A stretch of DNA of 63,468 nucleotides, counting the filler, from Pelomyxa schiedti (lineage: Eukaryota; Protista; Evosea), in the NCBI GenBank assembly GCA_020536535.1. It is 17 parts of 17 records of this genome, joined end to end, with 100 filler letters (N's around TTAATTAATTAA, not from the genome) between each part and the next. Parts side by side here need not be neighbours in the genome. Positions count along the whole stretch, not along the records: positions 23,865 to 27,827 come from JAHLWZ010001659.1; 16 more parts are not named here. One strand, given 5' to 3'. Position numbers and translations under genes: made by a program. Positions 1 through 63,468 of the stretch are shown here, piece after piece. Position 1 is the first letter of the stretch. Every line of letters starts with the position of its first letter. Under the pieces are notes generated by a model that did no database searches, had not been told where the DNA came from, and worked only from the letters and a program-made list of their open reading frames with translations.

Positions 1-1029
1 AGCAGCATCAACCACCGGCGCAGCAGCAGCCGTATCGACAGCGATGGCCGCCTCTCCCCTGGGCCCCCCTGCTGGGTCCAGACCCCCCACTCCCACTTTC
101 TCCCCTGGGGTCTCGGCGGCCCCCCCGCCGCAGCTGTGGCCATCAGTGGTGGACCCGCTGGCCTCGGTGCTGGCGCCGCCACCGCCACCGTCCTGCAGCA
201 GCTGCGAGTGGCTGTGGTGATGCCCGTGGTGGTGCTCGTGCTCGTGCTCGTGCTCGTGGTCGTGGACATGGGGGAGCAGCAAGTGGCTGTGGCTGTGCCG
301 GTGCTGTTTGATGGCCGTGGGCGCAGAGCCCGTGGGATCCGCGGGGCCCTCGGTCGCCTCAGCGCCGATGGAGCCGGGTACGCTGAGGCTGCTGGCGATG
401 CTGCTGGTACTGCTGCTGTTGCTGTTGCTGCCACCGGGGGTGGTGGAGATGGGCTGCGGCGACCCGGTGGTTGCGGCGGAGCACGACGACGACGACGGGG
501 CGGCGTCGAAAGAGGCGTGGCTGTGGTGGCGGTGGAGGCCGTGCGTGTGGGTGTGCGCGTGCGTGTGGCTGCTGCTGTGGCTGCGGGTGCGCCCCACCCC
601 CACCCCGTGGTGCTCCCGCTCCTGCTCCTGCTCCTGCTCCAGCTGCAGATCGCTGCCGATGCCGATGCTGCTGGCCGCCGTCGCGCCCTGTTGTGTATCC
701 TCCTTCGCCTCTCCCTTGTGTACTGTACAGCTGTCCTCGTCTACGCCGTGCGACGCGGCGTCCCGCACCGCCGCCGTGGGCCTGGGCACTGGCGGGGTTC
801 CCTGGCCGCCGGTCTCCGTGGCGCGGTCGCGCTCTACCGTGGTGGCGTCGGTGGCGGTGCCGGTGGGGGCGATGGCGGTCGGGATGGGGTTGGTGGCGGG
901 TCCGGGTTGGTGGGGGTTGGGGGTGGCTTCGGCTTCGGGAACCACGGCGGCGTCGGCGGCGGGGGGCGTCGTGGTGGTGGTTACGGCGGCGGCTGTGTTG
1001 TGGTGGTGGTGTCGGTGCTTCCTCGGCAT
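1..1029 (-). CDS. Low-complexity His/Thr/Ser/Ala-rich protein N-terminus, truncated by the window edge
   Basis: ATG at 1029 (MPRKHRHHHHNTAAAV...) opens a stop-free minus frame to base 1 (..LQLEQEQEQEREHH..SHTHAHTHTH..). Absent from the ORF track because it has no stop; no recognisable domain. Confidence 0.4.
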   Translation of the reverse strand, partial: MPRKHRHHHHNTAAAVTTTTTPPAADAAVVPEAEATPNPHQPGPATNPIPTAIAPTGTATDATTVERDRATETGGQGTPPVPRPTAAVRDAASHGVDEDSCTVHKGEAKEDTQQGATAASSIGIGSDLQLEQEQEQEREHHGVGVGRTRSHSSSHTHAHTHTHGLHRHHSHASFDAAPSSSSCSAATTGSPQPISTTPGGSNSNSSSTSSIASSLSVPGSIGAEATEGPADPTGSAPTAIKQHRHSHSHLLLPHVHDHEHEHEHEHHHGHHHSHSQLLQDGGGGGASTEASGSTTDGHSCGGGAAETPGEKVGVGGLDPAGGPRGEAAIAVDTAAAAPVVDAA

Positions 1030-1150
1030 TCTTAGCGCGTGCGGGGGTGTGTAGGTGTGTCGTGGTGTTGAACTTCGTCAAACGCGAATTAATTGAAACA
1101 CCGGTGTTAGGCGAAAGATTTGTTTTCCATTTTTGATTTGTGGTGGGAGG

Positions 1151-3018
1151 TCAGTGGTGGTCGCTGTTTGTTGTTGATGTTGTTGGTGTTGGTGTAGGTT
1201 CAGGGGGTACCCCTGTTGCCCTGTCGTGGTCTCTTCTAGTATTATCCCTACTATCCCTGTTTCTATCTCTGTCCCTATCCCTGTCTCGGTCTCTGTCATT
1301 GTCCCTCTCTCTTCTGTTGTCACCTCGGTCTCGACCCCTGTCTCTGTCCCTATCCCGGTTCCTATCTCCCTCTCGGTCTCTGTCACTTTCCCTCTGCCTC
1401 ACCCTGTCCCTGTCCCTATCTCTATCGCGGTCCCTGTCCCTCCCACTCTCTCTTCGTTCATTGTCTCTGTATGCTCTATTTGTCTGATCATGATCTGCTT
1501 CTCGTGACAGGTTCCTTTCTGTTTCTCTCGCGCGTACGTGATCGCTGCTGGGTTGTTCACGTGAGCTACTTGCAGTGTCAGCCTTGGAAGCGGAGGTACT
1601 AGTGCTAGTTGCTCCCTCTGATTCCGGCTCCCTGAGAAAATGTAAGAAGTTGCGAAATGAAGGGAAGGAAACCTGGGTTTGGGCATGGGAACTGGCGGGG
1701 CCGGAGCTGGGATATCTTCTCCTAGAATGTGGTTTGATTTAAAGGATTTTGTTCATGAATACCTTTTCCTTTGCTCTTGTCTTTTTTCTTTCTCTTGGTA
1801 GTTTCACTTGCACTGCTGGAGGAAGTTGAAGAGCTGCTTGAAGAGGACGAGCTTGGTTTATGTTTCTTCCCTTTATTTGGTTTAGTAGTAGTTGCACTCA
1901 GCTCTTCAGTTGCCCCAGAGGTTCCAGGTTGGTTGTTTGCAGCTTCTGAACTGATTGGAACCGCTACTTTCTTTTCCTTCCTTGACCGTTTTGCAGCAGG
2001 CGCTTTCCCTCTTTTGCCAAGTTAAGTAGAGCAAAACAAGAAAAATTGTACTTGGAGCTACTGCTACTTTCACTGCTAGATGAACTCGAAGAACCACTCG
2101 AGGAGCTGCTTGATGAACTGCTGGAGGAACTGGACCTTTCCGGCTTGTCTTTTCTGGGGAGACAGAATAAGCAAAATAAGAAATGCAAGAATAGACAGTA
2201 CGCTCTCTGTCTCTTTATTTGGCGCCTTATTTTACGCCTCTGTCGAGCAAGTTCTTCCTCAACTTCCTTACCGACTCTAATAATATTCAGAATGGACAAC
2301 ACATACTAACATACTTAACATCGAAGTGTGGAAGTTCGTAAGGAACCAACGCACAATGTAGGTTCTGGAGGAGGCTCGAGTAACTGGAGAGGCAATACAG
2401 GCTTTCCATCCATTCTAAGAAGGGTAGCCGAACGACTTGGTCGAGACAAGTACACCTGTGAATTTTAAGGAATTAAATCTTGTTGGATCGAGTTCAAAAG
2501 GAACCTGTTGCCGCTTGCACTCATAAGTCCAGTGCCCAATTTCCAGACACTTTTGGCACTGCATGGTACCGGAGCTACTTTCGTCCCTAAAAAAAAACAA
2601 AAATAGGGTGAATATATGGAGGAATTATTACGCAACATTTAGAGCTGTGGCCAAAATAGAAAACATACTTTCTTGGAGCGATGACGGCCCCCCTCTCCGT
2701 GCTTTGCATGTACATCTGCCGTTTTGCTTCCTTTCTCTGTGCCCATTTGCTAACAGATTCTTCTTGCTGCAAATACGCGAACACAAAATAAGTCAATAGT
2801 GGAAGCAGCAAACAACATACCAATCCAAAGTATCCACCAACCGGCGGCGCACTAGAGAATCCCTGGAATAGGAAAAAAAAAAAGGGAAGGAAAAAAAGTG
2901 GGTGCCAAAAGAACAACCCACAATAACAATAACGATAACGATAACGATACGACGGTGATATTCGTACCACGGAGTCATTGTCGTAACGTCCCGCGTCATC
3001 GTTACCCGGCCCGCTCAT
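1151..3018 (-). CDS. ZCCHC10: ZCCHC10-like zinc-knuckle protein with Ser-rich and long RD/RE-rich tail (multi-exon)
   Basis: Spliced translation QEESVSKWAQRKEAKRQMYMQSTERGAVIAPRK|DESSSGTMQCQKCLEIGHWTYECKRQQ|VYLSRPSRSATLL, then poly-Ser blocks and RDRDRDR repeats to a stop at 1151. Matches the ZCCHC10 knuckle CQKCLExGHWTYEC plus YxxRPSR. Start position is approximate. Confidence 0.8.
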
Positions 3019-3218
3019 CTCCCTCCTCTCGTGTGAAAGTTTGAGAAGATCAGAGGGGTCACTTGGATCCCTTTCCCAGCGCCCATGCCTGTATTGACAC
3101 ACAGTCCACAGCACTTGGAATAACAGAAGCAGCACCTCCCTCAGGTGAGGGTTGAGTTGCCTCATTGAAGGGGGGTAATCATTTTTCAAGGAAACAATCG
3201 GGGTGCGGCACGAAAGGC

Positions 3219-3558
3219 GAACGGAATGGGGTGAATTAATTCGTTCATAATCGGCAGGGGATGCGTGCCAAACGAAATAAACAAATCACAACAAGCATAC
3301 ACTTCAAGCAGAAAAACCAAAGCGGCAAGTTGCAACCTNNNNNNNNNNNNNNNNNNNNNNNNNNNNNNNNNNNNNNNNNNNNNNNNNNNNNNNNNNNNNN
3401 NNNNNNNNNNNNNNNNNNNNNNNNNNNNNNNNNNNNNNCGAACGGAATGGGGTGAATTAATTCGTTCATAATCGGCAGGGGATGCGTGCCAAACGAAATA
3501 AACAAATCACAACAAGCATACACTTCAAGCAGAAAAACCAAAGCGGCAAGTTGCAACC
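3219..3558. other. Scaffold gap with about 120-bp overlap duplicated on both sides (assembly artefact), first of six
   Basis: The sequence just before each 100-N gap is repeated exactly just after it, at gaps 3339, 18642, 22725, 31366, 40534 and 46789. Confidence 0.9.
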
Positions 3559-3563
3559 TAAAA

Positions 3564-4568
<1,005 letters not shown>

Positions 4569-4929
4569 ATTCCGTTACCTTACCCTTCGATTTATTATCC
4601 CGTTGTACAGCCATGTATAAGTACCTGTATTTAACACCTGTGATTCCCAACCAGGGAATTAAAAAAAAAAAAACCAAATTTCATTTACCATAAATGATTA
4701 ATGACAATTCGAGCGGTGTGGGAGTTTCTTCGTCGTGCTGCACCACGCTGGAAGTAGCCCCTCCCACAATTTCGTGCCCGCCGTTGCAGCTCCACAGGGT
4801 ATCGAAACAAAAACGCTTCGCCACACACGCCGTGCACATTTTCGAGTAGTGTAACCTTAATTGTTACATTACACAATAGTATCTATCTGTAATGTGTGGA
4901 CTCTAACGCACCACACACACATACTCACA

Positions 4930-6439
4930 GGCAGGATGTGGGTTCATATACGTTGATGACGAAGTGGGAAAGTGTGATAAGCGGTGGACTTGTTGTTTGT
5001 GTCAAGCACCAGCACACGTGCCCGTGATCCACGAGAGCTGTGGGTCGTGGTTGTGCTTCACTTGCGCACGATGTGTATTTTTACTATTCACTAGTTTATG
5101 TGGTGTGACATATTATTTAGTATTTAAGTCTTGTGGAGTGCGCATGTGCCATGTACGTGGGGGGTCCTGACATATTTCATTACCCTTTTTCATTATCAAC
5201 AGACTGTGACATGCCCAGTGTGTGAGGAGAGGATTGAAGGAAAAGTTAAACCTGTGACCGCGAAGCCAGTTCTGATGAAGCTCGGAGCGATTCAGGTTCG
5301 GTGTCCAACATGCAACGAAGCCATTGACAGGGACTCCTTGGATTCTCACATTTTACAATGCCCAGAAGGTTTGAGGTTTTAAATATCCCACCAACGAACT
5401 AATGCGCACAAAAAGATTGCCCCAATGGGTGCAGGGAGAAAGTACAACCAAGTCAACTGGAGGAACACACATCATCTAGCTGCATAAACGCTCTTGTCAA
5501 ATGCACTGCCCACTTTTGCACATGGTCGGGCCTAAGAGCTGAACTGGAGGAGCATTCTAAGTCTTGCGTTCTCGTTAAACTGAACCCTATGTTTCACTCT
5601 CTGTTGGAGACAATTTCAACACATGAAGGTTTAAAACTGATATTTTCCATCGGCACGAAAACCCTAACATTGAAACAGCACAACTGAAGGAGGCAACCGC
5701 AAGTTGTTCCTCCCTTAAAGAGCAACTGGCACTCACAAACTCAAAGTGCTTGTCACTGCAAGAGCAAGTGAACACTCTAAAAAGTATGTGTCATACAGAG
5801 GAAAACACTTACATTTCATTGAGGTGAGCTGTCTATCATGAAGAATCCAAGTTCTGTACCACCCTCACAGCTCACTGAAAATCCAGGTTTCTATCTCGTT
5901 CATATTTCCTTCCTTACCGAGCCTTCGTACTACATCTCAGGACCGTTAATTAGCAGTTGCCTTCGTGCTGCCGAGATAGATATATCCCGCAGCCGGGGGG
6001 TCAGGATTGAGAGTGGAGGCGGCATCGGCATCACCATTGGAGCCGCTGGCAAATGCGATCCAGCCCGCCATGCACTGTCAAACACATCAGTGTCCGGTGG
6101 CGTGCACTACTGGGAAGTCACAACCCTCACCGACCAAGACTGCTACGCGGCAGTCGGCGTTGTGGATGGAACACTCCCACGCGGAAGCAGAATCGGGACC
6201 ACCCCAAACAGCTGGGCCATACGCCTGGCCCGCATCCCTGGGAATCAGAACTTCACTGGGGCGTGGCACGCCGACACATACACGGACTTTGATGATGACT
6301 GGCCAGAGGGCTGTGTGATTGGCATGCTTCTTGATGCTGATGCAGGGACACTGACAGTTTACAAGGATGGGGTGTTGGTGGGTGTTCCATTCACCAACGT
6401 GAGGGGTTCACAGCTCACTCCTGCTTTTGCTGTGTGTCA
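4930..6439 (+). CDS. RING finger + TRAF-type Zn finger + coiled coil + SPRY/B30.2 protein (putative E3 ligase), 3' truncated
   Basis: Exons give FIYVDDEV..WTCCLCQAPAHVPVIHESCGSWLCFTCA..TCPVC (RING), VRCPTCNEAIDRDSLDSHILQCP and CTWSGLRAELEEHSKSC (TRAF-Zn), and GVHYWEV..VGVV..SWAI..GCVIGMLLDADAGTLTVYKDG (SPRY). Start unresolved; ends at a linker. Confidence 0.8.
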
Positions 6440-6539
6440 NNNNNNNNNNNNNNNNNNNNNNNNNNNNNNNNNNNNNNNNNNNNTTAATTAATTAANNNNN
6501 NNNNNNNNNNNNNNNNNNNNNNNNNNNNNNNNNNNNNNN
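6440..6539. other. Artificial contig-joining linker (N44-TTAATTAATTAA-N44), first of 16
   Basis: Identical 100-nt linkers also start at about 23765, 27828, 29305, 30517, 32619, 34885, 37062, 39069, 41921, 43174, 44690, 52880, 54925, 56182 and 59012. The core has stops in all six frames. Confidence 0.97.
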
Positions 6540-7099
6540 AGGAGATATTGTGCCAGCTCCTCCCAGTTTGCAAAGCATCAGTCAGGCTCCTCTCAAAACA
6601 AACCTACAAGCTATCAACCACCCCTTCTGGATCCCTCCCATACCTGCATAATAATAATTAAGAAGGGCAAGTCAGTTAATCTCCCAACTCTTTCTCAGCC
6701 TCTCCCAGCTCTTATTCCCCTTCTGGCTCCAATTCTTTGCCTTCCGGCTCTAATTCTTTATCTTATATGCTCGTGGGTGGTTTGCAGTTTGTTGTCCTGC
6801 GAGTCGTGGGTGGTTTGCAACTTGTTGACTTTACTGTAAATGCGAGTCGTGGGTGGTTTGCAGTTTGTTGTCCTGCGAGTCGTGGGTGGTTGTTGATATG
6901 TTATACTGTGATTTTAATATGTTTTATTCTCCACACAAAAGTGGCTCACATTGTTTGCACACTTTTGTGTGGTTTCCTCTTTCTCTTTTTTTTCCTTTTT
7001 GTAGACTTCCATTTGAACTACCATATGAATACTGAGGAAGATGTTGAAGCAACAATAGATGTGTGAGAAGAACTGGACTGACACTTGACTGCATGGGTG

Positions 7100-7645
7100 C
7101 TGATTATGCTGATACTGGGGCAATGTGTAAGCTTGATGCACAGTAAAGAATTGAAGTGAACTCAGTATGCATTTATAAATGGTTTCCACTTGCTGTTGCT
7201 GGCCCAGTGTGTGGGCAGGTGGTGGGTGGACGAAGTTCCCCTCCCTGTACACCACGCAAGGGGTGTGCCACTGCAACATCACCACAAACTTGTCATTGCC
7301 CACACTGGCTATGATGCACAACGGCACCTGGACGTGGCCCTGCTGCACAGTCTCACCCATGAAGTGGCACTACACGACACTGGCTGCACAACTCACGCCG
7401 ACGAAAACGTGGACCGCCACGGCCCTGCTTCCCTCTTCAGAGAGAATGGGGAGTGTGAGTGTGGTCCCGATCCAGTGGCAGCACCCGGCGACCCAGTCTC
7501 GGCCCGAGTTTGGCCAAACAAGGGACTGCCCGCCAGTGTTTTCGCGGGACTGCGCACTCCGCACCGGCCAATCGACGCGCGCGCAAACGCAAGAACTGCG
7601 ATCGTGCATCGAACACTGCCCGAGTCGTTGTTGAGGTTGTCAGCA
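7100..7645 (-). pseudogene. Decayed member of the expanded 'DARxQFVAF..SI.RCG..SPA' family
   Basis: RAVFDARSQF-(frameshift)-AFARASIGRCGVRSPAKTL-(frameshift)-GRDWVAGCCHWIG..VHVFVGVSCAASVV*CH. The TAG at 7370-7372 replaces the Trp of VAWC in the intact paralogue at 10009-11256. Confidence 0.65.
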
Positions 7646-7708
7646 AAGAAGGGGAATTATCTCCCGTCAATGCTCATGTTTTGATTTTTGTTGAAAAAAA
7701 ATGTAATC

Positions 7709-9937
7709 TTACCCTTCCTCCAGGCCAAGCCACATTCTGAGCTCGGTTGTGAGCCGGGTACTGTCTTCTGGGATTTCATAAATATCAAAGTCTCCTTCGC
7801 ATCCATCGAACTGGTGCCGAATCTCCTCAATCGTGATGCCGAATTTGTGCATTGTGAACGTAGCAATTGATGGAGAATTTACAGCAACCAGCATCAAGTG
7901 CCTGCGAATCACATCAGCGTCAATCCTGGGGAATTTGCACAGGATCATCTTCCAAGTCTGAAGGTCTATTACAAAGTTTCCCCGAGAAGTGCATAAACCG
8001 TGCTCTAACATATCAAGTACCTAGATGTCAAAGTTTCTAATGCATTTTGGTGTGGTGATACTCACCTCATCAAGAGTGATTTCAAAGGAATCAATGAGCC
8101 ATTCTACGCAACTCGGTTTCTTTTTCAGGATAAGGTTGAAGAGAAGCCTGTTGTGATTCTGTTTGATGTGCGTCCCTTCCAGGTGGAACTGTGTGATTGC
8201 CCACTTCACGCCTTTGCTTGACAAGGGCCGAAATGATGAATGGGTCATGCACTTTGTGACCATCTCCTTGGTGAATAACGAGCAGTCAAACAAGGCGACC
8301 AGCCTTTGCAGATTGAAACGACCTTGCAGAAATGTGGACAAAAATGACTCCAGCAGTGGTGTGTCTCCTTCTTGCTGTTTGTATTTGGGGAACACCTCCA
8401 TAAGGTGCAGTACAAAGTTGAAACGGGCGTACTTCAGTCCCGCTGAAATTGCCTTGTGAACTGAAGGTGCAGATATTTGCTCGGGATGTGGGATGCGCTG
8501 AAGGAACCAGAGAAGTCCATCCACGTTGTTCGTGTAATTTCCTCTCTCCTGGGACATTTGAACAAGCATGGCACCAGTAGCCTCAGCACTCGAAGTCAGA
8601 GGCCCCATGACACTAAAAGTGCTCTCCAACCAGTCTGCAATTGCAGTGTTGTTCCAGGAAAGTGCACGTTCAAGGGAGACCTGAATGACAGCGGGATCCA
8701 GTTTCACCTTTGTTGAGAGCCACTGTGGAAGAGCGCATCCACCTTGGCTTGTGGAGCACACAGAAACAAAAGTTGCAGCTGTTGGGGTGAAGTTCCGTTC
8801 ATTGATGAGCCACTCCACGAAGCTCGTGTCCTGAATGCAACTGCACATTCTGTTCAGAGTTCCTTCACTTGGCTCAATGGGAAAAGTGGAAAGTGCCCAC
8901 TTCCCAATAGTTGCACTTCTGATTCCCGCCAAGGTAAAGTCGCGAATTTCCTCTTCTGGGAAATGGCTTCTCAGCCATTGGCACTGTTCCAAAGTGCTGC
9001 GTTGATTCCTCATCACAGTTGACAACAGGTTACCACCTGTAGAAAGGGTCGGGAAGGTCTCAACAAACCACTTCACATTTTCTGGTGAAAAACCAGAAGC
9101 ACACCTTATAATCAACTGAGTTTGACACATAGATGGCAACTTTTCCATCAAATTAAACTCGCTCACCAACCACTTCACAACATCCGTCCCGCCATACAAG
9201 AGAGTGAATTTCAGGGCCGTCATAAAGACCCACGAGTCGTCAGCCCCAACACGCAATGCCTCCACAAGCCACTTCACAGACTCGATGTTCTTCATCCGCG
9301 CACGCCCAATCGCGCCATCCCCTGACTTCACATACTCCATGACATCATTCCTCAGTTCACTCACATCAGTCTCCGAACTTCTTCTGGCCGTATTTGGGGC
9401 TGCGTCCGTTCCGGCCAAATCCCGGCACCACTCGGGCACCCTGTATCCGTCCCACAATGACCAAGGGAAGGTGCCCCCCCCGCCCAAGTTATCTCCCTCG
9501 CAGCCTGCGCCACCGCCGAACAAGGAGCGAGCGGCGGCCACGTTGCCCGAGTCGCACAGCCCGCACAGCACCCACCCCGCCTCCTTGACCGTGATGGCGC
9601 GGGGCCTGCGGGCGCCGCGGTGCGACTCCCGCGTGTGGCGCGCGATGATCCACGACACGCACGACCCGCTGCCGGCCCGGGCCGCGGTCCCCAGGGGGCC
9701 ATAGTGCGAGCGGCCCCGGTCGCGGGCGCGGCGCAGGGAGCGGGAGCAGGCGAGAGCCACGAGCGGGAACATCGCCGCGGCCGCCCGGAACACGTTCACG
9801 CCCGTCGCGGCACCCTCCTGCGGGAGCGCCGGCGACGGGGTTTCGAGCCATCCCGGGGCCACCACGTTGTCCCACACAACCCTCGAAGTGTACAAAATGT
9901 GCCCGATGATGTCCGCCCGTACGTCGTCAGTTGTCAT
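7709..9937 (-). CDS. Lineage-expanded protein with 'SRVVWD..MFPLVALAC' N-terminus and ankyrin-like helical repeats (family A)
   Basis: 638-codon exon plus a 45-nt intron (gtgagt..catctag) joining in frame to VLDMLEHG..MWLGLEEG*. Repeated 'VKWLVE.F' helical units. Confidence 0.8.
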
Positions 9938-10008
9938 GGCAGTGGTACTACACTGTAGTTTGCTCGTGCAAAGAAGAAACTCTTTGAAGAAAAAATGAAT
10001 TCCCCTTC

Positions 10009-11256
10009 TTATGGTCGTGTCAGAAACACGGTAACAACTGCCAGAATCTGCCCTGTAAAGGAATCACAAATGGAAGCTGTGAGCTGGGGGCGAGGATCAG
10101 GAGCTATTGCTGCTGATTCTGTTGAGGTCGGCTCTCGAACAGGATAGATTAATTTGCACGTTGCATATACTCCTCCCTTGGATACAGAAGACCACTCATA
10201 ACGGAATGAAGGATTACACAAATCCGAAGCTGCATACACCTCACAGATTGACGACGAGCTTGAGTGCATATCCCCTAAGCAGATACTGAAGTGTGTAGGA
10301 GGAAGTGGCAAAAGATTTCGGAAATTCCCTGTAGGGAATGACCGCTGTTGTCCGATGTCGGTGTTGTAAGCTGTGTAGAGGTTACCCACCAAACCAGCAC
10401 TGTGAAGAGTGATAATTGCGCCTTCAGAAGACCAGACCAAATCAAAGGGGTTGGCGTACGGGAGCAAAATGCGTTCCTTAACCTCGACTGTCACCCCGGC
10501 TTCGATGCTCTTCTCCAGGCCAACAAAGCACACCGCCGCGGGCAGGTGATGGCTCCCAACAACCTCCTGTTCATCCTCAGAGTAGAAGTTGCCAGCCACA
10601 ACAAGCTCGTCGCCGCGAGGGTCGAAATGGGAGAAGCCCGCGCCGACGCCGCTCAGCGGCAACGTGAACTTCACGCCCACGCCCTGCGACGCGGGCTCGC
10701 CGTCGCTCATCCCCCACACAATCAGCCCCTTGTTTGCCCCATGCGCCTCGACCTTCACCAGCCACTTGCAGTTGCCGACCCACACCCCGAACGGGTCCGA
10801 CTCGGCTGCCCCGCGCAGTGGCGCCACCGCGTTGCCCTTGCTGTCGATGACAACGGAGCACCCAACAAGCGCGGAGGGCTTCGCCAGGAACCTGTCATTC
10901 CCAAGGTTCCGGTCGATGGAAGACGCCCTGCAACGCAGCAGCAGAGAGTCCTCGTCGACGCAGGCGCACCAGGCCACGCCGAGCGTCGCGCTCAGGCCCA
11001 CGAACACATGCACGTTCACTGTGGACTGGCGCCACTCCGCGTATTCGTCGGCGTCCAGAAGGAACAGGACGGTGCCCCCAATCTGCCTGCAGCAGCCGAC
11101 GACCCAGTCGCGGCCAAACGACTCGCACAGGACGCGATTATGGGCCAGCGACCTCGCGGGGCTCTCTGCTCCGCACCTCTCGATCGACGCGGACGCGAAC
11201 CCGACAAACTGCGCTCGCGCGTCGATCGCCGCCCGAATCGTCGCTGTTGATGGCAT
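10009..11256 (-). CDS. Lineage-expanded hypothetical protein (family B, 'DARAQFVGFASASIERCGAESPA' leader)
   Basis: Intronless 415-aa ORF with ATG start; clear paralogue of 59572-60882 (GRDWV, VHVFxGLSATLGV, WVGNxxWLV, GAGFSxF). Confidence 0.8.
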   Translation of the reverse strand: MPSTATIRAAIDARAQFVGFASASIERCGAESPARSLAHNRVLCESFGRDWVVGCCRQIGGTVLFLLDADEYAEWRQSTVNVHVFVGLSATLGVAWCACVDEDSLLLRCRASSIDRNLGNDRFLAKPSALVGCSVVIDSKGNAVAPLRGAAESDPFGVWVGNCKWLVKVEAHGANKGLIVWGMSDGEPASQGVGVKFTLPLSGVGAGFSHFDPRGDELVVAGNFYSEDEQEVVGSHHLPAAVCFVGLEKSIEAGVTVEVKERILLPYANPFDLVWSSEGAIITLHSAGLVGNLYTAYNTDIGQQRSFPTGNFRNLLPLPPTHFSICLGDMHSSSSSICEVYAASDLCNPSFRYEWSSVSKGGVYATCKLIYPVREPTSTESAAIAPDPRPQLTASICDSFTGQILAVVTVFLTRP

Positions 11257-11613
11257 TGTTACTTTTCTGGGGATTCAACTGGTTTCGACTGGTTCAATCA
11301 GAGTGCTTGTATTCTAATACTCAACTGGTTCAGTTTGGTGTGACAACACCTGGGACATCAACTGGCTGAATAAAAAAAACACCAGACCGCCGATCCTGAG
11401 CGACGATAACGAAAAGTTACAGCGTTCCGGTCTGTTGATTATTTTATTCATGGATTGGATCTTGGCGACGGTACGGTCATTACCGTTACGAGAAGGAATC
11501 TCTGTGAAGAGATTTCTCACCGATTCCCTGGTTCTCCTAATTTTCTTAACATACGAAATCATCCAAAGAGGAACCAACGTAAAACTCAAAAAAAAAAGTT
11601 TAAGAAACAACCA

Positions 11614-14600
11614 ATGAGTGACGACTGGGTAGCAAGAGAGATCTACGGGTTCGACACAACTCCAGAAACACCTCCACCACCTCCGGAGCCTTATTTGTTG
11701 GGTCCTGACTCTCAAAGGGTATGTATTTCCCCTATTATCCAACCACAACTCGTTGTAGATCTCACGCTAGTGATGGTAGGTGTTACTCAACGCGACGAGT
11801 AATGTGACGTGCCACGCGGATTTGAGGCCCACGCGAGCAATGACGTGTGACCGAACCAACGCGGTTGTTATCGGTAAGTTTGTGTTTTTTTTTCCCTCCC
11901 TCGTTCATCGCTAATTCGCTGTATGCATCATCGTAAATAGGCTTGGATGTCACTGGTTCGATGGCACTCACCTACGGGTACCCACTCGCCATTTGTTTTC
12001 CTTCTCTAACCCTTTGCCCAGATTCCTCATCCGTACTTGCCCCTGTTTTATTAACTAAATTTTATCTACGCGTTATCTTACTTTTGTATTCTTGTATTTT
12101 TGTTAGACAAGCTTCCAGAATTGGGTAAAACGTTACAGTTCACTTGGCGAAATCCCTCACACCACTGCAGTTATCGCAATCCAAAATAACCTAGATGATT
12201 GTGCAATCAGTATTGCTTTCATTGGCGATGCAAGTGTAGACCGGAGAGCTCCACTTCAAGGTGAGCCAGATATTGCCCTAGGCCCAAACCTAATTAATAT
12301 TGCAGTAACGCCATTCTGTAAAACCAATGAGGAATTGCAGAGTTTCCTTTTCAAACTCTCACTGGAGCAGACCTCAGGAGTTATTTACCGTACACACATT
12401 TCTCTCCAATTACGTACCTAAGTCTTTATAGCTGCAAGAATGGGTGGTTCTAATTTCGTGGAAAGTTATGACTTGTGTGCATTGCACTACTCGAACAGGT
12501 CTCAGCTTCAACAGAAGGGATTGTTCATCATTGTGGGTGACGAGCGAATTCCAGAGAGGACTGAACCCGAGATGATCTCTAAAGGTATGTCATAATAGTA
12601 GTATTATACTATCATCTCACCTCCCTTATCAAAGTTCTTGATCTCCACTGTGAGGCCTCCAAAACTCCCGCAGAAATCTTCGCGGATCTAAAGCAATTCT
12701 ACCACACTCTCTTCATCAACTGTGGGTATAAGACTCCCTCCTCGAACTATCCTACTACTGAAGGGTCCCAAAGAGTGTGAGTACTTTTATATCGAGGTGT
12801 GTACTTACCTTTTGCAAGACTTTTTGTGGATGTGGAATCCCAATGGAAAACTCTCCTCGGCCCTGACTGTGTACTTTCTGCTCCCACGCCAGATGAGGCT
12901 TCTAAGCATATTATTGCTGCTTCGGCGAATTGGGCAAAGCTCAAGTCCTCTCTTGGCGGAACGGCACTTGAAATTCCAAGGACTGTCCGGACTGTCCTAC
13001 CAAATACACCCCTTCCCAAAAAAGCGGCACCGATTGGAAGCCTAACCACTGGTAACAACAAGGACTGGATCTTACTTGTTAGCCGCGCAGTTGGGATTGT
13101 GGTGAGGAGGTTATTTTGCGTGGAGTTCTCTGCAAAAAGATGGGTTCACACTCGGGAATCATGTGAGGAAAGTGATTTGGTACTCACATCAGTTGGTGAA
13201 GCACTTTTCCCCTTGTGCCCTCTTGTTTCTAAACTATTGGTATGCCCCTCTAATGCGTTCTCACCACTTTGACTCACCTCAACAAACAGAAATCACTGAG
13301 TGGGGTCTGCCAGTATGTAGTGAAGTGTTGCATCACTCAAGGGGCTCTAAAAGTGGCAAAGTGGTACTGTGACTACTATGGAGTCACAAAATCGACAGAC
13401 CCCTTTGCCTCTTTCATGCGTACACCAAAAGGAGATTCCGGTTGCCTGCCCTCTATCCTTGCCACTGCGACCACGCCAGAAGGAATCAATGTTGTTCAAT
13501 GGATACTGGAATACTTCAGGATTCCTACGGCCATATTTTGCTTATCAATATTACGCTGCCTAAACTTAGCCGAGGGGGCGGCAGGAACTAAAGCTCACAT
13601 TACTGCCTTTAAGTTGTTGATAAAACACTTTGGGCCTATGATTCGAGATGACCTGAGAAAGAACCCTCCCGGAGGTCACTGGGATTCTGCTTATGTGCCG
13701 TCATATGAATTAAGGGAATGTCTTCAGAAAAATGCATTGCAAGGGGAAGAGGTAGAGATTTTCAAAGATATATTCGAGTACATACCCGTCGATGGGGGAA
13801 CAAAACAGCATTGCCTCTTTGAAGGTGCGGTGACCCTTCCTTCGCCACAGTTTTTGGAGTGGCTTCTGCCTCAAATCCAAGTGACAGAAGATAAAGCCAG
13901 GCAGTATGTACAGTATGCAGGGTGCTCTCGGTCAGTGGAACTGCTTGTTCCTTATGCGAAGTATGAGAAGGACCCAAGTTCCCTGGATCCATTGTTTGAA
14001 CGGCTAATGATTCTGGGTGATGTAAAGCAGGCCCGCGACCTGGCTGTTTCCTTCAACCGGCTAACTCCTCGGTATATTCTCGATAGCAAGTCTCACCATC
14101 TCATTGACAAGATTATCGAGGCCTTTCCAAACCAGCTGGAAAAAATGGGGTACTACGACACTGGTCATTGGGCCCTTGTGAGCATCTGGCGGAAGCATAT
14201 TGGGAACTTCCAACAGCAACTAAGATGGGTCCTCGATAGAGTTCCAGCTGAGAATCTAGACCGCTATAAATTACTTGCAAGTTTGTCCATTGCTAGCACT
14301 CCCGAAGGGCTTGAGTGGGCGTTCAACACTATCCACCCTGAACTTCGTACAGCTGATGAGGCTGCTGACAATGCGGCCATGATAAAATCCATGCTTACGT
14401 CTCTTGTTCATGGAGACGGGAGCTTTGCCCCAAAATTCCCGCAGCAAATGCCAAATTTGGCGTGGTTGGAAAATAAGGTGGGTAAAATTCCCCAGCCTCC
14501 TCCAGAGACCATCCATATGTACCTTGACAATGCACTGTTGCTTTGTTGCAACAGGGAGATCTTGGAGTGGTTATTCAGCCACTTCACCATCACTGCTGCA

Positions 14601-15106
14601 GATATAAACTCCGCACTTGACACTGATATGAAGTGCCAGACTTGTGTCAGATATGTTGAACCCACGCGGTACATAATTACACATTGCAACAATGATAGAG
14701 ACGTTCTTCTGAAGGTAAAGCAAAACCGCTTCTCCTCAAAAGCAATTCTAACAACAAACAACAGCTCCTTTGGGCATCAATGGTTACAGATTCTCCAACC
14801 AGTAGGGAAACCTATGAATTGGTCAAATCAAACATGACACCACCACTGACGATTGAAGAAAAACGCAGAAACGACCGCTTCTTTTCCGGCCTTGGTTCAC
14901 ATCCCTGGCTCTGGGAAGAATGCCAAGTCACGCAAGACGACTTAGTACGCCTGAAATTCTTCTCTGAGGAAAACCCTGTTTGTCTCCAACTGTTAAACAT
15001 TCATATCTAATTAGGAATACAGGGTTGGGGCAACTACTATGCAAACTCGAACCCCACCATGGCTCAGTGGGTCTACGACAAATATGGCCTAGCATCTCCC
15101 TATTGA
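11614..15106 (+). CDS. vWA (MIDAS) domain fused to family-A ankyrin-like repeat region (multi-exon)
   Basis: Spliced: MSDDW..QR|VLLNAT..NAVVI|GLDVTGSMALTYG|FLI|HKLPEL|VIAIQNNLDDCAISIAFIGDASVDRRAPLQ|VTPF..GGSNFVESYDLCALHY..KGLFIIVGDE..QWKTLLG, then SVGEALFPLCPLVSKLL and the long 13269-14837 frame, ending MAQWVYDKYGLASPY* at 15106. Confidence 0.78.
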
Positions 15107-15257
15107 CCCATTCAGTGCAAATTTTTATTTTAGATATGTCTAAGTGTTATACTACACGCCTCTTGCAAAAGCTATTAGAATTTCCCCAACAATAACCACG
15201 ATTATTGATGCTGAGCTTTTTTTCATTCTTGAATTGAAACCGGCAATGAAAGGTGTA

Positions 15258-16070
15258 TCAAGTGCAAGAGGGGTAGGGAAATGTTTTGTGTTTCCATGGG
15301 TCTGAATGACTGGAATGTGATGACATGGGCACAGAGGACTCCTCAGTCACGTGCATCTCTTTGTGTGATTCACTCACTTGTAAGACCAGGCCACTTTCAT
15401 CAAAAGAAAGCTCGCCCTCCCAATTTGTGCAACCAGTGGGGCACCTATGTGTTCTCACAGGATTGTTTGTTTCATTCACATCCCACACTCCATGACAAAA
15501 CAGCGGGATGTGCCGCCACACTCGTTCTGTTAGTGGAATGCAAACCAGGAGCCGCAAAGAAAGCCGTCATATCTGCGAAGGTGTGGCGGCAAGTCATCCA
15601 ATCTTGGAACAGTTGGAACAATTGGTCTTCGTTGCCACACACAAACTGAGGCCTGCTATCTTTCCACCTCACCAAGCACCACAGCAGTTGGCTTCCTGAT
15701 GTTGATGTTGTCTGCTGTTGCTGTTGTTGTTGTTGCTTCCTCACCGCTAGTGTTCTTCCTTGGGACCAGAAAACAACCATCCGTGTCCCCTCGGTCCCCG
15801 CCACAAACAGGTAGTAAGTACCCCATGCACTTTTGCACGACGAGGTAGTCCTGGCTGGCTCCCACAATGTCGCCGCCGTGCCGGTCCATACGCCACCTCG
15901 TCCCGCGCGTCAGTGCCGGCAGCGCCGAACTCGATGGATGCCTCGTGCAGTGGCCTCTTGGCGTGGTGGAACCTCGAGCTTTCCATGACCAACGCCCACA
16001 ACAGCCTCACTACCAGGCTCGCGTCCTCACCACGGCCGCCAACACCGACACCACATCCCACAATTGAGCA
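15258..16070 (-). pseudogene. Frameshifted remnant of the expanded beta-rich family (C-terminal 'VWDVN..P.R..GL..V.E...HVTEESS' motif)
   Basis: Family-like segments fall in three different minus frames (LVVRLLWALVMES; WRMDRHGGDIVGASQDYLV; GVWDVNETNNPVRTHRC..HVTEESS). Confidence 0.5.
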
Positions 16071-16375
16071 CCGCGGGTGGTCCCCGCTGCCAGCGCACCA
16101 ACTTGCTCCCTCGTGGTTGATTGCGTGGAAAAGTGGCACTGTGTTATATTATTGCGTGCCGCACTCAAGCACACGGCCTTAATTTTTTGTTTTTAAGTGG
16201 TAAGAACCAACTTGGTACAAAAGCTGTTTTTAGCATTAATTCAGAAAGTTCCGAGGTTACGATGTTTGTGAAGGGGGTGGCATTGGATACACGCAGTAAG
16301 TTTTTTTGTCTTGGGTCTGTTGTGGCTGTTTGTATGCTTGGCTTTTTTTTTTTTTAACAATGTCTTGTTCCAGAC

Positions 16376-16990
16376 TCTGTTTGAAGGGTTCCACCTGGGA
16401 ATATTTTTGAGAACGGCCGCGCGGAAGAAGAAAGACATACAGAGCTATCATAATCCTCATCAGAGTGACCTCTATACTCTTAGCCCTGAAGAGCTGGTAA
16501 GTTTTGGTTTTGTTTTGTTTATTGTGTGTATCGGAAAACCTGGGGAAATCTTCCTCAATTCTGTCCATTACATCCTCATTGACACCAGACTTGGAACTCA
16601 GAGTGTCCTCTTCCTCATCTTCTTCATTGTGCACTCAAATACTTGCTGACGTATCATAGTTTACCCTGTACAGGAGCCAGGCTGCAGCACAGAACCATTC
16701 AGATTGCCTATCAGAAGTATCAGCGATTGTACTGGAAGGTCTGGCACTCTGAACTCCGATTCGAATCTATAACTGATGGGCAGGCTTTCAGGGTGTTAGA
16801 ACGCAATGATAGGCACTCATCAGAAGAGAACCAGTTTTCCTGGAGTTGGAAGCAAAGTACGTTGTACTGGAAACATGAGAGTGAATGTGAAAATATGTAG
16901 AACAGCTGAGGGCAAGCGTTAGTGTTCACTTTTTGAGGAAGGAGAATTACATTGCAACAGCTGGATTGGCAATGCAAGCAAAATGAGAAG
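16376..16990 (+). CDS. Possible multi-exon hypothetical gene
   Basis: Exon-like blocks bounded by GT-AG (TLFEGFHLGIFLRTAARKKK..; RLQHRTIQIAYQKYQRLYWKVW..), but I could not build one consistent frame. Confidence 0.22.
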
Positions 16991-17403
16991 CAGAAATGAG
17001 CCAGCATGCCTGGCAACGAGCAAAAGAAGCTTCAGAGCCAGCTGCATGACATATCCAGAAGAGAAGTCCCAAACAGAAGCGAAGCTGTTGTTCCATGTAA
17101 CCCAGCCATGACCTATGCGTGGGCAACTCCTTAATCCCAGTTGTGTTCCAAAAACAGTTTCGGTTTCCTGTTAAGCAAACGTTTAAGTGGTTGGAAGTAA
17201 AAAAAAACCAAAAAGCTAGACAGACGTGCGGAAGTATGTTGGTATGCGCCTTCTTTTTTTTTCCTTATGCTTGTGGGCCGGCTACAACGCGAAACAAAGA
17301 CGAAGACCGAGACTTGCAGGAGATGACCCGCTGGTGCTGCCACCAGCCGCGGTGGTTCTTGAATCTTGTTGTGAGAAAGTTGGGTAATCAACTCTTCCCA
17401 AAA

Positions 17404-17955
17404 ATGGGGCAGTACTACAAGGCGATCATCCTGTTCGCGCGCCGCGACGGCACCACCACCAAGGAAGTCATACGCCTCTGGCTCTCCCCTCACGACTACC
17501 ACGCCGGCTCCAAGCTCATGGAGCACTCCTACCAGCGCAACACGTTCGTAACGGCGTTCGAGTTCCTGCTGACACCCGAGGGCCCCGCCCACATGAGCCG
17601 GTGCGTGTGGGCCGGCGACTACGCCGACAGAGAGCCCGGCCTTTCCCGCAACCCAGACAGAAACCTCTACGACATGGCGGACGCCGACACGCTGGAGCAG
17701 CCGCCGGCCCGCAGCACCGCGGCGTACCGATACATCGTGAACCACAGCAAGAGGCAGTACGTGGACAAGAGGGGCGCGGACATCCACCCGCTCCCTCTGC
17801 TCCTGGCCGAGGGCAACGGCCGAGGAGGCGGCGACTTCGAAGGCAGCAACCAGAAAATGGTGGGCGCGTGGGCCCGCGACGTCATCTCGGTGGAGAAGAC
17901 CGCGCCTGTTGGCTTCACTAAGCTTGAGGTTGCTTTTGCAGAGGGATGTTTCTGA
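17404..17955 (+). CDS. Phage/giant-virus-type conserved hypothetical protein, copy 1
   Basis: Intronless MGQYYKAIIL..KLMEHSY..FVTAFEFLLTPEGPAHMSRCVWAGDYAD..YRYIVNHSKRQYVDK..IHPLPLLLAEGNGRGGGDF..VGAWARDVISVE. The real start is ATG 17404, not 17119. Confidence 0.8.
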   Translation: MGQYYKAIILFARRDGTTTKEVIRLWLSPHDYHAGSKLMEHSYQRNTFVTAFEFLLTPEGPAHMSRCVWAGDYADREPGLSRNPDRNLYDMADADTLEQPPARSTAAYRYIVNHSKRQYVDKRGADIHPLPLLLAEGNGRGGGDFEGSNQKMVGAWARDVISVEKTAPVGFTKLEVAFAEGCF

Positions 17956-19041
17956 TGGCCAATGCAGTTAACTACAAAACCAAGTTGGTTTGGTGTGTTT
18001 TTCTGTGAGTAATCCCGCTGAAAAAGTGGGAATTGGAAGAGCACCATTGGTACATCGAAACTTACTACGACTTATTCTTGGGAGAGCATGCATTGGTCCA
18101 AAAACAAGTCGTGATTAGCTCCACTCGACTTAGAAAATGAATTTCACGGAAACATCATTTTTTTGTACACTTCAGAAAGTTCTCAAATTGATACTCAAAG
18201 TTAAGTTATTCCTCTTTATTGCTTAGAAGGCCTCGGATCAGGAGTATTTACAGGGGAGAGGAGGAGGACTGAGAGAGCACTCAATGCCTGGGTGAATGTC
18301 TAATTCCAGAACTAACTTGGGGTGCAAAAAAACAATAAAAAAAATTGTCCTAGTTCAACGACGGCGTCTCGTTGTTGGCGTTGTGCCGGGTTGAGTTTTG
18401 TTGATGATGGTTGATATATTGTAACTGTGCTGTCACAGCAACGAGAATGTGTCGTCGCAGTCTACCGTAACGGCGCAAAGCACCACAAAATAAGTAAACA
18501 CCACGGTGGATACAACCGAGCACCAACCGCAACCAAAACGGCGGGAATCCAAGTTGGGGAAAAGCCCTCCACACCAGATCATCACGTGATCCCACACTTA
18601 CGCACGAGACGAGGTGGTGGAGGGAAAATCTACGTGTGCCCNNNNNNNNNNNNNNNNNNNNNNNNNNNNNNNNNNNNNNNNNNNNNNNNNNNNNNNNNNN
18701 NNNNNNNNNNNNNNNNNNNNNNNNNNNNNNNNNNNNNNNNNCACCAACCGCAACCAAAACGGCGGGAATCCAAGTTGGGGAAAAGCCCTCCACACCAGAT
18801 CATCACGTGATCCCACACTTACGCACGAGACGAGGTGGTGGAGGGAAAATCTACGTGTGCCCGATGATTGGACTTTGGCTTCGTGGGCACACACAGTGAG
18901 CCCGACCTGTGGATCGGGACTCAGGACTCATAGATCTCCGCAATAGCTGTTACGTAACCACAGATACCCGATCTGCTACAGAAATTTGAATCCCGCACAG
19001 TCAGTTACCGAAAAAAAGAGAAGAAAGAAGCAGAAAACAAA

Positions 19042-19698
19042 ATGGGGCAGTACTACAGGGCGATCATCCTGTTCGCGCGCCGCGACGGCACCACCACCAA
19101 GGAAGTCATACGCCTCTGGCTCTCCCCTTACGACTACCCCGACTGCTTCTCCAAGCTCATGGAGCACTCCTACCAGGGCGACGAGTTCGTCACGGCGTTC
19201 GAGTTCCTGCTGACACCCGAGGGCCCCGCCCACATGAGCCGGTGCGTGTGGGCCGGCGACTACGCCGACAAAGAGCCTGATGACCGCGCCCGCGACGCAG
19301 CCAGCGACGACGACGAAGAAGAAGAAGAAGACAGTGATGTTGGGGACGAAGAGGGGTGCAGAAACCTCTACGAAATGGCGGACGACGACACGCGGGTGCG
19401 ACCGCCGGCCCGCAGCACCGACGCGTACCGATACATCGTGAACCACAGCAAGGGGCAGTACGTGGACAAGAGCCGCCTCGGCGAGGAGCCGAACGGCTGG
19501 CGCATCCACCCGCTCCCCCTGCTCATCGCCGAGGGCAACGGCCGAGGAGGCGGCGACTTCTGCGGGCGCGACGCGGACATGGTGGGCGCGTGGGCCCGCG
19601 ACGTCATCTCGGTGGAGAAGACCGTGCCTGCTGGCTTCGCTGAGCTCGAGGTTGGTTTCACGGAGCGGGGCTGTCGAGTAACACTGAGCCATGTGTGA
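19042..19698 (+). CDS. Phage/giant-virus-type conserved hypothetical protein, copy 2 (acidic insertion)
   Basis: 218-aa paralogue of 17404-17955 with the same motifs plus a DDRARDAASDDDEEEEEDSDVGDEEG insert. Confidence 0.8.
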   Translation: MGQYYRAIILFARRDGTTTKEVIRLWLSPYDYPDCFSKLMEHSYQGDEFVTAFEFLLTPEGPAHMSRCVWAGDYADKEPDDRARDAASDDDEEEEEDSDVGDEEGCRNLYEMADDDTRVRPPARSTDAYRYIVNHSKGQYVDKSRLGEEPNGWRIHPLPLLIAEGNGRGGGDFCGRDADMVGAWARDVISVEKTVPAGFAELEVGFTERGCRVTLSHV

Positions 19699-20262
19699 TA
19701 ACACCAATCAATGAGAAAAGTTTACTCCGTTTTAGCAACACCTTTATTCTTAGGCACCTGAGGATTTGCCAGAGTTCTGAGTGACGGCCCATTTGCAGAA
19801 CCTCGGGGTACGTCCTCTCATTCATGGAGAAGTGGCGTTTCCAATGGTGGGCATCAGGGGTCCTTTTTGTTGCTACTCCGTTTTCAACAGACCCAGGCTT
19901 CTTCGAAAAACAACGAAATGTCCGGAAGGGGCAGGTGGTGTGCGAGGTGCTGAGAGAGGGACGAGCACCGGAGTTAGATCCAGATCCGGAGTGTGTCGGT
20001 GCAATGGGGTCATTATTGTTGCAGTCAATACAGCAGCACTACATCACCTCCCGCGTGCTTTTTAATGATCCCACAAGGTTTTCGTAATTTTTTTGAATAT
20101 TTGTTCTAATCCCTGTTTTTTTTTTTTGTAATGTGTCCTGAATCGTTGATGCAATATTTTGGATTTTGTGGAATACCAACAGCTGGCGAGGCTATTTCGA
20201 ATCTTCTATTGGGCGCGTATTCTCTGTGTCAAAGTCTTCGCATAAGTCCCTAGTTCTACACA

Positions 20263-22070
20263 ATGTCGTCACAGGTTCTGTTCTCAGTCTTTGCGAATGG
20301 TCCCTCAGTTGGGACGAAGCAATCACACCCTATTAATTCCAATGCAACTTGCCAAGTTTGCTCAAATGACCGAGAGGGCTATCACTATGAGCACTGCAAT
20401 CACTGCACAAGTGGCTCCGAGTACTCCCGCTGCAACCTGGCAGTACTTAAGGATGTTTGCTTCCCCCACTTTGACATAAACTTCGCCGTGGGGATGGAGA
20501 ATACGTGCGGCTATTTCCTTGGTTCCATGGATATTTCAGGGAACCATACTGCCCTGTCCAACGAGGGTGCACTTGGTCTTGCTCCACACTTGCAGCACTT
20601 GTCGTCTTTAACTATTTCTGATGCACTCCTTCCAACCCCGGCAATTGAAGAACTCGCCCGCTATATTGCTGTGAGCCACAAGCTAAAAAAAATGAGCGAA
20701 CCTTATCGCTTCCGCTCTGGCCATGAATGAGTCTCTAGTGAAACTGAGCCTTGATAGCAATCCAATAGGCGATGTAGGGAGATCACTTATTTCCCGTGCA
20801 CTAGGGAAACGGGCATCCATCGTTCAGACCCCTCTTCACACTTTATCTGTAAGAAATTGCTCTTTCGGGGAGATAGGTGGGCTGGCCTTGGCAAAATTAA
20901 TGCTAGATGGTGGAGTAGTAAATACTCTGAATATCTCCAACAATACTATTGGCGAGCTTGCAGTCCAGGAATTAGCCAAGAACCAACAAATGGGAACTGA
21001 TGGAGGTCCACTACGCATCATCTTTATGGGTGCAGCAGAAAAACTGCTCTTGTCAGGATCTTTTTTTTTTTCACCAACCAAATAGACACAACACACAAAA
21101 AAACAAAGACTCACTTTTTTTGAGAATTACGAACCAAATGAAGCAGATGTGAGTCCAATTTATCCATAACTGTAAAATGATGTTAGGTAGGCCCATTTGA
21201 AGAAACACATAGTAGATTCTGTACCTGTGGAACTTGCCATTATGGATACTGGTAGCCAACAACATTCCTTGTGCCTTGACTAAAAAACAAACAAAAAGGT
21301 GGATAGTCTCTGTAAGTAAAGCCCTTAAATACATACATATTTACATTGCTAGGTATTGTGAAATGAGAGGGCCGTATGTTTCTCCCTTCAACACAATCAA
21401 TCTTTCACAAAGGCATACAATTACCGTGATGTAGGTACATGGTTGCTGGACACGTAATGGCAATTTGGTAACGGCGATTTTTTAGCTTACATTCAAATAA
21501 CCACATGGGTAGCGTCTCAATTACTTCCCGCACCTCAATTCGTGAGATAAAGAGTTTGCATCACAGTATTCAGACAGTTAAAGGAGTTGACGATTATCCC
21601 AAACTTCTTATTGGTTGTAAATCTGATCTGGAGGCATTGCGAGAAGTTTCTCGTGAGGAAGGCCTGGCCCTGGCCAGGTCCATAAAGTGTTCCGTGATTG
21701 AGGTCTATCCCAAAAGCTAAAATCTAAAACCCAAATATGACAAATCTAGATCAGTTCAAAGTCCGGAACCAATGTAACAGAGGCCTTTGATTCCTTGGCG
21801 CGTGCAGGCCTGCAATGGCGCTGCCAAAGGTTATACGGCACTGCACCAATTAGCAATTACCAACACAAAAATAAGCCGAGCCTGTTCTCATTACTAACTC
21901 AATCACTTTCTGCACTCAGCACCCAAACCAGTCACAACAGCAACAAGAACAAAAGCACCACCAGTAGCGACAAAGCGAGCCCAAAGAAGGAAGTAGAGGC
22001 CCCTCTCACGACGCTGCATTTGCCCTACCGGCACACTACCGCAAATTTCACAAACGACCTCGTAGGTATG
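20263..22070 (+). pseudogene. LRR (RI-like) + Ras-like GTPase fusion, apparently disrupted
   Basis: LRRs (LVKLSLDSNPIGDVG, LHTLSVRNCSFGEIG, VNTLNISNNTIGE), then Ras-type segments LRIIFMG/KTALV, THFF/ENYEPNEAD, LAIMDTG, LLIGCKSDL..REVSREEG, SSKSGTNVTEAF. Frame breaks near 20700, in the P-loop (about 21035) and near 21120. Confidence 0.6.
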
Positions 22071-23022
22071 CCAACATGCTTTCCATTCCCTTTTAAAATC
22101 CCTCACAGATTGGACTTTCTCTTCACTACTCACCAGCCAAGAGGAATTTACTCCCAGAAATTAAAATCCGAAACCTGAGGACTGGTCACCTCCAGAGATA
22201 CACTGTACCATCTAAGTACAGCTTGTTATGGGTGACTACAACAGCATTCATTGCCATGCACATTTAATGGAGCTTCAGCCAGAGGACCGTTGTTCACAAG
22301 ACAGATCCTGTCGCTCTCCCTTTGTCAGCAAATCGGCCTGTAACCGTGATTGGTGGCTAAGCTCATTCTGCATCAGTAGACCTGAGACTAGGCCGACAAG
22401 GCTTGATAGGAATTCTGGTTATTGGCAGGTTGAATTGTCAGAAAAAGCAAGTCATTCAGAAATAGTTCAGGGTAAAATGAGTTCCAAGTAATGCCGTGTG
22501 GCTAGGCCACATTTCAGCACTGGATGAAGTTCTGGCTGGTTTTATGCCTCTTCATGCAATGGTTTGTCTTGATGACGCAGTGATATTCACCTGGGATAAA
22601 CAGATAGTGCATCACAAGAGCGGCTTACAGTCTCATTCATAACGTATGACGTTGATGACTAACAGCTATTCTTACGGTTCCCACGAATCTGCCAACAGTG
22701 GCAACACCTCACAGCAGCGTTGTGNNNNNNNNNNNNNNNNNNNNNNNNNNNNNNNNNNNNNNNNNNNNNNNNNNNNNNNNNNNNNNNNNNNNNNNNNNNN
22801 NNNNNNNNNNNNNNNNNNNNNNNNATAGTGCATCACAAGAGCGGCTTACAGTCTCATTCATAACGTATGACGTTGATGACTAACAGCTATTCTTACGGTT
22901 CCCACGAATCTGCCAACAGTGGCAACACCTCACAGCAGCGTTGTGCTTCACAGAGGCAGTGGCAACAACGAATGAGGGTTGTATACTTCCGAAAAAGAGA
23001 GAAGAAAGAAGCACAAAACAAA

Positions 23023-23075
23023 ATGGGGCGTACTACATGGCGATCATCCTGTTTGCAAAGGAGGGTTGTATACGT
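23023..23075 (+). pseudogene. 5' remnant of a third copy of the phage/virus-type gene
   Basis: aaaacaaaATGGGGCG-TACTACATGGCGATCATCCTGTTTGCA aligns with the copy-2 leader and first codons, with a 1-nt deletion; homology then stops. Confidence 0.6.
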
Positions 23076-24316
23076 TGGACTAATACTATGTTGCTTTGGA
23101 TGGTTTGGGTGTGCATATCTAGCATTTCCACACTTGTCAAAATGCATTGAAGGCACGCATTCCTGTGGAAGTGTGGCCTGTCACTGGTCTTCAGAAAGTG
23201 GTGTGAGCATTTCCAGGGGTCTGAAGAGCAGTGGCTATGTTCAGTGTGGAAAGGTGGTCAAGTGGTTGTTTCACGTAATCCATCCCATTCACTGTGCTTG
23301 CAACATTCGGTCAGAGTGCAACAAAAGTAAGTGTGTCAATGTGGAGGATGCTGCGTGTGTTTCCTCAAGTTACAGCTGAGTTTGCCAATGAGCATTGTTT
23401 CCGTGTCACCACTCCACACCACCGTGTCAATGCCCACTCGGGAATCATGGGAATCACAAAGGAAAACATACGATCGTTGTTTCTTGTTCCACGACTCCGA
23501 AATCAACAAATGAAAGAAAAAAAAAAGTGATGTTGTTTTGCTGGGAGAAAATGATCACGAAATGGTGTTGAGTGTTCATAGGGAGGGAGTCCTCGCACAC
23601 TCTGTGGGTCAAGAGGAAGACGTGGCAGTTGTTGGTCCTGTGGGATTGCGGCGGCCAGGGAAGGATGCTGCGATGTTGGCGAGGCACCTTCTGATGTGTC
23701 CGGTAACGTCGTTGTCAGTTATGGGAGTATTGTTGCTGTCGTCGGTCACGGTGCTTGTTGTTGTNNNNNNNNNNNNNNNNNNNNNNNNNNNNNNNNNNNN
23801 NNNNNNNNTTAATTAATTAANNNNNNNNNNNNNNNNNNNNNNNNNNNNNNNNNNNNNNNNNNNNCCTGCAGCCACATATGTTATGTTATTCAGATGGTGG
23901 ACCTGCTGACAATCTATCACCAGGGTACACTCCCTCTCCCATTTTTACCACCACTCAACAACAGGGACAATGGATGCCACTGACTAATGGAGTGCAATGT
24001 CAGGTTTTACCCACCATTCACCCACTTCACCTTGGCACCAACACCCCTTGCTTTGCTCTTGCGCCCTACACTTCTGCTGTACAAAGTTTAAGCACACTGT
24101 GGACTAGGTCTATCTGTTCTATTTACTCTTCCACCTGTGAGTAATAACATACTGTCACACCAGCACCCACAGAATCACAGTAGCACGTGCCGGCACCAGC
24201 AAAGGGAACTGCACACTTCCATAATGCAAAACTGCAGCTCGGCGGCAGTACACAACAATAGATCCTTTCTTTTTTTCTAAAATAAAAAGACCATTGGTGA
24301 ACACAGGCAATCAAGG

Positions 24317-27300
24317 CTAGAAACCCTCAGATTGGGCTAGTTGGAATAGCAGGCTGAAGTATCCTTTGTCAACTCTCACTGGCATGGGGATGGTGAATCC
24401 CAGATTCATGAACACATCCTTAATTGTACTGCCAGGACCCCTGGGCCACCAATTCTGGTGCTCCACAATGAATACATATCCATTGGGCTTGCATATCCTC
24501 ATGGCTTCATCTGCTATTTCTCCCAGTGAATTACCCCAGCTGATTGACATGCTGAACACAACCACATCAAAGTGTCCAGCTGCAAGTTCTGTGTGAATGA
24601 AGTTGCACTTGTGAATTGGGAATTCATTAGTGGCAGCCTCATGGTCGATATTGGTGACCTTGGTTGGTGAGTGTTAGTGTTCTTTTTTAACTCATGGTTT
24701 CTTGTGGGATGATGTATACCTGGACTCGGGGATGAGCTTGCATAAATCTAGCAAGTGAGCAACTTCCACAGCCCATGTCAGCAACTCGTATTTCTTTTGC
24801 TTCAGGTAATTTCCCCATGATGTAGAAGATGAGATTGGCCGCTCGTCTCACTGGTACAGATGAGAGTCCCATTGATTGGAACCTTGCATCCTGAAGTGCA
24901 ATGAACTGGAACCACTTTTGCCTTTTCTCTGGCTCCCTCTGAATGAGGTCATGCAGCTTTTGTGGGTTTTCCTTTTTCAGTTCGTAAAGGAGGGTGAGAA
25001 AGTCCTGAGAATTGAGAGCCGGCAAGTGGAAGCGTCGAATGAGGAGCTCAATGAAATGCAAATACATTCCAGTTTTGCCAATTTGTGGCTCCGCGGAAAT
25101 TACGAACCGGTTCTTGATTCTTTCTACGTCTGGAACTTCCTCCTTAAAAAATTCCCAAGGGTGCAGTTTAGTAGGGTCCCAAATCACTTCTGGGTGGAAA
25201 AAAACAGCAAGTGATTCCTCTTGCCTTTCCTCATCCTGATGTGTGTTAGAAATAACTATTGAATGGCAAGCGCATTAACCTCTTCATCGTCTTCACGGGG
25301 TTCTGATGATTTTGTGAGGCATGGGTCCAGTGTTACCCTCCCTCTTGCCAACGAAAGTGCTTCAATCGGATTCTTTGCAAATTGATAGGCATATGAGTTC
25401 AGGAGAACAATGGGACAGCGATCAGGGGATGTAGCCCACTTGAATGCACGCCCAATATCTTGAACAAACGAAGAATATGTGAAAGAATTTGTCTTGCTGG
25501 GGGTATAGCGCGCACGCAGATCAAAAAGCTGGAATTTCTCCGGCATTGTGTCACCCATCCTCGCCTTGATCGAACATCAGAACTGTGAAATGAATGTCAC
25601 AGGTACCTTTTCAACGAGAATAAGCAAGCATGCCCTCTTCAAACTCTGATAGCCAGTGAATGGGGGGAGAATACGAGCCCACTTTTGTGAAACAGATATC
25701 TTGCTTTCACCATCAGAATCAACAGCATCCTGAATGCAAAAGAATTCCTCCACTCCCAATGCTGAAATCAAACAGGACACCAGATTGCCGTAGAACTTTG
25801 CAAACCCAGAAGGCAACCGAACTGCCACAATTCCTCCGTGGAGGAGTGTGTCCACAGCTTTGCTCTCTGAGCCTCCCAGCTGAGTCCATGGTGGAATTGC
25901 CAAAGGAGTCCCAGTCGGATGCTTCCTCAGGTACAGACTGATGAAAGCAGCTGCATAACTCATGAGGCTCGCCACAGTATATCTGTCTCTGGAAGCTAGC
26001 AGTCTATTCTGTAAAGCTGCATCAAGGTTCAGAGTATTGATCAAGGTATTCATGTTGTGCTCAAGGTCATTGTTGGAAATAATATGAGGCGGATTTTCAG
26101 CAATGAGCTTCTCCCTTCCATAATATTTGGCTTGGTGGTCAATTTTTGTTTCCCACGCATGAACGTGAGATTTCAACAGGTCCGAGTCGATCTGATTCCA
26201 TGCAGTCGCTGAAACTTGGATTGTGAGAAAGTTGGACCCAGGGTTCTTCAGTGCCTCTTTGAGTATTTCTCCAATCTGTGAAAACTTCACTTTTTTCTCA
26301 CCATCTTCCACCTCCTGGCGCATCTTCACACCCCAATGGCATTCGTCGTGTATCATGAGGAAGAAGTAATTTGGATCATCCTTGAATTCAGTGGCATTGA
26401 CAAAAAAAGCGTTCGACGCTTTCTTACTTTCTGAGTAGTTATTGCCCTTGATTACGTGAATGTGGACGTTTGGACGTATTCCTCCATTTATTCTTTTCAG
26501 GTGTTCTTCGAAATGGGAAACTCTCTCGCATGTTTGGTTGAAAAGAGTGTTCCGTGGTGGAACAAGGATCAGTACCTCCAGGCACTGGCAGTTCTCTGGC
26601 AAAGGAAAGCTCATGAGAATTTTTTCCAGGAATTTCGAGGCTTCCCCCCTCTGAGAATCATGAGGATCGTATCCGTTGGGAGTAACTGCAGACGCGGACG
26701 CGGGAGTGGGAATGGACACGGAGGTGGACAACGATGCCAACGTAACTGCGGACGTGGACGCGGACGCGGACGTGGACGCCGACGTGGACGCCGACGTGGG
26801 CGTGGACGTGGACGTGGACGTGGACGTGGACGTGGACGTGGACGTGGACGTGGACGTGGACGTGGACGTGGACGTGGGCGAGGTAGTCACCATTTGAATC
26901 TCAGACAATTGTAATCCAAAACATTCCAGTGCATTCGCAAAGGCACTAAAAATATGTTTTTGAATGAGCTTCAAGTCTTGGGCAGTAAGTCTTGCAGAAT
27001 TCTTAACACTGTTACAAAGAAAAGAAAAAAAAAAGGAAAGGATATCACAATGTGCTTTTTCCAATGTGAGGCATGAGCCTGCTGGCTTTTGAATGTTTTC
27101 GAACACTCACGGCATTGCCAGAAGGGAATTGCCTCTCCGCTGTGTTGCGCTGAATTGTGGACTTTGAAAGAATTACGCTTATCGAACGCTGCACGACACT
27201 TGTTGCATATAATCAGTTGTTTTCTTCCATCACTTTTTGGTGGAGAGACTGCAACCGACGAGGAAACCTGAAAGGGTGAATATCAGTTGTATCAGTTGTT

Positions 27301-27369
27301 ACGACAACGCACCATTGTTTCGTCTGGCGCATCATCGCTCCCATCATTACTTCCCTTCACTATGTTCAT
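24317..27369 (-). CDS. 2x C2H2 zinc finger + circularly permuted SF2 helicase + Rrp8-like SAM methyltransferase (multi-exon)
   Basis: Spliced from ATG 27369: CNKCRAAFDKRNSFKVHNSAQH and CRECSKTFKSQQAHASHWKKH; ILVPPRNTLFNQ (Ia), IHDECHWG (II), VSATAWN (III), LVEK|ARMGDTMP (V), VQDIGRA (VI), then SAEPQIGKTG (I); then VADMGCG..FDVVVFSMSISWG..EAMRICKPNGYVFIVE, stop 24317. Introns with GT-AG ends and ctaac branch sites keep the frame. Confidence 0.85.
26755..26880. repeat. (GGACGT)n hexamer array encoding a TS/AS linker
   Basis: Tandem gtggac/gcggac units; translates to TSTSTSTS..ASTSAS between the zinc fingers and the helicase. Confidence 0.9.
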
Positions 27370-28759
27370 TTACTTTCTTAAATGTCGTTGGGCAACTCTG
27401 TTTACACAAACAAGTTTGCTTGTGGGTGCAAAGTAAAAATTAACTTTTAGTTTGACTTTCGGAAAATTCGGCTGTTCTTTTTTTGGCCTACACACCTGAC
27501 TCAGCAATTCAAAAAGTGGACACTCCTAAGGCCATTCTCGAAAAAAACTTTTCCAGTCTGTGCAGTGGACACGACCTCAAACCTCTGTTCGGGCCAAATA
27601 CTGCAACTGTGTTGTGGAAGGACTTCAGTACTGGTTGTACTGACTAAACAGAGCCGATGATGGTCAGGGGCCAGGTCCAACTGGAGTCCAGTCTCCCCAA
27701 AGACAGGTATGAGAACTTAGCCTTTGTTTCAAAACTGCAGTGGACCAAAAACGGATTACCGGGGGGTGTCCGGTTTACTCCCCCCAGGCTGTGATTTTGG
27801 GGGGGTGATTCGCTTTGAAAATGCACTNNNNNNNNNNNNNNNNNNNNNNNNNNNNNNNNNNNNNNNNNNNNTTAATTAATTAANNNNNNNNNNNNNNNNN
27901 NNNNNNNNNNNNNNNNNNNNNNNNNNNGCTGGAGGTTTCGAATTTGAAAACAGGGATTGTTGGTGTGGCTTCTGTTAAGTGGGTATTTGTAAGCCTGAGA
28001 AATGTACAAATATCGTCAAACTTTAGGCGCATCACCGAAAATATCATCGTCGTCATCTCCAAATATGATTTCTACTTGTGGCTTTTTGACCTCTGCGGGT
28101 GCCTGTGCCGTCTTGGCGGGAGGTTTTTCTGGAAAAAGAGTTGAGTAAAATGAGCAATTGCATTCGTAACTATCGACTGTTCTACAATTCAAGATGCAAA
28201 TAAGGGGAGAAGAGTGCGCGAGTCAAGATAAGCATATTTAAATGGTAAATGAGGTGATCAACTTGATCCTACTGAAAACACAGGCGACGGGGAAAATATG
28301 TCATCGTCGTCATCGAATAGGGACGTCGACGCTTTTTTCTACATGTAGTTGTTGGTTTTACTTCCATTGATTTGCTATTTAAAAATCGGAGTTTCATTTT
28401 ATGTCGGTGTGCCGTTTCGTGAGACGTGGGCACACCGTCGACATCCAGTAGAACGAAAAAAACGATTCAATGAATTTCATCAGTCAAGAGAATGATTCCC
28501 TGGGGCAGGTCCGCTCTTCAACGGAACGTGGCACATCTATCGAAAGAGCTCCTTCTGGGTATCCCATAGAAGAGAAAGCCAATCCCTATTTCTCAGATTA
28601 TTCTTAGAGATGCTTTTCCAAAAAGCCCTAAAGTTATCTATGACTTCGATAACGCTTACTGGGCGAATGGTGGGTATTGCGCAACCGTGTTCATCAACAA
28701 ACTGGCATTGTTGAGAAATCAACTAGACGGCTGATCCAATCACGGCAGGGATGTTGACC

Positions 28760-28950
28760 AAGTGTGGGATGTGGATGATGCAAACCAAGCCTTTCAGGAT
28801 ACTGAAATACCTCCGTGGTTGCAGAGCAGAACATACTTTTGTTGAAGGTGGCCTTCTGTCCTGTGCATCACGCAACGATGTGTATGTTACCGGGGAGTTC
28901 TCTGGTCATCACCTTCCAGTTGTTCAGAACTCTGGGTTTACTCATGTATC
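28760..28950 (+). pseudogene. Frameshifted remnant of the beta-rich family C-terminus
   Basis: QVWDVDDANQAF and FVEGGLLSCASRNDVYVTGEFSGHHLPVV lie in different frames; similar to the family ends at 15258 and 32176. Confidence 0.45.
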
Positions 28951-29404
28951 ATTACTCTGTCCCTCTCAAACCCACAACTACAATCAGATCATACAGCTTT
29001 GAACTCAGGTATGTTTGATTCTTTTCACCCAAACTCCCAAGGGCAGACAACACAACATGGTGGAACATACCCCATATTAGTCACCAAAGCACAAACAAGG
29101 CAGTGCCCACAAGAAAGAAAGAAGTACTGAAGTCAACAATTACATGGATAGAAAAGGGGCTGTATATACATGGTCAAGGGTTGGTGTCGGCATCAATGTC
29201 ACTTGGTCCCTCAGTGTCACACGGGGGTACATATCCTGTGCACCTGACCCCATCCTTTACCAGTGGTGTGCCCTTGTCACCCATGGCTCTGGCACTGATG
29301 CAGANNNNNNNNNNNNNNNNNNNNNNNNNNNNNNNNNNNNNNNNNNNNTTAATTAATTAANNNNNNNNNNNNNNNNNNNNNNNNNNNNNNNNNNNNNNNN
29401 NNNN

Positions 29405-29806
29405 CCACGCGATGCAAGATGGAGCAGGGGCGCAGGCGGCGCACGTGAGCCTGGAATAACGAGACACCCTCGGGAACATGCGACCAACGAGGGCGCACGC
29501 CCTCGCGACCAGCGGGAACAGCCCAGCTGCCACTCGGTACAGTGCAACAGATGCCCGGTCGATGTCCTCAGGGGTCAACGGCGTGGAGGTGGTGGCCGAT
29601 GATGATGATGGGTCGTCGGCGGCGGCGGCGGGGGCGAAGCCGAGGAGCCATCCTGGCGCCACGACCCAGTCCCACACAGCTCGCGACACCGCAATTGTGT
29701 GTTGTAACTCGGTCACATCTCCCCCAGGGCGCCCATCTGGTATCGGACGGGTGGTGCTGGCCAGCAACGCATCAACAGGCGGCCCGACCTGAAACTCACT
29801 TGCCAT
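29405..29806 (-). CDS. Family A N-terminus, truncated by contig end
   Basis: MASEF..VSRAVWDWVVAPGW..LYRVAAGLFPLVARAC..ACAPAPSCIAW; paralogue of the 9937 start. Confidence 0.7.
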
Positions 29807-30616
29807 GATGGCCTGTGACACAGACTTCGTGCGTTGACACGAATCGCTTTCTTCTTTGACCCAAAAAGTGTGAGTAGAAACAATCAAAGGTGAAGAAAGA
29901 ATGAACGGTAGATACGACGACTTGTGCACCAACTAAGGCGCGTTGATCGTCGTCGGCGGCGGATGGTGCGGCGAGTGTATTTATTAACAAGTGTTGATGG
30001 GGTGATGAATCACGAGGAGGTAGGTGTGGGCGGAGGAACGGCTCTTTTTTTTTTTTCTCCCCCTTTTTGGATGTGAGGGGGGATAATAATTTTGTAATGG
30101 CTTGTCCAATGGCACCATAGCTCTCCCTGGTAGAAATATTGATTGGAAATTGGTATGTGAAATCGGTTTGCACTCAGTGCGGCATTGTTCTTCGTATTGT
30201 TGCATGATGCTTGCCTATGTAAAACGCATTGGCCCCACTAAACATGGTGCTGAACATCGGCTTTGGTTTTCCTGACTCAACTCCCAGCTTTGCAACAACT
30301 CCGCTGAGTTCACTGTGCTACCGGTTGTAAACCGGGAGTGGTAAGTGTTAATTTATTGCTGTTACTGTTACTCATTTGGGTTTGAAGGGGAAGTTCAGCT
30401 ACGACTTGGTTTTTGTGATTTCCTTTTGGTTTCAGTTCTGGTCTTTCCAGTGAGCTTTGAATGCACATATTTAGCACCTCCGCAGTTGTAATAACACATG
30501 CCGAGCGTTGTACACANNNNNNNNNNNNNNNNNNNNNNNNNNNNNNNNNNNNNNNNNNNNTTAATTAATTAANNNNNNNNNNNNNNNNNNNNNNNNNNNN
30601 NNNNNNNNNNNNNNNN

Positions 30617-31923
30617 TGATACCAAAAGATATGTTTGCCTTGTGGTGACACTCTTTTGAGAAAACAAATTGAGTGAATAAAGAGCAAAATGCGTAAATAC
30701 AAACCTTGGGAGAGTCACTGGCTGGGAAAGGGATCCATTTCCAACAAAAGTTTCAAGGGTTCCGGCAACCAAATCCACTTCAATTGTGAACTCATTTGTT
30801 TCCTTTTCGCCAGGATAGTTGTTGGGAGCTGGTGTGAATAAATCGAACTTATCAGTGTGATTCCAAAGTACTGCTCCGTCCGAGCAACGGAGTATCACTG
30901 AATATTCACATCTCGGAGGCCTGGAATAGAAATAACCGTTGAAACTGAAAGAGGTCACATCAATCTCCGATGTATAGCCCAGTATTCCAACAATAAATCC
31001 GTGTTTTTTGTCCATTCTTTTGTAACACCTGTGAACTGCGATTGGGGAAATTCAAACTGCAGTGGTGATGTTTGAGAGGGAACTGACCTGGTTGTGGCAT
31101 TTTTCTTCCACTGTGGCTTCTGCTTTGGATTGAACTCCACCACACTCAGGTGCCCACTGACTCCCCACCCACACTTTCCCGCACCGATGTCGATTTCATC
31201 GCTTCCAAGGAGTGACAAATCCACACCAGAGCCTTCAGGCAGACAAAAACTGTCACTTGTGAGAATCCAGCTGTAGCAGCTATCTCCCAGAACCCTGGTC
31301 GCAGTCAGTCCATCGGCACTCACCCTATAATCTCCATTCTTCCTGAACTAAATTCAATAGCAACCNNNNNNNNNNNNNNNNNNNNNNNNNNNNNNNNNNN
31401 NNNNNNNNNNNNNNNNNNNNNNNNNNNNNNNNNNNNNNNNNNNNNNNNNNNNNNNNNNNNNNNNNAAAAACTGTCACTTGTGAGAATCCAGCTGTAGCAG
31501 CTATCTCCCAGAACCCTGGTCGCAGTCAGTCCATCGGCACTCACCCTATAATCTCCATTCTTCCTGAACTAAATTCAATAGCAACCAAGCCGAATCCAAT
31601 GTAAGTAAAAATCACAGAAAAAAGGAAAAAAACAGCATACATACACCAAAGAAAGGCGGCTTCATCAACAAACAAATTGAGGCGATGAGGGTAGGTGGCA
31701 AATCTTTGATCCCACAATCGCGACGGTGGCCGCCGCTCCTCCACCAACGTGGTGCCACCCTGGCTGTCGTGCAACCAAAAATTACAGCGACACACACCCT
31801 CCGCCAGCATTCCCTGTTCCACAAAACGCCGGTGGCGCCCACCGTCCCATCATTGTTCGTTCGGCAGTTTTCGCCCACACCACCAACCGCCCGTTTCAAC
31901 GTCCCCCACACACCATCCATCAA
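30617..31923 (-). CDS. Multi-exon protein with degenerate F-box-like leader and SPRY-like C-terminal domain, 3' truncated
   Basis: RVCVAVIFG..CGIKDLPPTLIASICLLM, then MSADGLTATRV..YSWILTS..GFIVGI..FTIEVDLVAGTLETFVG (SPRY-like). Contains a gap artefact. Confidence 0.5.
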
Positions 31924-32175
31924 AAAATCGGTGTTTGTCTGTCCTGAAAGTCACTACGGCAACGAACACGACCCCACTGGCAAGGCTTTCTGTAAATAAT
32001 TTTCTGGTTTGTTGTTTGTTTCGATTTGTGAGGTTTAAGTCGTGATTCTACGGTTGGAGTGCCTGTTTGGACTCGAAAAGGACTTGAAATCCTGAATGTA
32101 GAAGAACCAAAGCTAAGATTGACACTTTTTGCACCATTCCATTCCCCTGGCATAAGATCTCCGTTAACTATTTAT

Positions 32176-32618
32176 TCACAACAAGGAAGCACGTGTGTCG
32201 ATCCGCGCAATTTCAAATGGTGCCTCGATTGTGAGGATGATGATGCCGGAAACTGCTTCCATCACAGTAACCTTGTTTCCACTGAGTGCAAACAGGAAAC
32301 TGCTGCAACAAACAACTGCTGGGTACACATACTCGTTGTACTGGTTGGTGTTGTTGTTGAGGCCGCCGAGGTCAGAAGTCATGAGTGGGTTCCCGGGGTT
32401 GTTGCAATCCCACAGTTCAAACCACAAGCTGGGTGTGTTTTGGTGCCACAGGCAGAACAGCGAAGAACTCATCTGTGAAACCGTGGTGCACATTGGTTTC
32501 AGAATTCTGCATTGCCCAGTGGATGCTTCCACCCAGTAAGCAGGACCGTAAGGAGTTGTGGACCTATGCCCTGTGAGAATGAACACAAGTTCGCCACTTA
32601 TCTTTCGTGTGATGGCAA
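32176..32618 (-). CDS. C-terminal part of a beta-rich expanded-family protein, 5' truncated
   Basis: Open from the linker: ..FELWDCNNPGNPL..SSFLFALSGNKVTVMEAVSGIIILTI..*. Confidence 0.65.
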
Positions 32619-33709
32619 NNNNNNNNNNNNNNNNNNNNNNNNNNNNNNNNNNNNNNNNNNNNTTAATTAATTAANNNNNNNNNNNNNNNNNNNNNNNNNN
32701 NNNNNNNNNNNNNNNNNNTGTGGCAATGTTCAGCGTGTCCCAACAAAAAAAAGGTCATACCCTCATAGTTCAGTTGAGTTATATGCGGAGATATGGCTTC
32801 AAGCACTTTTCGACCAGCATCATCACCAAGATTTGGGTTGCCTTGTGTTGGATGTGGGTGTGTTCAAATGGAAGCTGGAGAGGGAAATTAACCAGAGATA
32901 TCCAGGGAACTTATGGTGGCTGAATTTTGCAGTAGACGTGTGAGCCCCTCTGCTGCCCCTGGTGTCAAATGTGCACCTAAAAAGGGAGTCATTGTCACCC
33001 TCCATGAAAGAGAGGAAAACCAGCAAGCCTCAGTGTCCTGAGGATACGTGAAGTGGTGACCACACTCCAGAATTCATCACACCCCTGTTCAAACAGTGTC
33101 CCTGAAGAAGAGCAGTGAGGCTTGCTCAATCAACAAATCCAAAAGGTTCACCCACCATCAAGGGACAACTCTTCCACGTTTCTCAGGTAAATCGCTAGGC
33201 CACCACCATGGATGAGGTCTGTATCTACAAGTGGCCAACAACAACTTGAGTGAATTGGAACAACAACAACAGCAACAACGGTACGTCGTGTGGTTGTGGT
33301 AGTAGTTACTGCTCATATCCAGTGTTGGTCCCTTGGTTCTGGCATACTCCCGAAGCACACACACTTTTTTTTTTGATCATCCCGCCTCCGGTTTTTTTCA
33401 CACACAACGCGACGTGGCCAGCTATTTAACGCGAGCCAAAAACCAAGTTAGTGAATCTCATTACACCAAGTTGGGAATCCTGCTGGAGCGTATTCAGCAT
33501 AGAGCATCTGTTCCTAATTTTCGGGGCAAAACCTGGACTACCTACCAAAATAAGGAGTGTAAGAGAGTTTATCATGGACTACATTTTTGTGTGGAAGACC
33601 CTAGAAGCACAGAAGGTCCTTCACAATCGGAGAATCGCACGTGCACAGTGATGGTCTAATCACTATCTGCGAATCACAACACCATCACGGCTCGGAAATG
33701 TCAGACATT

Positions 33710-33960
33710 AGTGGCGGTGCTTGTGGCGGTGCTCGTGGCAGTGCTCGTGGCGGTGTTTGTGGCGGTGTTTGTGGCGGTGTTTGTGGCAGTGCTTGTGGTG
33801 GTGTTCGTGGACGTGCTTGTGGCAGTGCTCGTGGCAGTGCTCGTGGCAGTGCTCATGGTGGTGCTCGTGGTGGTGCTCCTGGTGGTGCTCCTGGTGGTGC
33901 TCGTGGTGGTGGTCATGGTGGTGCTCCTGGTGGAGCTCAGGGTAGTGGTGCTCATGGCAG
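33710..33960. repeat. Degenerate 12-bp tandem array (GTGGCRGTGCTC-like)
   Basis: Repeated gtggcagtgctc / gtggcggtgttt / gtggtggtgctc units; open in several frames (STAT/TRST on minus). Confidence 0.8.
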
Positions 33961-34392
33961 CCCTTGTTGTGCTCACAGTGCCTGTGGTGGCAGCAGCACC
34001 TGTTGTGGTGCTTGTTGTGGTGGTGCTGATGGAGTGTTGCGAACCAGCAGCCTCCTCACTCACAACTTCAAATCACAACCACCCAGTGCAGACTTGCACC
34101 TCCACCAGGTTGTGTTCCGGGCTGCCCTTAAAACAGTCGGACAGATCGATCTATCAAAACAATCAAATTGTGTGAAAAGAGTTTCATCACCCCGTCCACT
34201 TTTCGAGGCAGACCGATTTGTGCGCGCATGCTCTAATTCGCACCACGGTGCCCCGCGATTTGTAGGACATGACAACGGACGCTGATGCGGAGGCGTTGAG
34301 GAGGTATGTTCCTACACGCGGGGACTGGTACGGTGCCTTCTGACAATTTAGTGCAGTGCGTATCATACCCTGTGTGTTGGGTGCCTTATGGT

Positions 34393-34506
34393 TATTGTAT
34401 TGTATTGTATTGTATTGTATTGTATTGTATTGTATTGTATTGTATTGTATTGTATTGTATTGTATTGTATTGTATTGTATTGTATTGTATTGTATTGTAT
34501 TGTATT
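34393..34506. repeat. (TATTG)n microsatellite
   Basis: Roughly 22 perfect pentamer copies. Confidence 0.95.
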
Positions 34507-34984
34507 ATTATTTAAATGAGAATTATTACCAAGAAGGTGTAGGATACTGGATTAATTAAAATTGGTTTGGGTATAAATAAGTGACATCTGCTGTGGGTGC
34601 CACTTACCTGCGTCACGAGGCAGTAACAATACATGGTACATTTCCGCCATTATTTCAAACCCACCACACATCCATCCAATAGTAATTATTCTCTCCACGT
34701 TACCAATTTATTTTCATTTCTACATACCTCATTAATTTCCACAAATTACAGGAATCAACTTCCATGGGTCCTCTGCATTTAATTTGTGTTCAGCTCGAGT
34801 ATGGACATTTCTGAGTATCAGTGCACTCAGGGCACACAGGGCAGTCACATTGAGGTGAGCAAAATAATTTGCAGCCGTTCCTACNNNNNNNNNNNNNNNN
34901 NNNNNNNNNNNNNNNNNNNNNNNNNNNNTTAATTAATTAANNNNNNNNNNNNNNNNNNNNNNNNNNNNNNNNNNNNNNNNNNNN

Positions 34985-35525
34985 GGCCTGTCTCCCACGC
35001 TTCAGCATATGACGCCGCGGATTTCCTACTGCTGATCGCGGCGCCCCTGCTTCTGATGCTGCTGCCGTTGTCATGGATGTAGCTCAGCATCCACTGTATG
35101 CACGACGTGGCCGGTGCTCTGGCAGCGTCGACCAGCGCGTCATACGACGAGAAACACACACGCAGAGGGGGGGTGTTGATGCCCTCCGGTTCCACGTCTC
35201 CTCTGATGGCGATGCTGTTGGCAGCGGCGATGTTTGTGAGCACCCTCTTGGACACGAGTGCCACGAGTGGGAACATGGCCTCGGCCACCCTGAACAGTGC
35301 CACGCAGCAGCAGATGCCTGCGCCACAACAATTGCTGCAGTTATTATTATCGATCCAACCACCCGACACTACCGTGTCCCACACAAGACGGGACACCTCG
35401 AGCACCGCGGCGGCGCTGCGTCGGCGATTATGGGTCGTCGCAGTTGTTGTTGTCGTCTCGGTTGGCGCAGGCGAGGCCGTCGTGCAACCAGTCGCGACGG
35501 CCGAATGTGTAGTGTCTGTTCTCAT
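34985..35525 (-). CDS. Family A N-terminus, truncated by contig end
   Basis: MRTDTT..LEVSRLVWDTVVSGGW..LFRVAEAMFPLVALVSKRVL..DAARAPATSCIQWML. Confidence 0.7.
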
Positions 35526-36340
35526 TGTAACAATGAAATTAGCGTTGATACACTTGGGGAAAAAGGTGTTGAAAGGAATGAAAGTAGGGGAATGGTGGGG
35601 CTGACTTACGCACCACACGCTACGCCACACTACCCATCAACATGTTGTGTTACCACGTGAGGAGTTGAGTGTGGGAAGGGCAGGATCCATGTCCACATCC
35701 AAACAACCACGTCCCACAAGTACAATCACCCAAAAAAAATGTTGTACTTTTGATTGCCAGACTGAATCATTACTGGTAACACCCCCAAATAGGTTGCAAT
35801 GAACATTGCATTGAAATGATGTAAGACCACATCTTTGGCTTTCAATCAGTGTCTCAATGACTCTTGACCTTATTTGGCTTGAAAACATGAGAAACTGCAC
35901 TACAGGATTTTTACTCATTATCACTCACAAGGCGCACCTCAGGTAGTCTCAATTGCACACCGGCCACCAAAACTAGTTAAGGATGTACATGCACTTGGTA
36001 GCAAAATTTCCCACATTGTAATACAACCACATTTCACCAATCAAGCAACAAAAATAAAGATGTACATGCTTTGTTACTGAGGCCTAAAGGCTGTGTACAA
36101 ACACAGCTTCCTGGCTTCCCAGGGGCCAAGCCCGGTTCTCAGTTGAGTGTGCAGCAGCAGTTCTGGTCGACCCAGTGAGCTGCAGGAGCTGTTGGCAGTG
36201 TCCTTCCTGGGTGGCCATCGGAGCTCCGAAGCTGCCACAAGCCAAGACACCTCCAGCACCGCGGGCGGCGCTGCGTTATGGGAATCGTAGCGGATCTGTA
36301 GATTTCAAGGAATACCCCTACGCGTCGACCGTAATTACAC

Positions 36341-37061
36341 ATGTCCGACAATCAACAAAGGACGAGCGACGTCCCTGCGGTGGTGATGGCAACTGGCACC
36401 ACGACGGCTGTGAGCCAGTTTGTTGCCCTTTTGTCGTCGTCCCACGCTCGTTGTGGTGCACACAGCCCGGCGCGCCTCATCTGCTGCGTGGGTCCCATAA
36501 TGCACTCCATGTGGCGCGACTTGGTGGTGGCCACGGCGACGCGCTTCGTCGTGGTTTTTGGGCAGTACTTAGCGCCGCCGAGTTCGTGGTGGTCGGTTCC
36601 CATAACCGTGTCGCCACTGCTCCACAGCGTGCTCAACAGCACCGTAACGTGCACGAATACAGGATCCCTCAAGTGGCTCACACAGAGCGTCGTGATGAAG
36701 ACCGAGTACCTGGGGGTTGGTGCTGTATCCGTTGTGACTGCTAGACAGATGGATGGCCGTCCCACAATGTTCTTGAAGACTGGCCTACGGAGTGTGACTA
36801 GTTTTACCAACAGAAAGTGGATGATTGTGGTCGAGCACCTCGCTGATGACACTGGACGCGCACTGGCCATCTGGAGGCTGCCTCTTGATCATGATTATGG
36901 GAGCGTTGTTGTCGTGGAACCTGCTGTTTTGGTGTTCATTCCTGAGAGTGACGTGGTTTTCAGCTTCGATTTTTTTGACAACTTGCTTGATACTGACGAG
37001 GTTCTGATGTGCAGTTCTGACCTTACAAGGACTTTTTTCACATTGATTGATATTGGGAGCT
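36341..37061 (+). CDS. Expanded-family protein with 'SQFVAL.SSSHARCG..SPAR' leader, 3' truncated
   Basis: MSDNQQ..AVSQFVALLSSSHARCGAHSPARLI..MWRDLVV..NRKWMIVV..LAIWRL..FTLIDIGS; open to the linker. Confidence 0.7.
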
Positions 37062-37161
37062 NNNNNNNNNNNNNNNNNNNNNNNNNNNNNNNNNNNNNNN
37101 NNNNNTTAATTAATTAANNNNNNNNNNNNNNNNNNNNNNNNNNNNNNNNNNNNNNNNNNNN

Positions 37162-37400
37162 TAGGAACGTCCTCTGCCATCTTTTCCATGTTTGCTTCCT
37201 GTTCTCATGCTGGCTTTATGTAAGCCATCAAGAAGTTCATACACGCCTGCATTGTCATTCAGAACTCTAAGGCAAAAGTTCTGGAAGCTATCAAGATGGA
37301 GCAATATTTCTGTAAGTACATTGCCTGCAAGAGCAACCTGTTGTTTTTTCGTTGGCTTTGCAAATAAAGGTGAAGGAGCCGTCGTCTCACAAGGCAACAA
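37162..37400 (-). CDS. Possible F-box-containing gene fragment
   Basis: LAGNVLTEILLHLDSFQNFCLRV resembles an F-box helix pattern; runs into the linker. Confidence 0.3.
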
Positions 37401-37809
37401 CAGGGGGAAAAAATAATGGCCCCGCTCAGAATCGAACTGAGATCAAGAGAGCCAAAATCTCCCATACTAACCATTATACTACGGAGCCTGAACATCTTGG
37501 GGTCTCTTGAACACAGAGTTGGTTCTGCTGCCATGCTTTTTTCCTGGAAAGAAAAAATTGGTGGACTCACACTTTTTTGGGCTCAATGCAAGAAGTCGGG
37601 GTGGGGGTGTGTTTGTTGTGTTGTAATTCCACCGCTGTTTCAGTGTTCCACTTCGCCCCGAACGGTGTCTTTTCTCTCAGATGTACACACTCAGATTCAA
37701 TTGTCCGTAGTTGCGAATATTAGAAAAAGGCAACAAAAACCAAAGAAGGGAGAAGAAAAAGGAAGAAAGAAACAGGTGCGGTAAACTTACCTCGCTCGTT
37801 ATCGTCGAC

Positions 37810-39068
37810 ATGCAGACGAGCAGCTCCCTCTCCGCCTCCTCCACGCACCAAGCTCCGTCGTGCGAAACCGACATGGAGCGCGAGTTGTCGGGTCTCCCGC
37901 CAGACATCCAGGCTCTGCTCAGGGCCGCACCGTTCGGCCGAGACGCCCGCGGTGCTCCCCTCACCACCCAGCCAAAGAGGCCCAGGAGGGGCACCCGCGC
38001 GCACCAATCATCATCATCATCATCATCAGCATCAGCCATCACCGCCGCCTCAACGACAACAACCACCTCCGCCGCGTCGGGTTCATCGTCATCATCATCA
38101 ACTCCTGACCCAGACAACAACACCCCCGCAGCTGCTGCTTCGTCAGCATCATCCTCGTCATCTTGTGCCACATCCACAACCACATCCACCAAAACCCGCT
38201 CCTTTTCCTCTTCTTCTTCCTCTTCCTCTTCCTCGTCCTCATCCACAGTCATCACCTCTTCCACCCCAAGTGCAGTGACAAAGAGCCAGCGCAAGCCCAC
38301 CGTGAAGCAGCCAAATCCCCCAAAACCCAAAAAGGGGAAAGTAGCTGCAGAGGCAGAGCCACGCAAACCACTTGTTGCTGTTGTTGACGGTCTCACTCCA
38401 ACCATCAGCACAATCACGCCTGCTGCTGCTCTTGCTGAAGGTGCACGAGTCGCCGAAACGGTAACGGAAACAAATGTGCCGAGCGTCACATCCTCTTCTT
38501 CAACAAAGCCAGAGGATCCAATTGGAACTCATGAAAGCCTCACCAGCAATGGCTCCTCAGAACATGAATCCGGGGTTCCGTCTGACACCAAAACAGCAGC
38601 CTCAGCCGATAATAATGGTGCAGAGACAAGAATGACTTCCGCTTCCACAGGAGTGACAACGCTGGTGGAACACGTCACCACCACCACCACCACCACCACC
38701 AAGGTTCCTTCTGGAAACTTCCAAGTGACAACAAGCTCCGTGGAGCCGCACATTGAAGGAATTTACTTGAGAGAGCAGATGGTGAGCCTCCTCGCGGGAA
38801 CTCTTCCCAGGTGCGGCAGTGCTTCTGCCCTGCGATTTCTGACGCCCTCGTTGTTATATTCCGTCTTCATTTTGGCAAGGCTCCGAGAAGAGGCTTGTCA
38901 TCGTGCTCCGCACCAGCACCGGTCATGGAACTCCCGAAGAGCGAGCCCTGAAGCTCGGACTCTGGCAGGATGCGGGTGTCATATCCTCGGAATTGGAAGT
39001 CAATCCCGTGTGGCGTTCTCCTGAAGAGCCCTGGTTGGTCACCTTCGCTGGAGAGGATCACTACGTCG
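37810..39068 (+). CDS. Ser/Thr-rich low-complexity protein, partial, probably multi-exon
   Basis: Long open frame MQTSSSLS..RELSGLPPDIQALL..poly-S/T..KPKKGK; splice structure after about 38780 unresolved. Confidence 0.45.
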
Positions 39069-39168
39069 NNNNNNNNNNNNNNNNNNNNNNNNNNNNNNNN
39101 NNNNNNNNNNNNTTAATTAATTAANNNNNNNNNNNNNNNNNNNNNNNNNNNNNNNNNNNNNNNNNNNN

Positions 39169-41920
39169 GGCCCTCTGACTCCGGGTACTCCTGGCTTACA
39201 TACAGTGAAGTTTCACAATTGTGCTGGGATATCACGTGCGGTCTTTATTGCTCTGGGGTAAAAGAATCTGACTTTGTCCTTGTGCATCTCGAAATTGGAC
39301 CTGCGTTTATGGTTTTTGTACTGAGTCTACTGTTGCTTGGATGCACAGTTATTCCTGTTGACATTGGTGTAGATCAAGCAACTCTGGACTCCATACTAGC
39401 GAGGGCTCTTCCTACAGCTTGCTTCTGTTACACTGAGAATAAACTACTGTTCCTCAGCACATCTTACGCCCCCAAATTGATTCTGTGTACTCCAAGAGAA
39501 AGCCTGTCTCGGAGAGCATGTATTTTGGGGGAGTTTACTTCTATTGCAACAGCTGGAAGAGAATACGATCAGAGAACCAGTATTATCCAGCATTTGATTC
39601 AACAAGGTTCTAGACGGGGTCCAACAGCTCCTGTGGCACTGATATTTACAAGTGGGACATCAGGTACTCCAAAAGGGGTACTGTTCACGGACGAATTTGT
39701 AACTCCCAAGAATCCGATTTCTACAGTTCAACCTTTTGTCAGGATCCACTTTCAATCATATGACCAGTCCTTCATACTCTCACTGCTGTCCTTAATGAAA
39801 TACGCAGGGTGCGTTGCTTTTTCCCGAAATGGTGCCGCATCTGTTTTAGATGACATGCAGTACGCCAGACCAACTAATGTCGGCGCTCCCCCGGTTTTCT
39901 GGAATACACTCTACAAGGAATTCTGTCTCCAGCTTACCTCTGAAAGTAAAGGTAACCCAAAGGCTGATCACGCAAGTTTGCAACAAAAAGTGGCTCAACA
40001 TCTGGCTCAACAGACTGGAAACAGGATAAAGATTGCCACCTCTGGAGGTGCTCCCATATCACGGGAAGTAGTTCAATTCATGAGAGACTTTCTTCACTTG
40101 CATCTGGAAGACTTATACGGCACATGTGAGACTTCGGGAATAGCCAGTAATGGGACTGTCTACCCTGGCGTTCAAGTCCAAATCCTTCCTCTCCCAGGAG
40201 AGGAGGCCCAACCCAATTTCGGGGAAATATGTGTACACTCCCCCCGAATAATCACAGAGTACTGGAAAGATCCTGAAGGAACAGCCAAATCTTTTACGAC
40301 CATAGCGGGGAAAATCTTTTACAGAACCGGGGATGTTGGGTCTGTAGTTACACAGGACGGTACCACAAGAATCATTGCTATAGACAGGCTTAGTTCTGGA
40401 TTCAAGCTCTCGGAAGGGAAATGGGTGCCCACTGGGATATTGGAAACCCTCCTCGAGGAGATACCTATTGTAGGACAAGCTCTAGTGATTCCCTGCACCG
40501 CAAACCTGCACACAGTTGCAGTTATTGTGCCCTNNNNNNNNNNNNNNNNNNNNNNNNNNNNNNNNNNNNNNNNNNNNNNNNNNNNNNNNNNNNNNNNNNN
40601 NNNNNNNNNNNNNNNNNNNNNNNNNNNNNNNNNGAAGGGAAATGGGTGCCCACTGGGATATTGGAAACCCTCCTCGAGGAGATACCTATTGTAGGACAAG
40701 CTCTAGTGATTCCCTGCACCGCAAACCTGCACACAGTTGCAGTTATTGTGCCCTCGGGCAATTTTCACGAGTTCTGGGACAATGAGATATCTGAATGTGA
40801 GGCAAACACCTATATGCTTCATACAATAGATCGGTGGTGCCGACTTAAACGAAGAGAGGCTTTTGAGATACCCCACTCGGTATTACTTGAAAGATCAAAG
40901 TGGTCCTCACTCAACGGACTAGTAACAGGATCAGGAAAAAAGAAGAGATTTGCTCTTTTGACTCGATATAAAAGCATGCAAATAAGTTGTGGGCCTTGCT
41001 CATTCACAGTCGGGATATCCAGTTACGTTTCACAAACTTTATCCTCGGAATTTACTGCTTTACTTCAGCGTGTTCTCCCTTCATGTCCTTCATCAATTCC
41101 AATTGATTCCACCTTTGCTTTTCTTGGAGGCAATAGTCTCTGTGTTGGAAGATTGGCAACACTCCTTTTTCAGCACTTCGGCCTTCATCTTCCTCCAAAA
41201 GATATTTTAAGTTTGCCCTTGCATGAAATTGCTGATATGATAACAACAAAGCAAGGGATGGGCTGGTGCCCGGCCACTTCTACAGCAAAGGTTGTGGGTG
41301 CTCCAAATTGGCAATCTGAGTGGACCCTGAGAATAGAAATAGACCCTCTTCAACTGGAAGCACCTCGCTCCTCTGGGATTTTCCTCACCGGGGGTACTGG
41401 TTTCCTTGGAACAGTTATTCTGTGTGAACTTCTGGCACTGGGTGATGTGCAACCTATATACTGCCTTGTGCGAGCTTCCACTACACAAGAAGGAGGCGAG
41501 AGGCTATTTTCTTCTTTGAGAGCGGTAATGTTGGGAGAGAATCTACTTTCATCTGCCCACAGTAGAGTTGTTCCAGTTCTCGGAGACCTCTCCAAGGAAT
41601 ATCTTGGGATGGATGTAAATTCTTTCAGGGAGTTAGCCACTTCCGTTGACTGCATCATACATTGCGGCTCCAAAGTGAGTGCAATTCTACCCTATTCATC
41701 TCTTAAAGGGGTCAACGTAGGAGGGACTGAATCCATCCTCAAGCTCGCAGCTCTAAGTGGTGCAACATTGAGCTACGTATCAACAATAGATGCGATTTCC
41801 GAGAGAAGACAGCAGGATGACAATTGGCAGTTCCTTTCGGACTTGGAGATGAATGTAAAAACCGGCTATGCTCAAAGTAAAGCGGTGGCTGAAAGATTAG
41901 TGCTCGAAGCATTCAGGACA
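39169..41920 (+). CDS. NRPS-like adenylation-thiolation-reductase (carboxylic acid reductase-like) protein, truncated at both ends
   Basis: A domain: YSWLTYSEV, IFTSGTSGTPKG, YGTCETSG, FYRTGDVG, IDRLSSGFKLSEGKWV. T domain: FLGGNSL. R domain: IFLTGGTGFLG, IIHCGS.V..LPY..L..VNVGGT, GYAQSKAVAE. One continuous frame once the 40413-40753 gap overlap is collapsed. Confidence 0.9.
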
Positions 41921-42020
41921 NNNNNNNNNNNNNNNNNNNNNNNNNNNNNNNNNNNNNNNNNNNNTTAATTAATTAANNNNNNNNNNNNNNNNNNNNNNNN
42001 NNNNNNNNNNNNNNNNNNNN

Positions 42021-42696
42021 AGCCCCACTTTTTCCTGGGTCTTTGGGAGCTGCTTGGGGGAGTTTGTGGCTGGTTGTGGGTGAGGGGAGTAGTGGCCTCT
42101 GGGGGCGTGTTGGCCTCATCACTCTCGATTGGTTCTGGTGCCGTGGTGGTGGTTGTGGTTGTGGTTGTTACGGTTTGCGGCGGTTGTTGTGGTGGTTGTG
42201 CTATGCTTGCGGCTGGTGATGAGGGGTCATCATCAGCAGGAAGGGGGGCGATTTGGGGGTCACTGACTTGTGGGATTTCTATTAGCTCAAGCTCGTCGTC
42301 GTCGGCGCACTGTGGCGCAGCTTCAGTGTTGTTTTTGTTTTGCTGCTCCAGTTGCTGTTGGTTGTGGTTTGGTTTGGATGGGGAGTACGCGCTTGTGTGC
42401 GTGTTTGTGTTTGTTTCTATGTTGTTGTTGGTGTTTGTGTTTGTTGCTGTTGATGTTGTTGTGCTGTAGTCGCGGTCCACGATGACCACGTCGGTGTCGT
42501 CGGTGGCCTTGACGGTCTCGCCCCCGTCGTCGTCGTCGCCGTCGCCGCCGACGGAGATCACATCTTGCTGTTGTTCGTCGTCGCTCGTTGTGGCGCCGCC
42601 ACGGCCATCTGAGGTCGTCGAGGCGTAAGACTCCCGTGCACCTTCGTCCTCCGAGTTGGATGGCGATTCGTCCTCGGACGACTCCGAGTTGCTCAT
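42021..42696 (-). CDS. Acidic/Thr/Pro-rich low-complexity N-terminus, truncated
   Basis: ATG 42696 MSNSESSEDESPS..; open to the linker; ends in the basic stretch QRPRKKWG. Confidence 0.5.
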
Positions 42697-43378
42697 TTGT
42701 TGGCGATCGCAGTTCAGGGAAAATCCTGAGGCGGTGGAATCTGTCGACCGAGAGAGATTGAGCGCACAAGAGAGGAACACACGCCGAGGGGGCTGTGGCT
42801 TGCTTGCGAGGCACGGTTGCAGCGCAGGGGCATCTTACCAAATCTGAAGATTCCATCATGGATATTTGGCGTTATGCGAAGTGAGAAATTTCATGAAAGC
42901 AAAAACTTGATTTTTTTGTGTGTGTCGGCACAAGGGACGCCCAAAGGACGTTGGTTTGATTGTGTCATTAAGTTTAGAGTACGGGTTAACCTCCAAAACT
43001 AAATTAAATACCTTGACTTTTTTTTTTTGACACCCCAGAAATGAATAATAGTGTGGGTAACAATGTGGACCTAACATTAAATCGGTTATTCTTCTTCTTA
43101 GCGAGGCAGATGTCTGATAAGGCGGCGGAGAAGCACAGACTAAAAGAGGAGAAGAAGAGGGCAAAGGAAGAAANNNNNNNNNNNNNNNNNNNNNNNNNNN
43201 NNNNNNNNNNNNNNNNNTTAATTAATTAANNNNNNNNNNNNNNNNNNNNNNNNNNNNNNNNNNNNNNNNNNNNTGCACCCCGTGGCCGATGGTCTTGTAG
43301 AAAACGCCTTTTTTTTCCGTCTCAGTTCCTCGTCTCTGGACTGAGAAAACTAATAAACCCGATAAAAAGTGTGCACAC

Positions 43379-44629
43379 TTGGGCAGTCCCAAAAATCAAT
43401 TCCCTAATCACGATGAACGTACCGCGATCCGCTCTACCACTACTACGGCCTATGGCCTAGATCCTAGCGCATTTGTCCCACCCTCTGATGAGGAGACTCT
43501 GGCACCTACGAACGACGTCCAGCCGACTACGGGCAGTGCGACCCATGCCCAGGCGGACCCTACCGACACTCTTGGATCTGCCGCTGCTACCGATGCGCCG
43601 CAGATGACTACGAACGCGCCCGCCACGGCAATCACGCAGGACGTATTTGTTCCTCAACAACCTATTACCACGGCACCTTTCCCCAATCACGCACCCATTA
43701 CAACGGCTGTACCTTCCCAACAAATTCCTGTTCACCCTTACGTTATGCCCAATCCGGTCGATCCTGGGGTTATGTATCGTGCTCCTCCCCAATCGGCCAA
43801 TCAAGTTAACCCCCTGAATTCTGAAGATAAGCACCTCAAGTTGCAGTACTTTGATGGCTCTGCTGATGCCATGCAATGGTGGCAACGACTAGAGGTCATA
43901 CGCAATGAGACACGCTGGACTGAGGGAACTACTTTGAGTAAGGCGAGACTGGCCATGATAGGCTCAGCGGTTGGTTTTGCAGTACTGGCAAGGGATATCA
44001 CGAGTCTGGAAGAGTTCAAGAGAAGGTTCTTGAAGCGATTTGGCGTGTTAAGTGACGAGTCAGAAACCGACCGCTTCCTTGCATTGACACAAGGAGGTGA
44101 CGAGCCGGTGGAAAGGTGGTGGAAGCGAGTGCAGGCGGAAGCCTCACATAACCCTGACCTGGCGAGATTTCAGCTGAATGTGTTCCGCCGCGGCGCGCGT
44201 GAGGAGTACCGATGTGATCTGATCAAGGCAATTTCAGTGAAGGATATGGATGATGCCTTAGAGCTGTGCAGGCGGTTGGATGAGGTGCGACCCAAGCCGG
44301 CTACTGCACCACCGCAAGCTAGGCATCCCCCAAAACGGTCAAGCCGACCTGATCGCGAGCGAGCGTGCTTTGGGTGTGGGCAGACTGGGCATGTTGTACG
44401 GGACTGTCCTAAGTACCATCAGCAAGCCAATACAACCCCAATCTCTAGTGCCGCTGTGATTACTTGTGCACTGAAGGGATGTACCAATACCGTACCCCAA
44501 CCACCTGGAAAGCATTATCGCTTCTGCTGCCCACTACACAAGTATCAGGCTGACCAACAAGCACAAACCCCGTCTTTAAACACCACACCTGTGACGGCCC
44601 CTCAGGGCTCCACCGCCACAGGTTGCTAA
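43379..44629 (+). mobile_element. gag: Retrotransposon Gag-like ORF (capsid-like region + CCHC knuckle)
   Basis: LQYFDGSADAMQWWQRLE..W..SLEEFKRRFLKRFG..FLALTQG.DEPVE.W (Ty3/gypsy-type gag pattern) and CFGCGQTGHVVRDC (CX2CX4HX4C). Intronless; first ATG at 43604. Confidence 0.8.
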
Positions 44630-44789
44630 GAGGAATTAACAGAATTCTTTCTACAGTAAGGAGCTCTTTATTCTTTGAACGTTGGACATNNNNNNNNNNN
44701 NNNNNNNNNNNNNNNNNNNNNNNNNNNNNNNNNTTAATTAATTAANNNNNNNNNNNNNNNNNNNNNNNNNNNNNNNNNNNNNNNNNNNN

Positions 44790-46016
44790 CAACAACAGCA
44801 ACAACAACACGCGTCGTCATCATCATCAACTTCTTCTTCTTCAACTTCACACACGGGGGTCAACACCACAACCGATTCCAAGGACGATGTGGCTGCATCT
44901 ACGAATAAGACTACTCACAACAACACACCTCAGTCGTGGTGGGGAATGTGGAACCAGGAGAGGGACATCAATGTTGTTCACATGTGCGCGGCCCTGGGCC
45001 ACCTCGAGGAGATGGATATGGTGCTGGATTACTGGTCGGCGATAATGGTGTCACAGTACATGTCAGCTGTTGCCGCTGGTGGTGGTGGTGGTGGGGCGTT
45101 GAGTGCAAGCTCGCAGGGCAGCAGTGACCCGGTTGAGGCTGCAAAGGGGCTGGTGAATTCCATAACAAGGAACACGCTGGAATTCACTCCGCTGATGTAT
45201 GCCATATATGAGGGGCACTATGGTGTTGTGGAGTGTTTGATGAACAAGTGGAGGGCTGATCCCGCTTTGTTGTGCGGAAACGAGTTATTTAAGAGATTCA
45301 CGGCTCTACATTTGTGTGCAAAATTCAACAGGCCCGAGTGCGCAGAAGTTGTATTGGCTGCCAGCACAGAATACACCCGACTTGTTATGATAAAGACCGA
45401 TTATAAAAAGGCCAAGACCGGCACACCGCTGGAGGTTGCACTGGGATCTGGGAATTTGAGAGTTGCAAGAGTTTTTACAGACACAAAATGGGGAACTCAG
45501 CTCATGAGAGCCATGGAAAAGAGAGACCCAATCAGGAAGTACTGGACACGGACGCGTAACCTCAAGACACTTCCTTTCCTCTGCCAGACATTCACTCGAG
45601 GATTGGAAGACGCCTTTGTGCATGAGCACAGCAGATACTGGCCCATCATTATGCAGAATCCAGGGTTTACCAGAGTGATAAATTATGTATCTTTGCGTGT
45701 TCCAAGACTCACACCTCTGTTTGCAGCGACTATGCAGGGAGAAGAAGAGACTGCAATAAAGCTCCTGTCTATGGGCGCTGATCCAAATATTTCCTGCAAA
45801 GTTCCAAGTTCTTGGCGGAAAGAAAATGATCTCCCAAAAACCACCTTAACTCCGATGGTGATAGCTGTGGTGCGTAACAGCAAGAACTTAGTATGTGCAA
45901 TGAGGAAACAAAGCGGAGTTCTTCCTGCCGATTTTATCCAGCTGTGGAGTGAACCGGATTTTATCTTTGATATTGAAGCATTCCTTGACGGTTTTTCGCC
46001 TCAGTTTCTGATATAA
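44790..46016 (+). CDS. Ankyrin repeat protein, 5' truncated
   Basis: FTPLMYAIYEGHYGVVECLM, FTALHLCAKFNRPECAEVVL, TPLEVALGSGN, TPLFAATMQGEEETAIKLLSMGADPNI; the frame is open back to the linker. Confidence 0.88.
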   Translation, partial: QQQQQQHASSSSSTSSSSTSHTGVNTTTDSKDDVAASTNKTTHNNTPQSWWGMWNQERDINVVHMCAALGHLEEMDMVLDYWSAIMVSQYMSAVAAGGGGGGALSASSQGSSDPVEAAKGLVNSITRNTLEFTPLMYAIYEGHYGVVECLMNKWRADPALLCGNELFKRFTALHLCAKFNRPECAEVVLAASTEYTRLVMIKTDYKKAKTGTPLEVALGSGNLRVARVFTDTKWGTQLMRAMEKRDPIRKYWTRTRNLKTLPFLCQTFTRGLEDAFVHEHSRYWPIIMQNPGFTRVINYVSLRVPRLTPLFAATMQGEEETAIKLLSMGADPNISCKVPSSWRKENDLPKTTLTPMVIAVVRNSKNLVCAMRKQSGVLPADFIQLWSEPDFIFDIEAFLDGFSPQFLI

Positions 46017-46649
46017 TTAACATTAGTCAGGGTCTTGGGAAAATCATTCCGGAATGCGGCAAGAGTATAAGGCGGCCTTGCCACACACTCGAGTGCACCG
46101 CAAAATGTATATATCGAAATTTCTGCTTGACTCAGACCTCACGCAAGGAATTCAGTATGATTTATTTGTACCTTAGGCACATTGTTTAATGGAGCACTAG
46201 GATTGACACAAACATAACATCTTTGATGATCCGGTATCAAGCTGCCATCACCGGAGTTTTGGAGTTGGTGAATATCCAGGCCCTTGGGAGACTGCAACAG
46301 ACCTCACAATTTTGGTTGGTATTGCGAAATGTGTATCAACCTTTTAACTTTGTTGCTTAGGTATCATGCCGCCAGCATAAATTCCTTATGGAAGGTACCG
46401 GCAACAAAAGGATTTGATTTCATTTTATTATAATGTACCATGCAGTTTGCTTTGATGAATACCAGCCGCACTTGGCCCGAATTTGCCAGAAATAAGCTTT
46501 CGCTCTGTATTGACCTCTTGGACAAGCATTCTTCCACCCAGGTTTGTTGAACAATACGTATTTTCCATTCCACACTCACCACCGGTTTTGCCATCGTAAC
46601 TCACCATAAACCTCTCAGTGGAAACACGTCGGGTTCTTCTGGCTTGCAA

Positions 46650-47330
46650 GGAACCGGTGCCACTACTGTAGAGTCAGATACCGGCACTGTGATGATAAGA
46701 ACGCCTCGGACACGCATTGCAATGGTTGGACTAGTTCCAGGCACCATCACCCAGAATCCCACATTCCCCAGCTCAAGGCCATCCGCTCNNNNNNNNNNNN
46801 NNNNNNNNNNNNNNNNNNNNNNNNNNNNNNNNNNNNNNNNNNNNNNNNNNNNNNNNNNNNNNNNNNNNNNNNNNNNNNNNNNNNNNNNGTAGAGTCAGAT
46901 ACCGGCACTGTGATGATAAGAACGCCTCGGACACGCATTGCAATGGTTGGACTAGTTCCAGGCACCATCACCCAGAATCCCACATTCCCCAGCTCAAGGC
47001 CATCCGCTCAGCCTACGACTCCCTTCTCGAAACGTGACCACTGCAACCACGTTTTTTACCCAGTCCTCAATTCTATTGATGATCATGCACTGGCATAACT
47101 CTGCAATGCACAGACTCGCTGCCTCCGCTGAGAACGCAACCACCCAGCTGGATACCAGAACAGGCGGGCGAGGCACGGGGACGACAGCGCGGGGCGGGCG
47201 GGGCTGCTGGCCCCGCACCCCGAGTGGGACGCAGCGGCGAGGGCCAGCAGGTACAGGCTCGCTGGCTGGAGGGACCGTGGGCCGCATTGAGACGACGCAA
47301 CCAGGTGTTGTGCTGAGTTGTATGACCGGC
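46650..47330 (-). pseudogene. Decayed expanded-family gene ('LLALAAASHSGCGASSPAR' leader)
   Basis: Leader motif present at about 47190-47260; the downstream frame is broken by frameshifts and stops. Confidence 0.4.
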
Positions 47331-47436
47331 AGAGGAGGCGCCGTCGTATGGCTCTTCGACTCTTGTGTTGCGGTGGCTGTGTGTCCGATACGGAGAATAA
47401 AATCAAAAGAAAAAAAGGAAGGGGTATTGTTTGAAA

Positions 47437-47778
47437 ATGAATCGACAGGAAGACCTGCTCGAAGCGTTTCGAATTTTTGACGACAAAGGTAGACGATGCT
47501 ACTCGAGTTTAATAAACTGTTGAAGGGCGATAATAACGCCAAACAAATAAGGCAAAGGGTACTTGACCAGTGATGAATTCACAAAGGTGTTGCGACTAGG
47601 CGGTGTCGTAGACGACAACGAGGTATCAGCCCCCAGTCAGAACAATTAATTGACGATTCAAAACGACTCTCAGATAGCGGATCTCGTTGACACAATGGAC
47701 ATCAAGGGCGAGGATGCGATCTACTACGAGACCCTGGTGCCTTCCCTCCTCAAGAAGCAACCGGACCTTCTTTCGTGA
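47437..47778 (+). CDS. Single-lobe (two EF-hand) calmodulin-like protein, MlcB-type myosin light chain
   Basis: Three exons: MNRQEDLLEAFRIFDDK|GKGYLTSDEFTKVLRLGGVVDDNE|IADLVDTMDIKGEDAIYYETLVPSLLKKQPDLLS* (about 75 aa). Not in the ORF track. Confidence 0.8.
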
Positions 47779-48103
47779 CGATTGAACGAGATCATCACAA
47801 ACCCAAGGTGATCAACGGATACTGCCAGTCCACCTCTGGTTATTGTGTTTGTCACTCAACCACCATTTGTACTGTACTCTTTTGCATCGTAGCCACCAGT
47901 CTCAGCCACTGGATTTTTTCAAGTTGGTTCTTTTTTCATTCGCGAAAATTTTTTGGTTTTTCATAGGAACGATGGTACCGTTTGAATAGTGGTACAACAC
48001 CGACCCTTTAAATACTATGTAAATTCATTCAAAATATAAAATCAATAACAAAAAGAATATATTAAGAAAACAAAAACAAAACAAACTTATAAAAAAACAA
48101 AAA

Positions 48104-49345
48104 ATGGAAGGAGTCGACACAGAAAGAGCAGGGCTGGTTATTGACAACGGATCGGGGATGTGTAAGGCTGGATTTGCTGGCGACGATGCCCCTCGTGCTG
48201 TTTTCCCTGTATGTGCTGGTTCTATGCCTGGCTTACGATTTCACTAACTTTGATAATCTCAGTCAGTAATTGGACGGCCTCGCCACGTGCAGGTAATGGC
48301 CGGAATGGGGAACAAAGAGTGCTACGTCGGTGATGAGGCACAAAGCAAGCGAGGGATTCTCACTCTCAAGTACCCAATTGAACACGGAATTGTAACAAAC
48401 TGGGATGACATGGTACCCAATGCCTACTTATAAATATTCGCACCTTTAACCTTTTGAATGCAGGAAAAAATATGGCACCACACATTTTATAATGAGCTTC
48501 GCGTTGCCCCTGAGGAACACCCAGTGCTGCTCACAGAGGCTCCACTTAATCCAAAGGCCAACCGAGAGAAGATGACTCAAATCATGTTTGATACATTCAA
48601 CACGCCATCCATGTACGTTGCAATTCAGGCTGTTCTGTCCTTGTATGCCTCTGGCCGAACCACTGGAATTGTATTAGATACTGGCGATGGTGTCACCCAC
48701 ACTGTTCCCATCTATGAGGGATATTCTCTGCCCCATGCCATTCTCAGGTTGGACCTTGCCGGCCGGGACCTAACAGACTATCTTGTGCGAATACTCACTG
48801 AGCGAGGATATTCCTTCACAACTACAGCTGAGCGTGAGATAGTGAGGGACATAAAGGAAAAGCTGGGTTATGTTGCACTTGACTTCGAATCGGAGATGAT
48901 GAAAGCTGCGAGTTCATCATCAGCAGAGAAGAGCTATGAGCTTCCAGATGGCCAAGTGGTCACACTAGGGAACGAGAGGTTCCGGTGCCCAGAGGCATTG
49001 TTCCAGCCGTCATTCCTGGGAATGGAAGCTGCTGGTATACACGAGATCTGCTACAACTCCATCATGAAGTGTGATGTGGATATCCGAAGGGACCTCTACA
49101 GCAACATTGTTCTATCGGGCGGCACCTCGATGTTCCCAGGAATGGCTGACAGAATGCAGAAGGAGATGACCACCCTGGCACCAACAACAATGAAGATCAA
49201 GATAATAGCACCCCCAGAGAGGAAGTACTCTGTGTGGATTGGCGGCTCCATACTTGCTTCACTCAGTACATTCCAAGACATGTGGATCACCAAGGAAGAG
49301 TACAACGAGAGTGGCCCAGCCATCGTCCACAGGAAGTGTTTCTAA
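48104..49345 (+). CDS. ACT: Actin (somewhat divergent), two introns
   Basis: [35 protein letters not shown]|[22 protein letters not shown]|EKIWHH..IVHRKCF*. Confidence 0.97.
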
Positions 49346-49608
49346 ACTTGAATGCACTCCCACACCAGGCTCAGCCACGACGATCGTGATGATTACAGAC
49401 AACTCTGTGCAATAGATGATGGCCATTAGTGCGCACTCCACGTCACTTGCGCAATTGCATGGTGTTTGGCATAAAAACTGTGAATAACTATTTCTTACTT
49501 CCGGGGCCTTTTCTTTCTTTCGAGGTGTCACCTGTGGCATCACTTCCCGGAAGTGTCCTTTGATCATGGTTGGTTGAGAAAAATCATTTTTTTTACAAAA
49601 AGGTAGAC

Positions 49609-50367
49609 ATGGCGTCGCCGCCGTTTGAACTGCCGCTATCGCCTACTACATCTGCACCTAATGTACCACCGCCCACTGTAGGTAACAACGTTCCCCACGA
49701 CCAAAACACTCCACAAGATCTACGGCAGCAACAAGAGCAGCAGCGGATGCCGCCGCCCTCGTTCACAACCACGCCTACCGCTACCACACAGCAGAGTTCG
49801 CCGCAGCGATGGCTGAGGCCCCCGACGTCGCCGGTGGTCGGCGGGTCGCCGAGCAAGAGGGCGCGTGTGGGGGGTGCGCCGAGGCCGCTGTCCGTGGACG
49901 AGCTGGCGAGGCGCGCGCGGATTGTCATAAATCAAGTGGAACAGGTGCGGTCAACAACCAATAATCGAATTTCACAAGTGGGCGGCTCACTCACGTTGCA
50001 CACTTTAGAACAAGGAAAGAGTGGCAGCTGACGTAAATACGATGTGCACTTCTATTTTGGAGGAAATAACAAAAGTGGTGACTGAAAAAAAGGATGTCCT
50101 CCTTCAAGAACTCACTGAAAACACCGAAGTCAGTATTCCCACTCTACAATCCAAACAAAAACCTCACTTAATTCCCCAGACATGCTACGAGTCAATAAAT
50201 CGTCTGGACTTCATGACTTGCAATGCCAAACAAAAGGTACTGGCTCCTCCTCCCTGTTGCTTGTTTGTTTGCGCCTCTAAATAAAGGAAATAAACCAGTT
50301 GATGTTCAACAAAACACGTTTCCTTTCCTTGGTTGCCCAAGCCTTTGACGAGATTTATGTGCATCAT
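49609..50367 (+). CDS. Pro-rich/coiled-coil F-box protein, copy 1 (3' end lost in gap)
   Basis: Exon-by-exon paralogue of 51107-52604, differing by small indels. Confidence 0.6.
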
Positions 50368-50467
50368 NNNNNNNNNNNNNNNNNNNNNNNNNNNNNNNNN
50401 NNNNNNNNNNNNNNNNNNNNNNNNNNNNNNNNNNNNNNNNNNNNNNNNNNNNNNNNNNNNNNNNNNN

Positions 50468-50850
50468 CACTAGGGAACGAGAGGTTCCGGTGCCCAGAGG
50501 CATTGTTCCAGCCGTCATTCCTGGGAATGGAAGCTGCTGGTATACACGAGATCTGCTACAACTCCATCATGAAGTGTGATGTGGATATACGAAGGGACCT
50601 CTACAGCAACATTGTTCTATCGGGCGGCACCTCGATGTTCCCAGGAATGGCTGACAGAATGCAGAAGGAGATGACCACCCTGGCACCGACAACAATGAAG
50701 ATCAAGATAATAGCACCCCCAGAGAGGAAGTACTCTGTGTGGATTGGCGGCTCCATACTTGCCTCACTCAGTACATTCCAAGACATGTGGATCACCAAGG
50801 AAGAGTACAACGAGAGTGGCCCGGCCATCGTCCACAGGAAGTGTTTCTAA
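50468..50850 (+). CDS. ACT: Actin, second copy (3' part; 5' in gap)
   Basis: [21 protein letters not shown], nearly identical to 48963-49345. Confidence 0.9.
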
Positions 50851-51106
50851 AATTGAAGGCACTCCCACCAGGCTCATGAGGATTACAGACAACTCTGTGC
50901 AATAGATGATGGCATTAGTGCACCCCACGTCACTTGTGCAATTGCATGGTGTTTGGCATAAAAACTGTGAATAACTATTTCTTTCTTCTCTTGCAAGCCT
51001 TCTCTTTCTTTCGAGGTGTCACCCTCGCCTGTGGCATCACTTCCCGGAAGAGTCCTTTGATCGCGGTTGGTTGAGAAACATCATTTTTGTTAAAAAAAGG
51101 GTAGAC

Positions 51107-52604
51107 ATGGCGTCACCGCCGTTTGAACTGCCGCTATCGCCTACTACATCTGCACCTAATGTACCACCGCCCACTGTCGACAACACCGTTCTCAACACCG
51201 ACGCCCATCTTCCCCACGACCAAAACACTCCACAAGATCTACGGCAGCAACAAGAGCAACAGCGGATGCCGCCGCCCTCATACACAACCACGCCGACCGC
51301 CACACCGCAGAGTTCGCCGCAGCGATGGCTGAGGCCCCCGACGTCGCCGGTGGTGGGCGGGTCGCCGGGAAAGAGGCCGCGTGTGGGGGGTGCGCCGAGG
51401 CCGCTGTCCGTGGACGAGCTGGCGAGGCGCGCGCGGATTGTCATAAATCAAGTGGAACAGGTGCGGTCAACAAACCCAACCAATACTCGAATTTCACAAG
51501 TGGGCGGCTCACTCACGTTGCACACTTTAGAACAAGGAAAGAGTGGCAACTGACGTAAATACGATGTGCACTTCTATTTTGGAGGAAATAACAAAAGTGG
51601 TGACTGAGAAAAAGGATGTACTCCTTCAAGAACTCACTGAAAACACCGAAGTCAGTATTCTCACTCCACAATCCAAACAAAAACCTCACTTAATTCCCCA
51701 GACATGCTACGAGTCAATAAATCGTCTGGACTTCATGACTTGTAATGCCAAACAAAAGGTACTGGCTCCTCCCTGTTGCTTGTTTGTTTGCGCCTCTAAA
51801 TAAAGGAAATAAACCAGTTGATGTTCAACAAAACACGTTTCCTTTCCTTGGTTGCCCAAGCCTTTGACGAGATTTATGTGCATCATGGTATATATTCCAC
51901 TCACCTACGAAGTTCCACGACAACATTCTTTAAACTAATTTTAATTTCAGGAACACCTTTTTCTGAATTACCGGAGGCAGCACTGCGCATTATTGCAGGC
52001 TTCCTGGACGATGCTTCCTTGAAATCTTGCCTCAAAGTTTGCAGGTCCCTGCGGGAGGCGGCAAATAGAAGTAAAACCCTTTTCTTTTCTGCAACAACAC
52101 TCTAATACTTTACTCTTCAAAAAAGTTATCTGCCAAGCACTGACTGGAGTTCTCACCCTTTCCAATGTGGGCATGGCCTTCGCAGATGCAAGCACCATCA
52201 TAACAGTCAAGGCACCTCCGGAGGAGAAAGTGGAATTCTTTGCCCTGGCCAAGCCACAAGAGAGAAAGCTCTATGTGTACATCTGCCGTCCCAAGAAGCT
52301 GTTTGTCTGTGCCAAAAGGCTTCACTTCCAGGTCCTCGTTGACAACATTGACACTGGGATACAGAACAGCTGCGTGTTGTACAAGTCTGATGTGGAAGAG
52401 CTGTACACAAACTTGGAAAAAGGGCGAGGTGCAGCGCTGTCACCCACCACAGCCATGGACTTCACACTCCTGGACACAATACAAGTGAGGTACACAATCA
52501 CAAACACGGCAACCAAAACGCAAGACACACTTGTGGACCCCACCAAAGCAGAGCCGCGAGTGTGGTACCAACCAAATCCAGCCGGTGAAGATGACTACTT
52601 CTGA
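51107..52604 (+). CDS. Pro-rich + coiled-coil + F-box protein (multi-exon), copy 2
   Basis: Spliced MASPPFEL..EQ|NKERVATDVN..|TCYESINRL..|LMFNKTRF..|GTPFSELPEAALRIIAGFLDDASLKSCLKVCRSLREAANR (F-box)|..GEDDYF*. Confidence 0.75.
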
Positions 52605-52979
52605 CTGTAAATATACAAAAGTAATAGATGGAGATGTTTATTTTTTTCTGTCCTGTTGGTGTTGATGCGGGCATTTCTGTTTGTTGGCGGTCGGGACTGT
52701 AAAAATGGACCAAACTCTGGCTAACCCCCTATTTATCGAATTTTAAGGGAAATAACTTGAGTTATCTGGGGTAAACTCGATGTGAAAAACAGGACCCATT
52801 AGGCCAAAACTCGAGTTATCTGGGGTAAACTCGAGTTTTTGGGGGGTCATATTGAAATCGGTCTTTATAAACACAGCAGNNNNNNNNNNNNNNNNNNNNN
52901 NNNNNNNNNNNNNNNNNNNNNNNTTAATTAATTAANNNNNNNNNNNNNNNNNNNNNNNNNNNNNNNNNNNNNNNNNNNN

Positions 52980-54541
52980 AAATCTTGTGGAGCTCTCTCA
53001 TTCCAGAAACGTGTGGAACGTAATTACCTATTGTAGTAACGTACTTGTAGTCTCACTACTGCGGGAGAAGTCAGAATCCCTTGAAGCACAAGTGAAGTGC
53101 CTCACAGGTTCCATGACAGCCGCTCAGGCATTGTGTGAAACATCGGATTCACTAAAAGTGTGTGCACTTGGACCGGCAATGGCCACGTGGAATCACCGTC
53201 TTAGCGGAATTCCTTCTGCTCCGATTAATTGCGGATCGAAGATATATTTTTCATCAAGTTTTACGGGGTTGAAAGAAGTAATCCAGTCTTTCGGGTCTGT
53301 TTACAGTGGTATCATCTCCTCCTTCAAATGGATTTGTTAACTCAACAAACAAAGTTGAAATATCCCTTGAATCAAGCAGCTTCACATTGTCCGGTTCTAT
53401 TCCGGATATTGCATTTGTTGGCGATACTGTTGATCTCAGTGTCTCACCTGCCTCAATAAAAACGGCCGACAACAATACAATAGGGGACATCACTGATCTC
53501 CGAAACTTATTGCAGGTCAATGTTGTACCTCCCCCCACCACTTCAGTTGCAACTACCAGGATCCCCTGGACATCAGAAAGGTTCGGACCTGCTTCTTTCA
53601 AATTGGAACACGTTGGAAATTACACAATCTGTGTTGAAAGAGTTTCTGATGTGAATACCGGCGTCAGTATGACACAAGATAAGAAAGTTCTGTGCACCAT
53701 TGAGGCATTGGGTCCGCCACCCCCACCACAAAACTTGACAGCCTGTTTCACAGAACCTGGAGTGATCAGTGTGAGCTGGGACCGACCCTCTGCAATCCCC
53801 CCAAAAGCACAGGTTGGATACAATGTTCTTGCTGCAGTCGGGGCATTCAAAGTGGAGCTGAGGCAACACAAGGAAACGCAAACAATCATCAGGGACATTC
53901 CAACTACACAAGGGGACAACGCGCCAATCAAAGTGTCAGTTTCTAGTGTTTCATTGTGCGCGGCCCGTACCAGTTCCGGAACTGTGTGTGACACCGTGAC
54001 TGGAGCCACTTCTGATGTTTATGTTTCTCCCATTCCACCCAAAAAACTGGATTCTACATGTGCAGGTTCCGGAGTCACAATTGGACTTGATGGATTGAGT
54101 TGCACTGTGCCTGGTGCCTGCATTGTGCTCGCTGAGAGAGGGTTCATGAGTGGCTCGCACCACTGGGAGTTCACTGCAACAAAGTTAGGCAGATACTCAT
54201 GGTGTGGCGTTTCACTCAAGCCTCCTCAAACTTTGGAAGGCTGGCTTGGATCCATGCCGACAGGTTTTGCTGTTTCGGGTTACACAGGCGGTACGACTTA
54301 CCCCTGCTTCCACGCAGGGTCAGGTTATGAAAAGGTGCCGGTGTTCACAACGGGGGACAAAGTTGGATTCACCCTCCACTGCGACAAGGGCACATTGGAT
54401 TATTTCCAGAATGGCACACTCGTCGGCACTTGTTTGTTTGGCGGCAAACTCAAGGAATTTTGTGGTGCCCGGCCCCTTTACCCTGCTTTTGGTTCCCACG
54501 GTGCTCCAGCAGAATACACAAATATTTACTTTGCCTCCTGA
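52980..54541 (+). CDS. TRIM-like coiled-coil + Ig/filamin-like + FN3 + SPRY protein, 5' truncated
   Basis: Coiled coil (LLREKSESLEAQV), F..EHVGNYTICV, PPPPQNLTA....ISVSWDRP..VGYNV (FN3), GSHHWEF..CGV..GDKVGFTLHCDKGTLDYFQNG..LYPAF (SPRY). Confidence 0.82.
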
Positions 54542-55351
54542 GCCAAAGGGAAAAAAACAAAGCTGTTCGGAATACCCCAAGTTGTTTCCGGACTTGTTCT
54601 CGGACTTCTCTTTTTGCCAGAAACATCAACGTCCCCATAACCGGAAAAGGAAGGTGTTGTCAACTGTATTTTCCTGAGAAAAACTCTGTCAACCCTTCAA
54701 AAGCCAGTTGGCAACCAAAAACTCGAAGAGAAAAACAAGAAAAATGAGCACCACGGTGAGGGCTCGTTACCGCCCCTTACGTTTTTTGGTGTTCTGAGAG
54801 AAGTGGTTAATGTTTAATTTCCCCTGACAGGAACCAATCACGGTCGAATCTGTTGTGTCACGTCTCCGATTTGATCCCAGCAAGAGAGACGACACATCAA
54901 AAGCATTGTTGGAATTGATTGACGNNNNNNNNNNNNNNNNNNNNNNNNNNNNNNNNNNNNNNNNNNNNTTAATTAATTAANNNNNNNNNNNNNNNNNNNN
55001 NNNNNNNNNNNNNNNNNNNNNNNNGCTTCCTGAGCAGGAGGAATGCTTCCATTGATGCTGTTAACCACCTCACTCACTCCCCTGATTCCCCACTGCTTCA
55101 GTTGACAAATGGAACAGCCCAACCAACAGCAGTGGCAGACCTCATCGCACTTGTTGTTGAGTCATGCCTCTCAATCCTCGGTGTGTGTTCTTCTCTGTTC
55201 ACAAGAAGCCTTGTTGTGAAACTGATGTTGTGCTGCTGCACTGCCATTGCCTCACAAACAGCATCGACAGCAGGAGGCACTGTTACAGATGACCAAGTGA
55301 ACGAGTGCATCACACAGTGGCTCAATGCTCTCATCCCTGCAATTCACATTA

Positions 55352-56181
55352 GACTTTCCCTAATTTATAATTAATCGGTTTCGCAGCACTTGTTGGCGAT
55401 TTTTTGGTACAACTCGATTTTTGCCACCCACAACTTGGTGTTTTCCAAGTTGCGCCAACTGACAACAACAGACAACAGCACGGCAATGGCCAATGTCAAC
55501 GCCAACAGAACAAATAACAACAACAACAACAACAACAACAACAAAAACAACAACAACAGTATGACAACGGCCAATGGCAACACCAACCAACAACAACCAC
55601 CGGCTGCCCAACAACGCTGAAACGAACCAGCTGGCAATCAGGGGGGAAAAAAGAGAAAATTACAAAAAATGGTTTTCTTTTTGTTTACAGTGGGTGGGGG
55701 AAAACGAGACGACGGAGCAGAGCGGATGACGGAGCGGAGTGGACGATGGAGCGGACAACGGAGCAGACGACCGAGCGGAGCAGACGACCGAGCGGAGCAG
55801 ACGGTGAATCAAACCACGGAGCAGACGGCAAATCAATATGTGGCCTTGAAAAAACCCTGCACACTTACCAATAAAATGGCACCACCACATAAACACACAA
55901 CACAACAACCAGAGAGACAAACAAAAAAAAAAACCTTGGTTTGCGTACCGACGAGCGGCTTTGCGGTTTGTTGAGTTAATTAAATTAAAAAAAAAAATGC
56001 TTTGCAACAACAAAGGGCCTTAATCTTTTGATCAAAAGAAACGTATGGAAAGCAACTGTAAATCAACTGACCTTCGTGGACTGTGAAGTCCAGAGAAAAA
56101 AAACTAGAAAAACCTAAGTCCGACGGGACGTGCGGTGCGGCACCTCCGAGCGATTCCTGTGGTCATCTTCGTTTTTTGCTG
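55352..56181. mobile_element. Non-autonomous TIR element, copy 1 (truncated by contig end)
   Basis: Begins (TA)GACTTTCCCTAATTTATAATTAATC and is collinear with 61236-61991, including the (AAC)n and 12-bp GACGGAGCG repeats. Confidence 0.8.
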
Positions 56182-57659
56182 NNNNNNNNNNNNNNNNNNN
56201 NNNNNNNNNNNNNNNNNNNNNNNNNTTAATTAATTAANNNNNNNNNNNNNNNNNNNNNNNNNNNNNNNNNNNNNNNNNNNNTTAGCTAACAAACAATCAG
56301 CAGCACCTGCTTCCTCTCAACCAAAAAGAAAAATACCCCCAAAATCAACAAAAAAACCTTCAAAATATAAAACTAAAAAACCCAAATCTTCACAAACCAA
56401 AACCCAAATCTTCAAAATCAATTCAGCCACCAGAACCTAAAAAACCTAAACATTCACATGCTCTTCGTGTACCACATAGACATGCACCCTCAACCTCACT
56501 TCAACATTTTGGATCACTGTTAGCTTCTGTGGGCTCGAGAATAAGTCCCACAGAGGAAGAAAACAAGTGAGAGTGAAGAGAATAAAGAGTGTTCTCTTGT
56601 TTGTTTGGTCGTTGTTGTTGTAAGGGGGTAAAAAGGGAGTGTGTAAAATCTCGCAGAGCGGTTGTGTGATTGGGTTAAAAGGCTGCAATGTTCAAATGGA
56701 TTCTCGGACAAGTGTGCATGTAATCAAAACCGCCTGCCACGTTGTTGTTGCTGTATTTGTGCGCCCAGCTGCGCTGTACGCTGATCATTACCTTCGCTGT
56801 CTCATTCTGGTAATAGTCCAGATTTGGCTCAGTCCTCAGTCTCTCCAATCCCGCTAAAGTGTGCCAGACTTCAAAGCCTCGCGAGCAAGGCCGAGTTCGT
56901 GTACTTTGTGGAAGTACACATCACCAAGGGATTACCCTGTTTCCAGCTTGGATGATGAAGCCTTTTCATCAGAAGATGATGGTAATGCAGCCTTGATTTT
57001 ATAATAATATTGTATAGATGTCATAAATGTTGATAGTGACAACTCTGGTGATAGAAACTCATCAAGTTCTTCTTTGCTGATGAATCTCTTGTCATCATGT
57101 CACGCATGGCTGAAGTCTCAAGGTTATAAAGCAATTGCCACTGCCTTGAAGACTTCCATCAACACATGTGCATCTCACTGGCCAAAGAAAACTTTTCAGG
57201 CAAACATAGCCAAGGAAGTGATGGTTTCAGAGTGTTTGTATCACCTTTGGGATGCTCTCTCAACAGAGGTCAAAACTGAGTTAGATCAGGAAGTAGATGT
57301 GTTGTGGTGGCCACATGTAACACAGACCTGGACAATCAGGAGTATCCTTGATGATCTTGTGTCTGTTTTGCATTTTGCGTATGAGTGGCTGCACTGTGAA
57401 AGGCTCTCTTCATCAGACACACACAACACTTGGGGCAGACACAGTGGGCGGTGATTTTGGGCGGTGATGATACACTTTTTGTAGGGAAAAAAATCACCGC
57501 CCACTGATCCAGATATGACTTTTTCTGGGCATGCTGAAAAGGTGTCTTGCAATAAAGATGACGGCTGGATCATGTCCAAACAGTTCATATTGCAAAGAAT
57601 GATGGTTGTCCTTGGTGGATGGGTTCTTTCCCATGATCACTAATTTTTGGACAGGAAAC

Positions 57660-58886
57660 TCTGAACACATTGGCCACCGTTGAATTGCCTGAAGTGCCCC
57701 CTCCTACCATCTCTTTTGACAGCCCAAGTGATCTCCAATCCCAATTGAAGAAACTTACTGTAACATCCCTTATATATTTCTGTTTAAAATCATCACAAAT
57801 TTGTGTGCAGGATTCTTGTCACATAACATCATCAGAACCCATTGAAGAAGTGGTGACCACAGAAAGGACTCTTTCTGGAGAAGACTACATCATTTCTGGG
57901 AATGAGTGTTTTGATGCCAGTAAATCTGCAACAAAGCAATACCGCAATGTTGTTGTTCAAAGCGGGGCTATTCTGACTGTGAAGCCTTGGGATGGATCCT
58001 CCGGTGGTTCAATCTACATCAAACTCCTCCCAAACCCAAACAACAAAAATAAAAAGGTGCTCCACATTCACAGTGCAGATGGGCGGCACTGTTGATGTCA
58101 CAGGGAAGGGATACAGAGGTGGTGTTGCTCCAAGAAAATACAGAAATACCGCACCACAGGGGGAATCATCAATTGGGATTGGGTGCCCATCCACAGAACC
58201 CAATGGAGGTGGCGGTGGCGGTGGTGTTGGCTCTGATTCGTATGGTTCTACAGGTGGAGGTGGAGGGTGCTATGGTATGCCGGGTCTTTCTTTTTTCCAT
58301 GAACTAATGAGACCCCCCACTTCTCGATTGAAGGAACCCGAGGGAGGGATTCTCCACCCAACACCTACCGAAAGACAGGACCCCACCCAGGCGGCAAGGG
58401 AGGGAACGTTGTTCCTCCCTCAATCATCAACAACACACTGCCCATACTTGGATCGGGCGGTGGTGCTGGTGACCCGTGTGTACCTGTCCGGCCATAGTAA
58501 TTCTAAACTAGTCACACACTAGGTATGGCTACACAGCAGGATCAGGTGGAGCCGTTGTGATTGAGGCCTCAGAGATCGACATACAGGGCACCATCCAGGC
58601 CAATGGGAACCCAGGTGGCAGCGGCAAGAGCTACGGGTCAGGCGGCGGGGGTGGCAGCGGGGGCCTCATTGCGCTGAGGCCATCCTGGCGCGTCGCACTG
58701 GGTGCCACCGGGACACTGACAGCCAGTGGGGGTGAGGGTGGGAGCTGCGAGGCAGCTCCATTGGGGCACCAGGGGATATGCAGCAGGGGAGGGGGTGGGG
58801 GTGATGGATGGATATGCCTAAGCAACAGGACTGCGCGGTCACTCCTGGGAAAGATAGTGCCGACAATGTCATCCTCAAACATCTAA
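57660..58886 (+). CDS. Multi-exon protein with glycine-rich 'WDGSSGG..GKGYRGG..QGES..GGGGSGG' domain
   Basis: VVVQSGAILTVKPWDGSSGGSIYIK|..GGTVDVTGKGYRGG..QGESSIG..NGGGGGGG..GGGGGCYG|..LGSGGGAG|..VIEASEIDIQGTIQANG..GGGGGSGGLI..ASGGEGG..GGGGGDGWI. Start unresolved. Confidence 0.7.
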
Positions 58887-59571
58887 ATGCAGAGATTCTA
58901 CTGGCTGAATATTCATAATAAAATAGTCAACAGACTGGAACACGGTAATTTGCTCAGGATGGCTATTTTTGAAACCCTCTACTTACAATTAAGCCCCTGT
59001 TCAGCCTTGCANNNNNNNNNNNNNNNNNNNNNNNNNNNNNNNNNNNNNNNNNNNNTTAATTAATTAANNNNNNNNNNNNNNNNNNNNNNNNNNNNNNNNN
59101 NNNNNNNNNNNGAGTTCATCACTGGAAACAACCCATTCCACGTGGACTTCTCACAACCAAACCCAATCCTCAAATTTGTCGGCTGGGCCAACAACACATT
59201 CTCCCAAACTCAATTCTTCTGAACCAACTCAGCTCCTCACAAACGAGCTGCTACGCAATCACCCACCCTGTTTATAGAGCACCTCCAACTCTCCCCCATG
59301 ACCAGCAGGAAATATTTAAAGAGATATAAATATTGAAATTAAAAAAAGGTTAGGTCAACCTGTGGGCTGGCACCACTAGAGCAATTAAAATCTGTAAACG
59401 AGGGGGCCTTCAAATCAGATGACATGGTGCTTTACCAGCTTTGGCAAATCAGGCAGTTTGACAGTGCTGAAGAATTGACCTCCTGGAGCACAATCCTCCC
59501 CCGCAGATTCTGGACATCTCCATTGTGTGCCAACCTCAGCAAATCCCCCAATCCCTTTTTGTCGAAAAAGA

Positions 59572-60882
59572 ATGCCGTTCTCAGCAATCATCCGAGTTGT
59601 TGTCGACGCACGATCGCAGTTTGTTGCGTTTGCGAGTTCGTCGATTGAGAGGTGTGGCGTTGCGAGTGCCGCCAAGTCACTGTCCCACAATCGGGCGCTG
59701 TGCGAGTCGTTCGGCCGCGTCTGGGTCACCGGCTGCCTCTACCAAGTCGGCACCACGGCCACGGCCGCGGAAGTGCGCCGAGGGGCGGTCGCGTCGACAG
59801 ACGGGGAGGAGGAGGGCGTGCACGTGTTCATGGGCCTGAGCGCCACCCTCGGCGTCGTGTGGTCCACGTGCCCTGCGGCCCGCGGGTTGGTCCTCGGCGA
59901 CGGCACGTCCGCGGGCGTCGACCGCGTCGCGGCGTGCTTGGGCAACACAAACAACCACAACAACAACAACAACGGCAACGGCGGAGGCAGGTTCGTGGCG
60001 GCATCCACGTGCATGGCCACCGTGCTCGACGCAGCTGGGAAGGCCGTGACTGTGCTGGCCGACACTGAGGGTGACGAGATGAACTGGTACCCTGAGGGGT
60101 TCTGGGTTGGCAACGGCAGGTGGCTTGTGTTTGTTGGCCACCCTGTGTTGCACACGCGGCTCTTTGTGTGGAGGATGATGGATGGCGGTGGTGTTGGTGG
60201 TGGTGTGCCTGTGGGCGCTGGCGTGAGGGTGAAGTTGTGTGTTCCACTCAATAGGAAAGGGGCTGGCTTCTCCAGGTTCAACCCTTGCAGTGACGAACTT
60301 GTTTTTGTTGGTGGTGAATGTCCAAAGGGCAGTGAGGGTGAGGGCGCAAAGGGTGAAGGTGCAGCAAGTGAGGCAGCAGCTGTTTCGTTTGTCAACCTTG
60401 AAAGGAGCATTGACACTGGAATCACTGTTGAGAGCAAGAAGCGTGTCCTTCTCCCATACTCTTATCCACTTGGGTTGGCTTGGGAATCACCAGACACAAT
60501 CCTAACACTGCACAATGACACAATTGCCAACAACTTCAAAGTTTACAACATCAAGTCTGGTGAAATGCACACATTCCTGTATGACAACTATGCTGGCATT
60601 TATTCTGTTCCACCTGGTTCACACATTGTTGCCTGTTTGTCTGATGTACACACAAAATATGAGATTTACTGCGCTTCGAATCTGAGTCAGCCATCATCAT
60701 GGATCTGTGGAGGTGGTGACCCTGGATCAATTTCATTGAAAGGAATCAACATTGTCCCTGCAGAAAGAATTACTGCTCCTGGAGCAGAGGTGACTGCCGA
60801 GATCCATGATGCCTTCACACAGAAGTGCATTGCATGTTCAGACAAGCAGGCAACAATGTGTGAACCAGGTGGAACAGAATAA
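59572..60882 (+). CDS. Family B protein; C-terminus replaced by the antisense of the inverted copy
   Basis: MPFSAIIRVVVDARSQFVAFASSSIERCG..; paralogue of 10009-11256. The last about 14 codons derive from the inverted duplicate. Confidence 0.75.
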   Translation: MPFSAIIRVVVDARSQFVAFASSSIERCGVASAAKSLSHNRALCESFGRVWVTGCLYQVGTTATAAEVRRGAVASTDGEEEGVHVFMGLSATLGVVWSTCPAARGLVLGDGTSAGVDRVAACLGNTNNHNNNNNGNGGGRFVAASTCMATVLDAAGKAVTVLADTEGDEMNWYPEGFWVGNGRWLVFVGHPVLHTRLFVWRMMDGGGVGGGVPVGAGVRVKLCVPLNRKGAGFSRFNPCSDELVFVGGECPKGSEGEGAKGEGAASEAAAVSFVNLERSIDTGITVESKKRVLLPYSYPLGLAWESPDTILTLHNDTIANNFKVYNIKSGEMHTFLYDNYAGIYSVPPGSHIVACLSDVHTKYEIYCASNLSQPSSWICGGGDPGSISLKGINIVPAERITAPGAEVTAEIHDAFTQKCIACSDKQATMCEPGGTE

Positions 60883-61235
60883 ATGCCAGCATAGTTATCA
60901 TACGGAATGTGTGCACTTCACCAAAGTTGATGTTGTAAACTTTGAAGTTGTTGGCAGTTGTGTCATTGTGAAGAGTGAGGATTGTGTCTGGTGATTCCCA
61001 AGCCAACCCAAGTGGATAAGAGTATGGGAGAAGGACACGCTTCTTGCTCTCAACAGTGATTCCAGCTTCAATGCTCCTTTCAAGGTTGACAAACGAAACA
61101 GCTGCTGCCTCACTTGCTGCCCCTTCACCCTTTGTACCCTCACCCTCACTGCCCTTTGCACATTCACCACCACCAACAAAAACAAGCTCATCACTGCAAT
61201 TGGTGAACCTGGAGAAACCAACCCCTTTCCCATTA

Positions 61236-62368
61236 GACTTTCCCTAATTTATAATTAATCAGTTTCGCAGCACTTGTTGGCGATTTTTTGGTACAACTCG
61301 ATTTTTGCCACCCACAACTTGGTGTTTTCCGAGTTGCGCCAACTGACAACTAACTGACAACAACAGACAACAGCACGGCAATGGCCAACGCCAACAGAAC
61401 AAACAACAACAAAAACAACAACAACAACAGTATGACAACCGTCAAAGCAGCAACAACCACCAGCTGCCAACAACGCTGAAACGAACCAATCGGGGGAAAA
61501 AAAGAGAAAAATTACAAAAAATGGTTTTCTTTTTATTTACATGGGGACAACGAGACAAGCCAACGATACGACGGAGCGGACGACGGAGCGGACGACGGAG
61601 CGGACGACGGAGCGGACGACGGAGCAGACGACGAATCAAACCACGAATCAATCAGTGTGGCCTCGAAAAAACCCTGCACACTTGCCAATAAAATGGCACC
61701 ACCGCATAAACACACAACACAACAACCAGAGAGACGAACAAAAAAAAAAAACCTTGGTTTGCGTACCGACGAGCGGCAATGCGGTTTGTTGAGTTAATTA
61801 AATTAAAAAGAAAATGCTTTGAACAACGAAGGGTTTTTTTTGATCAAAAGAAACGTATGGAAAGCAACTGAAAATCAAATAGCCTTCGTGGGCTGTGAAG
61901 TCCCGTGAAAAAAACTAAAAAAACCTAAGTCCGTCAGACGGCCGGTGCGGCACCTCCGAGCGATTGCTGTGGTCATCTTCGTTTTTTGCTGTTGTGGTTC
62001 TGTGTTTTGTTGCGTTTGGTGTCGCTACCATTTTTTTTTTAACCTGCGTCTGCTTCACCAGGGAAGTAGGTGGTGGGTGATGGAGAGAACGGATCCACCA
62101 TGAGAATGGGATTGCTGAGTATGGGCGTGGGCGTGGGCGTGGGCGTGGGCGTGGGCGTGGGCGTGGGCGTGGGCGTGGTTACAACCACAAAAAAAAAATT
62201 CTTCTTTTTTTCATCCACATGTTTGTATTGCTGCCACCCACTTTTTATTGCCAGTTGTGTTGTTGCTGGTTCTGCCAGTTGGCAGCCGCCACAGATGAAA
62301 AATCGAGTTGTACCAAAAAATCGCCAAAAAGTGCTGGGAACTCGATTAATTATAAATTCGGGAAGGTC
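61236..62368. mobile_element. Complete non-autonomous TIR (MITE-like) element, about 1.13 kb
   Basis: About 72-bp imperfect terminal inverted repeats (61236-61307 / 62297-62368), TA on both flanks, no transposase ORF; inserted in coding sequence. Confidence 0.85.
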
Positions 62369-62648
62369 TAATGAGTGGAACACACAACTTCACCCCCACG
62401 CCCACACCCACAGACACCCCACCACCACCACCACCACCACCCATCATCCTCCACACAAAGAGCCGTGTGTGCAACACAGGGTGGCCAACAAACACAAGCC
62501 ACCTGCCGTTTCCAACCCAGAACCCCTCAGGGTACCAGTTCATCTCGTCGCCCTCGGAGCAGTCCAGCACAGCCACCTCCTTCCCGGCTGCATCGACGAC
62601 GGTCGCTGGGTACGTGGAAGCCACCACGAACCTGCCTCCGCCATCGCC

Positions 62649-62649
62649 G

Positions 62650-62722
<73 letters not shown>
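62649..62722. repeat. (GTT)n microsatellite (poly-Asn on minus)
   Basis: About 24 units, versus a much shorter Asn run in the intact paralogue near 59950. Confidence 0.9.
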
Positions 62723-62724
<2 letters not shown>

Positions 62725-63016
62725 GTGTTGCCCAAGCACGCCGCGACGCGGTCTACGCGTGCCAGCGCGCGGCGGCCGTCGTCATCGCCGCCGAGGAGCA
62801 ACCCGCGGGCTGCGGGGCACGTGGACCACACGACACTGAGAGTGGCGCTCAGGCCCATGAACACGTGCACGCCCTCCTCCTCCCCGTCTGTCGACGTGAT
62901 CGTCCCTCGGCGCACTTCTGCGGCCGTAGCGGTGGCACCGACTTGGTAGAGGCAGCCGGCGACCCAGTCGCGGCCGAACGACTCGCACAGCGCCCGATTG
63001 TGGGACAGTGACTTGG

Positions 63017-63468
63017 TGTGGGGTATGCCGCGGCTCCTCGTTCGACTTGGGAGGGACTATCAGGAAGAGGTCTGAGGGCCGTCTGATTACTTTGCCACTG
63101 CTGCTGGTTCTTCTTTTCTTGGTCGTTCTGGGCGTACCGCAAGTCCGAGCAGCTTCTGTCTCTGGGAAGGGGGAGGAACCATTCATCAAACCCGGTGGCT
63201 GCTGTGGTGCCGCAGACTGTTGTTCTTCTTCAGAAGGTTCTTCCACATGTGTTTGTCGCTCTTCCAGTAGACTTCCCCTAAAACAGTCTTCAGCCAACTG
63301 GGGTGTTGTCTTCCAGCCAACAACTCGTTTGACAGCCAGCACGTGGTGTGGGGGCTGACACAAGGGGTGGCAGCCAGCAGGTTGTGTGGCAGCCAGCAAA
63401 TCGTTTGACAGCCAGCACTTGGCATGGGAGCCGACATCTCAGGTGGAGGCTGACAAATTGTGTGGGAG
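63017..63468. other. Non-homologous segment replacing the 5' end of the inverted copy; rich in CAGCCAGCA repeats
   Basis: Homology to the paralogue stops abruptly at 63016. Motifs tttgacagccagcac (x2), ggcagccagca (x2) and ggctgaca recur in 63310-63460. Confidence 0.45.

Follow-up and report, generated by a model that had tools for sequence, protein, structure and literature searches.

Predicted fusion of a GREB1-type permuted helicase with two zinc fingers and an Rrp8-like methyltransferase in Pelomyxa schiedti

GREB1, a hormone-response protein that has been studied extensively, is, to our knowledge, the only protein with a circularly permuted SF2 helicase (cpSF2) to have been examined experimentally; we know of no explanation for the role of its permuted, apparently dead helicase. 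Rrp8/nucleomethylin (PF05148) methylates large-subunit rRNA to give m1A; it is a nucleolar enzyme that stands alone, with no helicase attached, and we know of no earlier Rrp8-type methyltransferase fused to a motor. Type ISP and Type I restriction-modification motors (LlaBIII, 4XQK; EcoR124I HsdR) couple an SF2 duplex translocase and a SAM methyltransferase in one chain or complex, and have N6-adenine amino-methylases, target-recognition domains and a nuclease. The layout of GREB1 and the catalytically inactive helicase of the animal protein, which O-GlcNAcylates ER-alpha, have been described (PMC7968844).

The locus described here lies on the minus strand of a 63,468-nucleotide window of Pelomyxa schiedti DNA, filler included, the window being the whole stretch that was analysed. 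Judged from its sequence, it is very probably a single, intact, intron-split nuclear gene of amoeba type that encodes two zinc fingers, a GREB1-type cpSF2 motor and an Rrp8-like methyltransferase in one chain. The predicted protein shares with GREB1 and GREB1L the PF20692 permuted SF2 helicase family and, in its predicted layout, the order of a Zn-binding N-terminus, cpSF2 and a C-terminal group-transfer enzyme. However, it has roughly half the length of human GREB1 (1949 aa), its N-terminal fingers are plain C2H2 fingers, and its helicase keeps motifs I, II, III, V and VI, whereas that of animal GREB1 has been described as catalytically inactive (PMC7968844). The C-terminal enzyme of GREB1 and GREB1L is a TET/JBP-associated (Fringe-like) glycosyltransferase; no glycosyltransferase family had a Pfam match in the window protein, whose C-terminus is instead a class I methyltransferase.

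Gene model and reading frame

The predicted gene spans positions 24317-27347 and comprises five well-supported exons and one tentative first mini-exon, with a spliced product of ~931 aa and no internal stop in 931 codons. A sequence-only reading had held that the gene is hidden in the ORF track, where it does appear as five separate pieces; these are joined without an internal stop by four introns of 47, 42, 44 and 61 nt, all GT..AG and phase 0, the last two of which (44 and 61 nt) contain CTAAC-type branch sites. Three of the junctions rebuild motifs that are continuous in homologues, and full-length relatives run unbroken over the splice junctions predicted in the window. The helicase, finger and methyltransferase motifs listed in the sequence-only reading are all present on the minus strand, each in the stated place or close to it. 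Apart from one microsatellite, neither Rfam nor a repeat scan returned anything in the piece.

The 5' end of the model is tentative, since the ATG at 27347 is out of frame with the fingers and an extra short intron is required to join them; the finger frame itself has no ATG downstream of its upstream stop. We infer a tentative initiator mini-exon (MMGAMMRQTKQWC, 27309-27347) followed by an intron of 41 nt (35 nt if the donor is at 27302), whose acceptor ccctttcag ends at 27268 and across which the ATG joins in phase 0. The finger exon (27049-27267) is linked to the helicase frame by the 47-nt intron (27002-27048, GTGATA..TTAAG, phase 0), the sole stop-free GT..AG pair connecting the two frames, and the alignment to the Pelomyxa homologue P0001 is ungapped across this junction. 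The large exon that follows (25607-27001), identified by Pfam cpSF2-GREB1, encodes a linker with a (Thr-Ser)n tract and then motifs Ia, II (DECH) and III (SAT); VAVRLPS and the first part of motif V (LVEK) come after a helical insert. The tract is the in-frame reading (TSTSTS...) of the microsatellite, (GGACGT)21 on the plus strand at 26750-26877 (Tandem Repeats Finder: period 6, 21.3 copies), which is missing from P0001, where it falls in a gap of the alignment; it could conceal one more intron.

Excision of the 42-nt intron (25565-25606, GTACCT..TCAAG, phase 0) restores VEKARMGDT, a motif that is uninterrupted in P0001, P0002, P0006, P0015 and P0007. The next exon (25280-25564; Pfam cpSF2-GREB1 and alignment) completes motif V (ARMGDT), carries DLRARY as well as motif VI (QDIGRAFKW, 25462-25436), and ends at the 44-nt intron (25236-25279, GTTAAT..CTAAC..ATCAG, phase 0), where tblastn segments of Pelomyxa proteins break at 25283 and 25238. 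The exon at 24720-25235, also matched by Pfam cpSF2-GREB1, contains ESLAVFFHP, the displaced Walker A (RFVISAEPQIGKTG, 25109-25068) and methyltransferase motif I (VADMGCGSCSLA, 24785-24750), with a helical connector between the latter two. The 61-nt intron (24659-24719, GTATAC..CTAAC..CCAAG, phase 0; tblastn breaks at 24717 and 24661) cuts the methyltransferase domain, and its excision gives RVQ|VTNIDH, the counterpart of which in P0002 is QIQVTNYDH. The last exon (24317-24658; Methyltransf_11 and Methyltransf_8) encodes the post-I element VTNIDH, motif IV (FDVVVFSMSISWG, 24571-24533), RICKPNGYVFIVE (24499-24461), the C-terminal strands and the stop codon (24319-24317).

Permuted motor and N-terminal fingers

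Along the spliced protein the helicase motifs occur in the order Ia (residue 229; VLILVPPRNTLFNQT, 26575-26531), II (304; HDECHWG, 26350-26330), III (349; VSATAWNQ, 26215-26192), V (548; LVEK/ARMGDT, divided by the 42-nt intron, 25618-25547), VI (586) and only then I (689), the Walker A RFVISAEPQIGKTG, as had been read earlier after manual splicing. Membership of cpSF2-GREB1, likewise proposed from the sequence, was borne out by Pfam, in which PF20692 (curated cut-off 26.2 bits) matches three exons independently: the large exon at model positions 35-247 (E 6.8e-18, 65.1 bits), the exon at 25280-25564 at positions 391-431 (E 8.4e-6, 25.1 bits, slightly under the cut-off) and the exon at 24720-25235 at positions 674-704 of 716 (E 3.7e-10, 39.5 bits). 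The last of these matches covers the C-terminal P-loop element of that family. Full-length relatives score 145-188 bits against the same model. A search for a possible N-terminal Walker A found no P-loop ahead of motif Ia in the window protein or in complete relatives; the window protein and 10 relatives have a single GKT each, which in the window protein and every complete relative lies ~390 residues past DECH, and the weak Pfam match to ResIII aligns only from model position 55, past the P-loop of that model. From its motif order, the motor is judged to be circularly permuted, with the strand-P-loop-helix of motif I (GKT) placed after motif VI and not before Ia.

The motor is apparently still active, as judged by the presence of ATPase motifs I, II, III, V and VI. 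D-E-C-H, S-A-T, G-K-T-G, VEKARMGDT, DLRARY and DMG.G are invariant in five full-length relatives and the same motifs are found in the window exons, the large exon being 47% identical to P0001. In an AF2 model of a homologue (pTM 0.82), the displaced Walker A forms a strand and helix with pLDDT 88-96, and the P-loop strand is assigned as sheet and is therefore paired with other strands; sequential structure aligners end before this displaced element. The modelled helicase fold appears to be that of a generic SF2 motor, with XPB, RecG, Mfd, HsdR, INO80, DHX36 and RIG-I-like helicases tied at Z 8-10, so that the search does not separate DNA from RNA motors. A profile of the 66-residue P-loop segment gave chance matches only against the PDB; a segment of this length cannot reveal kinship to standard motif I.

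The two fingers that had been placed before the helicase are classical C2H2 modules (CNKC..H..H, 27207-27142; CREC..H..H, 27114-27052). The finger exon matches zf-C2H2_4 in two stretches (E 8.9e-6; 26.4 bits, slightly below the 27-bit cut-off) and aligns to the finger pair of P0001 (residues 413-490) within one end-to-end alignment, as well as to residues 265-312 of P0002 and P0016. Pfam matches to this exon with E up to 10 comprise generic C2H2 families only, and the GREB1 N-terminal domain was not detected among them.

The Rrp8-like methyltransferase domain

Class I SAM methyltransferases are recognized by motif I, (D/E)xGxGxG, by an acidic residue ending strand 2 and by a motif IV strand of hydrophobic character, to which VADMGCGSC, VTNIDH and FDVVVFSMS correspond in the window; D-M-G-x-G is invariant in five full-length relatives. 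The last exon matches Methyltransf_11 (E 3.7e-6). Methyltransf_8 (PF05148) matches the split pieces of the window with 20.8 and 12.5 bits (E 3.8e-4 and 0.13), below the 27-bit cut-off because the 61-nt intron splits the domain, while P0002 (60.4 bits), P0016 (51.7), P0006 (42.1), P0017 (38.2) and P0001 (32.8) exceed it. The spliced domain of the window protein scores 137.6 bits against an HMM of the relatives' domain. Assignment to the Rrp8 group, proposed in the sequence-only reading, therefore stands mainly on full-length homologues and structure, the pieces in the window being themselves sub-threshold.

With Pelomyxa homologues as query, 2ZFU, human nucleomethylin/RRP8, is the best match by sequence and by fold: it is first in a PDB sequence search (4.4e-9; runner-up 0.24), in Foldseek (7e-8, TM 0.71) and in a VIA fold search (Z 17.9, 191 residues aligned, rmsd 2.9; next Z 15.8). 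NCBIfam gave only generic sub-threshold matches (BioC, UbiE, CpaM) and thus no competitor to this assignment. The methyltransferase is closest to Rrp8/nucleomethylin, with which the family shares VADxGCGxCxLA, xDVxVFxxSL and KPxGxxxVxE, at an identity of only ~22-25%. Unlike free-standing Rrp8, the window methyltransferase is predicted to be fused to a motor, and the Pelomyxa family has several paralogues per genome. The (D/N)PP(Y/F) motif of N6/N4 DNA amino-methylases is absent from the domain, which is also not a C5 enzyme.

Distribution, substrate and alternative readings

A search of 1.84 billion representative proteins returned 13 matches only, and the true relatives among them include proteins of P. 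schiedti and Mastigella eilhardi. A word-based protein search with P0002 found Pelomyxa paralogues only, and a metagenome scan gave two weak loci only. The distribution is patchy, covering Archamoebae and environmental eukaryotes and possibly Tubulinea and aphelids. A pattern-based scan of viral contigs and prokaryotic genomes yielded pattern matches and no true relatives; the giant-virus link raised earlier gained no support from the viral contigs, and a bacterial origin is unsupported by the prokaryotic genomes.

The helicase-methyltransferase fusion is rare and recurs in a few amoebae. The cpSF2 module is followed by Methyltransf_8 or Methyltransf_11 in P0001, P0002 and P0016 (Pelomyxa), in P0015 (a Mastigella transcript, with only a faint finger-like match), in P0006 (one uninterrupted 1024-aa ORF with an N-terminal OTU deubiquitinase-like domain, 24.9 bits against a cut-off of 23.3), in P0017 and in P0018, where EcoEI_R_C gives a faint match; none of the family members yielded a nuclease domain. 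An end-to-end alignment pairs P0001 with the spliced window protein from the finger pair through to the C-terminus, and together with the fusions in the P0015 transcript, the P0006 ORF and annotated Pelomyxa proteins this agrees with the earlier proposal of three modules in one polypeptide. The window product branches as sister of the Pelomyxa paralogues, a lineage-specific expansion of at least five members with three in tandem, which is ill-suited to a single housekeeping rRNA site. Database entries call the homologues hypothetical or give them a wrong label, and the fusion is not described in the literature searched, which did not extend to the founding paper (Iyer et al. 2013); as far as could be checked, the suggestion that no protein with such a combination had been described is upheld.

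Taking anatomy and mechanism as one statement, the protein is, on balance, probably an ATP-driven nucleic-acid methyltransferase with a GREB1-like layout, running from two C2H2 fingers through a low-complexity linker, a cpSF2 helicase/translocase and a helical connector to a compact class I SAM methyltransferase. The fingers and motor would bind the nucleic acid, ATP hydrolysis would move or remodel it, and the tethered methyltransferase would then methylate a base normally hidden by burial or pairing. By analogy, RNA is somewhat more likely than DNA to be the substrate, because the sole clear methyltransferase relative, Rrp8, is an rRNA m1A enzyme. The sequence-only reading had suggested targeted base methylation of DNA or RNA, or an RM-like or silencing role, as candidate functions.

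The same architecture might instead act on duplex DNA, as a single-chain translocase-methylase like the Type ISP and Type I motors, in epigenetic marking or in defence against foreign or mobile DNA. We regard this as unlikely. It is in keeping with structural neighbours that include HsdR of EcoR124I, Type ISP LlaBIII, Snf2-type remodellers (DDM1, INO80, Rad54), XPB, RecG and Mfd, with weak ResIII matches, with fingers of the classical C2H2 type, with three tandem paralogues in an expansion of a pattern common in conflict systems, and with the EcoEI_R_C match of P0018. However, the dsRNA motors MDA5, RIG-I and Dicer score equal to the DNA motors, the methyltransferase has neither (D/N)PP(Y/F) nor the character of a C5 enzyme, and its sole specific relative is an rRNA m1A enzyme. 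No nuclease domain was found in the family, and pattern-based scans gave no prokaryotic or viral relatives; the Type ISP and Type I motors are not permuted, whereas the window motor is predicted to be, and their N6-adenine amino-methylases, target-recognition domains and nuclease are all missing from the window protein.

Methylation of a protein, in which the helicase would chiefly provide a scaffold or a platform for binding nucleic acid, the role proposed for it in animal GREB1, is less probable still. GREB1 modifies a protein, ER-alpha, and has a helicase reported to be inactive (PMC7968844), which makes a protein substrate possible; the OTU-like domain of P0006 hints at protein-directed chemistry in some members, and the class I fold includes protein methylases, CARNMT1 and SAMTOR being among the fold matches. 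Against this, the invariance of all ATPase motifs in the family favours a working motor over a scaffold, and the nearest methyltransferase relative works on rRNA. That the locus is decayed, or that adjacent helicase and methyltransferase genes merely appear fused, is highly improbable: five ORF-track fragments, a gene model drawn from sequence and a tentative 5' end would be compatible with it, but canonical phase-0 introns of 42-61 nt account for all the breaks, conserved motifs are rebuilt at the junctions, the 931 spliced codons are stop-free, and the same fusion is found in the Mastigella transcript, the 1024-aa ORF and Pelomyxa gene models. One exon (25235-24720) holds both the last helicase element (the P-loop) and methyltransferase motif I, which leaves no place for a gene boundary between helicase and methyltransferase, and two separate genes were rejected on this ground; a pseudogene was rejected on the clean spliced frame and the conserved motifs.

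The fusion family is without a name in databases and is very rare, with about a dozen clusters in 1.84 billion representative proteins. Building on the reading of an ATP-driven nucleic-acid methyltransferase, we tentatively put forward, with low confidence, that this family may represent the GREB1 module in its catalytically active state: within a single chain, a permuted SF2 translocase, guided by N-terminal modules that vary (C2H2 fingers, OTU), would drive an Rrp8-derived methyltransferase along RNA or DNA, writing ring-nitrogen marks such as m1A for the defence or marking of amoebal genomes or transcripts. If so, the ancestor of GREB1 would have acted on nucleic acids and not on proteins. 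An Rrp8-type methyltransferase on a motor would also broaden the known routes to m1A-type marks, and a cpSF2 helicase with all ATPase motifs and a different modifying enzyme offers a natural test of the GREB1 module, asking whether cpSF2 may be a delivery module of general use, bringing enzymes that modify bases or proteins to nucleic acids.

A spliced gene encoding three modules in one chain

The minus strand of the piece at 23865-27827 (JAHLWZ010001659.1, G+C ∼45%) carries consecutive open frames of 49, 509, 100, 166 and 82 aa, the five fragments in which the sequence-only reading had rightly seen one gene hidden. Introns were deduced by reading the reverse strand and translating candidate joins; four short introns on the minus strand, all GT..AG and phase 0, link the frames (27048-27002, 47 nt; 25606-25565, 42 nt; 25279-25236, 44 nt; 24719-24659, 61 nt); the 44- and 61-nt introns have clear CTAAC branch-site motifs 10–14 nt upstream of the acceptor. 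The finger frame lacks its own ATG and has an acceptor ending at 27268; removal of a 41-nt (or 35-nt) intron would link the frame, in phase 0, to an ATG at 27347, tentatively defining a first mini-exon. The spliced coding sequence (2796 nt, 931 codons plus stop) has zero internal stops, three junctions rebuild motifs that are unbroken in aligned relatives (VEKARMGDT, ..ESLAVFFHP and QVTNxDH), and tblastn segments of Pelomyxa proteins end exactly at the predicted exon boundaries. The gene is thus real, intact and spliced. It seems to occupy the piece almost wholly, and searches for ORFs, RNA families and repeats turned up nothing convincing in the flanks (23865-24316 and 27348-27827). A perfect to near-perfect hexanucleotide microsatellite, (GGACGT)21, lies inside a coding exon at 26750-26877 and encodes a (Thr-Ser)n/(Ala-Ser)n linker from the fingers to the helicase. 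It is missing from the Pelomyxa homologue and therefore probably length-polymorphic, and part of it may be an intron.

The product holds three modules in one chain. Pfam places cpSF2-GREB1 (PF20692), the circularly permuted SF2 helicase family to which the helicase belongs, on the 509-aa exon (E 6.8e-18, model positions 35-247), the exon after it (E 8.4e-6, positions 391-431) and the fourth coding exon (E 3.7e-10, positions 674-704 of 716), this third match being the family's terminal strand-P-loop-helix element. It also finds zf-C2H2_4 in two stretches of the finger exon (E 8.9e-6) and Methyltransf_11 (E 3.7e-6) and, below threshold, Methyltransf_8 (E 3.8e-4) on the last exon, in agreement with the domains first proposed. 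The permuted motif order and coordinates proposed from sequence were likewise correct: in the spliced protein, motif Ia at aa 229 is followed by II (HDECHWG, aa 304), III (SAT, aa 349), V (LVEK/ARMGDT, aa 548), VI (QDIGRAFKW, aa 586) and finally I (RFVISAEPQIGKTG, aa 689), with exactly one GKT in the protein. The ResIII profile alignment starts only at profile position 55, downstream of the normal place of the SF2 P-loop.

Conservation of the fusion

That the displaced P-loop lies in the same exon as methyltransferase motif I rules out helicase and methyltransferase as separate genes. Relatives also bear out the single polypeptide. When the 509-aa exon was searched exhaustively with HMMER against 1.84 billion representative proteins, only 13 matches emerged, seven with E <1e-10; real matches comprise Pelomyxa schiedti KAH3764601 (P0001, 47% identity) and KAH3732779 (P0002), Mastigella eilhardi transcripts P0003, P0014 and P0015, and Logan assemblies. 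P0016 (Pelomyxa), P0017 and P0018 came from a profile search, as did more distant proteins of Echinamoeba exundans and Amoeboaphelidium protococcarum, which show just faint Methyltransf_8 matches after their P-loop. By Pfam, cpSF2 precedes Methyltransf_8 or Methyltransf_11 in P0001, P0002, P0016, P0015 (a single Trinity transcript), P0006 (an unbroken 1024-aa ORF on a 3.2-kb contig), P0017 and P0018. Alignment of the window protein with P0001 extends from the finger pair (P0001 residues 413-490) through to the C-terminus, and P0002 and P0016 have these two fingers as well. In a maximum-likelihood tree the Pelomyxa paralogues form the sister group of the window protein (support 97/98), followed by Mastigella and P0006, a placement in keeping with a source among the Archamoebae or related Amoebozoa. 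Conservation of the fusion extends across a small clade that comprises amoebae and other eukaryotes. The window protein itself has no entry in the protein collections searched, and a pattern-based scan found no relatives in prokaryotic genomes or in viral contigs, giving no support to a link with the giant viruses (NCLDV) named in the sequence-only reading; a metagenome search gave two loci only, both weak.

Database labels of the relatives read 'hypothetical protein' or, wrongly, 'metallophosphatase/5'-nucleotidase'. P0002 (KAH3732779.1), whose gene model apparently omits the motif VI segment, is a 'bifunctional metallophosphatase/5'-nucleotidase' in GenBank; Pfam finds no such domain, and the name thus looks like an annotation error. 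Two eukaryotic loci on Logan contigs (L003:868-2971 and L004:3969-6740) show a broken-ORF pattern, a large helicase exon then small exons, and are likely orthologues with short introns; an ordinary ResIII helicase lies near the latter on the opposite strand.

Catalytic motifs and predicted fold

D-E-C-H, S-A-T, VEKARMGDT, DLRARY, A-E-P-x-I-G-K-T-G and the methyltransferase D-M-G-x-G are invariant in an alignment of five full-length relatives. Motif VI (Q-D-x-G-R) is found in all members but one Pelomyxa model with a local gap there, and distant members keep RFxLxAxPQxGKTG ∼335-390 residues past DECH. This invariance of the ATPase motifs contrasts with the animal GREB1 helicase, which is reported to be catalytically inactive (PMC7968844).

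AlphaFold2 modelled the helicase-methyltransferase core of P0001 with a mean pLDDT of 74.9 (pTM 0.66) and the helicase part alone, from a 23-row alignment, with 79.9 (pTM 0.82). DSSP assigns a strand to the P-loop element (pLDDT 88-96), which is thus sheet-paired in the model and followed by a long helix; this fits a P-loop element that would complete a RecA-like sheet. The modelled helicase is equally close (Z 8-10) to XPB, RecG, Mfd, HsdR, INO80, DHX36, RIG-I-like and Dicer helicases, confirming an SF2 motor whose fold does not distinguish RNA from DNA. The alignment with EcoR124I HsdR starts past the Walker A lysine (K220) of HsdR, at chain residue 266, as it should if the usual N-terminal position has no P-loop element. 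The methyltransferase is Rrp8-like, as first assigned (Rrp8/Methyltransf_8): for the Pelomyxa homologues, nucleomethylin (2ZFU) is the best match both by fold (Foldseek E 7e-8, TM 0.71; Z 17.9 over 191 residues, rmsd 2.9, the next match two units lower) and by sequence (4.4e-9, next 0.24).

Novelty, substrate and possible role

The window protein shares its helicase family and overall layout with GREB1 but has no glycosyltransferase and is therefore not a GREB1 orthologue; likewise, it carries an Rrp8-type catalytic domain, yet is not Rrp8. A methyltransferase-fused cpSF2 protein is nowhere described in the literature searched, outside which lies the family's founding paper (Iyer et al. 2013), in keeping with the initial view that no such combination was known. 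The interest of the fusion is based wholly on prediction. The motor is probably active and would pass nucleic acid to the tethered methyltransferase. RNA has a little under an even chance of being the substrate, DNA is rather unlikely, and protein is improbable.

At least five paralogues are present in the Pelomyxa genome: P0002, P0016 and three arranged head to tail on one contig (L002:8001-20497, JAHLWZ010000275.1), of which the middle one, 1346 aa long, is without a Pfam record and is placed by its tblastn alignment to the window protein. N-terminal modules differ across the family. The window protein and Pelomyxa homologues have C2H2 fingers, and P0006 (L001:131-3205, Logan SRR30674853) has an OTU cysteine-protease (deubiquitinase-like) domain (24.9 bits, cut-off 23.3) and no zinc fingers there. 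In P0018, a JGI metagenome protein, residues 58-136 faintly match EcoEI_R_C (E 4.6e-4, below cut-off), the C-terminal domain of the Type I restriction R subunit. This variation, together with the partly tandem expansion in Pelomyxa, points to a role in targeting or conflict rather than to action at one housekeeping rRNA site.
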